Assembly (NCBI GenBank): GCA_010093605.1
Contig: MU004184.1
Coordinates: 568,801 to 632,800 of the forward strand
DNA: 64,000 nucleotides
Direction: 5' to 3'
Source: Lophium mytilinum
Taxonomy: Eukaryota
Made by a program: the position numbers and the translations under genes
The notes under the pieces: generated by a model
What the model was told of the DNA's origin: nothing
The model's database searches: none
Seen by the model: the letters and a program-made list of their open reading frames with translations, nothing else
In this document: positions 1 to 64,000 of the stretch, piece by piece
Position numbering within the stretch: the first letter of the stretch is position 1
How the letters are laid out: each line of letters opens with the position of its first letter

Positions 1-169
1 TCCAATCAACCCTTCTACCACTGTACCAGGTGTGCGGCTTCCTAAACCAGACAAAATGCCATTCGTGAGCATACCTTTGGGTGGCCCCCGCAAAATTGTC
101 TCGCTGACTTTGATACCATTCCATCTTTCATCGAGCTTCTGACTGAACCTACTGACCTTAAAACTCGGT

Positions 170-1126
170 CTACCGACCACCGAATCCTGGGGGTGGGTAC
201 CCGCGACCGCCGGGTGGCTGGAAGCCTCCTGGCGGTCCTCCGAATTGAGCTGCGATTTGTTAGTATGTTTAGGAGCAGCGGGAACAGGTGCTCTTTGACT
301 TACGAGGTCCGCCTGGGGGTCCTCCAAAACCTGCTGGGGGGAAGCCGGCTGCGATCTTATTAGTATCTCAGATGCATGAAGACTAGGTGTCAGTCGACTT
401 ACGGGGTCCGCCTGGTGGTCCTCCTCGGCCGGGAAAACCTGCAGGTGGTCCAAACCCTCCGGGAGGTCCAAAGCCTGCTGGCGGTCCTCCAAAGCCTGGT
501 CCTGGTCCTCCAACTCCAGCGGCAGGTCCAGTAAGACCAATCGGTAGGCCTCTTCCTGCGGGTTTACTGATGCCTGCACCTGGTTGTAGAGCCGCGGCCG
601 CTCCTCCAGTCGCCGGTCCGCCCAGTCTTGCGGAAGGATCGTGGGGTGGGGGACCCTCTACGGATAGCGAGACGATGTGGGTGCCGCGCAGGATGATCAG
701 CCCTAGAGTTCGCTTCTCTTCCGTCTCGACTGCTGCAGAGCTAGAACTGCCAGGCGCTTGGGAGCCCTTCGCGGCCTTCTTCGTCCGTCGAAATTCTTCG
801 GTATCGGCAAGTACGAGATTCATATGCTGCGAGAAGATCAGCAATCTTGCGCCAGAAAAGCTTGTCCCATGAGTGCCCTTACCTTATCGAAGGCCAGCAT
901 CTGTCCCACCATCTGCCTTGTATCGGTCAAGGTGGCTCGCATTTTGTAGTTGAGCTAGAACTGTCAGAGCCTTGTGTGGTATTTCTTGAGCGGGATGCTT
1001 ACTAGATTTTGCTGTAGGTCGAAGAGTTAGCTGGAACTATAGTCGGGTATCTTTCAGGGCTGCGAATGAAGTAGAGCGGGACTTGCGAGTACTTACGATC
1101 TTGCCTTGCCTATTTGCCGCAGCCAT
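170..1126 (-). CDS. SMB1: Small nuclear ribonucleoprotein Sm B
   Basis: Manual splicing (exons 1097-1126, 1003-1011, 883-954, 403-826, 304-348, 170-249) gives [51 protein letters not shown]...[26 protein letters not shown] (Sm1/Sm2 motifs) plus a Gly/Pro-rich tail. Confidence 0.95.
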
Positions 1127-1474
1127 AATGATGCGGGTGCGTGCGAACACGACTGGTCCTCCTTCGAAATTAGAGTTCCAGTAGTTCGGCGGAGGGAGAG
1201 GTGAGTGCGCAGTGGAAAGCACTGGTCACTGGGCGGGGTGATGTTGCGGTGGGAGCTCGAAGTTCAAGAAGCTTTCCGCGCGCGCCAAGACAATTCGCTT
1301 ACTAGCGCGCACTCTCGCGCAGGCCGTAGCCAACCTCACTCCAAACTCAGGAGAGTCCTCCACTTCACGAAATACTAACTCCAGGCCCCGCCACGACGCA
1401 ACCGGTACGCAGCACTTCAAGCTCCCATCTCGTGGATGCTATTCTGACCGATTGCTGCAGTGACATTCTTCAAG

Positions 1475-2437
1475 ATGGCCGAATCAGGAAAGGACAAGTC
1501 AGGTATGTCTCGCCCAAGCAATTCTTCCTGTGAGCATTGGCTAACTGTCGCAGCGAACGTGAGCTACCCATTACAAGCAGAATCGAGCCTATGAAACTAA
1601 TCATCTCGCCATCTAGCCCATGCGAGAGGTACTTCCCCCAATCCAGATTATGCCTTCCAGCGATGCCAATCCGCGCAATACCTACTCGAACCCTTCAACC
1701 ACTTGCGCAAGCATATCACAACATGGCTACACCTCAAACATCCGAGATACCGCTCTCGGACAAGGACACAAATGGAATTGGGCTGACAAGCAGTTTAGCT
1801 TCGAATCAGCAAGCTGGTTCTGAACATCTCGGTGGGAGAGGTACGAGATCTTGAACATCGGGAGATACATGGACAAAATAGCTGACTTTGACAGTCTGGT
1901 GATCGCTTGACTAGGGCCGCAAAGGTCTTGGAACAGCTTTCCGGTCAAACTCCTGTCTACTCCAAGGCACGATACACCGTCCGAACCTTCGGTATCCGTC
2001 GTAACGAGAAGATTGGTGCGTTCCTCGCAACCAAGTCACTAAGCCATTGACTGACCTTGCGTCTAGCCGTCCACGTCACTGTCCGAGGACCAAAGGCTGA
2101 GGAGATTCTCGAGCGTGGCCTCAAGGTCAAGGGTGCGTTAGCTGCCTGTCTCTGAGCTCCACAACCGCTAATTCATGTAGAATACGAACTCCGCAAGAAG
2201 AACTTCAGCTCGTCCGGCAACTTCGGATTCGGTATCTCGGAACACATCGACTTGGGCATCAAATACGACCCCTCCATTGGAATCTACGGAATGGACTTCT
2301 ACTGCTGCATGACCCGCCCCGGTGCCCGCGTTGCCAAGCGTAGGCGCTGCACCTCTAAGATCGGTGCCGCTCACCGCATCAACCAAGCCGAGACCGTCAA
2401 GTGGTACAAGAACCGATTCGAGGGCATCGTGCGATAA
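1475..2437 (+). CDS. RPL11: 60S ribosomal protein L11 (uL5)
   Basis: Spliced product [69 protein letters not shown]...[28 protein letters not shown]; includes micro-exons 1554-1558 and 1617-1628. Head-to-head with SmB (~350 bp apart). Confidence 0.97.
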
Positions 2438-3847
2438 ATGGGGAGAGGTTTCCGGAGGGTCTATTTCGGCATCAGGGCATGCATACCCGACTTTCAGTGC
2501 TGACTCGATTGTTCACTCACGGCGTCTCCATGTAATTTCGATACAAAAATCAGGAATTGAGGCCTATCAATGGAGCTAGCCTTGCTCTTCAAGAGCGGGT
2601 GTTGATCACAATACAATGGAGACTTCACGAGGGTGATGATCGCTTAACCATTGGTGATCTTGTTCTATGCTGGGTACTTGCGGCGAGGCGAAGTGTGATG
2701 TCTGAGTATACGTCCCCGTACATAATCCTCTGCAATGGCTCAAGGTAGGTCCTAGAGAACAGTCACTCCACAGTCCATCCCATATGCGCCCACAGCCTTC
2801 CCTACGCTGTTCTTTATATGTTGAGCTCCTAGCTGTTCTGATACAACTATTTTATAGAATAAACCAATACATCCCTACCGAAACGTTCTCTGATCCCCCC
2901 TATCATTGACGTATGCCTCCTTACTTCACATAAGCTATCTCGGGGATACCAACTCACCACTAACTAGTACTTCCACATCTAAGGATATCAAGTCAATGCC
3001 AAGTAACCGCAATGAATTCTCTCGCCCAGTCCCACCTTAAAGCGACGAGAACAATCAACAAAACCATGATTAACCCGAGCAAGGTCCTTCGCTTACGCGA
3101 AGTCGCATCCTCTGTGCTCGCCGCCATTACTCGAGGTACCTAGAACAGGAAATCCCATTCAGCTACAGTGATCCCTTACGGGTCTATAAATCACGCGGAA
3201 TTACTCCCTCTAGACTCAACGCTTCTCCCCTCGGAGTTCCCATCAGGAAACGTTCGAGATTGAAACCTGCGACACTCGGAACAAACTCCGGTAAGAGGGC
3301 TGAGATATGAGGTATTGAGATGTAAATGGGAGAAAGTCTGTGCGATTTTGAGACGGTGATTTTATATAGCACTGTACACACCTAGGTAGGACAGACTACA
3401 CTCGTGATGCCGAACTCGGACACGCCAAATCAGATCATGCCCATAGGGTAAATTACAGTGTTATAAGATGTACAAACGGGAGCCAGTCCGTGCGATTTGC
3501 CCTCGTGACGTGAACGGCACGGGTTACTGCCTTTAGGGCTACATAGCGAATTAGGCGAGAAATGTGAAGGACGTCATCGAAACACACGGATCGCTGGTAG
3601 GAGACATGGGAGGTGAAGGGCCGCGGACGGCAGGAGATTAAGCTAGAGAGGATCCGAGAATGTATTGGAGTATTGAAAAGGGAAAACAAGGCAGCATGCG
3701 CGCACAATATGGTCCTACAAAGCGGAAGTGAGATACAATGAGAGTCCTTCTATCTAGCTACGTGGTCGTGTTCTGAGTGATAGTCGAGGTCAATGGCAAC
3801 AATGTATGCTGGATCGCTTTCTCGGCGTGTCACGCTGAAGCGTAGTA

Positions 3848-4545
3848 TACGTGCGCAGCTACGCGGCAATGATTCTCCACATGCTTCTCAACCTCTAGCC
3901 AGATTTTGGCACCTAAAGCGCTTGAAACGCACGTAGCAGGAAGCTCATCGTAAAGGAGCTACTGGATACACATCAGCGCTGACAGAACCCGCGCCGCCTA
4001 CGTGCGCAGCTGCGTGGCAATGACGTTTCACATCCCTTGGAACATCTAGCTAGATTTTGGCACCCAGAGTCCTCGGAGCGCACGTGGAACGGGTCTCGGC
4101 GTAAAAAGGCTGGTGCCTCTGCGCGGCGTGGACTGAAACCGCTGATTACCTAGGTGCGCTGCTAGGCGTCAACTGTTCTTTGCATCATCTATATCTTCTG
4201 GCCAGACTTTGGCACCTAGGAACTGGCAGACGAACCTGGAATGCACAGAAATAGGGGGACGTTGGGTGTGAGAAGCATAAAACCAAGCATATTCGAAGTA
4301 TCTTACAAGCGCAGTGACGCGGCAACTGTTCTTTATTGGGTTATGACCTCTGCGCAAGATTTGGCACCTACAGACCTAATAGCGCACGTAGATCGGGCGA
4401 GGGGAAGGAGAGTGCTTACTTGAGGAATGTGAAAGTAGCCGGCAACAACCTCACTTACGCGGCAACTACGCGGCAATGACTTCTCCCTCGATTGCTAATA
4501 TCTGGTTAGGATTTACGCACTTGGATTTCTAGGAGCGCCCCTAGA
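3848..4545. repeat. Degenerate tandem array of five ~152-bp units (conserved block plus divergent spacer)
   Basis: Unit starts at 3848, 3999, 4151, 4304, 4456 (TACGTGCGCAGCTACGCGGCAATGA-like). A shared AGATTTTGGCACC-like motif has its GGCACC at 3908, 4059, 4211, 4363 (degenerate at ~4516). Confidence 0.85.
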
Positions 4546-5316
4546 TAGTACCAAGATAATGAAGCGCTGTTTGAGTCTGATACACGCGCATACACGCTAC
4601 AAATGGTTTTTCAGGTCGTAGGTCTCTTTCCAGTATTTACGCTCCTATTTCTTATAGTGCTGGTAGGCTGAACAGAAGCGAAATATCTTTGTGGGTCCCG
4701 AGCGCCGAGTTGTTCTGGAAGCCAGCCGTTTGGAGTCCTGTCTACATCGCGAACGTTCCTTGCGCGGCTTGAATAACATTCCATGACGAATTCAAAGTGG
4801 AGGAGGACTATAGGGCCTTGGGGCGAATCTGTGGAGAAGCAGTGACTGAACCCAAGAGGCGTTATGAAGATGAAGATGAGTGCCGTTTTGGATCCCTAGG
4901 CGACGAAAGATAAATAGGGTATGAGTTTGGACACACGAAGATCACGATGCTTGCGCCCCAATCTTGCTCGTTGCATGTATTCGGGCTGCCAAAACGCAGT
5001 CTGATATTCATCTTACCAACCTTTACATCCTTTGTAGTCTCAAAGACCTACGAGACTACGTATGGAGATAGAGAGGGTTCCACGCAGTCCAAATGATACT
5101 CAGAAATCACGGACGACGAATTTGAGTGGAAAGTCATTGATTAGACCCATCTAAGTTTACCTCAGGCCAATGGAACCAACATCTTGGAAGGGAATGAAGG
5201 CCTTTCACGCTCAGTCTGGTGTAAGAGGACATGAGTATCGAACCACACCGATACTTACAGTCTTATTCCCGTAGTCTCCACCTTCAAAGACTCGCAGGGG
5301 CTCTCGCCGCTCTGCC

Positions 5317-7832
5317 CTAATGAAATGCGGACGCCGGCAATCCATGAGCGATTGCAACGTCCCTCAAGCAGTCGCACATGCGCACAGCCGGCCCCATTGC
5401 AATGTTGGCTGGCAAGTACGGCTGGAAGTCGTGAAGAATACCCATATTAGTGCTGCATTTGTAGGCAGATCTCACTTCGGCTTCGACGAACTTTGATCCT
5501 TCGAAGTATTGCTTCACCTTTTCCAGCGTCAACTCAGCCAGGCCCGGAATCTCGTATCCCATACCCGCAGCGAAGATGCAGAGATGCTCCAGCAGCGACA
5601 GCTTCCTCTTGGTGAGTGGGTCGATTGTGAAGCCAAATTTGACGTCCGCAGTAGTGTCTGGCTCCACATAAGTATCGTAGTCACCGGAATAGATGAACTC
5701 GATGACACGGTCCATGACGATACGGTCCCAGCGTTCGTATCTCACGGTTCCGCCCGACTATTCAGAACAGATTAGTCAGAACTATAAGGTATGTATTTAA
5801 GTGAGCACTTACCGCTGCATCCTTGGGAATGAGATCACCAGCTTTGGAGGCAATGACGGCCATGTGAACATTCCACTTGTGGGCCTTCGTCGTGATCGTG
5901 TAATCGCTGTATTTGCCAGTTTGGAGAAGCTGAAGGAATGAGCTAGCAAAGTTAGTAAAGGCCTCCATTGGAGATAGCTGCGAATGACTTACTCCTTGGG
6001 ATGATCATCCTTGAGCTCGTTTTTCTTGCCAGGGGGTCCCACCCGGACAGGTGCTACTCCGGAGTTCGCAGAAGTTGTAGGCTGAGACTGGAAGATACCA
6101 GAGCTCGGAACTCCACGATGGGGCATGAGGGGAGTAGTATTTGATCCTCCGAAGTTGCTAGAATGCTGTTCTCTGAAGAAGTCGCTAGAATACAGGGGCT
6201 GACAGGACGCCAAAGGAATGCTCCACTCTCCAACCTGAGGGCGCGTCTGTCCCTGGCCGAAGAGATTACTAGACTGATGTCCGTGGCCTCCATACCCTTG
6301 TCCGCTGAAGGCCCCATAGTGTGGTCCGTAGCTATCATATGGTGTTCCAAAACGTCTAAACTGAAGCTGGGCCGCCTTCATTCGTGCTTCCCGCTCCTGG
6401 TCTACTTCAAGCGCACTCTGCATAGAAGTCCTGAAGCCTCCAAAGCCCGTACCTGCTTGATATTGGGCCTGTCCGTCGTTCAGCTCAGAGCCAGAAGAGT
6501 ATCCAAAGCGGCTACCCGGCTGTTGTCCTCCGAAGAGACCAGAAGACTGTGCTGCGTTCGTAGGGGCATAAGAGCTGAATGCGCCAAAGACACCCTGTCC
6601 ATGGTACTCGCGGGGTGCTGCTGAGCCAAACAGGCCGCCGCCAGACTGTCGTCCTGCCGCAACTGTAGACGGGGTGCCAAAGAGACCACCGCCAGAACGT
6701 TGTCCTGCCGAAGCCGTAGATGGGGCACCAAATCCGCCAAAGAGACCACCGCCCTGTCCCTGACGATCGCGAGATACTGCTGAGCCGAACAGACCGCCAC
6801 CAGACTGTTGTCCTGTCGAAACTGTAGACGGGGTGCCAAAAAGCCCCCCGGAGGATTGGCCCTGTCCCTGGTTCTCGCGGGATGTGAACAGGCCACCACC
6901 AGACTGTCGTCCAGTCGAAGCTGTAGACGGAGCGCCGACTGTAGAGCCAAACAGGCCGCCGCCAGACTGTTGTCCTGTCGAAGCTCTAGACGGGGCGCCG
7001 AATGCGGAGCCAAAGAGGCCGCCGCCAGACTGTGTCCCTGTCGAAGGTTTAGACAGGGCGCCAAATCCGCCAAAGAGACCACCGCCCTGTCCCTGGTTAT
7101 CGCGGGATGCTCCCGAGCCAAACAGGCCGCCACCAGACTGCCGTCCTCTCGAAGCTCCAGGCGGAAGGCCAGAAAGACCGCGCTTTGGGTTTGAAGGATC
7201 TCCGAAGAGGCCCCCTCCTGGCTGCCTATCATGAGTTTGAGGGGCTGGCTTGACCTTCGACTCCGGCTTGGATGCCGCGTGTTTGGACTGCATTAGAGAC
7301 GGCAAGAGTGTATTCTCCGCATGCTTAGACTGCATCGGAGCAGAAGAGAGGGTAGAATTCGCGCCACTCATAGCGCCGGTGATGCCTTGACCACAACCAG
7401 CTGCCGCGGGATGTGAGGCGATGTTCTGCGAAGGTCCACCTGCCCGATCGCTGTAATGGCATGGCATGCCGCTTCACGATGTCAGCGCCTGTGTTCAACG
7501 GAAGAATTGTTTAACGGCATCACTTACTCTTTTGCACATTCTGTACACTTTTCACCACCACCTGAACACTGGATTCCCGCACTGTGGCACGTGTCGCATG
7601 CCATAGGAAGGAACTGTCCCTGATTCACTCCATCGGCGCCAACAGTGGTCTTTGTGACGTGATTGGCTTCGTCATTGGTAACTCCCGCGACGCTGGGCAT
7701 AGTAGGGCCATTGAGTTGGCTGCTGGGCTGCGGGGAAGCCATCTTTGCAGTGCCGTCGGTGGAGGGTGTCGGGGGGGAAGTGTCGGAGCTTGTGGACTCG
7801 AGGTCCTCGACAAACGCTGGCTTGGGTTGCAT
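5317..7832 (-). CDS. Zn(II)2Cys6 DNA-binding domain + GLFG-repeat region + BTB/POZ domain protein (~784 aa)
   Basis: Exons 7528-7832, 5993-7471, 5813-5942, 5317-5757 sum to 2355 nt in one frame; all donors are GTAAGT. Splicing completes CDTCHSAGIQCSGGGEKCTECAKDGMPC. Middle region has 11 GLFG motifs. C-terminus has LLQTGKYSDYTIT..WNVHMAVIAS...VMDRVIEFIYSGDY, typical of fungal BTB domains. Confidence 0.85.
6529..7224 (-). repeat. Coding imperfect tandem repeats encoding (Q/R)SGGGLFG units
   Basis: Recurring plus-strand CCAAACAGGCCGCCGCCAGACTG / CCAAAGAGACCACCGCC motifs about every 50-70 bp. Confidence 0.9.
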
Positions 7833-9031
7833 GTTTGCGGTTGTGGTATGTGGTTAAGAAGAGGAAGATAGATTCAAGTCCTCGAGAGACCGATCAAATA
7901 GTGAGGTTGGCCAAAGCTGCGGTCTGTAGGTGAATGATGATTTATAGCTGGCAACTTTTGCATTCGTCTATGCCAGGCACCAAACTAGTCAGATGACGAT
8001 CTTACGGTGACAAGCCATAAGTCTGGGCACACTGGTTCGCCACTGCTTATGGCGCCCCAACTGGCTTTCGGAGATTCAAGGGCGATCTCGCTTCCAAGCA
8101 ATGTAGATTAGACTGCCTCTTGACTGAATGGCTCCTCAGCTGCCAAGCTACCCCCGACAGTGGTGTCAACTGAGTAACATTGGAGCTAAGCAGTGACAGA
8201 GTCGTATGTCCAAACTTATAGCCTATTCCTGTACGTTTACCTCCTCTAGAAGTGCTATGAAGAATCGCTTAGATGCCGAATACAAAACTGTTTGGAGTGT
8301 CAGCTTCCGAAGTTGTAACATTGGGAGCGTGGTTGTGACTTGCGCTTGATACTGTGAGGCCTCCCCCTAAGCGTATGCCCTGAACGGGACAGTTGATAGC
8401 ATGATAGAAGGCTTTTGAATATAAGAGGAACAGTCATCACGTCACAAACGTCCCAATACTCCGATGCGCAAGCACATTAATACCTGACTCTTTTTTTACC
8501 TGAACGGAAGGAGATTCTAGCGGCCCTGATCTGAAATCTTACAGTGCCGCAACGAGTATTTGTGGATATAGGTGTTGATAAAGTGCTTAATGTAGCAAGC
8601 CTTAGCAGTATAGAGGGTAAGTTCCTTTCCTACTTTCATCAGGTGCCACGTGACTAGGGCTAAACTAGAAAAAGGTTTGCAGGTGATAAAAGTGGGGAAA
8701 CCTCTGTCCTCTATACTTTGATAACCTTGGAGCATCTTCAATGTGTCAAGACCTGCTACAAGACCATGACAAGTTCTAAGATGGAACATAGGAATCAAGA
8801 AGATATGATATTGATGAACGGGAATGTAGCGATAGTAATTAAGAAATGCTTACACCTAAATGCAATGTAAACGCTAAACGAATGCGCAGTAAAAAGCAGT
8901 GGTATCTGTTTCCATCCAGCCAAAACTCCAATATAAAACCCAAACACCCGCTTGCCCATGCTAAATGCAACGCTAACGCTTGAGACAAAAGGAAATATGA
9001 CGCTGAGAAAAGACTGTCCGAGTGCTCCGCA

Positions 9032-10354
9032 CTATACACCCCTCCGCGGACTCACACCACGAACTCCTAGACCGCCAAGATCTCTACTATCCCTACCGAA
9101 TCCTGCGTCCTCCATCAGCCTTGTGAATGTCGTCCCACCAGTCAGTGGTCGTCCGTTGGCACCCGTGTCCGAATTTGGCACTCCTAGGAAGCTCGGAGCG
9201 GGCATCAAGACGTCAATCGTCTCAGTGCTGCCACTCCTCTCAGGCCCTGCTCTTCGCTTAGATCGGGATGAGCGAGATGAGCGGGAAGTAGGTGTGCGAG
9301 TTGGGGTGGTATAAGGATCGCGCGCCGCAGAGCCACCTGGGCCGAGCTTAGGAGATTTAGAGAAGAGAGCACGAACTCGCGGAGTTGTTGTCTGAGCGCG
9401 AGGCGGCGATGGAAACTGGTTCATTTTGCCGCCGGTGGTATTGCTACGATTCATGTTGATGTTCGCATTCGCGAGAGACATGCCGACCGTGCCCATTTGC
9501 ATCTCCGTGTCGCGTGCGGGTGATTGTTGGCTGGCTACACTAGCGCTTCCACGACGCAGGAAGTCGGTGCGTGCTGCATAGACAGGATCGTAGATGGGAT
9601 CGGAGACAGTGCGAGCGACATGGCCAAAGTCACCACTGTAGCGATTCTTGGCTGCTTCGCGGCGTTTGTTGATGAGCCAGATGATAGCGACGGCAAGGAT
9701 AGCGCCGAGAAGCATGCCTGGGAAAAATCCGGCTACGACTGCTTTGGCAGGGAAGCCAGAGTTGGAGGGGGGTGCGGTGGTGGGGATGGGGGGACCGGAT
9801 ACAGCGGTCTGGGAGGACTGTGGAAGAGCAGTGCCAGTGCCAGTTGCAGAGGCAGTAGGTGATAAGGAAGAAGATGCAGAGGCTGCAGAAGATGGTTTGG
9901 AGACGGCGCACATGCCACCTTGGCATCCGTAGCCCAACGGACAGCATGAGCTACCGCATGTCTCGAGCTTGAGGTCGGTAGTGTTGGCCGTGTGTATTTG
10001 ATTGTCGGGATGTTTTGTTGCGTCGAGCTGGGTCACATCACATGTGATGGGTTGGATGAAGCCGCAGTCCTGGCCGGCAGGACAACAGATGGCGGAGATT
10101 GAGACAGTATTATTGATCGAGAGGCATTTCGAGTCGGTAGGACAGCAGAACTCGGAGGGAAAGGATGCTCCGCATTGCGAGAGGCCAGAATTCCCTCCAC
10201 ACACTGTCTCTCGCTGTATTAGACCCACGGACTGGGCAGCGGAGACGGCGGCGGCGAGGGCGGAGGTAGCGGGGACGGTGGTGGATATTAGACAGATGAG
10301 AGATAGCTTCTGGAGATTGGACGAGAACATGTTGGCAGCAGGACAATAGCCCAC
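9032..10354 (-). CDS. Type I membrane protein, Mid2/Wsc-like architecture (putative cell-surface sensor)
   Basis: Single ORF: hydrophobic signal peptide, Cys-rich ectodomain, Ser/Thr-rich stalk, TM helix VVAGFFPGMLLGAILAVAIIWLI followed by NKRR, cytosolic tail. True start may be the second ATG (MFSSN). Confidence 0.75.
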   Translation of the reverse strand: MGYCPAANMFSSNLQKLSLICLISTTVPATSALAAAVSAAQSVGLIQRETVCGGNSGLSQCGASFPSEFCCPTDSKCLSINNTVSISAICCPAGQDCGFIQPITCDVTQLDATKHPDNQIHTANTTDLKLETCGSSCCPLGYGCQGGMCAVSKPSSAASASSSLSPTASATGTGTALPQSSQTAVSGPPIPTTAPPSNSGFPAKAVVAGFFPGMLLGAILAVAIIWLINKRREAAKNRYSGDFGHVARTVSDPIYDPVYAARTDFLRRGSASVASQQSPARDTEMQMGTVGMSLANANINMNRSNTTGGKMNQFPSPPRAQTTTPRVRALFSKSPKLGPGGSAARDPYTTPTRTPTSRSSRSSRSKRRAGPERSGSTETIDVLMPAPSFLGVPNSDTGANGRPLTGGTTFTRLMEDAGFGRDSRDLGGLGVRGVSPRRGV

Positions 10355-10888
10355 GAGTATGATTATAAGAAGAAATATATGAACAAAGACACAGACACAA
10401 TGGGATTTTTCTGTCTTAGGGCGATGATAGTCGAGGTCGAAACACGAAACGATCGAGAAAGAACATGGCGGGCAGCACAGCAGTATATAGAGATACGAAA
10501 ATAGAGTCGACCTACCTCACGGCCGTGGCATCAGGCTCTGAATGACGGTCTGTCGCGCGATGTGCAGGCCCAATAGGCCGCCGGATGTTCTGGAAATAGC
10601 CCATTCTTCGCGCCGAGTGGTGTGCAGCGTCTGGAGAGCGAAGCAGCTAACCGTGCACCAGCGGCAGGTGACTCTTCACATCGTGTGGCTATGCTTTTGC
10701 AGGTCGCTGAGAGGGTGAAACGCTGGCACCGCGGGCGGCTCTGCTGTATCATGTTGTTTGCAGCGAACAGCGACGACGCCCCGTGAGTGGCCCGCAGCTC
10801 TGGCGTCTCATCCCGAGTCGGCTAGCGCAACCTGGGACGACCAGAAATTGTTGCATCGCGACTCTAACCACCACAGCACACCCACGCC

Positions 10889-12161
10889 ATGATAATACAG
10901 CCTACCCTCCGCCTGCCCCGGCACCTGTTCCGATCCGCAGATCGTGCTGCAGTACGTCTCCCGCCCAATGCAATGCGGCCGCTGTGGTGGCCGCCCTCTG
11001 GAGCCCGACTGACGCGGCTACGTTTTAGAGATGCTTCTCGCAGAGCGCCCCGGCGCGGGCCCACAAGATGCCTGAGTTGAACCATGACAAGGACATGCGA
11101 CGAGATGGCATCAGGGGGCTCTACTCGCCCGATGGCATTGCAATTGCCTGGGTCGAGTACCATGGCATGCTGCTGAACAAGCTCAACTTCATGACCGCCG
11201 GTACGCCTCCGCACTCCCGAGCCCGCACCACCCATTACGACCTGCAATGTTTGCCAATTAGAGAGGGCATGTGCTGATATCTGGATACAGGGGGCGAAGA
11301 GGAGAACTGGGAGCCCAAGAAGCTGCTGATACACTACGCCCGCGATCCCACCAACGCCGCCATATTCAACCTCGCCTCCATGGCCTGGAACAACCACTTT
11401 TTCTTCAAGGGAATAGTACGCCTACCCTTCCTTCTACTCACCCCCTCTCCGAATCCTACACATCCACAATTACCAGACTTCGCTGACCGCCCCAGTTCCG
11501 CGCCCCCTCCCCCAAGAAGAAGGATGACCCCCCTCCCACCCCCCCTCCCATGCCCACCACCCTCGCTACCACCCTCGCCAGCGAATTCGGCTCCATCCAA
11601 ACCCTCCGCGACGAGTTCCTCGCCACCGCAAACTCCATGTTCGGGCCGGGCTTTGTCTGGCTCGTCAAGACGAAGACAGGCTACAACTCCAGCTTCCGCA
11701 TCCTGCCCACCTACATGGCCGGCTCGCCGCTGGCCGGCGCCCACTACCGGCGCCAGCCCGTGGACATGAACACGCAGAACGGCGACTCGGCCGCCAGCCT
11801 GGGCCTCAGCCGCGCCGAGCTGGGCAAGATGGGCGTGCCGACAAACTCGGTCGGCGCCTTTGGCGCGCAGAGCGCCAGCTACGCCAAGCAGCCGAAGCTC
11901 GCGTACGGCGGGGTGGATGTGACGCCTCTGCTATGCGTCAGCACGTGGGAGCACTCGTGGCTGCGCGACTGGCGCGTCGGCGGCGTAGTCGATCCTAATG
12001 ATCCTGATGGAGTTGTTGGACCCACGGGCAAGGAGAACTTTTTGGCTGCGTGGTGGGATCGGATTGACTGGAAGGTGGTGTATGATCTTATGCAAGACAG
12101 CGCGACGTCGAGGCAGGGCTCAACGAACAACGACCGCGCCTTTGCCTTCAACAGGTCGTGA
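10889..12161 (+). CDS. Mitochondrial small-subunit ribosomal protein with Fe/Mn-SOD fold (Rsm26/Mrp1-like)
   Basis: 4 exons; Arg-rich presequence; FNLASMAWNNHFFF, FGSIQTLRDEFLATANSMFGPGFVWLV, PLLCVSTWEHSWLRDW, WWDRIDW. The SOD ligand motif DxWEHAY appears as STWEHSW. Confidence 0.85.
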
Positions 12162-12861
12162 GAGACGAAAACCTGGCGAGGGTGGAGGTGGGTCTGTGAA
12201 GAGGAGATCTCGTGTACAATACCGGAATCTTTGGAGGCAGGCGAAAACAAGACTTGGAGCGGGCGTGAGGGCTGCATATGCATGGAGCTGTTGTACTGAT
12301 ACAGTAGAGATTCTCGCTGTTGTATTCATAGATGCCCTGTACAAAATCAAGATCTTTCGTTGCACACACCACGATCACAGCTCCGAAGAACCATTTAAAC
12401 CCACTCAAATAACTCCATTCAGACGCCACCGCTAAACCCAGCCGCAGCAGCACGTTCGATCCATGCATACTACGTACCATTCAGTCCGAATCCATGCTAT
12501 GCCCTCCATCCCATCGCAACCCGGCTTTGCAGACTCCACCGGCTCTACGCCATCGCTTCCGAAAACGCCATGCCAATGCAGTGTCTCTCGCCCCAACTAA
12601 AATCATAGGTGCTCGCTAATGCCAATGCCCAAAATCCCCCATATCCAGAAACTGAAATCGAAAAAATAGCCAGAACCCCTCGTTCATTCATGAAAGCTCA
12701 AACGCAAAGGCAACTCGCCTTCTATCACTCCCAACTTCTCCCGCCCGGTTTTTCCGCTGAACAGCACGCAGAACGAGCGTCGTCTTTGGGATCTGAGCAA
12801 AAGAGAACCATATCAGCAAGGCTGGTGGGAAAAGGGGTTTCCAAGGCCTAGCCAGTCCTGT

Positions 12862-15800
12862 CTAGTACGCTCTCCGATCACCAGCACCCACAACCTGCAT
12901 CGGACTCACCCCTCTCGTCCCAACACCTCCCACGCCAGCTCCCCCGCCTCCGACACCCACACCAGCCGCGATGGGGTTTTCGTAGCCCGCTAGTCCTGCG
13001 CTCCCTCTACGTGCAAATGCCCCATACGCATTCGGTGGTGGGGCGAAAGCGCTCTGCGGCGGAGCAAAAGCCCCTGGCGGAGCGCCTATATTGCGATTGC
13101 TCCTCCTTCGACCAAGCGTCGGTTGCTGCGGCGACGAGGCAGGCTGGTGCGTAGGATTGCTGCGGACAGACGTGATGGATTCGTTGGAGTTGGAGCGGGA
13201 ATGCATCGGGGCGGGGAGAGCAGAGGAAGGCGCTGTTTCGGCTGGGGCAGAGTTGGTGTCGCGGGTTGGTAGACTCTGACTTGGGCGGCGGGCACCGGCC
13301 GTAAAGGGGTTGCGGGTTTGCGTTTGAGCTGTGCCAGGCTGATAAGTCCCTAATTCGCGAGCCCGGTTGTTGACCAGCTCGCGCGCGAGGCTGAGGCGCT
13401 CGTCCTCGGTAAGACGGGGTCGAACTGCAGGAGTAGGAGCGATGCCTGGTGACGGTGGTTGGCTTGGAGGTCGCGCTAAATCGCTGGCGCGGAGGGTTCG
13501 TGTCGATGCTTGGTTGTTGAGGCGGCGACTGGAGGCCTGTGGACGCAAATTCTGCCGAGACTCTCGGGGCCGCATCGTCTGCGGTGAGTTGCCACCATCG
13601 TGGATGTTGACCCTAGAGGCTTGTTCTCGGAGACCCCTACGGGAATTGCTTGCCCTGAGCGTTGCTACGGATGATTGATCTCTCAGAGCAGTCCTTGAAG
13701 GGCGGTTTCTAACGACGCCTTGTGGGCCGCTGTTGACGTATGTAGCCCATGGATTTCGAAGAGGCTGTGTTGGGTTGCCAAACATACGTGCGCCAAAGTT
13801 CAATCCGACGCCTGGTGTAGAGAGGCCTGGGAATGATGGCGACAATCCTGCAGATCCCCGTCCTGCGCCGAACGTTGGTCGTGAACTAACACGACTCGGC
13901 GGGCGATCGATCATGTCGACTGAAGCTGCTGTCGCGGCTTGAGAGATAGAGTTGACAGATGACTGAGAGGCAGAGCGGACTGAGCTCGCAGGTGTAAGCT
14001 GGCCAGACGAGCTTCCGGTGGAGGCAATGGAGGTTGCACGTTCTACAGGAATGCTACTATTCCTTCCCACAACTTCGGATGCCGAGGACAGATTCGGAGT
14101 GAAGCCTGACCTAGATGCTTGAGATGGTGAGCCGCGTACGGCTACACCGCCATTCAAGGAATTATCCATGGACGGCGTACGCAATCGTGCAGGTGCAGCA
14201 CGAGGTATCGAAAAAGGAGAGAACGGTGGTGCAGGACTTGCTTGGGCACTGTTACGATTCCTATTTGCAGTCCTCGGTCGAGCGATTGGAGTCGTCGAAC
14301 GAAGCTGCTCCAAGTAATCATAGGGTGCCCCGACTCTCTCTGTTTCGCGGAGATCGGCCAAGTGCGAAGCAAACATCCAGCTGATTCTCGGGTCGTATTC
14401 CTGCTGACGAGCTCGAGCAGTTCCACGACGTCGCTGTGCTTGCTGCGAGGTGTCAGAGTTGTCGTCGGTGTCAAGCTCAATGGCATCGGTTTGAGAGGTT
14501 CCGCGATTAGCAAACCGGCTTGTAGAATTATTAGAGAGAGAACCTGTTCGCATTTGTACCCGAGATTGGCGAGGCCGTAGGGTATTCGAGCTCATAGTAA
14601 TGTCCCCATCGCGGTCCATGTCAGAGTCGTCGTCGTCTGCTTCACCATCTTCATATGTAACCGTCGCATTAGATAGAACAGAGGATCTTCGTCGAAGGCC
14701 GCGCGACCCATCTAAGAGCCGGTTGTTGCCTGTGCGGGAGGGCGGGCGGATTGGGGCGTTAGGCCGGGGTCGATCTGCAGTAGGCGTTAGAGAACCACCG
14801 ATTCGAGCTCTATCATTGGAAATCGCAGTCGGCTCCCACCCAACAGTCGTCCTTCCCCCATCGCTATCATCATCATCTTCCATCTCCTCATCCGGCCCGT
14901 CGTGTGCAAGAGGTGACCATCCGGCCGCTTGAAGCAAGGCCTGTGTATCCTCGTCCAGCTCATGGTGAGCAGATGCCTCGGTAGAAGTTGACGAAGGCGC
15001 TTGTCTTGTGCCGTTTGCTCGGTTCAATACGCGCGCTTGTTGACGACGTCGGCCAGCTGGGATTATTGGACCCTCGTCCTCATCGTCCTCTTCTGTAGAC
15101 TGTGACATGTCTGAAGATGCCTCGGACTCAAGAATCCGGCGATTTCGTTGCTGTCGATTTGGAGGTGGTTGAGGCTGTGGAGTTTGCGAGGCTGTGGAAG
15201 CAGTGCCAAGGGAACCGCCTTCATCATCTTCGATAAAGTCGTTCATGGAGGAGTCCTCGTCGTAGTCTTCCTCATCCTCTTCCTCCACCGTGTCCATCTC
15301 CTCGGTCAGCATGTCGGAAACTATGCTCGCGCTATACGACGGACGTCTGCTGCCGGCCTCACTATGGGTCAAGCGGCGTTGCGGCATGCGCCTTGGAATA
15401 CCTCCCGCAGCTAGGAATCGCTGCATCATGAACGATTGGTCGTCGTCGGGGTAGCCCTGTCCCCATGCCCCCAATTCCTCGTCGTAAGGGTCCCATACAT
15501 TGCCTTCGTCGTCCATTTCGAGTTCTGCATCGAGGTCTTCTCCGGACATGTCGTGTTCAGACAGCTCATCCATGTCGCTGAAGCCTCCAAAGCTGTCACC
15601 CCAGGTAATTTCCCCGTTGTCGTCGAACATGGCGCCACATCCAGCACATTCTCCCCCTTCAAGCTCCCATGCGCACCTAGGACACCTCTCGATCCCATCT
15701 TCTTCGTCTCGGATTATTCGGAGGCGGTCGCTTGGGCGTTGCTTGAAGCATCCCTTGAAGAGTCCGCCAGTTCTGGAATCGGTGTTGACCTTGTCCCGTT

Positions 15801-16408
15801 GCACGATGTCTGCTTCTTCCTTCTGCCACTGTTTGTGCTGCTCCAAAGTCTCGCCGGCAGGCAGTAGTTCGGCTCGGTTGATAAAGATGTGGGTCATGTC
15901 TCGAAGCTAGATTGTGCGAGTTAGAAGAATACTTGATTCTAGGCCTGGCTTGCTTACAACATATGCTGGCGCTGGTGCCTGAGTGACGACGGTTCGGCAG
16001 TCGGGACATGTTTTTTTAACCTTGTTACTGACGAACCAAGTACAAAGACACTACGGATAATCAGTATGGTGTCAGAGTCAAGTAGTATGTGGGAACTGAC
16101 GCTGTAGCAATATGTATGCCCGCAAGAGATAATGTAGGGCTCGTAGAATAGCCGATCACATATTTTGCAGGTGACGTGTGTGCGAAGACTGTCGAAGTCG
16201 GACTTATAGCTGTTCAGCTGCTGTTCCCAGAGTTAGCTCGCCGTCCACGCCAATATGAGGGGCACCCGTCTCATCACGCCTCACTAACCTCTTCAGTCTT
16301 GCTCGGTGTTGGGGCTTCCTCTGGCTTCTTCTTAGGTGGTGCTTTTAGGCCGATTCCTGGGGTGTTCTGAGCCGAACTCAGCCTCCGAGGTTTCGTGTTG
16401 GAGGCCAT
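12862..16408 (-). CDS. RING-finger E3 ubiquitin ligase, Psh1-like, with long disordered C-terminus
   Basis: ATG at 16408. Spliced RING: CKICDRLFYEPYIISCGHTYCYSCLCTWF...KTCPDC. Second Cys motif CPRCAWELEGGECAGC, then acidic and Ser/Arg-rich low-complexity sequence. Confidence 0.85.
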
Positions 16409-17538
16409 GGTTTGTTGGTGGTGCTGTGAGGCGCTCGGCTGCGCGGAGGAGGATGGACTGAGGCCCGAATCTGGTTCGGGGCACGTTGCCCAGATGCGGA
16501 GATTGTGGGAGGATTGATACTGTGAGATGTCGTCCGCAACCCCCAGGGTTGGGAGATAGAGCTCTGGGCAAGGTCGTGGGTATTGAAGAGGTTAATCGGC
16601 GGAGGTGTCGTTTAACGATGCCCAGTCTCATCACGTGAGCGACTAGCGTGGTGAGGCCACTTCTGCCCAGGCTCACGAAACTACCCAGGGCTTCTCCGCA
16701 ACCTCAATCACGACCTTCCATGCGGCCTGCGAACTGCTTGCTGAAACGCCGCTTGACAATAATCTCCGTCAGTCCATGGATGGAGGGCCAAGCACCAGCC
16801 AGCCCTACGCGCCTAGGGCAAACTTCTTCATAGCCGCCGAGCGTCGACTATTCTATTCTAATGGATGGACGGCCCGTTACCGCTTCGTCGAGCCGCTGCA
16901 CAGCACGGCCCGCCGCCACTAGACTTCGTCCTGGCATTTCCCTGGCAATGCTCTCCTCGTAGCGAGATAAGACGCTTCTCGATGAGGGATCCGGTGACAC
17001 GCTCGATACCGCAGTGCCCCCGCATGGCTCAAAGATAGCAACCACGGCATTCCCGAAAGCGGCCGCTGCTGATCCGACCCAACGGGATCGTTTACGGGCA
17101 CTCCGAAGATATCAGTGTCACAGGCCAATGTCTATATATCTCTCAGCTTCGGCCGCTTCGCCTTGATCTGCGAACGCCTTTGACCAAGACGTATCTCATC
17201 CAAACGATTCCTTATCTCGCTGACTCAGTGTACAAGTCTCAATAAAACACGAAGCTTCCAACAAATCATCACGTCCAAATCGCTAGCAAGTGCACGTGTT
17301 TGTGATGACATCTATTCGTAAAATCGACCGTCAACACCAATAGCACCTAAGCACCACCTGGGCACTGTCCCCAAAAGCGTCTTTCGATAACCGCTAGAGA
17401 ACCCAAGGAGTCTCTCCACCGTCGATCGCCAATCGCAAGCAAAAATCATGATCAATTTGAGAACATCGCAGTACCGATTGTCCAAGCACCATATCTCCAC
17501 AGCAACATCATACAAGAGCGAAACCACCATTCTTACCA

Positions 17539-18793
17539 TTACTCAGCACGAGCACGCTTTGTCGGCCGCTCGTCCGTCTCCTCGACTGGCTCGTCAGGGA
17601 TCTCGTCAATGTACCCGGTCATGACCTTGTCCTCTTCGACGATTTCTCCGTTTGTGTGCTCCAAGAAAGCCAACTGCTCCGTCATCCATTTCTTCAGAGC
17701 GACAGTATCGATCTTCTTGCCGGCGCGACGGCGTTCGCGAAGCTCTTTAAGGCGCACACGGGTTCGCTCCTCAAGATTTTCAAGACGATACTCTGCGAAG
17801 TCGTAGTAGAGCCTCGAGAGATCGGATATGGGACGAACTGTCCTGAGCTCCGTATCGTCACGAAGGAGCGCAGACTTAGGCCGGAAAGATGTGACCGAAG
17901 TGATGCGTTCCTTAGCACCTAACGCACGAAGAGCTTGGTGGGTGATGTATCGACCCTGTAGGACCACCGCGCAACCCTTGATATTATCTTAGCTGGGATT
18001 CACTCAAGCCGGAGATGACGACACTTACCATCTGCGGTCCGCGGACCTTGATGATACCCCCAGTACCAGTTCGCAGTGCAGTCTCTCCACCGACCATGTT
18101 GGTGCAATCACTCAACATCAGCACGCAAACGAAAGGGTAGCTATCGTTGTGCCATCCGACCACCGGCTTGTCATCCTCCCAAGGGCAGCCAGCGATGCCT
18201 TCGTCGTCTGCAAAGAACTCCTTCTGCTTGTTGATCATGCCGATCTCAGCATTTGTCTCTTCGTCACTCTTCACTGAGAAGTTGATGTGGCCGATCTCGT
18301 AGTCGAATTGAGGGACGAGGTCAACACCAGCAATCTTCGAAATGATTGAAAGAGTGTCTGGGTTGCTCCAGGCGTCGTAGGTAAAGGGAGCATATCTTCG
18401 ATATGTTAGCTGAGAGTACTATCACATTCGAGCTGACTTCAGAGTAGATACTTACTTAGGTGCGTAGCCCCTGAGCTGCGATGCAGCAATGTTGCTACGG
18501 TACGTACACTTGTCCAGGACCTCCGGCTTCATGATCTCCGAACGCATCCGACGGATAGCCTCTTTTGAGAAGAGAGGGAATGGCTGAGAGACAGCGACGG
18601 GAGAAACACCGCAATCATCAGCATAGCCAAGGTCCTTCATCATCACCACCTCGCTGGGAGGGGAGAAGTTGAGATGCTTCTTGGAATCGAACTCCCCGGA
18701 TCCTGCTGTTTGTGGCGTCGCCACATTTTCGATGATGGGCCTGAACTTGGGGATAGGGACAGCAGCCATGCTCTGTGTGGCGACGGCAGCCAT
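17539..18793 (-). CDS. Uncharacterised fungal Fe(II)/2-oxoglutarate dioxygenase-like protein
   Basis: 3 exons from MAAVATQS; HxD motif in VGWHNDSYPFVCVLML, GGET, distal His and Arg in GRYITHQAL..ERITSVTSFRP. Confidence 0.75.
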
Positions 18794-21222
18794 ATTGGAG
18801 TGCTTGCGTTCCTTGCGGTTCTGTGGAAGAGGTCCGTTAGGACGACGAACGAAACATTGACCAATAATGTAAAGCCCTGCGAAGGCGAGTGGTAACTCTA
18901 CAGAGAAAAGAAAGAGAAGGGCTACAGTTGCAGAAAGATGGTGGATTGCAGAGTTGAGTGGATGTATGTGTGTTTTGGTGGTGATGTGTGGGGGGTAGGG
19001 GAAAGGATGATGGGAAGACTCGGGGTTCAACGGTACAGGAAGAGATATTTCTAGGGCAGGAGATGCCAGGAGCAGATGAACTGGTCGTTGAACTCGCTCT
19101 GATCCGCACCGGGCTGTTTCAAAGACTCAACGCAAGAGGCGTCGAATGCAAAGCAACACGGCGGAGACCGAGTAAGGGGCAGATGATGGTTCAACGGGGA
19201 GGTAGGACTTGGGGGGAGCAGTTCGCCACGCGGAGACGATGGAAGCACCAACTTCAGCGTACCTTTTAGGAGGTTGACGTTACAGTGGGATGAAGAGTTC
19301 CGACAGCAGGTGTGCTGTATATGATATGGAGATTACAATGGGTGGGGCAATGAGGTAAGTCAACCAGGAGAGATGGAAGCGTCAAATGCTAACTCAATCG
19401 TCCAAGGTTCTGTTGTAGTCACAACTAGATATAATGGTGGCGAGGAGGCGACGGACGGTCATCCTTTATAGTGTCGCTCCTACCGCTCTCCTATCTTCGG
19501 ATTGCATGGCAGCGCAGCATCACGGGCTACTCTGCATGCTGGGACGGATTTAGTCGGCTGAGCAGGCGCTTTCCCAGGTGAGCGTCAGTTCCAAATTGAC
19601 AGCGCAATCCTCGCTCAAGCCCCTCCACACCTCAATCAAATTCTCTGACTGGCTGACATAGTGACCTTGCGGTGGAGAAAATGCTTCGAGGCCGTCTTCT
19701 CCACCGTAGTCGGGGCACGCGGCCTTATCTTATCGTCCACCACCCGAATCCTCGCAGCCGCCCGGGGATCGACCAGTCAACGCCATGAGGCATCACGATC
19801 GCAATCGCCCATCCTAAGGATTCATGGAAGGTCGCAGCGAGTTGTCCGAACAGCAATGTGAAGCTCTGCGAAGCCTCTACTGTCTACGGAAAGTATTTCT
19901 CCTCCAGGAAGCCGGCGTGCCCTTTCCGCCGCATCATTCGAGTCCAGACGTTCGCGGTTTGTCAGACCTGAAACTATCGTCAGGACGTACAGGAGATGAT
20001 CCCAACACGCTGCCGCAAATGTGGAGGCGATGGAACCATGGCGGTATGCTGTCTCCATGACCAGGCTCGCGTTGACGTCGGGAGGAGCAATAGCGCATTC
20101 ACAGCCGAAGGAGCAGTGGGCATTGGCTCTGGGAGCACACGATAAAGACACGTACATCAAAAGTGGAGGCGGCGAAGGCGAGGTGTGGAGGACTAGAGTT
20201 GCGATGACATGAATGTATCATGGCGGAGAGATGAAGGCTCAAAAGCGCCCGGGGATGGGAGGACTTGTTGCCTGAAAACGGGGAAGCGCAAGCCCCAAGA
20301 ACGATCAGCTCGGATGGCTGACAACGACCATCGCGACTATCAGCCACAGCGATAGTGACTGATGTGCCGCTAGCCGGGGCTCCAGAGATATCCAGCCTCC
20401 TCCGGGCTCGCCTCTGCGCTTGCACATGCGCCGCCAAGCAGAAGAGTGGTGCTACAGCGCTGCACAGGCTGTTGAAGCGTCAAGGTCCGCTGCACTGTGC
20501 CATCGAGATGAGCATGCAGCGTCCCCAGCGGCGAATGGGCTAGTTCCCGCTTGCCACGCCAGCTTGCAATTGGCACAGCAGCCCCCGACCGCTGCAGCAT
20601 CTCCAGCAACGAGAATAGTCATGGGCCCAGGGCTTTCGGGGTTGGTAAGGCATCACTGCAGCATCCTGGGGAAGTGCAAACGAATGGTCGCCCGAGTGGT
20701 GCTCCCTGGTGCTCCCTGGTGCCTCTTATGCTGGCCGACCAAGGCGCACCGACGGGACGAGACCAGCGGGGAAGAGCAGCATCATATGAACGGAGCAGGT
20801 AGATAACCGTTGCAAAGCGCGTGCCTCATCCGATAACGGCGCGCAATCTTGCTGCCATTACCTCATTCCCATTATTGAGATGCTTCGTGCTGCTTGCTCG
20901 AGCGCGCTGCTTTTCTGGCTTGCTGCCTGCTGCCAGGTACACAGCGTGCAGCGTTACACAGCAAACGGCCGCATCTGCCACATCCCAATGCGAGTCTACT
21001 CTGCTGAGGTCCCAAGCGATCCCAGAGGCCAGTGGATCTGCGCTTAGGGCAGCCCGCTGAGTGGTGGGGAGAATCTGGCCACGCCCTGCCACGCGAGAGG
21101 CGGCCTACTATCGATAACGACTAGCGCGACGGCGCAACCTAAAGCTTGGAAGAAGCTACCGACGCAGCGACGGCAGCTACGGAGCCAGACCGTGCTGCTC
21201 TCCCAAACCAACGACGCGCATC

Positions 21223-21753
21223 ATGGCATCGCAAGACGGCCCTGAGACACCCTGGACCGAGGCCGCTGCCGCCAAATATGAAAAGTACGCCCTCGCGACA
21301 CCGCCGGCAATTGGATCCGGCACCAACTTGACTGACCGGTCCGCAGCAAACCCTTCAGCCAGTACTTCGACCCATGCGAGGAAGCGGCGCAGCGGAGTCT
21401 GAGGTGTCTCTACCGCAACGAAGGAGACAGGGAGATGTGCACAGATTTCTTCCAGTACGGACGTGCCAAATTCGTTAGTGGAGGCGGATAATTCACCGCT
21501 ATCCGGACCAGGATAGCCTTGAGTTCCCCTCTCGCCCATGCTTGTTCGGATGCTAATCGCCCATGCTTGTTCGGATGCTAATCTTCTTCTCTGCTCTAGG
21601 GCATATCGGGACTGCAAAAAGCAATGGGTATGTTCCTCCCGTGGCATTGGACCTTCCTTCCTTCCTTCGCCGAACAAGCATGTGGGCTGGTGTTGACCAA
21701 CCCAGATGAAAGACAAAGCTGCAGCAAGGAAGAGAGACGGAAAATGGTTTTGA
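21223..21753 (+). CDS. COX23: Twin CX9C mitochondrial cytochrome c oxidase assembly factor
   Basis: Spliced: MASQDGPETPW...[57 protein letters not shown]. Confidence 0.85.
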
Positions 21754-22503
21754 GGTCATTGGGCTAGGATTCTAGGAGCGTATTGTGCAACTATAACGGG
21801 CATGGATGGCTATCTTTGCACAGCTGTATCAGTAGTGATGTATGACTGTAATGGGAATGCGCTCAGATCATGCGCTCTTTGCTGCAAAATCGAGGACGCT
21901 GGGAAACAGCTGCACTGCAGCTGGAGTCTGTTGGACACACAGCGCCTAGCTTGAGCCTGTCAGCCCTACGCCAACGAGCTCGTGCTTGATGCGGGGAAAA
22001 TCCAAGACGTTCAAGATTTGACGCTGTCTCGGAAATCTTCAACGACGTGTCACATTTGCACCCCCTCGCCATTGGCAGGGTATGACGATAGAAGCTCGAT
22101 TCGTTTCGTTCGGAAATGACACACTCGATCCTATACTACGAATCTCTATGACGCATGAACATATTGCTTAGGTCTAGTTGATGGATTGAAGTAGTGAAGG
22201 TGGATAAAAGATGTTCCGATCCCGCCCACGACAGATGTCGTTTTGATACTCTCTCTACCAAGCTTAGGTAATTGACGTGAAAGCAATAATCTGCTGCTCC
22301 CTGGAAGCAACCTTTCGACTGATAACGTCCTGCCTAACGTGGTCCTCACTTGTCGTTGATGAAAAGGAAGGTCGAGCCGAGGCACCTCGACGCCACGTCC
22401 TCCCACCAAAAAATCCTCGAAAGTCCGCAGGATAACATGGCAGCCAACCGCTGACTAACACTCCCTCTATTGAATCGATCAGCTTTTTACGCTCCTTTCA
22501 AGC

Positions 22504-25500
22504 ATGGCGCTCAACTTCGATAAGCTGGCTCACTTGCAGAGCAATTACGATAAGCCGAAACTAGGGCTCAAGGAATGCAATAGGCGGTTACAAAAGCACC
22601 CGCAGGACCCTTACTTGCTAGTCAGTCATCGTGATGCCATTTAGTATAGAACAGCTAATGAGAGGTCTGTGAAGGCATGGAAAGTAGATCTCATTTCAAT
22701 CTCGGACCCGGGGGGTGCGCAGACGATATGGGCAAATTTGTGCAAGAAAAAGCCTCCTATAACGGATACTGAACTACTTCCATACGTCTATTCGCTGTCG
22801 CCTCGCCTCGCTGAAGGGCTCCACACGACCAACACTGCGGGGCCTGAGTCTCGAACTTTGTGGCAGAATGCGGCCAACCAGATGAACAGGTCAGCTGACC
22901 GAGCGAGGTTGTTCAATATCTGTGTGAATGCCGCTAAAATGCAAGATTGCTGGGAAGATGTTCGATGGGTAAGAATCATGAATCTCATATATCGTCTTGG
23001 GTGGCACTATTGCAGAATTTATTTTTCCTACCCCTCGTCCTAAAACAACGGTCATCAAGAACGCTCATATATTGCACCAAATCTCAAGTGGACCTACTCG
23101 TTCAGACGTTGACCAGTCGAACACGTAAAGCTAATTTCTTCCTAGGCCTTACTACAATATCGAAAGGAGACCCCTTCGAACGCCAAACCGTTCTTTACGT
23201 ACATCGTCGCCTCTCAGCTCTCGGCAGAGAAGGAGAAGTCGCTAGGCAACGCGACTGGTGCAATGATTGCGAGTAGCGTTGCTTACAAGTTCCTCAAAGC
23301 AGCGTGGGACAATGTGGAAAGCAAACCGGTTCGAGACCACACACTCCCGTATCAGTCTCTCATCCACTAACATGGGGTAGGGGGCGGTAGATAGAATCAC
23401 GGACACCCGGCAACTGCGCCTGATGTATCAAATCTTCCAAAGACAAAACCGTGGAAAAGAGTTTCTAGAGCTCCTCGAAAAGGCTCCTCCGGGAATCCAA
23501 GCAATCCTCTCCGCAAACCACCTTGAGGTCTTGAAATGGAGACTGGACACAACGAAAGAAGAAAAGCTATGGAGGCAATTATGGGACGTAACTTCCAAAT
23601 TGGCGGACGATTCTAGTAAATTCATTGACTGGAGGATCTGGTCCGGAATGCTAGCAGCTAGTGATCAGTTTGAAAGCGAAGAGTACGCTACCGTTCTTGA
23701 ATCCATTCCAATCTCTTAAGAATGCTAACTCTTTTAGGGACAAGAATCTCGCAGATGAGACATTCAGACAGCTGGCGGAAGCACCGGCCCAATCCTCTAG
23801 GGAAGCACGATTGGCCATCCTAACGTACGGATCTAAGCAAAGCTCAAAAGAAAAGCTACTCCTTCAATGCAAGAAGTATTGGGACGAATACTCGGCGTTC
23901 AACTGCTGCTTCAATGATCTCCGTCATATCATTGAACCGCTCGACCAAAGCGCAAGGGAGGCTTTCCTATCTCATGCAAGGAATGGCGCAGTCTCTATGA
24001 AACTAAGCGGCGAGGGAGATAGTACGAAGGTAATATCCACCCTTGAGTCAAACTCTTGGCATTTTCGATAGACTTCGCGTTTTTTTAAGTCATTACAAAA
24101 CTAACGTTTGTCTTAGAAACAATCATCCTGGCTGCAAGCAGAAGTCAATGCGCTCAAGTTCGATTACCTTCTCAACCTATCACGACCAGAGGCTTTCGAT
24201 CAAACTGTTCTCGAGACCTTTATATGCAACTGTATTCGGCTCTACAAGCTCGGAGTTCATATTCAGCACAGCAGCAACTACGACGCTGGGCTGTTGGCTG
24301 TCATGAGCCTTGTCAAGCTTCACCATTGCGTGGTCACAGCTGCGGAAAAGACTCAGATCGTGCAGAATGCTCGTTACTTGTTGCAAGCTGCATATTTGCT
24401 TCAGGACATGACAGCAGGAAGTCAGGGCGATGAAAATCGTCAACTCGTTTTGGTTTCGATTCGTGTCCACACGTTGCTAGGGCTTGGAAACATTGCTCTG
24501 GGTCTAATTTCAGACGTCAAAACAAAGGAATTCCTTTACGACACGGTGGCATACACCTGGTTGTCCCGCATATCACTAACTTTTCCGCTCGGGAGCGCGA
24601 AGCCAAAGACTACGGATCCGAGTTCGAACCTAGCTGCGGCACTTCAGTTTTATGGGAAAGCTTCTAGGAACATCAATGACTTCCTCAAGGCAGACATCCA
24701 GACCTTCCAATTTGACCAAGGCCTTGAATTGGTCGACTTCAAGAGAAAGCTTGACCTGTCTCTCGTCAAACATATCAACGTTCTAGAACGGCGAAGAGTG
24801 GCACGCTTGAAAGGAGTTCCCTGTGATGAGGCCGATCTAAGCTTTCTCGGTATGTCTAGCCTCTCAGCTGATGAGCACGGGAACGTGCAAGTAACACGAG
24901 GCGCATTCGCTAACTATCGCAGCGCCTGATATTAAATCGTTGGTTGATAGCCGTGACTTCAGTATCATTCCTAGCTTCGAAAGCTCATCCTCCCACCCAT
25001 TCCATTCCCTCTTGGCAGAAAGCCCTTATCCGGACTACTCTTGGTTTATACGACACACGACTATCGACGATACCTGGAGTATCCTGGCCGAAGAAAACTC
25101 TATACTACGAAATCCGGGCTACAGGAGCCTGGTATTACAAAAGCTTGAGGAAGAAGATATTGAAAAAGCTTGCTTGACAGATATCGAGAGGCTTGGATCC
25201 AAAGTTTGGATGACGATTCATTCCGTAGCCAGGCAGATCATGCTGGGACACACATCTAAAAATTCCATGCCACAGGGGATTCAGCAGATTCACGATTGGC
25301 TGAACGGCGTCTTTCAAACAACGCTAAATACGTTCTTTGAGCTCAGGTCACAAGGAGAAGACACAGATTTAGCTGACGCTTTGATTCTTCCGACTTCAGG
25401 AAGCCTCCAGACCATCTACTATTCCTTTGAACTCCTTCGAACTGTCACAAAGCTTTGCGACGTCATACAGGGATTTCTCAAGCAAAAGGCACCGCATAAA

Positions 25501-25773
25501 GCGAAAGAAGTCTTCAAAAAGGAGAAGATTGCGCAGTTGGCGAACTGTGCGGAAGAAATCTACAAGTCGATTGGAACATTTTTGAACGCGAGGCTGAAGG
25601 AAGTCATCCGCATTGGTGAGCGGTCGCTGAGGGCCCAGCTGCAACATGGATCAACTGGTGCAGCTCTGCAAGAGCTGATGAAATTTGAGGACTATGCAGG
25701 CTATTTAGATGCAGCGAAAGATGCATACAAGACTGCTCTCAAAGTCTCACTAAGGGGACCAGCGTCGAAATAG
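22504..25773 (+). CDS. MDM20: NatB N-terminal acetyltransferase auxiliary subunit (Mdm20/NAA25-like)
   Basis: Multi-exon helical protein starting MALNFDKL..KLGLKECNRRLQKHPQDPYLL; family-like segments CCFNDLRHII, LVSIRVHTLLGLG..VKTKEFLYDTVAY and DSRDFSIIPSFE. Confidence 0.75.
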
Positions 25774-26371
25774 TATAAGATCACATTTGAGCGTTGTGCA
25801 TTGATCCACGGATGGAGTCAGGTCCCATTTGATGGTTGGCCGGCGAGGATCATGGAGACAAATCAAGGGGTTCGAAATCAATTCTACTACTCTACTGATC
25901 ATTCTCATCTCGCGGTAATAAGTGTTCTTTTCGAGAAAGCCTTCAGTCCAATACTTTATGCACTCCACGTGCCGTTTCTCCGCCAACGATTCTGTCGCTG
26001 CTACTCCCGCAATAATCTAGAAAATTAGTAAATACTTCGTAACAATTGGAAAGCCCGAGCAGTAGAGAAGTTTCATGGTCTTTACCTTCCAGGAAGCGTA
26101 AACAATGGTAACTTGTGAAAGTAATATCGAAATTTTCTTGGCGTTCAAATAGGTCTTTATTTACCCGCTCCGAACCGCGACCACCTCAACTTCTCCTCAC
26201 CTTTACACTCAGCTTTCTGCCACAACAACCAGCTACAACTTCTCTCGCTCGCCCAGCTGTTTGACTAACCTACCCCATCATTTTCGCGGGTTCTCTCTAT
26301 TTTCGCGGAAGCTACTTCTCAAATTACTGTGGAACTCGTCAACATCTACAAGATCAACAATCCGAATCACC

Positions 26372-27170
26372 ATGCCTCGAGGTAAGCTCCACGTCTTTCG
26401 ACACGACATACGCAACCGTCACTAGAGAAGAAACCATACTGAATAAAGTGGCAGGCGCCCTTAGGTCTACAGGCGCCAACGCGGCCGCCCCCAAGGCCAA
26501 AGCTGCCGGTAAGTTAACAATTATATTCGTCTCCGCCGCCATTCCACACTAGTACCGGTTGCAACACAGACTATTCTCTGAGACCTTCAGCGTTGCAAAC
26601 CTATCTACCCACTATTCCAATCCCTCCACTAAAACTGTCGTATCAGAACCCCAAAACGCTCCTGCTCCTGCTGCGAAGCGCCGTGGCCGTCCTCCGAAAG
26701 CCCTCAAAGCAGGCCCCGGACGTCCAAAAGGCGTCACCAAGCACAAGAACGTTGCCCCCAAGCCGGCAGCGACCAAGCGAGGCGGCGTTATTTCCAAGCT
26801 CGATAGTGCCCGCGCCGATGTCGACAACAAGGTGAAGGCTCCGCCGAGGCTTATGAAGGACGGGAAGGTCAAGGCAACGGTCTTGATGCATCAGTACCGT
26901 GAGTTGCCCTCCTAGGTTTTGCTCTGAAGGCTTGGGCTGACCTTGGGGGCCTTACTTAGTCAATGCTCATCGTCCGGCGCTCGCCCACCTCACGGCTAGC
27001 GAGCAGCGCAAGAGGCTCTACGAGATGGTGCGTGTAACCCTGTGTTCATTTCTATAGATATTGAGGAAACTAATACTGGTATATAGTGGCACAACGCCTC
27101 CGAGAACCCGAAGAACGCCGCAGGTGGAGCGAAAGGAGCCAGAGGAGTTTCTACTGATAGCGACGAGTAG
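26372..27170 (+). CDS. Small basic chromatin protein with AT-hook motifs and a C-terminal HMG/YABBY-like helical segment
   Basis: About 5 exons: MPR..., KRRGRPPK and GPGRPKG AT-hooks, then LMHQYLNAHRPALAHLTASEQRKRLYEMWHNASENPKN; stop TAG at 27168-27170. Confidence 0.65.
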
Positions 27171-27527
27171 AGGATGGAACACTCCGGAGTGCTTGAAGCT
27201 CTTGGAGCTATCGAGGCTTCAACTCCATGGTTCAATATGCAATCCATGTTAGGTTTCCAGGGCGAGATCAAGGCTGGGCTTTATGTCTTTGGAGCTTCAT
27301 GGTTTTCGGGCTTTTCGGTTTCTGCGGTGGTGCAACTCACTGATATTCCACTGATGGGTTTAGCTTGCGCTGATATGCGCGAAAGGTAGCTAAAGAAATG
27401 CAGCCCTTTCATACTCTCTTGCAGAAAAGGGTTTTGGACGCTCGATTATCATATTACATAACGCGTCCAAGAATTTTCCTCGTATACCTCTCTTCTCTCA
27501 AAGGGCTACATATCCCTTGATCCACCC

Positions 27528-28590
27528 TCAGTCTTTCCCTCCTCTCAACATCTTCGACAGGCCATTGCACGCGCTTCGGCGCTCGCCGACGGTTTGACTC
27601 AGCTTCTCCACTGCCGTACCCGCATCCGCAAGATCGTCAACGAGTACCTCGTCCTTCCCAGCCGCGAGTCCCGCAAACGCGGCATCTGTGAAGTCGCTGA
27701 CGGGCATGCCGAGTTCACGGCCGGCGGGCCCCATGTAGTCGTGGAGCTCACCTAGAAACGTCAGCTATAATTTCTTCGAAGCAATGGGGTATACGCCGCG
27801 TCTTTGCCAAAACAAAAGTTTCACGTGGTCACGCCTCGCACGGGAGGCAAAGGGGATGGAAAGATATGGCCTAATCTGCACAACTGGCAAAGACACCTCG
27901 ATAACTTTGATGCTCGAGTTGCGGGGCTCTTCTCGCAAGCAAAGGATGAAAGAGCTCAGAGCGGCTTTAGACGCTGAGTAGCCGGAGAGACCTGCTGCTG
28001 GGATGTACGCGAGATGGGACGTAGTGCTGGCATATGCATCAGTGATGCTCTCTCGTGATGGTCTTGGGGGCTGCCATGAACTAAAACAGCGGAACTCACT
28101 ATATCAAGCTTGTCTTGGAGCGTTTGTTCAAAAGAAACGGCAGGAAGGCGTGGGTTAGGTTGACGAAGCTGGTGAAGTTGACGGAGACGTCGTTGTGGAT
28201 GGCTTGCATGTCCCATTTAGCAGGTTCGGCGAGGTTGATAATTGTCTAGGTTCCAGCGTTCAGAAAGACACAGTCGATGTCTAGGGTTTTCCTAGTTACA
28301 GTTTACATTTATGCTAGCAGAACACTCTGAAAGAGGGAAGTTATAGAAGTGTCGTCAGAAATGGGAATGTACTCTGCTGCAAACTTAGGCATCGCATTAG
28401 AATCTGCTATATCAACTCGCTCAGCCGATGTCTTGTTGGCGCCATGAGTCGTAACGAACTCATCCAGTCTGTCTTGTCGTCTTCCAACTGCGGTCACTTT
28501 GACTCCTTCTTGGACGAGGCGATGTGCCATTGCTTTGCCAATGCCGGCGGTGGCACCGACCAGGAGGACGTGCTTATATGGAAATGACAT
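27528..28590 (-). pseudogene. Short-chain dehydrogenase/reductase pseudogene
   Basis: GATAGIG, FLNAG and YSASK motifs present. In-frame TAG at 28246-28248 (NAGT*), no AG at the expected exon-2 acceptor, and TT instead of GT at the last donor (~27873). Confidence 0.8.
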
Positions 28591-29359
28591 TATCGAGTCG
28601 CTTGAAAGAGGTAACTTCTTGAAAGGGGGAGAGCTGGCAGAGTAATGTTATATGAGATCTAAGACTGATGAATTTCCTTTACTATTTATATATTACACCG
28701 TATGGTTTTCTGTCTTCAACTCTGTCCCAAACTCAGTGCATCATAGACGAAACTCTAACTTAGCAGATAAGTCCGCCTTGATTACAGAACGAAAGCTCAT
28801 TTTCCAACCGGCTCTGACGATGGAACTCCGTGGCCGAGGCCACCACATTCATATTTTGTAGATTTCTCACCACCGCCGCAATGATACGCTGGTTCGGGTA
28901 GGGTGCTGGCTCTAGGATCTCGGGTCAATAAGGCTACGTAGCAGCTTATCTAATTAAAGCTGGTACGAAAACTTGCCTCCCTGGGAAAGTTTGTATAAAG
29001 CATACGTACGTACACGCTCGATGCTTGACGTTAATTGAAGCTATCTCTAGCATGCGCTAAATCGCAATCTGCATACTAAGTTTGGTCTAGCGCTCAAAGT
29101 AAGATCGAACTAACTAGCTTCTGATTAGATATAGCCTGAAATCCATCTATCAAATGAGGGAAGACCTAGCTTTGTCACAACCGAACGTTCAACTCCGATG
29201 ACCCCTGCATCACCTGCACCATGCTTCACTGCTCCTATCCGGTAGCATTATCTCCGTTTGGTCCCGTCTTGTCGCTTGATTACATAACACCGTGAAGGTA
29301 ACTCAACGAGCCCTGCAACAGTTGCCTCCTCTCTTTGTGTCGGGCTAAGATAGGATACC

Positions 29360-30914
29360 ATGGTGTTCTGCGGCCGGCCATCCAAGGCATGTCAACGATG
29401 TAGAGAACGCAAGCTGAGAGTAAGCTTTTTCTGAAACTCCGTATCTTGACATGATGATCAATGCCGCCTAGTGCGATCTCAGGATACCATCGTGCGGGCA
29501 ATGCAATAGAGCAATCGCCAAGTGCCACGGGTATCGAGATACGCGACAGATCCGAATCAGGAACGAAAGCCAAGCGGTGCGGATGAAGGCTCTCCAAAGG
29601 GTTACCCCCAGTCTTATTCCCCCACGAATCCAAGCTTTCCCGTTGTCGTTAGACGCCCAAGCACGGGACATGTTCTTCAGGTTTTACGTGGATGGCTTCT
29701 CCACGACCTGGAGTTTCTTAAAACCCTTTTACCACCCCACGGATGCGCCTCTTCATCTGTCGCTGAGCATAGACTGCGTTAGCTTGGCCTTTATATCGCT
29801 CGGGGGTTGTGCAGATGAGGCTGCCTTAGTGCCAGCTCGGGAGAAATATACCTCAGCCCTGCATATGACGAATAAAGCATTGCAGAATCCGGAATCTGCG
29901 TCCAAAGATGTTACCATCCTCGTCTCTGCACTGCTACTGGATCTCTTCGAGAAAATGACGAACACCAGACATAGGGAGAGCAATTCTTGGACCAGCCACG
30001 TCGACGGTGCACTCGCTCTTATCCGACTAAGAGGACTCGATAAGTTTCAGACGCCTGAAGGGGTCAGGCTACTCGTACGGCTCTGCACAAATCTCCTCAT
30101 CAGTTGTATGGCCATAGGCCATAGGATTCCAGACGAGCTCCAGGAGCTCCGTGACTACGCCTCGAAACACCTCAACGTCAACGACCCAAAGTGGAGAGTA
30201 ACAGACCTAAGCGTGCAGTACGCTAATCTCCGAGGTGACATCCACACAGGAGCGATCCCTCCTGACGAAATCATTGGCCACGCTCTCGAGCTGGACGCCA
30301 AATACGCTGCCATTGGACACACCATGCCACCACCCTGGCAATACACAACTACCTTCACACCGCCGCCCTCTCCCCACATATACAACCAGACTTACTTCAA
30401 CTACCTCGACCGCCACATCACTCAAACATGGAACGTCATCCGCTTCACACGCATCCTCCTGAACGAGCTCATACTAACCCACTGCTCCGCCTCGGACCCC
30501 CTGGCGACCCAAGCCATCAAGGTCATCCAGACCGCTGTTTCTGACATATGCGCCACCGCTCCTCAATACATCGACTGTGCCCACGCTGCATTGCACCTTC
30601 TCCCGGAATCCCAAAAGCCACCCGCGCCACCTGGCACAGGCATCGTCGCTCCGGACGGGAGCCCGCACACGCACTATCCGTGGCAGAAGATGAGCGCGTA
30701 TACTCTTATCTTCCCCCTCTTCGTAGCTGCACAGTCGCGGTACTCGCCACCGGATGCGAGAGGCTGGATAGCGAAGCAGATGAGATGGATGGAGGTGCAT
30801 TTCGGGATCAAGATCGGTGGGACGGTGGCGGCGATGTTGGAGAAGGAGGGTGATCTGGATTTTGACGTGTGGAGTTTGTATGCGATGTTGGGGAGTTATG
30901 CTTTTGCTGCGTAA
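29360..30914 (+). CDS. Zn(II)2Cys6 fungal transcription factor
   Basis: MVFCGRPSKACQRCRERKLR, intron, CDLRIPSCGQCNRAIAKCHGYRD, then an intact fungal TF middle region (WTSHVDGALALIRLRG, WNVIRFTRILL). Confidence 0.92.
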
Positions 30915-31281
30915 TGATAGGGAATGTGCGGGCTTTTGATTACGAATTAGCAACGGAGAAGGACAACTATCGTACCTCAAAATTACAACAACGCGAAGGC
31001 TACGGGTAAGCGAAAGAGCAAATTAATGGAAACTTCTGTATTACTACTATCCGGCGCAGTAACCGTTGCTGTGCAAATGACACTGTCTCGTCTGCAAGAA
31101 CACAGGAATGGAGAGCTAGTAGCAACACAGTACAGAAGAAAGAGGCATACCAAAGCCAAAACACCAAGTACCCAATAAGTGGACGATTCCAAGGTCCCCG
31201 GACCGTCTCCAATAACGCCAAGACTGTTCAAATGACTGAACTGTAATGGTTCGTCTCCGCTGGGATTGATAGCTTCACTGA

Positions 31282-32762
31282 TCACAATTCGCCGACGATC
31301 AATTGGAAGTTCTCAAACTCATCCTCCTCTGCGAGTACACCTGAAGGAGTGAACGAGTTCAGCCATCCATCAACGTCATCATCGTCTTCGTCTTCGAGGT
31401 TCTTGAACTGTATCTCCCGCATCAATTCCTCCTCAGCTTCATAGCTGAAGTTCTCCTTTGCGAATCGGGCAGGGGCCACGATATTGCCAGAGCTAGAGCG
31501 AGACAAGGAGCGCGATACAGACCCAACAGGTGTGCTGACTGTACGCTTGTGTGCAGAGGGCTTGGCAAAAGAGTTGGTAGAAGCGGGCTTGATGATAGTG
31601 GAAGGAGCGTTCTTAGTGAGGTTTGAAAGGGGCTTTCGGAGAGATGTTGATGTGCTCCGCCCGTGGGAGTATCCGATCGTGCTTCGTGACGCGGTGGTTG
31701 CTGCTGCGTGACGAGCTGCCGATGGATTGAGAGCCGGGGTTGTTTTCTTGCTTGACAGCAGGTTGAGTTTTGAAGGAACACGTGCCTTTGTAGCGGCAGT
31801 TGGAGCTGCAAAGTTTGACTTGGGCTTTGGAGAGAGCGCTAGAGCTGCGGTTCTGGAGTTCACGGTTGACGGCGGTTTTGACGCCAATGGCTTGCGGACA
31901 ACCGGCTCAGACTTCTTCTTTTGCATGAGCAGGCCTTCAGCAATTGAGGCTTGAACTGCTGCAAGATCATCATCCATCGCCTTCTGCATGATCTCCTCAT
32001 CGCGTTTATCAGACTTGGCCTTTCTTGCAATGTCTTTGCGCTCGTCGAGCGTCAGACCGTCGTCGCCGACCGGGTTGAAGTATGTGGAATCCATGCCGCG
32101 GGCGAAACTGGAGCCCTTCAGCGTAGGGAACTCCATATCGGCTGGCCAACCTTCCGGGTCATCTGGGAGGGCTGAGATAAATTAGCCACTGCACCTGTGT
32201 CTTTGAGGGAGGCAACCTACGAATGCACTTAGGAGGCATGTACTCAATGTCCCGCTCTTCCTCCGCCGCCTCATCTTTGACAGCTTCTGCTTGGTGTACT
32301 TTAACTTTGGGACGTCGCAGGCGCGGGCTGGTCTTCTTTTGTGTCTTCGCTGAACCGGTAAGCGGAGCTGGCGTTTGGAAAGCTTTGGTCTTTGCGTTGG
32401 TGGTTTTCATGCCCAAGGGGGCTCGCATCCGGGGACCTGCATACTCATTAGATATTTTTCTTCTAAATGAATCATTGTTGCCTACCCGCTGGTGTAATGA
32501 AAGCATTCTTGTTCAGGTCTCCCCCTTTCCCGCCTCCTAAGAAGTCTTGGTTGCCTTTGCCATTCGTCTTCAACACAGACTTCCCGCCTTTGAACAGCGC
32601 GTTTTCATCGTTGAGCGGGATCTTGAACGGAGTCTTGGGCGCCTTGTTTCCGGGAGTCTTTGCGCCGTAGCCCTTCAGGCCCTGGTTGAGCGGTTTTGCT
32701 GCGGCTACGGTCTGGAAGCCATGCACCAGATTTTCCTGGTCACTTGCAGCGGCGAACTCCAT
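31282..32762 (-). CDS. Securin-like disordered protein (putative)
   Basis: 3 exons; DQEN (KEN-like), D-box-like RAPLGMKTTN and RKPLSNLTKN, motif EEERDIEYMPPK, many TP/SP sites, acidic C-terminus. Confidence 0.6.
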
Positions 32763-33092
32763 ATTCGCTGGTTGACATTGATGGTGTGCGGTTGTGAGGG
32801 CGTCAACGATCGTCAGGAGCTGTGGTGGTTGTTGGTTTGTTTGTGTATAGATTCACTCGCCGCCGCGTTGCCGAGAGAAACGGCTTGGCGCCGGTGGAAG
32901 GTGCGGTGGACCCCTGCACTCCGAGCACGCCCCTCCATTATCTGCTTCAGCAGCCACGCAGTCAACACCGACTCACCTCACTCCACGCCGCCCCTACAAC
33001 CTACTCCTCAGCTTCCTATAGCACGCCTCCTACCTATCTTCGCAGAGTCTCGCACAATTCAAAGAAACCTAGAACCCACCAAAGCAGCTGCC

Positions 33093-33805
33093 ATGGATCA
33101 AATCAAAGCGGTAAGTGTTGCTGTGCCCCTCTCACCATACTATGCGCTGTCCCGCCTACGTGCACATCTCCTGTTCGCGTCTAGGTACTGTCGTACAACC
33201 CTTGAAGACGCTCTAGCACGAACGAAAGCAAGCAAACAGAACTATATCGCTAACATGTGAATGCTTTAGCGCATGGCGGCTCTCCGTGTCGAGGCGGACG
33301 CCAACGCCTCACAGGCCGAAGAGTTCAAGGCCAGAGTCAAGACACTCGAATCCGAGAACCTCGCCAAGGAACAAGAGATCACATCTCTATCACACAAGAA
33401 CCAGGTACTTGAAGAAGAGGTTGAGAAGCTCGAGACCAAAATCAAGGAATACAAGGGCATCGCGGACGAGAGTTCGCACTCAGGGAGGAACGCTGAGGGC
33501 TTACAACGCAAGGTACAGCTGCTTGAGGAGGAGGCCGAAGAAGCCGACCGCAACATCCGAGAACTCAACGAGAAGTATGGCGTCCCTCGAATGGCTTTGG
33601 ACCTTCATCTCCACAGCGCAATGTAACTAACTGGGTGTCCAGGCTGCGCCAGACCGATGTGAAGTCCGGACACTACGAACGCAAGGTGCAAGCTCTGGAA
33701 GCAGCGAAAGATCAATGGGAGACCAAGTACGAGGAGCTGCTCAAGGCACACGAAGCGACAAAGAAGGAGTTGGCGGACTTTGTCGCCGAGATCGGCAACA
33801 TCTAG
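33093..33805 (+). CDS. TPM1: Tropomyosin
   Basis: 3 exons: MDQIKA RMAALRVEADAN...LQRKVQLLEEEAEEADRNIRELNEK LRQTDVKSGHYERKVQALE; continuous coiled coil. Confidence 0.95.
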
Positions 33806-34086
33806 TCTTCTTCTTCGTTGCGATGTTGATGGATGGTGAGCATGGATTTGGGCGTGGATTGCGGGGGACTTATATCTCTTACTGTTCGGATGGTAGTGTC
33901 TTCCTGCTAGGGTCTGATTGCAGGCTGAGCCCTATGACGCCCTGTTGGTAGAACTGTCACCTCTGTCAATACCAAGCATTCCCTCATGAGGGTGGTGGCT
34001 CTTTTGTTGCTCTTTGGAGGCTTTTGAGTAAGCATGGTTTTGTTCTATGATAGTGGAAGTCACACAATGATTGGGTATTCGATAAG

Positions 34087-34836
34087 CTAATCTCGACGAG
34101 CCTTTGCCTGCGATCTATTCTTTGACCGTTCCTTGAACCTGGTGACCTTCCGTTCCGATTTCGTCTCGTACCGGAACTTGACCTTTCTCTTTTTCGGCTT
34201 GTCCTTGTGTGGATTATCCTTAGTCCATACACGCTTCTTGCTCTCTGCATCCTTCGATGCCGCATCTCCAACCTCTTGAGTGCCACCCTCCTCCTCCGGC
34301 TTGCTGAATCCGCTCTTACTTATATCCACACTCTCGACCGTGACTGATGTGTACTTGTCCTCGTCAATGTATTCCTCTTCCCGATCTATCGGTGGTGGTA
34401 GCTCTTCGGCGATCCCTTCCCACTCGTCCTCATTTTCGTCATCATCCGTCTCCTCCCCACCTTCGCTCATATCGCCGCTCGCTTTCTTCAGTAGGGCATT
34501 TACTTCGTTTACATGTCGTTCCAAGTCATCTTTTCGCTGTTGCCGTATCTATACAGGACGAGTTAGTAGTTGTTCATGTAAATGTATAAAGCAATTGATC
34601 TTTTCCGTAGTCCAAGGCCAGAGATGCTCAGATCGCCGTAAATCAGTAATCGTAATTACCATTCGCCTAGCTTCGACCTTCTCTTGCTTCGCCGTCTTCG
34701 CAGCTTCCTCCTGCGCACGCTTTGCCCGCGCAAGCTTGCGTTTGTGGAATCCAGTGAGGTATTCTTCGCGTGCGGCGAAGTCGAAGGTGATTTCGGCCAC
34801 CGGCGCAGTTTTCTGGCGCTTGGCTGGTGGTTTCAT
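34087..34836 (-). CDS. RRP17: rRNA-processing protein Rrp17/Nop25 (NOL12 family)
   Basis: EITFDFAAREEYLTGFHKRKLAR and KKRKVKFRYETKSERK; one intron. Confidence 0.9.
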
Positions 34837-35213
34837 CGTGGAATATCGACCTCCGAGAGGGTTAGGAAATTGGTGGAGTGGACTTTGGTTGTTCGAGGTC
34901 GATTCGAGGTTGGAGAAAATATACTGCCAAGAGAAGGGTCTGGATTAATGTTGATCCGACATGATTTGACTTCTTGAATTACACTCGAAGCTCGACGACT
35001 ACTTCAAACTATAGCCTATTGAATGTGATCGAGATCTCTGGGTTTTGAACGCATGAGCTTGTGGGATATCGCGTTGTAATAGACGTGATCGTGTAAATAT
35101 CGCGACGAACTCACATTTCTGGCGTCCTTTGCTCTCAACTCTAGGACCCCCAAGGTTGCACCATAGCTATCTTTTAAGTTTGACAGCGCCTGTTCACAGC
35201 TCTACCTTACATC

Positions 35214-37325
35214 ATGGAGTCCGACGGTCTCATGTCTCCGCGCTCCACGAAGCGGTCGCGCTCAGAGATGGAAGAAGACGACGTAAAACCCGTGAACCCT
35301 CCAGCCAACGAAGACGAAGGTATGTTTACTTGACCTAACCTTACAACTCACGCTTACAAATGTTTCAATAGACACCTCTTCGGATGACGACGACTTCGGC
35401 CCCGCGCTCCCCTCCACAGCCCCGAAGAAGAAACGCCGCAAGCTTCCCTACGAAAAGCTCTACATCGCCGCTCTCCCCACTGCAGGTCGCTATGTCAAAT
35501 CGTTGATGCACAGAGAGCAATTATCCTTTACGACCTTCACCCCGTATACCGATTTCCTGATCACCTCTTCCGTCGACGGCGTAGTTAAGTTCTGGAAGAA
35601 AGATTTCGGTGGCATCGAATTCGTGAAGGAGTTCCGGGCGCATAATGGCGAGATCAAGAGCGTGAACGTAAGCGCGGATGGGCGGAGCTTTGCCACAGCG
35701 GGTGCGGATAAGACGGTCAAGATCTTTGATGTAGTCACGTTTGATCTATTGGCGATGTTGACACTGGAGTACGCGCCGAAGTGTGTGTGCTGGGTACATG
35801 GGCGCGGAGCTTCGTTCCCGCAATTGGCAGTCTCGGATGATGAGAGTTCATGGATACGGCTATACGACGGACGAGGCGAGAATCAAGAGCCGCTACATAT
35901 TGTCAAGAGCTTGCATAGGAGACCGGTGCATCTCATGGCCTATAACAACGAGTACGATTGTGTCGTGTCTGCTGATGAGGGGGGAATGGTGGAATATTGG
36001 AGGGCGAGTGGGACCTATGAGAAACCGGACAATGTTTTCGAGATCAAGAGTTCTACCAATCTATTCGACTTCAAGAAGGTAAGATATCACGTTGAGTGTC
36101 GTAGCCCCTATATCTAACTCCTTCTAGTCAAAATCAGTGCCCTCGTCAATCACGATATCACCAACGGGGCATCAGTTCGCAACTATGTCCTTCCCTGATC
36201 GAAAGATTCGAATATTTGATTTCAAGTCTGGCAGACTATACCGCACTTACGACGAATCGATAGAAACGATCAGCGAGATGCAGCAGGCCGGAACTGCGAT
36301 CCAAACCTTGGAAGACGCCGAGTTCAACCGGAAACTGGCAGTCGAGAAAGAGCTGGACACCGCTGCTGTCCGGAGTCGCATCAATGTTATCTTTGATGAG
36401 ACAGGCAATTTCATTCTCTACGGTTCGATTCTCGGAACAAAGGTCCTCAATACACTCACCAACAGGGTGGTAAAGGTATATGGCAAAGATGAGCCATTTA
36501 GAGCCTTGAACCTCGCCCTCTACCAAGGTCAGCCAGAGAAAAAGGGGATCGTCACTGTCGCTATGGCAGCCAGTGACAATCCATTGCTGCAAGAAGCCGA
36601 AGCACGTGATGCCATGCTTGTCTCCACAGGCGTAGGCAAAATGCGCTTCTACATGTTCACAAACGACCCCAAGTAAGTCACGACACCCTGAAGTCGCTCA
36701 GAACGCATTGCTAACCATCCCAGCGCCTCAAAATCCGAGCGCGACGTCCAAAACGAGAAACCCCGCAACATCAACACCAAGCAGCAGGTCGAAGCGAAGC
36801 TTGCCGCAACAGGCACTTCTGCCATCATCCACACTACCTACGGCGACATCCATATCCGCCTCTTCCCCGAAGCCGCGCCCAAAGCCGTTGAGAATTTTGT
36901 CACTCACGCCAAGAACGGTTACTACAACAACATCATCTTCCATCGCGTGATACGCAAGTTCATGATCCAGACAGGCGACCCTATGGGCGATGGGACTGGC
37001 GGAGACAGTATCTGGGGGAAGAATTTTGAGGATGAGTTCTCGACGCTGCGGCATGACAAGCCGTACACTGTTAGTATGGCGAATGCGGGACGGAACACGA
37101 ATGGGAGTCAGTTCTTTATCACGACCGAGAAGGCTGTAAGTACCATTTCCGTCACACTCCACTAATCAAACTAACAGACTACTGTAGTCCTGGCTTGACG
37201 ATAAGCACACGATCTTTGGACGAGCAATTCAGGGGCTGGACGTTGTGCACAAGATCGAGAATGCGAGGGTGTACAAGGAGAAGCCGGAGGAGGAGATCAA
37301 GATCATAAACATCGATGTGGTATAG
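35214..37325 (+). CDS. WD40-repeat cyclophilin (PPWD1/Cyp15-like peptidyl-prolyl isomerase)
   Basis: [25 protein letters not shown]40 repeats; cyclophilin [50 protein letters not shown]. Confidence 0.93.
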
Positions 37326-37969
37326 CTGGATTTACCACTCCGCTTCTTGATCTTTCATTACCTGCTCCAAGTTTCGAAAACCCCCTAGCCATAGTCACAA
37401 GCATGGATAAAATAGGGCGAAGAACAGTTGTATAATTTGAAGAGTGAATGCGCAGCTTTGAGCAAAATGATGTCACACTATAATGTTAACTGCCTGAGGC
37501 AGGTGTGAAAGCTCGGAAACATCCCCAGCGAGGGGTTCATATACCTTTTATCTTCGAGCAGCCCAATGTCGAGAGGAGAAGTGGATCACTCAGTGGTTCA
37601 GCAGTCATGATTTCTCCTTGAAGCCTGGGTTAAAAATGTACTCGCGTCGTTGAACCGCCCACCCCTCTCACATCTATATGTTGTGGAGGGTTAGAGGTTT
37701 TGTGGTTCGACTCTTAGTGAGGTTGATTTTTTATATTTTTTGGGGGCTTTTTAGAGACTGCCTCTTCTACCCGCAACCCTATCTCTCTCAAATTCAACAA
37801 ATTCACCGGTGCGATTTGTTTTTCGAAGCGTTCAATGGACTCTATTCCTTGAAGTATCATTCCACTCGTGATGTTAGCCGTTGCATCACCTCCGCAGTCC
37901 CCGTGATCATCTCGACCCTTCTAACACAATCCATTATAATGCTAGTCCAGCGGAGACGTCAACATTCAA

Positions 37970-38043
37970 TCCGGTGTGGTGTAGTCGGTTATCATTATGG
38001 GACCCCACGCCCAGAGACCCAAGTTCGATCCTTGGCGCCGGAC
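37970..38043 (+). tRNA. tRNA-like gene of undetermined identity (atypical anticodon arm; possibly a pseudo-tRNA)
   Basis: Acceptor stem TCCGGTG/CGCCGGA, A-box TGGTGTAGTCGG, T-arm CCAAG-TTCGATC-CTTGG, short T-runs ~25 nt downstream. Anticodon arm ATGGG-ACCCCACG-CCCAG. Confidence 0.75.
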
Positions 38044-38298
38044 CTCAATGATGTTGTGTAATATGTTCTTTTGCTTTTGCTGCTTGTAGAATCAAAGTGC
38101 AGCATAACACATCACACATGAGACAAGCAAGATGGAGGCACGAAATCTTTTTCAAGGCTGACGCACGCGTCAGATTACTTCATTGGTAGGGTTTGAATAT
38201 CCTCGGGTCTAGGGATTCCGGTACTATAAAACGCAGGAGAGAAAACTGACACCAACACCAAAACACCGGTACTTCGCAGTACAAGAAAAGGCCTCCCT

Positions 38299-39762
38299 TT
38301 ACGCTACCATCCACCACGCGCCGCCAAGGATGGCGATGAGCACAAGGGTAGTGAGGAAGCCGGCGCCAACCTTGTCACCAGTGTCGATAGGGTCCGCCTT
38401 TAAGGGGTTGTCCTCGCTGTGCGATCCTGCGTTTGGGTTTCCTTTGCTGATGCCGCCCGTCTCGTTGCTCACAGGCCCGGCAACTTGGTCGATCAGGATG
38501 GATTGGACGACCTCCAGCGCGGACATCTGCTCGCCGACGCCGAAGCTGCCGTCCCAGACGCCGTTGGTGGTCCATTTCTGGCCGCACGTCACGCCGTCAG
38601 TGCCGCCGCTGCACTGTTTGGCGGCAGCCTGTGCCGAGGCCTCGAGCTTGGGCATGATCAGGTCGTGTGTCCATGGCGCAACCTTAGTGGTGGCGGCCAT
38701 CCAGCGAGCGAGGTAGGCCTTGAAAGACCTCTGATCGACGTCGCATTTGCCATTCGCTTCGCAGGCTACTTCGGTCATGACGTTCGGAACCTCCTTGGAA
38801 AAGAAGACGTCGGTGCCGTTGATTATACCGGCGGTTCGGGTCTTCCACTTATCCTCACCGGTCTGTGATCTGTTAGCGCCATCAGGAAGTCGGAGACACG
38901 GGGTAACGTACAATATTCCACATGGTAGCCGCGCCAAGCATGAAGACACCGGCGTTGTATGTCCATTGGATGTGATTGACTTGTGTGCAGTTGATAGTGT
39001 CGTCTGAGCCGTCGAAGAAATGGTATTGATCGTTCATGAGACCGACGCCTTCGACCCAATCCCACATCCTGTCTGCCCAATCAACATAGGTCTGATTCTT
39101 CGTGTACCTTCCAAGCCTCGCCGCAATATTGAAGAAGCAGCCGTTCGAGATGGTGTTCTTGTAGTTGTAACCATTGTTGAAGGTGAAAATCTGCCATCGC
39201 AGACCACCGTTGCAAGTGCTGTTATCCCAGCGGTTCGCCTGTAGATTGAAGACAGCCTGTGCTAGGGCGAGCCATTGGGGCTTATCCGCAGGAGGATTCG
39301 GGAACTTTACTTCTGCGGCGGACATTGCAGCCATAGCCCAGAAAGATTGATCGTCGTTACCCTCCGTCTTAGTCTGATTCGGCGGCATGTAGTCGTCGTT
39401 TGGCCCCACCTGGAACAGCATGGCTTGTGTAGTAATGTCGTTGTATTGGTCGTCTCCCGTGTAGTACCAGTAGTCTATCAATGATCCGAACATGGCTCCT
39501 GCTTCCCACCAGTAGTACGGTTGCGGAAGATTTCCTGGGACGTCTCCAGGATTCATGCCGGTATAGTAGCTCGTCATTCCCTTTGCAATCGTGCTGGCAG
39601 CCTTCTTAACAGTGTCTGGATCGTGTTAGTGCCACAGTGCCCGCAGGGGGCATGCGGACGAGGGCGCTCACCCATATTTGTAATGTCCATGTCGATTGCT
39701 TGCACACTTGAAGCAGAGAGCATCAAGGCGCCTAGGGCCCCCGCCACATTGGTGAACTTCAT
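38299..39762 (-). CDS. GH76 mannan endo-1,6-alpha-mannosidase, Dfg5/Dcw1 family
   Basis: Signal peptide; [20 protein letters not shown] catalytic [25 protein letters not shown]; hydrophobic GPI-type C-terminus; 3 exons. Confidence 0.95.
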
Positions 39763-40938
39763 TATGCTATTCCAAGATCTGAGGCGCCTGTCCCCAAATC
39801 TAAAGCTGGCAGTTGTTTATATTTCAGATTCGCGGGCGCTATCAACGCGCACTGGCGGGCGAATTCCAAGCAGGAGCGGCAGATTTCGTATCAAAGTCGT
39901 CGAAGTGAAATACAACAAAGCGTAGATCCTAGATCCTGGGCTGCAGTAGTCAGGGTAGGTACACGCGTAGGTGGTAGCGAGTGGAAGCAGCGTGAGAGGT
40001 CTTGTCAACGGCGCAGAAGCGATGGTGGTGGTTATAGGGGACGGCCGGGACAGTCGAGGAGGTCTATCGTCAGTTGAGAGAGCGTGGAGAGGAATGAGCG
40101 TGGGTTGCAGTGGTGATCCAGGGGGAGGGTTGCAAGATGTTGCTGCCAAGCTGCCAAGGGGTCTTGGGAAGATCAATACGAGCTGCTAAGTCAGCGAATT
40201 TTAGAGTTTCTAAAGTATGTAATCCGCTAATCTCTTCCTGTGAAGGTAGCCTTGCCGGTTGCGAGCAGCTGGACACCATGGCCGTCGTCGGAAGGGGCGT
40301 TTTGATACGGGAGGTTGCAGCGGGCTCGCAGTGCTTTGTTGCTGCTTCAGTGCTGCATCGGGTGTCTCAGCGGTGCTTCAGCGTGCCATCAAGAGCCGGC
40401 CGTGGCGCGTGGCCAGCCAAGCAAGCCAGCGAGGGCCGAGAATAGCAGCACCTGGGCAGAATGCTCCGCCAGCTCCGGAGACGTTGCTGGCTGGTGCTGG
40501 TGAGATTTTCTGTGGCAACAAAGACGACCAACGCCCGGCGCTGACGCAGCTCCCCAGGGCTCCCGAGACTTGCCTCCTCACGTGACCGTGGCCGCCGTGG
40601 CACAGTCTACCTACGTACTACGTAGACTGTTCAGAATAACTGTGCTTCTACAAACACAAATACACACACGCCCATCCACTGTTTGAGACCACTCCCATTG
40701 CCGCAGCATTTTGGCGTAGAGACCAAAATCAACTCAGCCTCAGCTCACACCAGCCTGCGACCAGATAGGTTTCGCTCGCCAAATCGACCTGGCCAAGAGC
40801 TCACCACTTCCTCATCATTCACCACCACCCTCACCTCTCCAACCCACGCCGCCATCGTCTGCCACTACAGCCTCGCATCTACCATCCATCGCTCTCGACT
40901 CCTCCACCCCGCGAATCTCGTAAACCACATCAGCAGCC

Positions 40939-41778
40939 ATGGCCGACCGTGAGCAACCCTACGACCCGTACATCCCATCTGGAGGCGCCAACCCCCAGGC
41001 CGGTGGCGCAAATCAGAATGGCAACCATCGCACAGCTGCCCTCCAAGCGGTAGGTTATGCTCCTCATCTCCCGGCACAGTCCTCAGTCCTGCTCGAGTGT
41101 ATCCGCGTTGAATGAGCGGGGCGATACTCGCGAGTCTCGAAACGGTCTGCGGCTGCGACCGCCGCTTCCACGGTCGCATTTGTCGAACACAGCCCGCGCG
41201 GCCACGTCCGGCTAAGGTCCTGCTATTCAGCTAGAGAAATCTGCGGAGTGGCATTCTTGACGGATAGGGGCCGTTGCGGGTGAAGAGACGGATGCGCTCG
41301 TGGGCGACATGCCTCGCAGGCCCGCAGTATCGCCCTTCGCAAGACACCGAGCATACCCGTCGAGTCGCGAGGATGCTCGGCTCCCAATTACTGCCTCTAC
41401 CACTCATTTTACCCACTTTGCAGGAGCCTCGGTGTTCAGCTCATCAAAGTGCCAAGCCGCTGACATTCACTCTAGGAAATCGACAGCACTGTCGGAATCA
41501 TGCGGGACAACATCAACAAAGTCTCCGAGCGAGGCGCCCACCTAGACTCGCTACAGGACAAGACGGACAACCTCGCCGTGTCAGCCCAGGGCTTCCGACG
41601 CGGCGCCAACAGGGTCCGCAAGCAGATGTGGTGGAAGGACATGAAGATGCGCATGTGCCTCATCGTGGGCATCATCATTCTTCTCATTGTCATCATTGTA
41701 CCTTCAGGTAGGAATCCCCCGCTCCTCTAGCACTCCCACGACTAACACTAGCGCGCAGTCGTTGCTTCCAAACACTAA
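40939..41778 (+). CDS. SNC1: Synaptobrevin/VAMP R-SNARE (Snc1/2-like)
   Basis: [13 protein letters not shown]...[59 protein letters not shown] plus a TM anchor; first intron ~426 nt. Confidence 0.95.
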
Positions 41779-42765
41779 GAATGGAGAGAGATCGGGAGTG
41801 CAGTGGCTAGTTGAATCACATTGGGAAGAGAGTAGCGGGAGTACACCTACGGCTGCCCAGCTGGACATGCGCTCGTTGCTAGCTGGTCTTGGTTGGAAGG
41901 GGGAACTTTCGGGACTCCACACCCCGCCCGGAAAGTTGTTGTAGCTTTTACGTCCTCGGCGAAACTGGGAGCTCTGGGTTCTTTTTTCTTTTCATAGGTC
42001 TTTCACTGCATTCAGTCACGGCTTGTAGTAATGGAGTCATTCTTGTACCAACCACCCGATTCCCTGCACTGCCGTGCTTCTGCGGAGACTAGGTACACGT
42101 GCCTAGTCCCCTTGTTTTATGGTTTGGTTCAGCGGGCTTGTATGTCACTCAGAGAAATGGAATTTGCATTTAATGAGTTAGCAGGACTTGGTTTTGATGA
42201 TGAGTCGAAACACCACCGAATATGTCACCGCATCGAGTAAAGGTTGTTTCAACACCCCAATATGCACCCTACCCGACTCCCTCTGCGCACGTGACCCAGC
42301 GCCGCTGTGGTACGAATTATGGCCCCCATACCGTTTTGTAAGCCCCACAAGCTCAAGCTACTTTCCAGGGAGTATTTTCCGCCCCTGTGTTAATGCAGAG
42401 TGTGCTATTCTACTGAAATGGCCGACCTCTTACTTTTTCGTTTCTTCACGCCTTTTTCCTATTCCACATGATTAGAATCCTAAACCTCAAAGATTAGAAC
42501 TTCTCAAAGTCAAAACCAAGGTGCAAAGAAGAGGGACCTAGACAGTCGATTCACGGCAGCCATGCGAAATGGTTTCTCTTAGGATAAATCGGGCATTAGC
42601 AGTAAGCCGGTCCAGCTCAAGTCACTGCGAGGAAAGTTTGTCATTGGCTCAGTCCTCGACCACAGGCGTACCCCGCATTTGGTTGACGTATATAAAGTTT
42701 CCAACTGACGAACACAAAACCAAGAATGAAGCAATGGACGCGGTTTCGACAAACAAACATGTGCA

Positions 42766-44742
42766 ATGCTTTCACTATCATCGTTGATGCCGGTCCTTCT
42801 CGAGTATCTCACGATCGAGGAGGAGGCGCAAATCTATCAGCAGTTTGAAGGAATATGCCAACCCAACAGCCAAGTCCTGTGGAGCGGCGTGCCGTACGGA
42901 GTGGCTCAGAAATGGGCAGATGAACATGATATGCAGACACTTACTACCGCAATGGGTCCGCTCATGGATAAAGCGGATTCATTGTGTTTAAAAAAGAGCA
43001 AGAACGGTCCGCAATGGAGCAAATACATCAAGGGAGCCTCTGCAGTATTTGCGTGGTATATTTCAAGTGGCGAAAAGGTTACAACGCTGTCGCCACCACC
43101 TCCGGAAAGATTCCATCCATCTGGAATGACCAACTACCAAGCAATCGAAGAGCCAATTTTAAAATGGGCAATAGCGGACCGTGCTATACTACGGATCGAA
43201 ATGGTGCATCCGACCGTGAAAGGAGCAGAGAACTTCAGCTACCAGATGTGGCCCATTGATGAAATGAAAAACTGGGTTGCAGCCTTTGGGACTGTAGCCA
43301 TCAAGAAGAACCGTTGGAGAGTAATGGGGAAGGTCTTGCATCAAATGGCAATTAGGAAGTCCATAACGACCAATGAGAAATCTGATGTTGGACATAGCAC
43401 CAGTCATTACAGTCAAGAGAGCGAACTTGGTATGCGTATGCCAATTGTGAGAGAGCAGAAAAAAGTAAGCTAGGTTTATATTAGGAGATTTTCAGAAACG
43501 ATTATAGTATTAGGATATAAAGCTAACGACAAAAGATACAGGAGTCCAAGGAAACGGCCAAGGCAATCCAACCCTCCAAGACTACAACGTTAAAGAAAGA
43601 AGCAGTCCAAGAGAAACTATCCACAGAGACCAAAAAAGCATTGAAAGCAATGAAAGCGTTAAGGGCAAAGAAAGCTCCAAAGGTAAGAAAGCTTCTACAG
43701 CCAAGAAAGGGCCGAATAGCTAATTATCAGTACAAGAGAACTCGAGACAACAGTCAAAGAAAGGAGGCCACCTTGGTCCAGGAAACTACGGCACCGTACT
43801 ATTCGCGAATGGAGTCATACAGGATCTACGTAGCAGGACTTATTTTGCTAGTTTTGCTGGTCGCTCTCATCCAATGCGCACTCTGCGCCTACGAAGAGCC
43901 TGCTGTTGAGGAGCATGAAAGCCTAATGGGCGCTAGTGCTTCCATGATGTCTAGCGAATTACCTTTTCCTTCACCTCCTCCGCCACCCGAGGTTCTGAAA
44001 TCAGTAGAGGAGGTCTCCGAGACTCCCGGGCCTCCCACCGTTGAAAAGCCTGCCGCGGTCGAATGGCCTGCTCTCAAAAGGCCTCCCGCAATCAAAAAGC
44101 GGGTCGCCGCCATCGATCAACACACTGAGGACACCCGTACGAAAGACTCCGAAACGTCTCCCCACCCGGACTGGTGGACTCTTGTAACTGAAGCAATGCA
44201 ATCTACTCTGGCCAAAAAAAAAGGAGGAGAAGAAGGCGAAGAAGGCAGAGAAGAAGGCAGAGAAGAAGGCAGAGAAGAAGGCAGAGAAGAAGGCAAAGAA
44301 GGGCAAGAAGGATAAAAAGACTTTGACACCGTTTTCACCGGCGCCTCCACCGCCGCTTGAGCTACCAACCGAGTGGGAAGCTATTTCCCTACCGTCTTCA
44401 CCTCCGAAGAAACCGACAGCGAAGAAGGGTGGGAAAGGTAGAAGCGCTTCACCACCGTCTCAACCATCACCTCCGCGGCCGCTTATGCCGACTACCAAGT
44501 GCGAGGTCAGTCCACCGCCGTCTTCACTCCTTAAGATACCCAAAGAAAAGCAGGAGGGTAAGGAAAATAAGAAGGGCAAGAAGGGGAAAAGGACTCGACC
44601 GCCGTCTTTACCGCCGCTTCCATGGCTGCCTGAGCTGTCTGTCAAGTACGAAGCCGTTGAGCTTCCCGCCGAGTCCCGATTTAGGCTAACACGATACAAC
44701 CTACGGCCTCGACTATTGAATGAGCGTCTAGAGACTTTATGA
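42766..44742 (+). CDS. Hypothetical protein (globular N-terminal domain, TM segment, Lys/Pro-rich tail) with an apparent frameshift
   Basis: ORFs 42766-43473, 43641-44315 and 44323-44742 can be linked by GTAAG..AG introns (~43468-43540, ~43683-43730) and a one-base shift at the A9 run 44214-44222. TM-like IYVAGLILLVLLVALIQCALCAY. Confidence 0.55.
44227..44310 (+). repeat. 12-bp coding minisatellite (GAGAAGAAGGCA)n
   Basis: About 4 perfect copies plus degenerate flanking copies are directly visible. Confidence 0.9.
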
Positions 44743-45564
44743 AAGACTCAAACTGCTATATTGTTTCCATGTTCGTATCACTGTTCTGCAGACAGTTGTA
44801 TCCCTAAGACGGCATGTCCTCAAGACAGCATATTCTTCAGATAGTATTTTCTTGCACAGCCATAGTCGTACGATCAGCTATAGTCTTAAGACGGTGGCGT
44901 CTCAAGATGGGGACGTTCTCCTGACAGTTGCGCTCTCCTCAAGGTCGACCCGTCTCGTAACAGTTATATTCTCAGGATATGCTTTTATAATCAGAAGCCA
45001 CTATGCCTCACTATTTTCTGAAGTTTCTTTGTTATTTGCCTCTGAATAGTACGCCTTAATAATAATAAAGAGTCTAGCTTCAGAAAACATTAGAACCTAT
45101 TAGCCACTCACAGCTATACCTTTGCATAGATAATAAAGCAGCGCAGACCATCCTCAGGCATGACATATCAGAGGGTAAGCTTACTCGAAACTTAGGGCCC
45201 TGAAACGGGAGCCTAGGAGGCCTATGAGTTCAAAAATAGTCCCTCCGAGGCAGGGTAAGAACCCTAGTCTCGACAATCTTCTTTCGAATACAGGGCCTAG
45301 AACTGAGGTTCCAGCAAAGCTGCTCAGTCCCCACTCAGGATGCGCCCACCCCAGCACAACCACAGCTCAGGCTGGAGCATGAACAACTCAGCTTGCTGAA
45401 CGGGAAAGGAAATTGCTTGGGTGCATATTAGGGTTTCGTACTGCATGTTTCAAGTGTATTTTGAATGAACCTCTCAAGCATTCAAGTATTAGAGAGTCCC
45501 CAAGCAGCAACATCAACACCCTACCCACCCAGCCATCGCTCAAAATATGAGCAGCCAACCACGC

Positions 45565-46599
45565 CTAATACATCACCTTGAAGTTCAAGAAATGCTGCCA
45601 TTCCTTATACGTCTCCTCCCACGCCTCATCCCACTCCACCATCGCATCCTTCTCGCTCCACCCCAGCATCGCCCGCGCAATAGCCTCGCCAAACAGCCGG
45701 TGCAGCTCGAAACACGCCGTCTCGGGTCCTGGATGCGCCCACTTGAACGGGTGCGTGAACGCCGAGCTCAGCTCAACCTTGACATGCTTGAGCAGCGCGT
45801 TCTGTGTGCCATGACCTCCAGCTCCATCCTTGCGATTAGCGTTCGGCACAGTTAGTCGTCTGAATTGCAGCAGCGGCGCCACCCATCTTTCCCGTAGGTT
45901 GAGGTGGAGCGGCGATGCTGTGACGTGCACCCACACGCGCAGCGCCTCCAGCCCGACCATCAGCTTCGCGGCTTGCCGGCATAGCTCGGTCCATCTGGCG
46001 AAGTGCTTGGTTCTGAAGTGCGCTAGGTGAGCGTTGTGGGCGTGGCCGTAGGTGGTGTATGTCAGCTCGAGCTTGCGGACCCATGCTGCAGCGCCGGGCG
46101 GGATGTGGGTGAAGAAGTTTGAGAGCCGGGTTGGGGAGGCGGTGTGGATGGTCGTCGCAGCGTAGAAGAGCGGGAGGACCTCGGTGTAGATCCCCTTGTT
46201 CACGAGGAGTAGGGCGTGGAGGGACGTCTTCCAATTTGTGTGGGTGCCGTGGATCCTGATGTACTTGCCCAGTAGGCGGGGCTGGATGAGGGCTTGGCCG
46301 CCCGCGCTCTTCTTGCTGCTGGTGGGATGGTGGTCATCGGAGACTAGGGTTTCCTGGTCGCAGTGGGTGCGGAAGATGCGGTCTTTGCTTCCGAGAGTTG
46401 AGGTTACGCATAGTTTGATGCTTTTGATCGGCTTGGGGCGGAGTTGCGCTTTTGCGGTTGCGAGGGAGAGATCGTTGCCCGGGCGGAAGCAGTAGCCGTA
46501 GATGTAGTTTCGAATCTCGCCGGGGAGATCGAGAAAGCCTGTCCGCGTTTTCTTCGGCGCTGGCATCATGAAATGATCCGAGGATGTTGTTGCTTCCAC
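45565..46599 (-). CDS. Hypothetical protein with F-box-like FLDLPGEIRNYIY motif
   Basis: Intronless 344-aa ORF; GFLDLPGEIRNYIYGYCF and ALLLVNKGIYTEVLPLFY motifs, common in an expanded family of Pezizomycotina hypothetical proteins. Confidence 0.75.
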   Translation of the reverse strand: MEATTSSDHFMMPAPKKTRTGFLDLPGEIRNYIYGYCFRPGNDLSLATAKAQLRPKPIKSIKLCVTSTLGSKDRIFRTHCDQETLVSDDHHPTSSKKSAGGQALIQPRLLGKYIRIHGTHTNWKTSLHALLLVNKGIYTEVLPLFYAATTIHTASPTRLSNFFTHIPPGAAAWVRKLELTYTTYGHAHNAHLAHFRTKHFARWTELCRQAAKLMVGLEALRVWVHVTASPLHLNLRERWVAPLLQFRRLTVPNANRKDGAGGHGTQNALLKHVKVELSSAFTHPFKWAHPGPETACFELHRLFGEAIARAMLGWSEKDAMVEWDEAWEETYKEWQHFLNFKVMY

Positions 46600-47195
46600 T
46601 AGAGATGTGAGAATGATGATAGATATGGCCTAAACGAGATACTCTTTTACTTGGTGATTTGATAGAGGAGGTTGAGATGTCAACTTTCTAGAAGAGGATG
46701 TAGAGAGATGAAGCTGGTGGGGGTGGCTGAAAGTTTGTGACTGTGATGAAGTTCAACCTTGGAAGAGCCAACGTCGAACCGACGGTTCAAAACAGCTCTG
46801 AAAACTTCCCACTTTGACAGATCTGGCCCAACAAAGTGGTTATCGCTGCAGAACACCACCGAAAAGCCTAATCCTTTGCCATTACCAAATCCTATGCTGT
46901 TGTTAGATTCATGTGAGATCCGAAGTTCTTCAAGTTTGTCAATGGTGCCTGTAGCGACATGACCCATTATTGCTGTGAAGCTGAGATGCTTCCGTTCTGC
47001 ATAGTTCGCACTTACAGCCTTGGGATTCGAAAACTTGCAGTCGACGTGATGGAGACGTGTCCACGCGGAAGTCTTCTGGATGCTGTTGTCTAAGACAAGA
47101 GCCGAAGAGGTTCACGCGCACTGGCCACGCCTCGTGGTCACTAGCGCAAACAGCTCAACTTGCAGCTTTCGTCGCTCCGTCATTATCTCAACACC

Positions 47196-48386
<1,191 letters not shown>

Positions 48387-49914
48387 CGTGCGGAACACTC
48401 GTAGGGGTAGCGGCTTGTAATTAGATTGGGTCTTATGATTCTCCTACTCTTCTCACATCACCTCCCTTGCCCGCTTACATCTAAATATGTTTTGGCTGAC
48501 AATACTGATTGATTCGTTTATGCTCACTTCCTACACTCCCTCGTAGCAAAACTACTATCTACCCTGGATGTAGACATCCATTAGGGAAGGCTAGGCCAAA
48601 GCGAGTATATCGTCGGGCACGCTGTCGCCATAAGTAAGATAGAGACTGCAATGCATTGCCAGCGGTCTGAAAGCATATCGATTCGACTACTGCTAGGTCT
48701 TGAATCTGCAACAGCATACCATCGTCTTGCCACTCTTTCAACGTCGTGCTTAGTTTCAATGTTACCAAATTCCAGTGTCCCGACACCTTAGCCCATTCCG
48801 ATGGCACAGACCTTTAAATTTCATCATTCCTGCTTGCGGCTCGTAATATTGCACGTCTTCAATAGGCTAGAGAGATTCGCGTAAGCTGGATACGGAGTGA
48901 TACCACCAACCATATCCTGAGGCAATATGGGAAATATAGAAGTCACCCGCGATGTATCAGAGAACAAGTCCAAGCCGAAGTAGTGGTAATGAATGTATTT
49001 TAGGGCTGTTGGAAGATATTTTGGCTTTCAAGTGGCAGGCCGCTTTGCACGAGGTAGCCAAGCGTGGAATCAGGTGTGTCCAATTGATTGAAACTGTTTT
49101 GTGAGATAAGGACACCTTCACAGGTATATGGTGAGACGCTTTATGTGTTGGAAATTAGAAATTGCGACACGCGTCGTCTACTTGCTATGTTGCACTCGGC
49201 CCACGCCTGCGCAATGATTTCTTCGCGACAAGCTATGTGTTTTTTAAGACTCTTCTGCTTTTTCTATGAACCGAATGAGACAAATTAGTCCCATGCTAAG
49301 AAGCACGTGTCCGCAGCATTCATGTATATATAGAGAAACAGTTATGACACTATAAGAAATCTCACAGTACATAGCCGAACTACTACTTGGTTCTGTGCCT
49401 GAGCGCCCTGGAAGGGTGTTGGCGATGCTGACAAGGATCGTCCGGGTAAGGCGTTAATTAGAGTTGTGGCGGAGAATTCATTGCTTACCTACAGCCTCTG
49501 ATCTGAAAACTCACTACTCGAGCACGCTTACGATATCGCTAAAAGCTTGGAAACGGCAGTAGACTGCATCATGACTGAGCAGCAGAAGAGATCTAACTGT
49601 CCAGCGCAGTGGTACCACGGAGATAGCGCGTGAAAGGTCGCGGTCGCGGAAGCACCGGCAACTTAGCGCCCTGATGGCCGTGACGTCAACATGGCATTTT
49701 CTGCTTTCACGTTATGTGCCGGACGCCATCGCGCGGCCTTGGAAGTAGAAGTACTGCTTGTCCTCTCTGGTCAACCTTCATCTCCTTCTTCATCATTCAT
49801 CTTTAATTGACAGCGCAACACCCTCGTGGCTCGTTGCACGCTCACCAGTACACCCATCGCGCCTTGTTTACCCCCTATCACCCTCCTCCCATTCATCGCT
49901 ACCTACCGCCCATC

Positions 49915-51015
49915 ATGTGGGGAATTTCGTATTGGGTCGTGCCCATATTCAGCGCGTTTGTCTGGTTAGCCATGTTATTAGCTATGCTTATAACATGGAT
50001 AACGGAAGGCTCGCCACGCTATGCGTCAATGGAGCCAGGTCAACACATCGCGTGAGCACTCCTGCGCGCCTCCTTTTGATGATGGGGAAAGCTAACATCC
50101 AATAGTTATATTTCCGGTATGAAAACTCCTGGGAACTTCCAGTAATAAGGTCTAATATGTGACAAGATGTCGGAGCGCAAGGGCTAAAGCCTCTCTTCAT
50201 CGCAATGTCTGTGGTCACGGTCGTCACATTTGATCTCTCCTTCATCCTCGAGAGATGGTTGCGGCACACAGGTCGCCTGACCCACAACACATCGCTCACC
50301 CAGAAGATACTGTCTTTCATTTCAATCATCGCAGCGATCGTTGGCGCCGCTGGTCTCATTCTGCTCTCCATCTTCGATACCCTGCGACATCCTCGTCTCC
50401 ACGATATTTTCCTCTGCTTGTTCATGTAAGTTTGTTTGGCATTCCAATAGGAACGCATCTAATATATCTCTCAGTGGCGGCTATATCGTATCCGCGATCT
50501 TCATTTGCGCCGAGTATCAGCGACTAGGAATCCATTACCGCGAGCACTCGGTTCTGCGCATCTCCTTTTGGCTGAAGTTGACTTTCATCCTCGTCGAGCT
50601 TGCTTTGGCAATTGGTGAGTACATATGTATCGGGTAATCGCACAGCTACTAACCGTCCCCAGCCTTCGGTGTCACTTCCAAGAACGGCCACCGCAACGTG
50701 GCCGCCGTATTAGAGTGGATCATCGCGCTGATCTACTTCTTCTTCGTGCTGAGCTTCTTCATCGACTTCATGCCAGCCGTCCGAACCAAGCATCACCAAA
50801 GTCATGAGACCGAAATGGACGTGGCATTGGAGCAGGGAGATTCTCCCACTGGGAGGCTATACCAGGACAGCGCGAGCAATGGAGGCATGAATGGTTATAC
50901 CAATGGTGCCAACGGCTACACCAATGGCTCCAACGGCTATACCAACGGGGCCAATGGCTATGCACCGGGTAACATCAAACCTTTGGAGCCGGTTGTTCCT
51001 TCTCGAAATTTCTAG
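49915..51015 (+). CDS. SFK1: Sfk1/Frag1/DRAM-family multipass membrane protein
   Basis: MWGISYWVVPIFSAFVWLAMLLAML...HIAYISDVGAQGLKPLFI, LILLSIFDTLRHPRLH, AAVLEWIIALIY; 11-nt micro-exon 50106-50116. Confidence 0.88.
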
Positions 51016-51439
51016 AATACAGCTTTTTCTTTTCCTTTGTATCAAATCTGTAGCATTGATGGTCGATTGGCATGACCAGTTCTGGCGTTCCGGCAGCATT
51101 GAGGCATTAACAGTATCTTGTACTTGCGCCTCGGGGATTCAACAGCTGGATTGTATGATTTGTAGAGAGAGAACGAGCATTGCCTCGCAAGAGAAGCGGG
51201 GTTTCAATACAACAAAATTAATAATAAAACCTTTAAACCACTATGTATTACTTTCCATTAACGTGACCATTCGCAAAGAAGTCACTAACTCTTGCAAATT
51301 GATGAGCGTATGCATCACGTGACCATAACAAGGGCGAAATGATTATCCGAGAAGGTCTGTGCGCCACGGTCCATTTCGAAAACCTCAAGCCGACGACCTC
51401 ACCTCAAATCGCAACGACACCCAAGCGACCACCGCCAAA

Positions 51440-52055
51440 ATGCCAAAGAACCTCAAGCCAAAGAGCGGGCTCGCCGGTACGATACCTCATATCTCAATGC
51501 CGGCTTTTCTAATCCTATCGCAGTTGGCCTCAACTCGGGACATGCTGTCACCCCCCGCCAGCCCAAGACGAAGCCGTCATACCGAAAGGGTTTCCAGAGC
51601 AAGCGCACACTGTTCGTGAAGGATGTTGTCCGCGAGGTTGCCGGGTACGTTTGCTTCTCTGAACATTTCTGATTCCATTTAGAGAGATTGGTGGTTGAAC
51701 AATGGCTAACTTCCTCTTTAACAGGCTTGCACCATAGTGAGTTGCGACCGATACTACCAGACTACCACGGACACCACTGATCAAACCCAGCGAGCGCCGA
51801 GTGATTGAGTTGATCCGCAACAGCAAAGACAAGCGTGCCCGCAAGCTGGCTAAGAAGAGGGTACGCACACACCCATCCTACCCCCTCGAAAACGCTCTTC
51901 CCAAGCCTCCTCCACGACTTACAAAAGGCCCCACATCGCACACATATTTGGAGAGATACTGACAAGCTCCATAGCTCGGGACATTCGGACGCGCGAAGGC
52001 GAAGGTTGAGGAGATGACCAACATCATTGCGGAGGCAAGGCGGGCGGGTCACTAA
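51440..52055 (+). CDS. RPL36: 60S ribosomal protein L36 (eL36)
   Basis: 5 exons: ..[62 protein letters not shown]; 12-nt exon 51725-51736. Confidence 0.96.
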
Positions 52056-52885
52056 GCGATGGCTGGCGTGTGGTGTTGCGATGTTTCTCTTACAGCTTGG
52101 TGGATTGATCATGAATTCGATACACTAGAGGGAAATCCTCGAAAAAATTCAACGAAGGCCCACGGGATCTGGACAGTGTTGTAGCCAGGGACCTATCATA
52201 CCCTCAATGTGACCATGTTTCACTTCAGCATCATGGCTGGCAGAGGATTTCCTGCGGCTTGCCTATGAAGGGGATGTGAGGGTATGAGACAAGAACGGAC
52301 TGCACTAGCTTTGATGATGAACTTGGGTTGGGGATGGGCTTTTTTTCTGTGGTTTTGCGTTACCGTGAACAGTGAGCACAAAATATCCAAACATACTAGC
52401 CCAGTTCAGTCTCCCTCAGGTCCTATCTAGCCAGACATGTTCGAATCTCGAATTTCCGCGACCTCCGACGGATCTCGAAATCCAGATTATCTACAGCTCA
52501 AGTATGTCCAAAACTCCTACCAATGACCACTTACAACATCAAGAACTGCTAGCTACACTACTCGATGTATACGCGTTTACCCACCATGCGGAGGAGCCAG
52601 TGATCACCCAAACTTAATGCTGCTTGGAACTAGAGCTGAATTTACCACTCTACTCACAACACTCATATAACACCTTCACCAGAACTAGATCATGTCTAGA
52701 GAATTAATATCCGTTGAGACACCCCAGACAGTGCTGATTAAGTGTAGACAGACGAGTCTACTAATGCTGCACATACACTGAAACCGCTTCAACGCCAATT
52801 GCACCATCTATGCACTATGAGACGCCCTTCATAACCTCATGATAATTCCTCCGAGCATGCAACCCAATTGTCTTCCTTCTCTACC

Positions 52886-54489
52886 TCATCTCTTGAAGAA
52901 GCCCTTGCCGAGTATACTCTTCAGCTTGCTCTCCTTATCCGCATTACTGGTATTGCCGCCTCCAGTCTTCTTCATACCAAGAATATTGGTTGAGGGCTTC
53001 TCCTCCGGCCTGTTATCCACCTCCGGCTCTTCGACACGCAAGACTTGAGCCTTTTGCTGCCATTCCTGCTTGAGGACCTTCTTCGACGACCGGACTTCGT
53101 TGCTTGCGTTGTCGTCCCAGAGGAAGGTCAGTATCTCGCGACCCGAGAACCGGAGGTCCTGAACCAGCCGCTGCGGCCCGTCCTTCATAGCGAGTGGCGC
53201 TCCTTTAGGCCCCATGTATCGTAGGTGGAACGATTGTGTCGGGTGCTCCAGCAGATTCCGTACTGAGTCGTACAGAGTGCTGGCCGTGTCGGAGTTGGAG
53301 AAGGACATCATGACCTGACTCTCATCCGGCAGGCGGATACGAAACGTGACGCCTTTTTGAGCATCAGATTTCTGTTTCCGAACCGCTTCTTGCTCGGCAA
53401 GCTCTTTGTCTGATAATAGGCGCGTGTTTTTGCCTCGGTTCTGCAGAGACGCTTGGTGTGCTTTGGCGTGTTCTATGGTTGGAACGTAGTCGGCTTCGTT
53501 GTATGCTCGGCGAGCTGCTTGCGGGGTGGAACTACTAGGGGGAGCGAAGATCTTGATTTCGCCGGACGAGCTGGGTTGCAGTGGTTCACTGCTCGGCGAT
53601 GTGATGGGACTGGGTTCTGCTTGTGGAGTGGCTTCCACAGGCTGACTTGTTGCTGTCTGGTCTATTTCCATTGGCTCTGGTGCTACGTTCTCGATGCCAG
53701 CAGCAGGAGCAGGGTCTGCTATTTCAGGTACCTTCTCCTGTTGAACTGGAATTGATGGAGTTGGTTCTGTCGCCCCAACAGTAGCACCACTGGCGCTGGG
53801 TATGCTTGCGGACGGTTCCTCGGCGGGTTTGAAGTACTGCGAGATCTCGGCCATAGCTTCCTCGAGCGGAGTTCCGCTATTCTTGAAGTTCAGTCGTAAC
53901 AGGGCTGTTCCGCTATCGAATCCAAGCTGGCTCAAGGTTTGCTGAAGCTCTACAAAGGTGGACCGCTCGCGGTGACCGGGCATCACAGTTATGACAGGCG
54001 TTTCGTAGTTCAGCCTTCCAGAACCGGATCCCGGAATACCGTTCATTTCGGGCACGCCGCGTTGGGTGAAGTTGAGGTTCGCGTCAGATCCACTTTCGAA
54101 GTGTCGCAGGATCTCCCATACTGAGACATTATTGGCGAACTTCTGCGTCAAGCGGACGTTCTTCTCGGATTCGGGCAGCTGGAGAGCTACAGATATGACA
54201 GTCGGAGATTTGGAAGCTTGTACGAGGTCCAGGCGAGCGCCTCCAGGTAGATTTGCTAGCCGTATCTGCTGAGAGAGTGATACGGGCTTATTATTAAACC
54301 TAGCAATGTCAATACCCTGGCTTTCGTTATAGCATGCTGTGGCGTCACGTACTTCAGAGTGTATAGCTCGGGCCTTAGATTGAACTTGTTGCACGCCTCG
54401 TCCCTCACATCGGTCAAGTATTTGCCCGGCGTAGTGGGAATCCTGGCAGTTCTCGCGGACGGGTGCACGATTACAAGATGAGACGCCAT
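52886..54489 (-). CDS. UBX-domain Cdc48 adaptor, TUG/ASPSCR1/Ubx4-like
   Basis: MASHLVIV..RIPTTPGKYLTDVRDEAC..SLSQQIRLANLPGGARLDL (N-terminal ubiquitin-like domain), DYVPTIEHAKAHQ, C-terminal UBX-like FRIRLPDES; one intron. Confidence 0.85.
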
Positions 54490-55189
54490 AATGAGCCCGC
54501 GACTTTGTAGGTGGTGAAGAGAGCTACGGCGGCGTGGGCGAAGACGAGGGCTCGGGCACGATTGCAGCCGGGAGCGTGCCTTAAGTGGACGGTCTGGCAG
54601 GCCTCGATAGAGTGGAGGGAGGCGTAGAAGTAGAACAGGGCCCCCAGCAGGTGGTTCTCGGTGTCTGTCAAGCGGAGGCCGGTCAGATTTGCCATTGGAG
54701 GTTGTGGGCAAGACGAGGAGGGACCCCGCAGGCGCGGAGGTATGAGGCTGCGGTGGTTCTATAAACTCACCTGGACGAGGCTGATAGAGACGATGTAGCT
54801 GCACGAACACAATACGGTCCACTGCGTAAGGATAAAGAGTGAGTGTTTTGGTGGTTGACTGCACTGTTGAAGCTACAAATATCCTGGAGCGGCGATGCCT
54901 TTGCCTGGAGAGCAACCTTGATGACCAGCGAGGCAACAACTCCAACGCATCCCTCCAGCACTGCTTCCTCATCCCGCTCTAGAAGCTTCCAAGCACTACC
55001 CACGGCTTCACCCTCCTCTAGCGCGTCTGCTCAATTCACTGCTGGATCCCAGAACCCTTCCAGGTTGGAACGAGAGCCACATCTGCAGGGCATTCCTCCA
55101 CACGGCGCCCCGCCATCAATAATCGGCAGCGCGACCCACGACCCCAACTCTCCATCCCCGTTTGCGCAACACCAGCAGCTAGCCCAACC

Positions 55190-56323
55190 ATGTCGAAAAC
55201 AGTACAGATCGAGTCGCCTGCACAGTTCAACGCGCTGTTGTCCTCATCCCGCGTCGTCGTCGTCGACTGTGAGTGCCACGAAGCCCCAGCGAACCCCTCC
55301 GTCGGAATACTGACCGTTTCTCGTGCAGTCTACGCCGACTGGTGTGGGCCATGCAAGGCCATAGCCCCGGTCTATGAGCAGCTATCCGCCCAGCTTTCGA
55401 GACCGAACATCGTCACCTTCACCAAGGTCAATACCGACACCCAGACGCAGATTGCGCAGAGCTATGGCATCACTGCGTGAGTCCCCCGCCACATTCTTGC
55501 GCCTGAGGCAGTGGCTTATCCTACTCTTACATCTAGTATGCCTACCTTCATGATCTTCAAGAATGGTCGCGAAGTCCAGAAGATCCGCGGTGCTCGTGCC
55601 AAGGAGCTGTCCGCAGCGGTGCAGATGCTGGCTGCTGAGGCGGATTCAGATGGCAACTCGGGAGGGTTCGGGGAAGCAAGCTCTAGTACGAGCGGGACCT
55701 GGCGCGGTGCTGACCTACCACGCGGATATCACGATGTCTCCGACCAGGTCGATACTAGAGGGCTGGACCTCCTCAACTCGGATAGCGAACTAGGCGGAGT
55801 ACGGGCACTCTTCGACGCGAGCGTACCGTCCTCAATAGGCAGTGGGAAAGGAAAGGGGAAGGCGAGTGGAGCTGAAGCAAAGTCAGACTGGGTGGAGAGC
55901 GACGTCGACGAGCAGCTCATGCTGTACATTCCCTTTCAGTCGATGTTGAAGGTGCATACAATCCACCTGACCTCACTACCACCGAAATCCGAGGACGATG
56001 ACGAGGACGATGAGGTGCCTATGCGGCCCAAGACGATCCACATATATTCGAACCGGGCACACAATCTCGGCTTCGAGGAAGCGGAAGACATTCCTTCAAC
56101 ACAGTCTATAACCCTAGCGCCTGGCGACTGGGATGAGAAAACCGGGACAGCGAAGGTCGAGCTTCGGTTTGTCAAGTTCCAGAACGTGACATCTTTGGTC
56201 ATCTTCGTAGTCGACGGGGATGGCGAGGGTGAGAAGGTACGCTTGGACAGAGTTCGCATAATTGGCGAGTCTGGGGAGAAGAGAGATATGGGCAAGCTGG
56301 AGAAAATCGGCGATGATGCGTAG
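55190..56323 (+). CDS. Thioredoxin + PITH domain protein (Txl1/TXNL1-like)
   Basis: YADWCGPCK active site; PITH motifs ESDVDEQLMLYIPF and LRFVKFQNVTSLVIFV; 3 exons. Confidence 0.93.
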
Positions 56324-57586
56324 TCGCTATTATCAGCCAGTACGGTAGTCGCCTCACGATGCTAATGGGAAATCTTGCGGGGCTCTGGTGTTCACATGAT
56401 TTGGCATGGATGGCGGGTCTCATTGACAGCTTAGATGGTTCCTAGATACTTACGACAGCCTTACGAGGCTCATGACAACCTCATGAAAGCATTTGAGAAC
56501 CTTCCAGTGCTTCATATAGTATTGTTCTCAATGTCGAACTAATCACAGGCTCTTAACAGTAACCCTTTTCCAACAGGGTTACTCGAGTCCGTGAAAACCC
56601 GAATACATGGGCCTCTATAGGCTACTTGCTGCAGATGGAATCTACAATGTGCTTCTCCTAGGCGTTGAAAGTCGAGTTTTGAGTGTGAACCGTTTTACGT
56701 GGATTCATTCAAGGTCATCCGTTCTATCAAATTGAAATAAACAGTTATTCACTGACAGTGTGAATGGGAGGATCTGCCAGGGCCTTGCAGCTAAGTATCC
56801 TTGGATATCTGACATTTGTGTGAGGTCAGTAGAAGCACTGTAAGAAGGACAGAGGCCATAGGTGTCTACCAAGGATAGCGTTACTCGTACACCCCCTTTT
56901 CACTACACGTACGCCTCCCACTCGTCTGATCTTCTGATTGCTTGAGAAAGGTCCTTTGAAACCTCCAATTCGCTTGCTTACAGCCGTCACTCATTCATTC
57001 TAAATGCTCTCTTTTAGTGCGGCGCGGTTATAAACAATCACATCCTTATCTTCATCCTCCATAATAAATTCACTGGGGCTTAGTTGTGAGGAGCTTTTAC
57101 GTTAAATCGCGGCCTGTAAGGCCCGAGATGCTGAGTGTGATGTAGAGGTTGAGGGCTATGTGGATCAGGCGGCGATGGAAGCGGGGGCGGTGATAGAGGA
57201 GCGTCAGGCTTTATGCGAACGAGGCGTAACAGGGTGAAGTTTTGATACGTTTGGCATGCTTATAGGTACATAGATATACAGGTAGCAATGCAGCAGTCTA
57301 TATGCAGCGACAGGAAATGGATAGAATGCATCGTAAAATAGAGAGGATGTACAGCCTTGCCATCATGTACAGCATCACTTATGCATACACGTGGGAATAG
57401 AGCTCCGGACGAAGCTTCGAGCTGTTCTGGCTGATCAGAAGATAGACGAAAGTGGGTGTACGTGTAGTGAAAAGAAGGTTTACGTGTAGCAAAGATGCGG
57501 TGTACGAGTAGCGCTCCCCTTTGCCAATTGTTCAGGGATAGAATACAGATGTGATAGATCATTCAAAGCGCGCTGATATCCGACCT

Positions 57587-59433
57587 CTATACATCACCTC
57601 CCTCCCCAAACGGCCAGAGTTTTCTAACACGATTTTCACTGCCTCTGTTTTCCCTAACACTCTCTGCCCATTGGCTGAAAAGTATCTTGTGCTGCTTTTT
57701 CGCGTCCTCCCAATTATCGGCAGGGACCCATCCATCCGATTCCGCTTCTAGGGCGCGTTTGAGAAATATCTTCATCTGCTGAACCGCTTCAAAGTCCTCA
57801 TATTGCTTTGCGTGCTCGGCGAGTTCATCTGGAGTGGGCTGATATGGACAACGACCATCAAGGCCGAGGTCAGTCCAGCGCTAAGAGAGCTCAATGAGTT
57901 CTTGCCGTAAGGCTGCGGCGCTGTCTCTCCAGGACGCGTCGCAGTAGCGGAATGGCCTAAGCAGCGTTTGGTCCATTTTCCTGGCATCGTGGAGTTTTCG
58001 CATTTTCCCTAGCATCATGACTTCGAATGTGGTCCTGCATATCAGGACGTCTTTCTCATGGTTCTTCCTTGCTGATTCTTCTTCTTAGGATTCTGCTGGT
58101 GTTCCCTTAGATCTATCCGACATTAGCTTCTCTAAAATTAGGGCATCGGCAGCAGGGTCCTCAGCCAGATCAGGCGTCTCATTCGCGTAAGCGAATAAGG
58201 GTTCAATACTTGTGGATTGCCTATCAATAACTGCAGTGATTTTAGAAGAATCGTTATCATCAACGAAAATATTCCTCTTACGAAGATCATGGTGAAGCAG
58301 CATTAAGGAGGCAACCTGTTAGATGAGTGGACTCTTGGCTAGTTCTTTAATTGTCTCCTTGCTAATGTTCAGAAGACGGAGGTGTTCCTGGACAGGCCCG
58401 CGATAAGGTAGCTCTTCCTCAGGACTGTCGGTCTTTGGAATTCGCGAGAAGCCGGCATCAATCAGAGCAGAGCAATATGATTGCAGGTCATTCCCTAAAA
58501 GAAGAAGATTGTTAGTGCTGCTGATACTGGCAGATAGAAGCAGATCACTTACATGGCCCTCTGTTAGGAGGTCTCTCTTCATAGAACCGAGGCTCTCCGG
58601 GACTACAGTTCCAGAATTAGGTACCGCAATGAGGTCCGATGCAGAAGCCTTCGGTAAACCCAATCTTCAACTTTGGATTTATAGGCGCGTCGGCGAGATA
58701 TAGACTTCCGTACGCTGGGAACGGAGGGTTTGCCATCTCAACTACTATTGAGGCGACTTTTTTAACGCAGAGCATATGCTGATGAGGATTCATAGATAGC
58801 CATTTGTTGTGTAGCTGGACTCCAGGGGCGTGCTCCATTATGATATACTCAGTACCAATAGCACTGTCGTCATCGCTCCAGTCGAGCACTTTTGGGACAG
58901 GTATCTTGGTAAATGAACGTACTAGAGAGTTTATAAGCTGATTGGTAGCATTAGCTTCAAATGATTTCACTATACCGTAAGCCATCGTTGCTACTTCAGA
59001 GTTTATGGTCAATCTTCGCGGGCCTGCAATATGATAGGGCACTCTCGCGACAACGCGGGCGCCATTGTCCAGTGACAAAATGAAGACTCTGTTGAATCCG
59101 CCCTCCTTCTTTTCATATTGCAACACTTATGTTGCGCCTGCGGATACACTCATAACTTTTCTGCAGAGCGCAGCAAAGTCGAACTTGACATAACGCGCTT
59201 CACGTTGCAGCTTGTCATTCTTTAGCCACCGCCCGGTGGTATAAGAAAAAGGATCTGCCACTATGGTGATACGAGTCAGCTCGATTTTTATTGTCGTGGA
59301 TATTGCACTTACAATCTATGGGTTGCTGTGTAGTTCCTGTCAACAAGGCTATATGCAGAGCTCTGCTAGCTATTGCTGATAGCTGTTCCGTCTGACTCAC
59401 ACGTTTCGGTCGACATAGTTGTCGGAAACGCAC
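57587..59433 (-). pseudogene. Aim9-like phosphotransferase (APH/kinase-like) pseudogene
   Basis: YTTGRWL, EGGFNRVF, SEVATM, IPVPKVLDW, EYIIME, LLHHDLRKRNIFV, LWPF motifs. In-frame stops at 59127-59129, 58617-58619, 58319-58321, 58085-58087 and 57881-57883. Confidence 0.88.
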
Positions 59434-62400
59434 TAGTATAGCTTCAGAATAGGGGAAGGGGGTGTTGGAACTGCAGAAACTGAAATATGTGTTGTCCTCT
59501 TGGAGCGTAGTCAGCTCAGGGCCTCCTATTGGCTAGAGACTGTCAGGGTCCATGCTGAGTCAGCACACAATCGCTTCTAGGTTTTCACCTCGAAGCCAGA
59601 CCTCTCTCCCTCCTCAAGGCCCATGATGAAGCGATGCGCAAGCGTCGACAATAAAATAGGAAGAGGATGACTTGGCAAATGCTGGGGCTGATCTTAACTG
59701 ACACCTTTCTGAGGCCCGTATGCACCGTTGTCGTGCACGATTTTCCTACTCTCTCCGAACTGCAGGCGGCCAGACAAGCATGCGAGATGGTTTGTTGAGC
59801 TTCTGCAAAGACTCTTCTATCAATCATGAGCACCACTCACGCTTTCTACATTTGCTCGCTACAGTTAGGAGTTTGTTTTCCAACATAACTGTTCTTCTTG
59901 TCTCTCTTTTCGTTTGGTCCAATATCCTGAAGGGTTTTCAAGTCAATGTCCATCAAACTCAGATACATAGCATATCATTATCGACACCGTTGTTTGATCA
60001 GTGGTACTCCGAGGCACTTATTTGGTCGACCTAACACATGATATGTCCACCTCCTCTGAATCATCGTCACATCGTCCTCTGAAATCAGAACCCTAGCTGG
60101 CAACGTGTAGCATTTCCCGCGTCTCTGCCACTTACGCAGCCTGAAGGCGATATCGACATTGTCAAGGATACCCTAGAGTGTCAACTGCAGTTCCAGCGCC
60201 ACACGTCACACAAACAGTTTCTGTACTCTTCGGGATTATTCCCTGTTCACGGACCGGAACGGACGCACGCAATTTTCGATCGAAATCCTGATTATGGTGT
60301 CACCAATATGCGACATACAGGCAGACCTTGACTCGATTGGCTTGACTGGGCAGATGTTCGACCCGACGACCGGCTTCAGTTCTCCCCCAACGCTTCTATT
60401 TTCGGTCATGCAACTCACAGTTCTCTAGTCGCCATCGAGACATTCCATGCAGGCCCTGTTTCAGCTGCACTTGGCTCGTCACCGTCCTTCCACGTGAATG
60501 TCTAGAGTCATTAGTCTACCGAACTACCTCAATAGATAAGCTTGTAGGCTTGAGGCTGAGAGTTAGCATAAAGCTCGCCCAGAACAGCCCAGGTTGCAAA
60601 GACGGTTCACGTGTCTGTTTCCGACCTCTGGTTCGCTCGCTCTATCTATCTGCTTACACAGTACGGAGAGGTCTCCTAGTTGCTACTATCAAATTCTTCC
60701 GGAGATCCTTTCGAGGTTGTGCATGCTCGACTCGATCGACGCTGCCGACGCTAAAGGATCTTGAGTCCATGGCTTTCTCTAAATGAGACTTACACAGCAC
60801 GGGGCAAAGGCTAATGGTGGATGACATTTCGAATCGCCAATGGTGCCGTGCCGTCTTGGTGTACCAAAGGTTGGATAGGAGCGGCCTCCACAGCCATGAC
60901 GCGAAATGCCAAAGTTGGGAGCTAGCGGGCCAGGCACGAGGTGGGCTCAACGGCACGAGGTGGGCTCAACGACACATCATCGGCTCTTGGGCGGCATGCG
61001 GAAGGCCCAAGATTTGACATGATGTGGGGAAGAGACTAACGGCGGGACCTGATAAGAAGGACCATGACCCGAGATACCTACCCTCGGGAGAATTGTCTCC
61101 ACATGGCATGAATCGAAATCTCCTTCTGGACCAGGGGCTGGGATACAGCTCCACAATTCCTAGACCCTTGCCCGCGAGGACTCGGACGGTCAGGGCTTGT
61201 GGAACCCTGAGCTTCCTATTCGAGCGGATTACCCAGCTAGCTTCCAGGATGGGGCAAGGTCCACCAAGCGAAGTTTGCAAGAGATTATGCTCGACGCTCT
61301 GAAGAGGCAAAGTCGCCGCGTATCCTGCCGGCGTCGCAGTCGGTAAAGAAGAACCCTGAGGATCGCGCGGAGTCGGGTTTCATCACCCTTCAGATGGGTT
61401 TCTCACAAGGCTGAAAAGCAGAAATCAGGCGGTGGTGAACTGACCTGTCGAGCCACTCCTCGAAGCCCTCTAGTGGCCATCTTAAGACGAACGGCATGCC
61501 GTGTGCTTGCCGTGTGCCTGCGTGTGCCTTTCCTTTGAATGCATCACCATTCATGGGCCGAGTCAAGGCTTGAGTCGAGCGTGGTCGACGCCAACGAAGT
61601 GGAGATGTCGAGTTGGCCGCGGCCTGCCGGATGTTGATTGCCCCAGTCTTCGAAGAGGCCGTGGAAGATCGGAAGGCCTTCTACGCAATCTCCAGCGATC
61701 TCACGGAGGAAAAAGCGTGACGAAGCAGGCCTGGCTCAAGCCACGGCCCACAACACACTTCCCCGGGCGCCGACTGTCTGGCATGCCACGCCAGGCGCAA
61801 CACTAAGGCGGAACGCAGGGGGGTAACCTTCCGCGATCGCCTCTTGACTTGAGTCGCAAGAGAAGAGGCCAGGCCGGTCAAGCGTGGTGGAATTTGCGGA
61901 GCTGGCGGAGCTGGAGGTGCTGCTGGAAGCGTCTCGCGATACTCTTCACCGTCGAAAAGTGTCGCGTAGGACGAAACACTGGTTCTCTCTGTACCTGCAT
62001 ATGTTCCTGCATTAGCTGACAAGCAGATTTGTGGACTGACCACAGTTTGTGCAGATGTGGGGTGCTCCCTCTGCTGCCATTGGCTCTGTTCGACAAGCGT
62101 GCGTCTGTCTCTGGTCGCCCAGTCGGTCGGCCTCGGCGTTGTTCTTCTGGAACCTTGGAAGGTCGCAGGCTTGCTCACGGACTCGCTCGCCAGCCGGGGA
62201 ATGGGATGCGTGGGCGTAACGCAGACTGTGCAGAGGCCCTTGACGGCGGCGTGCATTGATGAAGCGCCAGTGCGCTTCATTTTATCATTTTATGAATCGT
62301 GTCCTCGAGGCAAAAGCGGCGAGACGCCAGGCCCGAAAGGAGCGTGCTAGCCGGTCTCAGGATGCAATGCAGCTGGGTGTGGTCGCCACTGTTGCCTCTG

Positions 62401-64000
62401 CCGCCCAAAATAGCAACGCGGGATGGTTATGTCGGCCTGCATGGACGGTGGAACATAACTCCCAACACGGTGCACAGCGAGCGACGACGTTGTGGTGCCA
62501 CACCAGACCCGTTCTCAGGCCTCGTGCTGACGGGAGCGATAAATCAATCACTGCCGCCGTATCGATAGAGCGATACACACCCGACCCGCCTTTTCGAGCC
62601 TCCATGTCCGCCGTGCGGTCTGGAGAGTGCTTCATGGCGAGGAGAAGTTGAAACACTCGCTTCCATGTCTCGAGCTGAACCACGGTCGACGGGAAACATA
62701 TGACCACTCACGACTGTCTCTCCCCCACCATAAAGAACTTGTCATCGCCGCTGCGTCTCACCATCCATGCGGTCGACAGAGCGGTCGCCCATGACATCGT
62801 TCCCCACATGAAGCAGAGGCGAGTCGCCGGCCGAGCAAATCACCAGCGTGCCCCGAGGGCGCCTCGCTTCTTGGGAGAGTCTTGAAGAGCAGTTCCTGCA
62901 TCTCATGCAGGTCTCGTTGATCGCACCACGCCGCCACTGCTGCAGGATCACCGCCGACGCACGAGACTGAGCTGACTTGCGAGCCGGCGTGTCGAGTCTC
63001 GCCATGTCGCCCACTCACGGCCTCCGAGACGGTCTGCGAATGAGAATGCCGCAGGCCGGAGGATTCCCATTCGCTGAGGCGTGGGCGAAAGGTGAGTCTT
63101 GGGGAGTGATTGAGTGTGACAGCCACCTGCACTTAGCAACGGCAGCGCGATACGGCGGGCCAGAGGCCTATCGATACCCATCCCACATGCCCACACACAC
63201 ACCCACATGCGCGCGGGTTTTCTCAAGAAGAAAAGTCTCACAGTGGCCACCGTCGGGCCGCCACACAGGGACCGGGCCTGTCCTGTTGACGGCAACATAT
63301 CGATTGTCCAATAATCTGGGGCGCTGGGAAGATGCCAGGAGGGCTGTATCGCACCGTCATAGGCTGATGCGGAGCTGGACCCGGCAGCCGTTGGCACAGG
63401 CTGAATGGCGAGGCAGCGAGCTGCTCCCGCTTCCGCACGAGGGACGCTCTGTATCACACATTACGGCGCCCAGGCCGTGTGGTTGGCTTGCAGAACTGCC
63501 CAAACGAAGTGCACGACGGCCAGTGCAGCCAGCGATTCGTTGCGTGCAGGCAGCACACGGCGGTGGACTGGAGGGCAGCGGGCCTGTGGCAGCGGCCGAG
63601 GGCGTGAAACCACGCCGGGATGCAGCGTCACCTCTTGCTCGCAACCCACAGCGCTAGCCCGCGGCGACCAGTTGTGCAGAGGCACTAGAGTTTCATGGAG
63701 TTGTGCGTGTCCCGAAGGGTGCGAAGGGTGTATCGGTGGTGAGAGACGTGCAGGCTTGGCCTAAAGTTAGAGCACAAAGTAATGCCGCGTGGACGGCCTT
63801 GCCGCTTTACAGGCGAAGCTGAAGCCAGTCGGGGCGTCGACGACTCGCGCGATAGTCTGGCGCAGGGGTCGTATGCAGGCAGAGTGCTGCGCCTTTCGCC
63901 GTTCCCGAGGGCCCTCCCACCGCCGTAGTTTAAGCCAATTCCCGCGCTGTTGCTCAGGCACAGGTCATCTTTACTTCTTTCGAATGTGCCACTAGCTTAA

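What the first reader, a model, noticed from the sequence alone, without database searches (positions are those of the whole stretch)
3848..4545. Non-coding ~152-bp repeat-spacer array with inverted-repeat-bounded units
Seen: five units at spacings 151/152/153/152 bp. Each has a ~88-bp conserved block (TACGTGCGCAGCTACGCGGCAATGA ... TCTRGCYAGATTTTGGCACC ... GCGCACGTA) followed by ~63 bp that aligns poorly between units. Block ends are inverted repeats (TACGTGCG at 3848 vs CGCACGTA at ~3928; TACGTGCGC at 3999 vs GCGCACGTG at ~4078). Length is conserved despite sequence divergence, and the spacings are mostly not multiples of 3, so this is not a coding repeat. Inference: selection on spacing and motifs, as in phased protein-binding sites near nucleosome length, an array of structured RNAs, or recombination cassettes.
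Basis: partly seen in the sequence, partly recalled or inferred. Interest (0 to 1): 0.75.

Follow-up and report, generated by a model that had tools for sequence, protein, structure and literature searches.

The report
Decaying 152-bp intergenic tandem array
Six old, diverged copies of a 152-base non-coding unit sit between two fungal genes that point at each other; three short motifs in each copy changed much less than the rest, so the array may still do something, but what it does is not shown.

Summary
Five units start at 3848, 3999, 4151, 4304 and 4455/4456, with periods of 151-153 bp. I add a sixth, degenerate unit at 4581-4667.

The window is from a filamentous ascomycete-like eukaryote. 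The array lies between the 3' ends of two convergent transcripts, in single-copy DNA.

It is not coding:
- The periods are not multiples of 3.
- There is no codon periodicity.
- There are no Pfam hits.

It matches no Rfam family or tRNA.

Divergence is clearly not uniform. Blocks are 59-76% identical. Spacers are near saturation yet still faintly homologous, and four of five kept 62-64 nt. Three islands per unit are conserved.

Support for RNA structure is weak. Folding energies are ordinary and covariation is marginal.

My best reading is an old local tandem amplification whose motif islands are kept as repeated factor-docking sites. Neutral decay, an RNA array and a transposon origin remain open.

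No relatives could be fetched, so conservation across species is untested.

The parts
3848..3998 (+). Unit 1: block 3848-3936, spacer 3937-3998 (62 nt). It is the closest of the five units to units 2, 3 and 4 and a near-tie for closest to unit 5.
3999..4150 (+). Unit 2: block 3999-4087, spacer 4088-4150 (63 nt). Its block is 76% identical to unit 1. The terminal inverted repeat is 9-10 bp, counting one T-G pair.
4151..4303 (+). Unit 3: block 4151-4239, spacer 4240-4303 (64 nt). One position of the terminal inverted repeat changed on both arms (C-G to G-C).
4304..4455 (+). Unit 4: block 4304-4391, spacer 4392-4455 (64 nt). Its terminal inverted repeat is broken at two central positions. It shares an 11-nt variant of the 5' motif with unit 3.
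4456..4580 (+). Unit 5: block 4456-4543, shortened spacer 4544-4580 (37 nt). It begins with an 11-nt tandem duplication (4456-4476). It is the most diverged of the five clear units.
4581..4667 (+). Unit 6, new here: a degenerate block-like stretch.
   Evidence: nhmmer E 0.49; semi-global z 5.4 and alignment
3848..3877 (.). Conserved island M1 in unit 1 (alignment columns 1-30). It holds the 5' arm of the inverted repeat and a near-palindrome, CGCAGCTRCG.
   Evidence: Column identity among units 1-4 is 0.6-0.8; motif positions are.
3892..3916 (.). Conserved island M2 in unit 1 (about columns 45-70). It holds TTTGGCACC, which is present in units 1-4.
   Evidence: Column identity 0.58-0.77; TTTGGCACC at 3905, 4056, 4208 and 4360.
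3927..3936 (.). Conserved island M3 in unit 1 (columns 81-90): the 3' arm of the inverted repeat.
   Evidence: Column identity 0.77.
4015..4233 (.). The stretch covered by one 219-nt contig (depth 2.5, no differing letters) of run X3, a run whose other contigs join across GT..AG introns. It spans the end of block 2, spacer 2 and most of block 3.
   Evidence: tables 5 and 8. The strand is unknown and DNA carry-over is not excluded.
2206..3495 (+). Left neighbour. A transcript contig runs from the last exon of the uL5/RPL11-type ribosomal protein gene (CDS ends 2437) to 3495, with a GT..AG intron at 2911-2967. Its 3' end faces the array.
5058..6757 (-). Right neighbour. A minus-strand gene (FG-repeat N-terminus, stop at 5317) whose transcript contig ends at 5058. 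Its 3' end faces the array.

Best explanation
The array is an old, locally born tandem amplification of a 152-bp non-coding unit, now six copies at 3848-4667. It lies in the ~1.5-kb gap between two convergently transcribed genes of a filamentous ascomycete-like genome.

Whole units, block and spacer together, were duplicated. Since then about 60 of the 152 positions, in three islands (M1, M2, M3), have changed roughly 3-5 times more slowly than the rest. The rest has drifted almost to saturation, while unit length was kept in four of five intervals.

I read the islands as repeated docking sites for one or more sequence-specific factors. They contain short palindromes of the kind dimeric DNA-binding proteins use: the TACGTGCGC / GCGCACGTA arms, which recur every 71-80 bp in alternating orientation; CGCAGCTRCG; and GCCA-N5-TGGC. 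On this reading the array is a phased binding platform on the DNA, for example a boundary or roadblock between the two converging transcription units. It is now eroding from its 3' side (units 5 and 6).

Shown here:
- the array, its non-coding nature and its single-copy setting;
- the uneven conservation;
- the homology of the spacers.

Inferred, not shown:
- selection as the cause of the unevenness;
- protein binding, and any role in termination or insulation.
For: - Units and spacing.
- Whole-unit duplication: the spacers are still homologous in register (0.335 against 0.283; 3 of 1000 shuffles reach it). The unit 1 and unit 2 spacers are 55% identical, reached by 3.5% of shuffles.
- Uneven conservation: blocks are 59-76% identical and spacers 38-55%, against a null of about 47%. 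The scan statistic is reached by 0 of 300 permutations.
- The islands are visible in 10-column steps. Identity is 0.8, 0.7, 0.6, 0.45, 0.58, 0.67, 0.77, 0.35 and 0.77 across the block, then 0.30-0.45 in the spacer.
- My own Jukes-Cantor arithmetic on these identities gives about 0.28 substitutions per site in the islands against about 1.3 in the spacers. This is rough, because the spacers are near saturation.
- Not coding.
- Not only repeat-induced point mutation: transitions and transversions are about equal.
- No stable fold that would favour RNA over DNA.
- Palindromic cores: and direct reading.
- Setting between two 3' ends, and single-copy depth (159.5 across the array).
Against: - No relative from another species could be fetched, so constraint is inferred only from paralogous units of one array.
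- No binding protein or known motif was identified, and no motif library was available.
- The three core motifs are not enriched elsewhere in the 64-kb window.
- A site between two 3' ends has no promoter to serve.
- Units 4-6 have broken arms, and the unit 5 to unit 6 spacing is 125 bp. If there is selection, it does not hold the whole array.
- Uneven conservation could also come from short gene-conversion tracts, or from conversion by a second locus. One other contig of the same genome matches 3861-3914 at 46 of 54 positions, closer than unit 2 is to unit 1 over that stretch.
- One C-G to G-C double change, and several G-U-compatible changes that pair better on the + strand (85.3% against 76.1% of cells), lean slightly towards an RNA reading.
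Confidence: 0.38

Rival explanations
1. Functionless decaying minisatellite. This is a tandem duplication that is simply eroding. The block-versus-spacer contrast comes from mutational or recombinational unevenness, such as short conversion tracts confined to the better-matching parts or conversion from a second locus. It does not come from selection.
For: - Decay runs along the array. Units 1-2 are best kept, units 5-6 worst, and the unit 5 to unit 6 spacing is cut to 125 bp.
- The inverted-repeat arms are broken in units 4 and 5.
- The motifs are not found elsewhere in the window.
- No stable fold and no known family.
- A second genomic locus with a 46/54 match exists and could act as a conversion donor.
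Against: - The conservation contrast is strong: 0 of 300 permutations, about 0.61 against 0.33 mean column identity.
- The contrast repeats as three separate islands in 4-5 units.
- The longest exact matches between units today are only 13 nt (read, families D1 and D2). From recall, that is short for homologous conversion.
- Four spacers kept 62-64 nt although nearly saturated with substitutions.
Confidence: 0.3
2. An RNA array. Either each ~88-nt block is a small non-coding RNA gene with a fast-evolving spacer, as in 5S or spliced-leader gene arrays. Or the whole array is a low-level long non-coding RNA whose repeated blocks are protein-binding modules closed by a terminal stem.
For: - Gene-plus-spacer anatomy.
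- A 9-10-bp terminal stem is intact in units 1-2 and partly kept in unit 3, with one C-G to G-C double change.
- The consensus structure is paired in 85.3% of cells on the + strand against 76.1% for its mirror on the - strand.
- Percentage paired and covariation slightly exceed shuffles (22/500 and 30/500).
- One 219-nt contig of a run that holds spliced RNA covers 4015-4233.
- The spacers are purine-rich on the + strand (A 0.30, G 0.30).
Against: - None of 40 RNA folds (5 units x 4 registers x 2 strands) has z at or below -2; the range is -1.9 to +2.4.
- RNAalifold gives only about -12 kcal/mol with a positive covariation term on both strands.
- The shuffle control used is known to be passed by 5-25% of unconstrained alignments (tool text), and the structure was derived on the + strand.
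- No Rfam match with E up to 10 beyond two chance-level rows, and no tRNA.
- By eye there are no C/D or H/ACA boxes, no A/B boxes and no conserved T-run. These motifs are recalled, not scanned.
- The stems are broken in units 4 and 5.
- The RNA contig has depth 2.5, runs straight through a spacer, and may be DNA carry-over.
Confidence: 0.17
3. Transposon-born array. The units are the internal tandem repeats of an old non-autonomous DNA element, as in tandem-repeat-containing MITEs. The conserved islands are relics of transposase-binding or junction palindromes, with no present host function.
For: - Unit size and number (~150 bp, up to 5-6 units) and a palindrome at each unit junction resemble DTC84/pearl-type elements. 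The abstract of PMC3879986 describes up to five core repeats, each with a palindrome near the junction.
- A fragment of a dispersed repeat lies 350 bp upstream, at 3452-3499. Its depth is about 3900 against about 160, and about 23 contigs diverge at each of its edges.
- A block-like sequence exists at one other locus of the genome.
Against: - No inverted terminal repeats or target-site duplication bracket the array. The inverted pairs found are at most 18 nt at 72-92% and do not flank it.
- At 80% likeness the array is single-copy apart from one 54-nt match.
- Other copies of the dispersed repeat continue with a different sequence beyond 3499 (table 7), so the array is not part of that family's usual body.
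- No transposase remnant was found.
Confidence: 0.15

Closest known systems
Tandem-repeat-containing MITEs (DTC84 of Donax trunculus, pearl-type elements). I read the abstract of PMC3879986 and nothing else of the paper.
   Same: - A short array of up to about five core repeats.
- A palindrome near each unit junction.
- Unit variants in a fixed order. Here units 3 and 4 share one variant of M1, and units 1, 2 and 5 share the other.
   Different: - Those elements are high-copy and have flanks with short inverted repeats, a target-site duplication and a microsatellite at one array end. None of these was found here.
- They are from bivalves and insects, not fungi.
Gene-plus-spacer arrays of small RNA genes: 5S rDNA and spliced-leader RNA arrays (recalled, no paper read)
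   Same: A conserved segment of about gene size alternates with a fast-evolving spacer of kept length. The ends of the conserved segment can pair.
   Different: - No covariance-model match.
- No fold stability.
- No recognisable polymerase III signals by eye.
- Only six units, which are themselves 24-41% diverged.
Satellite monomers with a conserved protein-binding box, e.g. the CENP-B box in alpha satellite (recalled; listing only)
   Same: A monomer near nucleosome length, with conserved boxes inside otherwise variable monomers.
   Different: Six units in a gene-dense, single-copy intergenic gap, not a long homogenised array. No binding protein is known.
Repeat modules of long non-coding RNAs, e.g. 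the Xist A-repeat (recalled)
   Same: Conserved cores separated by variable spacers, in a handful of copies.
   Different: The cores here are far longer (~88 nt), spacer length is fixed, and transcription is barely evidenced.
CRISPR arrays
   Same: A repeat-and-spacer look, with a partly palindromic repeat.
   Different: - This is a eukaryotic locus.
- The repeats are 88 nt and only 59-76% alike.
- The spacers are homologous to one another, so they were duplicated with the repeats and not acquired.
- The only Rfam CRISPR row is a chance-level match (E 3.4, 16.5 bits against a gathering score of 45).

Membership tests
Protein-coding tandem repeat | Period a multiple of 3 | tested here: not met
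   Periods are 151, 152, 153, 151/152 and 125. All other long-period repeats in the window, which lie in coding ORFs, have periods that are multiples of 3.
Protein-coding tandem repeat | An open frame and a three-base periodicity of substitutions | tested here: not met
   Stops occur in all frames across the array. Differences by phase are 63/64/63.
Protein-coding tandem repeat | A domain match | tested here: not met
   No credible Pfam hit for the ORFs of 3453-5096. The only row there is one vWF_A match at E 0.017, below its cut-off.
Known structured RNA family (Rfam 15) or tRNA | A covariance-model match at the gathering score, or an ARAGORN call | tested here: not met
   0 matches at gathering score in the window. 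Only two rows with E of 3.4 and 6.8 in 3300-5200. 0 tRNAs.
Novel structured RNA (general criteria) | Folding energy below shuffled sequence | tested here: not met
   None of 40 RNA folds has z at or below -2. Of 8 DNA folds, 1 has z -2.67 and its counterparts have -1.38 and +2.11.
Novel structured RNA (general criteria) | Compensatory changes beyond controls | tested here: inconclusive
   3 pairs have double changes. Covariation is 0.259 against 0.211, reached by 30/500 shuffles. Only five related sequences are available, and the RNAalifold covariation term is positive.
Tandem-repeat-containing MITE (DTC84/pearl type) | Short array of core repeats with a palindrome near the unit junction | tested here: met
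   Six units. The arms TACGTGCGC / GCGCACGTA bracket each junction in units 1-3. The feature list comes from the abstract of PMC3879986.
Tandem-repeat-containing MITE (DTC84/pearl type) | Flanks with inverted repeats and a target-site duplication | tested here: not met
   No inverted pair brackets 3848-4667. An old element could have lost them.
Tandem-repeat-containing MITE (DTC84/pearl type) | Many dispersed copies in the genome | tested here: inconclusive
   At 80% likeness there is only one extra 54-nt match in the DNA run of the same genome. No genome is held for a profile search.
Duplication mutated by repeat-induced point mutation (RIP) | Differences almost all C-to-T and G-to-A transitions; AT-enriched | tested here: not met
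   Transitions and transversions are about 1:1 for 9 of 10 unit pairs in the blocks and for all 10 in the spacers. GC is about 0.50. An early RIP episode under later changes is not excluded.
CRISPR array | Near-identical short repeats with unrelated, acquired spacers | tested here: not met
   The repeats are 59-76% alike and 88 nt long. The spacers are homologous.
Phased protein-binding site array | Conserved motif islands at fixed spacing | tested here: met
Phased protein-binding site array | A protein that binds the sites, or nucleosome phasing | not testable with these tools
   No motif library and no ChIP or MNase data.

The most novel reading that the evidence does not exclude
Each ~88-nt block is a working copy of an undescribed fungal element. 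It could be a small or modular non-coding RNA closed by a 9-10-bp terminal stem, or a composite binding platform. Selection would keep it in several tandem copies and at one or more other loci of the genome, giving a lineage-specific 'gene-plus-spacer' family that no RNA or repeat library yet holds.
Probability: 0.2. Interest if true: 0.6.

Novelty: new member of a known kind. Interest (0 to 1): 0.35.

Why it matters
Short, diverged tandem arrays in gene-dense fungal DNA are usually dismissed as decaying duplications. In this one the paralogous units serve as an internal test of constraint. About 60 positions in three islands stayed alike in four to five units, while the rest ran to near saturation without losing length.

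If comparison with related species confirms that pattern, the locus would be a compact natural example of a repeated cis-element or RNA module between convergent genes. Deleting it would be a simple way to test for a role in termination or insulation. If the pattern is not confirmed, the array is an ordinary minisatellite and needs no further attention.

Tried and rejected
**Searches that found nothing**
- Whole-genome search: no genome is held for this window.
- Earlier findings of this scan, by place and by two sequences: nothing.
- Metagenome scan with a degenerate 21-nt M2 pattern: 3 loci (L001-L003). blastn of 3400-5000 against them matched only 13-35 nt, at the pattern site or as short stray matches, on contigs of 43-46% GC. 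These are chance hits, not relatives.
- Scan of prokaryote genome contigs with a 22-nt M1 pattern: 0 hits.
- Further block copies or copies of the 3440-3520 element in the window: none by blastn-short or nhmmer.

**Sequencing runs**
- No RNA holder was listed by the look-up of sequencing runs.
- In the laid run X3, the parts 3510-3911 and 4314-4916 had no cover. Runs X4 and X6, from other organisms, covered only the ribosomal protein gene, and X4 also 3452-3497.

**Readings rejected**
- Coding repeat: rejected.
- Exon-plus-intron units, since the spacers are of fungal intron length: rejected. Splice-site-like strings are not conserved between units (reading), and the one RNA-run contig runs unspliced through spacer 2.
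- Hammerhead or other ribozymes, snoRNA, tRNA-like, 5S: no Rfam or ARAGORN support. Box motifs were checked by eye from recall only.
- RIP as the sole cause of divergence: rejected.
- Block-spacer pairing within a unit: whole-unit folds have z between 0.0 and +2.3.
- A unit upstream of 3848: z 0.8.

**A resemblance not pursued**
- A 10-nt string of M2 also appears in the consensus that follows other copies of the 3452-3499 repeat (table 7). By my rough count, about 0.1-0.3 such matches are expected by chance, so I treat it as unproven.

**Literature**
- Two full-text searches gave no paper on a comparable fungal array. Only listings were seen, apart from the abstract of PMC3879986.

Full report
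**What is there**

Reading 3400-5000 and running repeat finder and MAFFT confirm five head-to-tail units. They start at 3848, 3999, 4151, 4304 and 4455/4456, with periods of 151-153 bp.

Each unit is an ~88-89-nt block followed by a spacer. The spacers are 62, 63, 64 and 64 nt, and 37 nt after unit 5.

A profile of the five blocks finds nothing else in the 64-kb window except a weak sixth unit at 4581-4647 (E 0.49). A semi-global score against blocks 1-4 gives that stretch z 5.4. An unrelated control stretch reached z 2.5, and the stretch upstream of unit 1 z 0.8. The array is therefore six units, 3848 to about 4667, and it gets more degenerate towards its right end.

Tandem Repeats Finder does not report it. 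In an autocorrelation scan it is the only long-period repeat in the window whose period is not a multiple of 3.

**Setting**

The window is eukaryotic and looks like a filamentous ascomycete. Pfam finds a fungal-specific transcription factor domain, a nucleoporin FG region, a NatB subunit and DUF7730. No genome is held for it.

On the left, the last exon of a uL5/RPL11-type ribosomal protein gene ends at 2437 (Ribosomal_L5_C). Run X3 holds spliced RNA, because its contigs join across GT..AG introns. One X3 contig runs from 2206 to 3495 with an intron at 2911-2967.

On the right, a minus-strand gene is covered by an X3 contig that ends at 5058.

The array thus sits in a ~1.5-kb gap between two 3' ends. 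The DNA run X1 may be the source of the window, so it is not independent. It carries the array on one 3288-nt contig at single-copy depth, 159.5.

**Not coding, and not a known RNA**

- Stops interrupt every frame.
- Pairwise differences among units 1-4 fall 63/64/63 over the three column phases.
- Of 22 ORFs between 2156 and 6004, only the ribosomal protein exon has a credible Pfam match.
- Rfam gives no match at gathering score in the window, and only two chance-level rows in 3300-5200 at E up to 10.
- ARAGORN finds no tRNA.

**Uneven divergence**

Block pairs are 59-76% identical, while shuffled blocks reach at most 58%. Spacer pairs are 38-55% identical, at the level of shuffled spacers, for 9 of 10 pairs. 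Only units 1 and 2 (55%) are reached by fewer than 5% of shuffles.

The spacers are nevertheless homologous. Their in-register, gap-free identity among units 1-4 averages 0.335 against a null of 0.283 ± 0.019, reached by 3 of 1000 shuffles. Whole units were therefore duplicated. The spacers were not acquired separately.

A scan for the best-contrast segment picks columns 1-94 of the alignment, and 0 of 300 column permutations reach its score.

Within the block, three islands stand out:
- M1, columns 1-30, identity 0.6-0.8.
- M2, about columns 45-70, identity 0.58-0.77.
- M3, columns 81-90, identity 0.77.

Two stretches as variable as the spacers (0.35-0.45) separate the islands.

By my own Jukes-Cantor arithmetic, the islands have about 0.28 substitutions per site and the spacers about 1.3. 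Transitions and transversions are about equal in both compartments and GC is about 0.50, so repeat-induced point mutation alone does not explain the divergence.

Four spacers kept 62-64 nt while nearly saturated. That is notable, but the unit 5 to unit 6 interval lost about 27 nt.

**Inverted repeats and structure**

The arms TACGTGCGC and GCGCACGTA bound the block in units 1 and 2. Unit 3 keeps most of the stem, with one C-G to G-C double change. Units 4 and 5 have mismatches. Because the two arms are each other's complement, they bracket the spacers just as well as the blocks.

- Folding energies are ordinary. Forty RNA folds (five units, four registers, two strands) have z from -1.9 to +2.4.
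- Of eight DNA folds, one has z -2.67, but its counterparts have -1.38 and +2.11.
- RNAalifold gives about -12 kcal/mol with a positive covariation term on either strand.
- On the + strand, the consensus structure is paired in 85.3% of cells against 82.2% after shuffling (22/500). Covariation is 0.259 against 0.211 (30/500).
- The mirror structure on the - strand is paired in 76.1% of cells.

With five related sequences and a structure derived on the + strand, this is at most a faint lean towards a + strand RNA.

**Other evidence**

One 219-nt contig of X3 (depth 2.5, no differing letters) covers 4015-4233, running through spacer 2. It may be a rare transcript or DNA carry-over.

In X1, a different 2455-nt contig matches 3861-3914 at 46 of 54 positions. 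A block-like sequence therefore exists at one or more other loci of the same genome, and over that stretch it is closer to unit 1 than unit 2 is.

The three core motifs are not enriched elsewhere in the window.

Scans of the metagenome collection and of prokaryote genome contigs gave only chance hits or none. No cross-species comparison was possible.

**Interpretation**

The firm part is that this is an old, local, non-coding tandem amplification with strongly uneven conservation.

My preferred reading (0.38) is that the three islands are kept as repeated docking sites for sequence-specific factors on the DNA, perhaps marking a boundary between the converging transcription units. The reasons are that the islands carry short palindromes, no fold is favoured, and spacing is kept.

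The rivals are:
- Neutral decay with uneven conversion (0.30).
- An RNA array or modular long non-coding RNA (0.17).
- A transposon-born internal array (0.15).

The last concerns origin and could coexist with the others. The closest described thing in anatomy is the tandem-repeat-containing MITE DTC84, which has up to five core repeats, each with a palindrome near the junction (abstract of PMC3879986). Its defining flanks and high copy number were not found here.

**Verdict**

The structured-RNA idea gets only weak support, and the transposon test could not be run.

This is a modest curiosity until comparison with related species says whether the islands are truly constrained.

Noticed in passing
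window 3452-3499: A ~46-nt dispersed repeat. In the DNA run of the same genome, the depth of the bin holding it jumps to about 3900 against about 160, and about 23 contigs diverge at each of its edges. Several contigs carry it twice in a row. A run of another organism (X4) matches it with 6 differing letters, and contigs of the RNA-holding run X3 with depths of 47-589 carry it. There is no Rfam or tRNA match. Other copies continue differently beyond 3499.
   Followed up: partly
window 2437-3495 (+): A transcript contig continues about 1 kb past the stop of the uL5/RPL11-type gene, with a canonical intron at 2911-2967 (GTATGC...ACTAAC..TAG). The spliced sequence has no ORF above 44 aa and there is no Rfam hit in 2300-3600. 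It is either a long spliced 3' UTR or a separate non-coding transcript.
   Followed up: partly
window 5758-5992 (-): The RNA-run contig joins 5993 to 5757, skipping a 133-nt stretch (5944-5812). That stretch has its own GTAAGT and YAG signals on either side and an open frame. This looks like an exon-skipped isoform of the FG-repeat gene.
   Followed up: partly
window 6379-7401 (-): In-frame repeats of 63 and 333 bp encode GGLFG-type FG repeats (Nucleoporin_FG, E 3.4e-09) in a 494-codon ORF.
   Followed up: no
window 44136-44868: A second coding-type repeat zone, with periods of 12, 126, 147 and 273 bp, all multiples of 3.
   Followed up: no
window 4456-4476: An exact 11-nt tandem duplication (1.9 copies) at the start of unit 5. 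It doubles the CGCGGCAA core of motif M1.
   Followed up: no

Follow-up and report, generated by a model that had tools for sequence, protein, structure and literature searches.

An expressed chimeric gene of Lophium mytilinum combines a Gal4-type zinc cluster, nucleoporin-like GLFG repeats and a BTB-like domain

Structure and Transcription of the Gene

We analyzed a 64,000-nucleotide stretch of Lophium mytilinum DNA (contig MU004184.1, positions 568,801 to 632,800; hereafter the window), in which a four-exon gene lies on the minus strand (Table 1). The spliced exons amount to 2355 nt and encode 784 amino acids followed by a stop codon, and their translation is letter-for-letter identical to the deposited L. 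mytilinum hypothetical protein BU16DRAFT_523685 (784 aa; label P0001). A GTAAGT donor, an AG acceptor and a CTAAC/CTGAC-like branch site were found in all three introns, the first of which splits the zinc cluster between Cys5 and Cys6. An in-frame stop is located just upstream of the ATG at 7832 (ORF 7524-7853), and a 29-codon uORF starts at 7963 inside the 5′ UTR. Antisense ORFs across the repeat array were ruled out as the GT..AG splice orientation is that of the minus strand.

Table 1. Features of the gene, with positions in the window and the evidence for each.
Feature	Position	Strand	Evidence
5′ UTR	7833..7998	-	colinear RNA-derived contig 7528 to 7998 (run X1)
Exon 1, aa 1-101 and two further bases; encodes an acidic N-terminus rich in Ser, Thr and Pro, and zinc-cluster Cys1-Cys5	7528..7832	-	
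Zn2Cys6 cluster, aa 79-106, CX2CX6CX6CX2CX6C	7459..7598	-	regex, Pfam, Gal4 alignment
Intron 1, 56 nt, GTAAGT...AG	7472..7527	-	absent from X1 contig, 255 nt on shorter side
Exon 2, aa 102-594	5993..7471	-	ORF and splice model; Pfam Nucleoporin_FG on exon alone
GLFG array, aa 185-420	6517..7224	-	motif scan, composition, tandem repeats
Gly/Ser/Phe/Tyr-rich linker, aa 421-593, degenerate FG motifs (NLFG, SNFG)	5998..6516	-	alignment and composition
BTB-like domain and helical C-terminal extension, aa 594-784	5320..5997 (introns 2 and 3 included)	-	Atlas, hhalign, homologue alignment
Intron 2, 50 nt	5943..5992	-	absent from X1 contig
Exon 3, aa 595-638, start of BTB-like domain	5813..5942	-	splice model and X1 contigs
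Intron 3, 55 nt	5758..5812	-	absent from X1 contig
Exon 4, aa 639-784 and stop codon (5317-5319)	5317..5757	-	ORF and splice model
3′ UTR	5058..5316	-	X1 contig ends at 5058; depth 0 in bins 4800-5041

Transcription of the gene was examined with contigs of run X1, from which the three introns listed in Table 1 are precisely spliced out. X1 was taken as RNA-derived on the ground that none of the three introns is present in its contigs; note that it is a single run whose RNA label on the record is a guess, and that it may be the transcriptome behind the deposited model and hence not independent of the annotation. Three overlapping X1 contigs span 5058-7998 unbroken, with no loose end within the gene. 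Specifically, the contig 5058-6757 links the BTB exons to the FG region with two introns removed, and the contig 7066-7998 runs from the FG region through the zinc-cluster exon into the 5′ UTR. The Logan contigs break twice in the repeat array, at 6733-6757 and 7066-7090, and the overlap between pieces is 25 nt. The word depth of the X1 contigs is modest (8-11), and the depth in the intron-containing bins matches zero cover of the introns (for bin 7462-7582, 8.35 × 65/121 = 4.49). The preliminary description of this locus, made from the sequence alone, had joined four ORF fragments across three canonical introns into one 784-aa frame, and this model is the one found in the deposited protein and in the identically spliced X1 contigs. 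It had also left room for separate genes; RNA cover is unbroken from 5058 to 7998 and none of the X1 contigs has a loose end between the domains, indicating a single gene.

The Zinc Cluster

The zinc cluster (aa 79-106, CDTCHSAGIQCSGGGEKCTECAKDGMPC) fits the pattern CX2CX6CX5-12CX2CX6-8C, the spacing of PF00172. Pfam Zn_clus (PF00172) matched aa 78-112 of the whole protein with 27.1 bits against a cutoff of 21 (E 4.4e-6), and exon 1 alone with 17.2 bits. When aligned to Gal4 (1d66), all six cysteines were in register (E 0.0045), so that the complete six-Cys cluster of Gal4 type noted previously is upheld by its exact spacing and by a Pfam score above the cutoff. The residues between Cys2 and Cys3 are H-S-A-G-I-Q, and R15, K18 and K20 of Gal4 are replaced by H, G and Q, respectively, in the alignment to 1d66. 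According to PMC4025492, R-x2-K-x-K is the DNA-contact motif of the Gal4-type cluster. In addition, the conserved Pro between the cluster halves is replaced by Glu, and aa 75-112 contain three K/R versus five D/E, giving a net charge of −2, while the aligned Gal4 stretch has a net charge of +7 by hand count. A fungal transcription factor middle homology domain was not detected; Pfam on the whole protein at E ≤ 1 returned Zn_clus and Nucleoporin_FG only.

As judged from these alignments, the zinc cluster has apparently kept its six cysteines and lost the basic DNA-contact residues, and canonical DNA binding by it is doubtful. The protein thus resembles Gal4-type Zn2Cys6 factors in having, close to its N-terminus, six cysteines at exactly the Gal4 spacing and in passing PF00172, but differs from them in its H-x2-G-x-Q in place of R-x2-K-x-K, in the Glu for the conserved Pro, in its negative charge, and in that neither a coiled-coil linker nor a middle homology domain is among its Pfam matches (E ≤ 1). 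The claim that the protein is a sequence-specific factor is therefore not sustained, given three non-basic contact positions, a net charge of −2 and a Pfam result that includes no middle homology domain. The exact Gal4 spacing of the six cysteines and their N-terminal position are such that the cluster could still act on DNA in a non-canonical manner.

The GLFG Array and the Linker

The array contains 13 G[LV]F[GT] motifs, 11 of them exact GLFG, spaced 14-28 aa apart, and 15 FG dipeptides in 236 aa, corresponding to an FG density of 6.4 per 100 aa. Variants are GLFT (aa 295), GVFG (aa 395) and, in the linker, NLFG (aa 504). Shuffled sequences contained on average 0.06 GLFG (maximum 3), and none of 10000 shuffles reached 11, so that the motif count of the preliminary description is reproduced and is far beyond that of shuffled sequences. 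Spacers rich in Ser, Thr, Gln and Gly were likewise claimed, and the composition of aa 185-420 (G 29%, S+T 21%, Q+N 11%) agrees with this; the spacers are however not charge-free, as the array has 14 K/R and 5 D/E, namely 8.1% charged residues with a net charge of +9. For comparison, Nup98 homologues have 43 FG over 549 aa according to PMC8311347, which sets a threshold of 5 or more FG per 200 aa, and Nup98 spacers are described as "uncharged" or "charge-depleted" in literature abstracts. The charge of the FG region, which is above that of the described Nup98 spacers, may weaken cohesion. Pfam Nucleoporin_FG (cutoff 32.2) reached 34.9 bits when exon 2 was scored by itself and 25.5 bits for the whole protein, and a nucleoporin-like character of the FG region is accordingly supported at the level of the exon.

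At the DNA level, TRF detected tandem units of two lengths: 63 nt, in 2.9-3.0 copies with 83-86% matches, and 51 nt, in 2.1 copies with 78%. Paired repeat units share 78-88% DNA identity, and pN/pS over four unit pairs was 0.40. Across the 13 copies, the core codons at six positions (GG plus G-L-F-G) showed 220 synonymous versus 69 non-synonymous codon-pair differences; namely, G-L-F-G is retained while the core codons vary synonymously. The linker that follows can be aligned to the Mytilinidion resinicola homologue described below from aa 496 on.

We compared the array with GLFG nucleoporins (Nup98/Nup100/Nup116/Nup145N, and Nup49/Nup57, equivalent to Nup58/Nup54). GLFG motifs within Gly/Ser/Thr/Gln spacers at the above density are common to both, the top non-self matches in the exon-2 search were of Nup49/54/57 type (E down to 5.9e-12), and phmmer matched the nuclear pore protein of PDB 9hcj (E 3.1e-5). 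On the other hand, the Lophium protein has no GLEBS, no autoproteolytic or NPC-anchoring domain and no Nup54 or Nup49 helical domain in Pfam at E ≤ 1, its spacers are more charged, and the similarity is compositional, covering 10-51% of the query. Besides itself, exon 2 retrieved 112 FG nucleoporin-type proteins, none of which has PF00172 and none of which is from Lophium or Mytilinidion. Given that no match was from Lophium, recent capture of the array from its own nucleoporin is argued against.

The C-Terminal BTB-Like Domain

The C-terminus had been described as a BTB domain, and this assignment stands in part. Pfam BTB (PF00651) gave no match on the whole protein or its exons even at E ≤ 1, and the M. 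resinicola homologue KAF2810398.1 scored 13.6 bits (E 0.08), below the cutoff of 20.5. Profile and fold comparisons nevertheless point to BTB: all 30 matches in an Atlas feature search were BTB clusters (0.95), and the Atlas model of aa 585-784 had a TM of 0.74 to an Ascomycota BTB cluster and of 0.61-0.69 to BTB/SPOP-BACK-type clusters. Look-alikes in the Atlas are 212-337 aa long and belong to Ascomycota BTB clusters. In hhalign, the domain aligned to the BTB of a metagenome protein, P0055, with 88.4% (E 2.8e-6, 67 columns), and to the BTB ORF of a metagenome locus, L001, with 85.8% (E 5.3e-6, 53 columns); the L001 ORF itself scored 23.4 bits on Pfam BTB. A profile of three homologues had no match in PDB at E ≤ 10, and there was no BTB entry among the 16 PDB sequences matched by phmmer with the whole protein. 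Taken together, the sequence and model comparisons support a divergent BTB-type fold at the C-terminus, and the BTB identity is the weakest part of the domain assignment. Self-association of this domain is assumed here by analogy with the BTB family.

The preliminary description also suggested, as one option, that the protein brings Cul3 to chromatin. At the Cul3-contact φ-x-E position, the Lophium protein has K-D-A where the L001 fungal BTB has M-S-E, in an alignment of ~40% identity and hence of moderate strength. In KLHL3, as stated in PMC3616122, an E-to-A change at the φ-x-E motif (α3.1) abolishes measurable Cul3 binding, which speaks against the suggestion. Cul3 recruitment via the canonical φ-x-E contact is unlikely from this alignment.

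Relatives and Distribution

We searched exon 4 against 1.84 billion representatives by phmmer and obtained five matches at E ≤ 1e-3, namely the protein itself, P0114 (6.4e-52), P0116 (3.6e-5) and two repeat proteins. The latter, P0115 (CBM_14 chitin-binding repeats) and P0117 (a repeat protein), were judged spurious and dropped on their Pfam content. P0114 and P0116 are the M. resinicola proteins KAF2810398.1 (299 aa) and KAF2810397.1 (357 aa), which have consecutive accessions and the UniRef name "BTB domain-containing protein". KAF2810398.1 aligns end to end with aa 496-784 of the Lophium protein at 57% identity, and KAF2810397.1 with aa 594-739 at 35% identity. Conservation between Lophium and KAF2810398.1 is concentrated in the BTB core, where 62 of 75 residues are identical over aa 594-668 (83%), as compared with 19 of 47 and 23 of 48 (40-48%) in linker segments. 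The two M. resinicola proteins are true homologues of the C-terminal part; however, neither has a zinc cluster or the long GLFG array of the 784-aa Lophium protein, KAF2810398.1 having three GLFG before the BTB and no zinc cluster.

The exon-1 search, which covered proteins of 178-2000 aa, retrieved the protein itself only among 228 candidates; note that the word-based searches used for exons 1 and 2 may overlook distant relatives. The preliminary description knew of no fungal protein with this domain combination, and indeed the combination was absent both from our sequence searches and from the literature searched. L. mytilinum is not mentioned in the main text of PMC7082219. From these searches, L. 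mytilinum appears to be the one species with the zinc cluster and an amplified GLFG array, whereas the FG-linker and BTB core has relatives. The M. resinicola gene model may be 5′-truncated, in which case what looks added in Lophium could have been lost, or left unannotated, in Mytilinidion.

In metagenomes, a profile scan with the three-homologue alignment found two near-identical loci (98.6%) encoding a generic fungal BTB that is not an orthologue. P0055, a metagenome protein of 440 aa, combines GLFG repeats with BTB and BACK and has a stretch that weakly resembles GLEBS. Like the Lophium protein, it independently fuses GLFG repeats, which score 75 bits in Pfam, to a BTB of 84.9 bits that aligns to Lophium aa 600-666. 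Unlike it, P0055 has canonical Pfam BTB and BACK and no zinc cluster, and with 22% identity over 67 hhalign columns it is not an orthologue. No relative was found when viral contigs were scanned with P0055.

Interpretation

The locus is a genuine single gene that is expressed; its product is a largely disordered, lineage-restricted chimera and not a proven transcription factor. The gene structure and its splicing, the motifs, the homology of the domains, the absence of the contact residues and the narrow distribution are established here; self-association, FG cohesion, transport-receptor binding and localisation are what we infer beyond them. The observation made in the preliminary description is confirmed, and its interpretation is partly supported.

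We favour, at about even confidence, a young chimeric gene whose product is a putative BTB-anchored scaffold displaying a cohesive FG domain; we doubt that it binds DNA in the canonical way or recruits Cul3. The conserved core would be the FG-motif linker together with the divergent BTB and its BACK-like helical tail, common to the two M. resinicola proteins. To this core, Lophium would have added a GLFG array, which probably grew in place through duplications both tandem and of higher order, and, at the N-terminus, a zinc cluster of Gal4 type, which seems to have kept its six cysteines and lost its basic DNA contacts. Self-association of the BTB would present two or more cohesive GLFG domains, which may interact with nuclear transport receptors or join FG phases, whether inside the nucleus or at pores, and the zinc cluster would be a small zinc-folded module rather than a canonical CGG reader.

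The gene may instead be a young, effectively neutral chimera, in which a fast-evolving FG-BTB gene acquired the 5′ portion of a zinc-cluster gene in decay and a slippage-prone, low-complexity array expanded, the whole being transcribed at a low level with no selected function as a unit. Such an origin would fit the presence of the full architecture in one species only in sequence searches, the degenerate zinc cluster, the 78-88% identity of the tandem DNA repeats, the modest contig word depth, the mere 57% identity of the sister-genus homologue and the unrelated housekeeping neighbours (LSM, ribosomal uL5, SOD). We nonetheless consider it rather unlikely, because the 784-codon frame is intact with its three introns correctly spliced, the GLFG core is kept through synonymous changes with a pN/pS of 0.40 between units, all six cysteines are at exact spacing, and conservation between the genera is 83% in the BTB core versus 40-48% in its flanks.

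A bona fide sequence-specific Zn2Cys6 factor, forming GLFG condensates or tethering its targets to the pore as in NUP98 fusions and dimerising by BTB instead of a coiled coil, is unlikely. The Pfam Zn_clus score above the cutoff, the Gal4-register cysteines near the N-terminus, the nucleoporin-like GLFG density and the BTB-like C-terminal domain would all suit such a factor. Metazoan BTB zinc-finger factors are also a workable design of BTB and zinc-based DNA binding; PLZF, BCL6 and Kaiso carry BTB and a zinc-based DNA-binding-type module in one protein, but their BTB is N-terminal, their fingers are of C2H2 type, they are animal proteins, and homology to the Lophium protein is only in the BTB fold. 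Against a factor of this kind, none of the three R-x2-K-x-K contacts is basic, Pro is replaced by Glu, and the net charge is −2 versus +7 in Gal4. Furthermore, no Fungal_trans-type or other transcription factor domain was found by Pfam at E ≤ 1, no relative of the zinc cluster was detected, the closest homologue, KAF2810398.1, lacks it, and ~490 residues separate the dimerising domain from the cluster. A further point in favour of such a factor is that NUP98 fusion oncoproteins form transcriptional condensates by means of their FG region (PMC8983581).

Finally, a gene-model artefact in which two or three genes (zinc-cluster, FG and BTB) were wrongly fused is extremely improbable: although the Logan contigs are broken twice within the repeat array and a single molecule is not provable from contigs, the pieces on either side join BTB exons to FG and FG to the zinc-cluster exon, they overlap by 25 nt without internal loose ends, the frame is open throughout, and the deposited model has the identical 784 aa.

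Comparison with NUP98 Fusions and Significance

The likeness to NUP98 fusion oncoproteins (e.g., NUP98-HOXA9) is the presence of a GLFG domain and a DNA-binding-type domain in one chain, and is an analogy only. Those fusions are somatic and human; their FG part lies at the N-terminus and is followed by a functional part that binds DNA or chromatin (PMC8983581). In Lophium, the FG region instead comes after the DNA-binding-type module, which looks disabled, and the gene is a natural one of the germline.

If functional, the protein would be a natural single chain of a cohesive GLFG domain, an oligomerising hub and a DNA-binding-type module, a design otherwise known from leukaemia-causing NUP98 fusions and engineered condensate tools, and would provide a simple fungal system for roles of FG repeats away from the pore. 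Its evolutionary value would lie in the comparison with the sister genus, which could date the in-place growth of a low-complexity FG array from few motifs, and in a zinc-cluster exon apparently grafted onto an unrelated gene with loss of its DNA-contact residues. At present, it appears as the architecture of a single species. A more far-reaching proposal, which we regard as a long shot, is that FG-BTB proteins form a class of factors not recognised so far, in which GLFG repeats displayed by a self-associating BTB hub join or seed FG phases or trap nuclear transport receptors. The Lophium version with its zinc cluster would then be a natural counterpart of NUP98 fusions, gathering an FG condensate at specific sites in the nucleus, and P0055 would be a second, convergent invention.

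Rfam returned nothing at gathering thresholds over the whole window. A reading of the gene as a regulator of a biosynthetic cluster was dropped on account of its neighbours. Those with Pfam matches encode LSM, ribosomal uL5 and Fe/Mn SOD, which are unrelated housekeeping genes.

Gene architecture

The studied gene is a genuine chimera that is transcribed and combines modules of three known types, and the preliminary description of a gene with a zinc cluster, a GLFG array and a BTB-type C-terminus was confirmed overall. Its interpretation as a natural NUP98-fusion-like transcription factor is supported in part, as regards the existence of the transcribed chimera; its motifs for DNA contact (R-x2-K-x-K) and Cul3 contact (phi-x-E) argue against the mechanisms proposed. 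The four predicted fragments join into one frame of 2355 nt (784 codons plus stop), whose translation is identical, letter for letter, to the deposited L. mytilinum protein P0001 (source name, hypothetical protein BU16DRAFT_523685; UniRef name, Zn(2)-C6 fungal-type domain-containing protein). All three introns start with GTAAGT, end with AG and contain a CTAAC/CTGAC-type branch site.

Features of the gene and its surroundings (window coordinates)
Feature	Position	Strand	Remarks
Exon 1	7832-7528	minus	
Exon 2	7471-5993	minus	
Exon 3	5942-5813	minus	
Exon 4	5757-5317	minus	
Intron 1	7472-7527	minus	56 nt
Intron 2	5943-5992	minus	50 nt
Intron 3	5758-5812	minus	55 nt
uORF	7874-7963	minus	29 codons, ATG at 7963; within gene's 5' UTR
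X1 contig piece	5058-6757		two introns out; joins BTB exons with FG region
X1 contig piece	6733-7090		inside gene; overlaps both other pieces
X1 contig piece	7066-7998		one intron out; joins FG region with zinc-cluster exon and 5' UTR
LSM-domain gene	383-883	minus	Pfam, single exon
Ribosomal uL5 C-terminus	2156-2437	plus	Pfam, single exon
Fe/Mn superoxide dismutase C-terminal domain	11487-12161	plus	Pfam, single exon
Open frame	9032-10516	minus	494 codons; no Pfam match
Open frame	12862-15906	minus	1014 codons; no Pfam match

Relatives of the gene

When 1.84 billion representatives were searched by phmmer with exon 4 as query, five matches were returned at E<=1e-3, namely the protein itself, two Mytilinidion resinicola homologues, P0114 (KAF2810398.1, 299 aa) and P0116 (KAF2810397.1, 357 aa), and two repeat proteins that were rejected as unrelated by Pfam. 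Only the protein itself was found by a word-indexed search with aa 425-784 (3643 candidates among proteins of 431-1372 aa) and by a search with exon 1 (228 candidates, 178-2000 aa). The exon-2 search (270-861 aa) found self and 112 proteins, all with Nucleoporin_FG and most named Nup49/54/57-type; none of the 112 had Zn_clus or came from Lophium or Mytilinidion, and one, the metagenome protein P0055, had BTB. P0055 is an independent FG+BTB combination. It has 440 aa with GLFG repeats (Pfam 75 bits), BTB (84.9 bits) and BACK, and a stretch that weakly resembles the GLEBS of Nup98 (14 bits, under the cutoff); no relatives of it were found in viral contigs.

P0114 pairs end to end with aa 496-784 of P0001 at 57% identity, has three GLFG motifs and lacks the zinc cluster. 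P0116 contains a single LFGG and shows 35% identity in the BTB part. P0001 and P0114 are far more alike in the BTB core (62/75 identical) than in the linker (23/48 and 19/47) and C-terminal tail (20/44), indicating that constraint acts on the folded core. The positions of two proximal FG motifs are conserved as well (NLFG/GLFG and SNFGG/GLFGG). As judged from these searches, the full architecture is restricted to one species and the FG-BTB core is common to the sister genus. P0114 and P0116 have consecutive GenBank and RefSeq accessions, P0116 the preceding number, which suggests tandem paralogues in M. resinicola; no second BTB or zinc-cluster copy was found within the 64-kb window.

GLFG array and its history

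Our recount agreed with the 11 exact GLFG motifs plus GLFT, GVFG and NLFG noted before; shuffled P0001 is expected to contain 0.06 GLFG, and 0/10000 shuffles reached at least 11. The region of aa 185-420 has 15 FG dipeptides (6.4 per 100 aa; motif spacing, 14-28 aa), 29% G, 21% S+T and 8.1% charged residues with a net charge of +9. It falls within the working definition proposed in passages of PMC8311347 (at least 5 FG in 200 aa), which put Nup98 homologues at 43 ± 6 FG in 549 ± 87 aa. The P0001 spacers carry more charge than those of Nup98, described in abstracts as "uncharged" or "charge-depleted", and the Pfam Nucleoporin_FG score was borderline (34.9 bits for exon 2 alone and 25.5 for whole P0001; cutoff, 32.2). 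Judging by other GLFG domains, P0001 could plausibly form cohesive FG assemblies, bind karyopherins and mediate tethering to pores.

TRF found units of 63 nt (2.9-3.0 copies, 83-86% matches) and 51 nt (2.1 copies, 78%) in the array, and the units at aa 217/233/253 are parallel to those at aa 328/344/364. Paired units were 78-88% identical in DNA, with pS 0.30, pN 0.12 and a ratio of 0.40 in a small sample of four pairs and 74 codons. The 13 motif copies show just two changes of a G-L-F-G residue (one to V, one to T) but freely varying codons for these residues (GGC/GGT/GGG, CTC/CTG/CTT, TTT/TTC); codon-pair differences at the six core positions (GG + G-L-F-G) were 220 synonymous vs 69 non-synonymous. 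In the simplest history, the ancestor would be an FG-BTB gene whose GLFG array expanded in place and was afterwards maintained at the protein level, and a zinc-cluster 5' end would have been grafted onto it, with the caveat that the gene model of M. resinicola may lack its true 5' end. Weighing the one-species distribution together with this substitution pattern, we regard a near-neutral young chimera as doubtful.

Zinc cluster

Residues 79-106 form CX2CX6CX6CX2CX6C, with a Pfam Zn_clus score of 27.1 bits vs a cutoff of 21. Gal4 structures were the top zinc-cluster matches in PDB (1d66, E 0.0045), with 6/6 Cys in register, so that the complete Gal4-type cluster claimed earlier stands. According to passages of PMC4025492, Gal4 has R-x2-K-x-K between Cys2 and Cys3; the first Lys touches bases, and the Arg and the other Lys touch phosphates. 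In the Gal4 alignment, the P0001 equivalent is H-S-A-G-I-Q, non-basic at all three contact positions (H/G/Q), and Gal4 Pro26 is replaced by Glu. There are 3 K/R vs 5 D/E in aa 75-112, compared with 11 vs 4 in the aligned Gal4 stretch (hand count), and Pfam found no further transcription-factor domain in P0001. These features argue against the proposed sequence-specific factor, and canonical DNA reading by the cluster is improbable. A condensate-forming transcription factor, in favour of which the FG array and intact Cys register speak, is unlikely.

C-terminal BTB-like domain

The C-terminus is accepted as a divergent BTB with a predicted helical, BACK-like tail. Pfam BTB matched neither P0001 nor any of its exons at E<=1, and a PDB search with A1, a profile of the three homologues, gave nothing at E<=10; the BTB assignment was instead upheld by fold, profile and homologue names. 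For aa 585-784, 30/30 nearest Atlas feature clusters were BTB (0.95), and the Atlas model scored TM 0.74 against a BTB cluster of Ascomycota and TM 0.61-0.69 against clusters of BTB/SPOP-BACK type. By hhalign, A1 matched the Pfam-positive BTB of P0055 (88.4%, E 2.8e-6) and the generic fungal BTB ORF of metagenome locus L001 (Pfam-positive, 23.4 bits; 85.8%, E 5.3e-6), both across P0001 aa 600-668. UniRef names both P0114 and P0116 BTB domain-containing proteins.

In passages of PMC3616122, the phi-x-E motif accounts for the largest buried surface in BTB-Cul3 structures, and KLHL3 E85A abolishes measurable Cul3 binding. In an alignment of ~40% identity, this place reads M-S-E in L001, K-D-A in P0001 and P0114, and P-D-F in P0116, and the helix before it is shortened by five residues; given the low identity, this is moderate evidence against the suggested recruitment of Cul3. 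Our preferred reading, given an even chance, is that P0001 is a BTB-anchored scaffold that displays a selected GLFG array and carries a zinc cluster unlikely to read DNA in the canonical way.

Transcript evidence

X1 is the sole public run with this stretch, and its "RNA?" label is a guess. Its contigs omit precisely the three predicted introns, which read CT..AC at their ends in plus-strand orientation, and depth in the intron-containing bins matches zero intron cover (8.35 x 65/121 = 4.49 for bin 7462-7582), indicating that X1 is RNA-derived. Note that X1 may be the same data behind the deposited gene model, and that its contig breaks fall within the repeat array. Three overlapping pieces tile 5058-7998 and link all three domains, so that separate genes are ruled out as far as the contigs allow; with these overlaps and no loose contig ends reported within the gene, a merged-model artefact is highly improbable.

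In agreement with the preliminary description, no Zn2Cys6-BTB or Zn2Cys6-FG protein was found described in the literature searched; the combination may yet turn up among InterPro architectures. Passages of PMC6776626 describe BTB and Zn2Cys6 genes that are separate neighbours in a cluster of Aspergillus niger. By title, none of the L. mytilinum papers listed concerned this gene.

Neighbourhood of the gene

The Pfam-matched neighbours are housekeeping genes, with no sign of a biosynthetic cluster around the gene and no Rfam family in the window. By eye, the 494-codon frame resembles a single-pass membrane protein: its N-terminal part is rich in Cys and its tail in Arg/Ser, and it also has a stalk rich in Ser/Thr/Ala and a hydrophobic span. 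The 1014-codon frame is nearly all low-complexity; an acidic stretch gives way to a Ser/Arg/Pro-rich one, and a single four-Cys motif, CPRC...CAGC, lies close to its N-terminus. Summed contig depth at 7946-8187 leaps to 216 and 93, where the gene has ~8, and loose ends lie at 8014 and 8102; this peak, without Rfam match or internal repeats, may reflect a repeat of dispersed type or a short, abundant RNA located between the two genes. Upstream of the 5' UTR, X1 contig 8061-8400 (depth 7.1) omits 56 nt at 8288-8343 with minus-strand GC..AG ends, a GCAAGT donor and a CTGAC branch site, and it could be part of the upstream gene's 3' end or a separate transcript.
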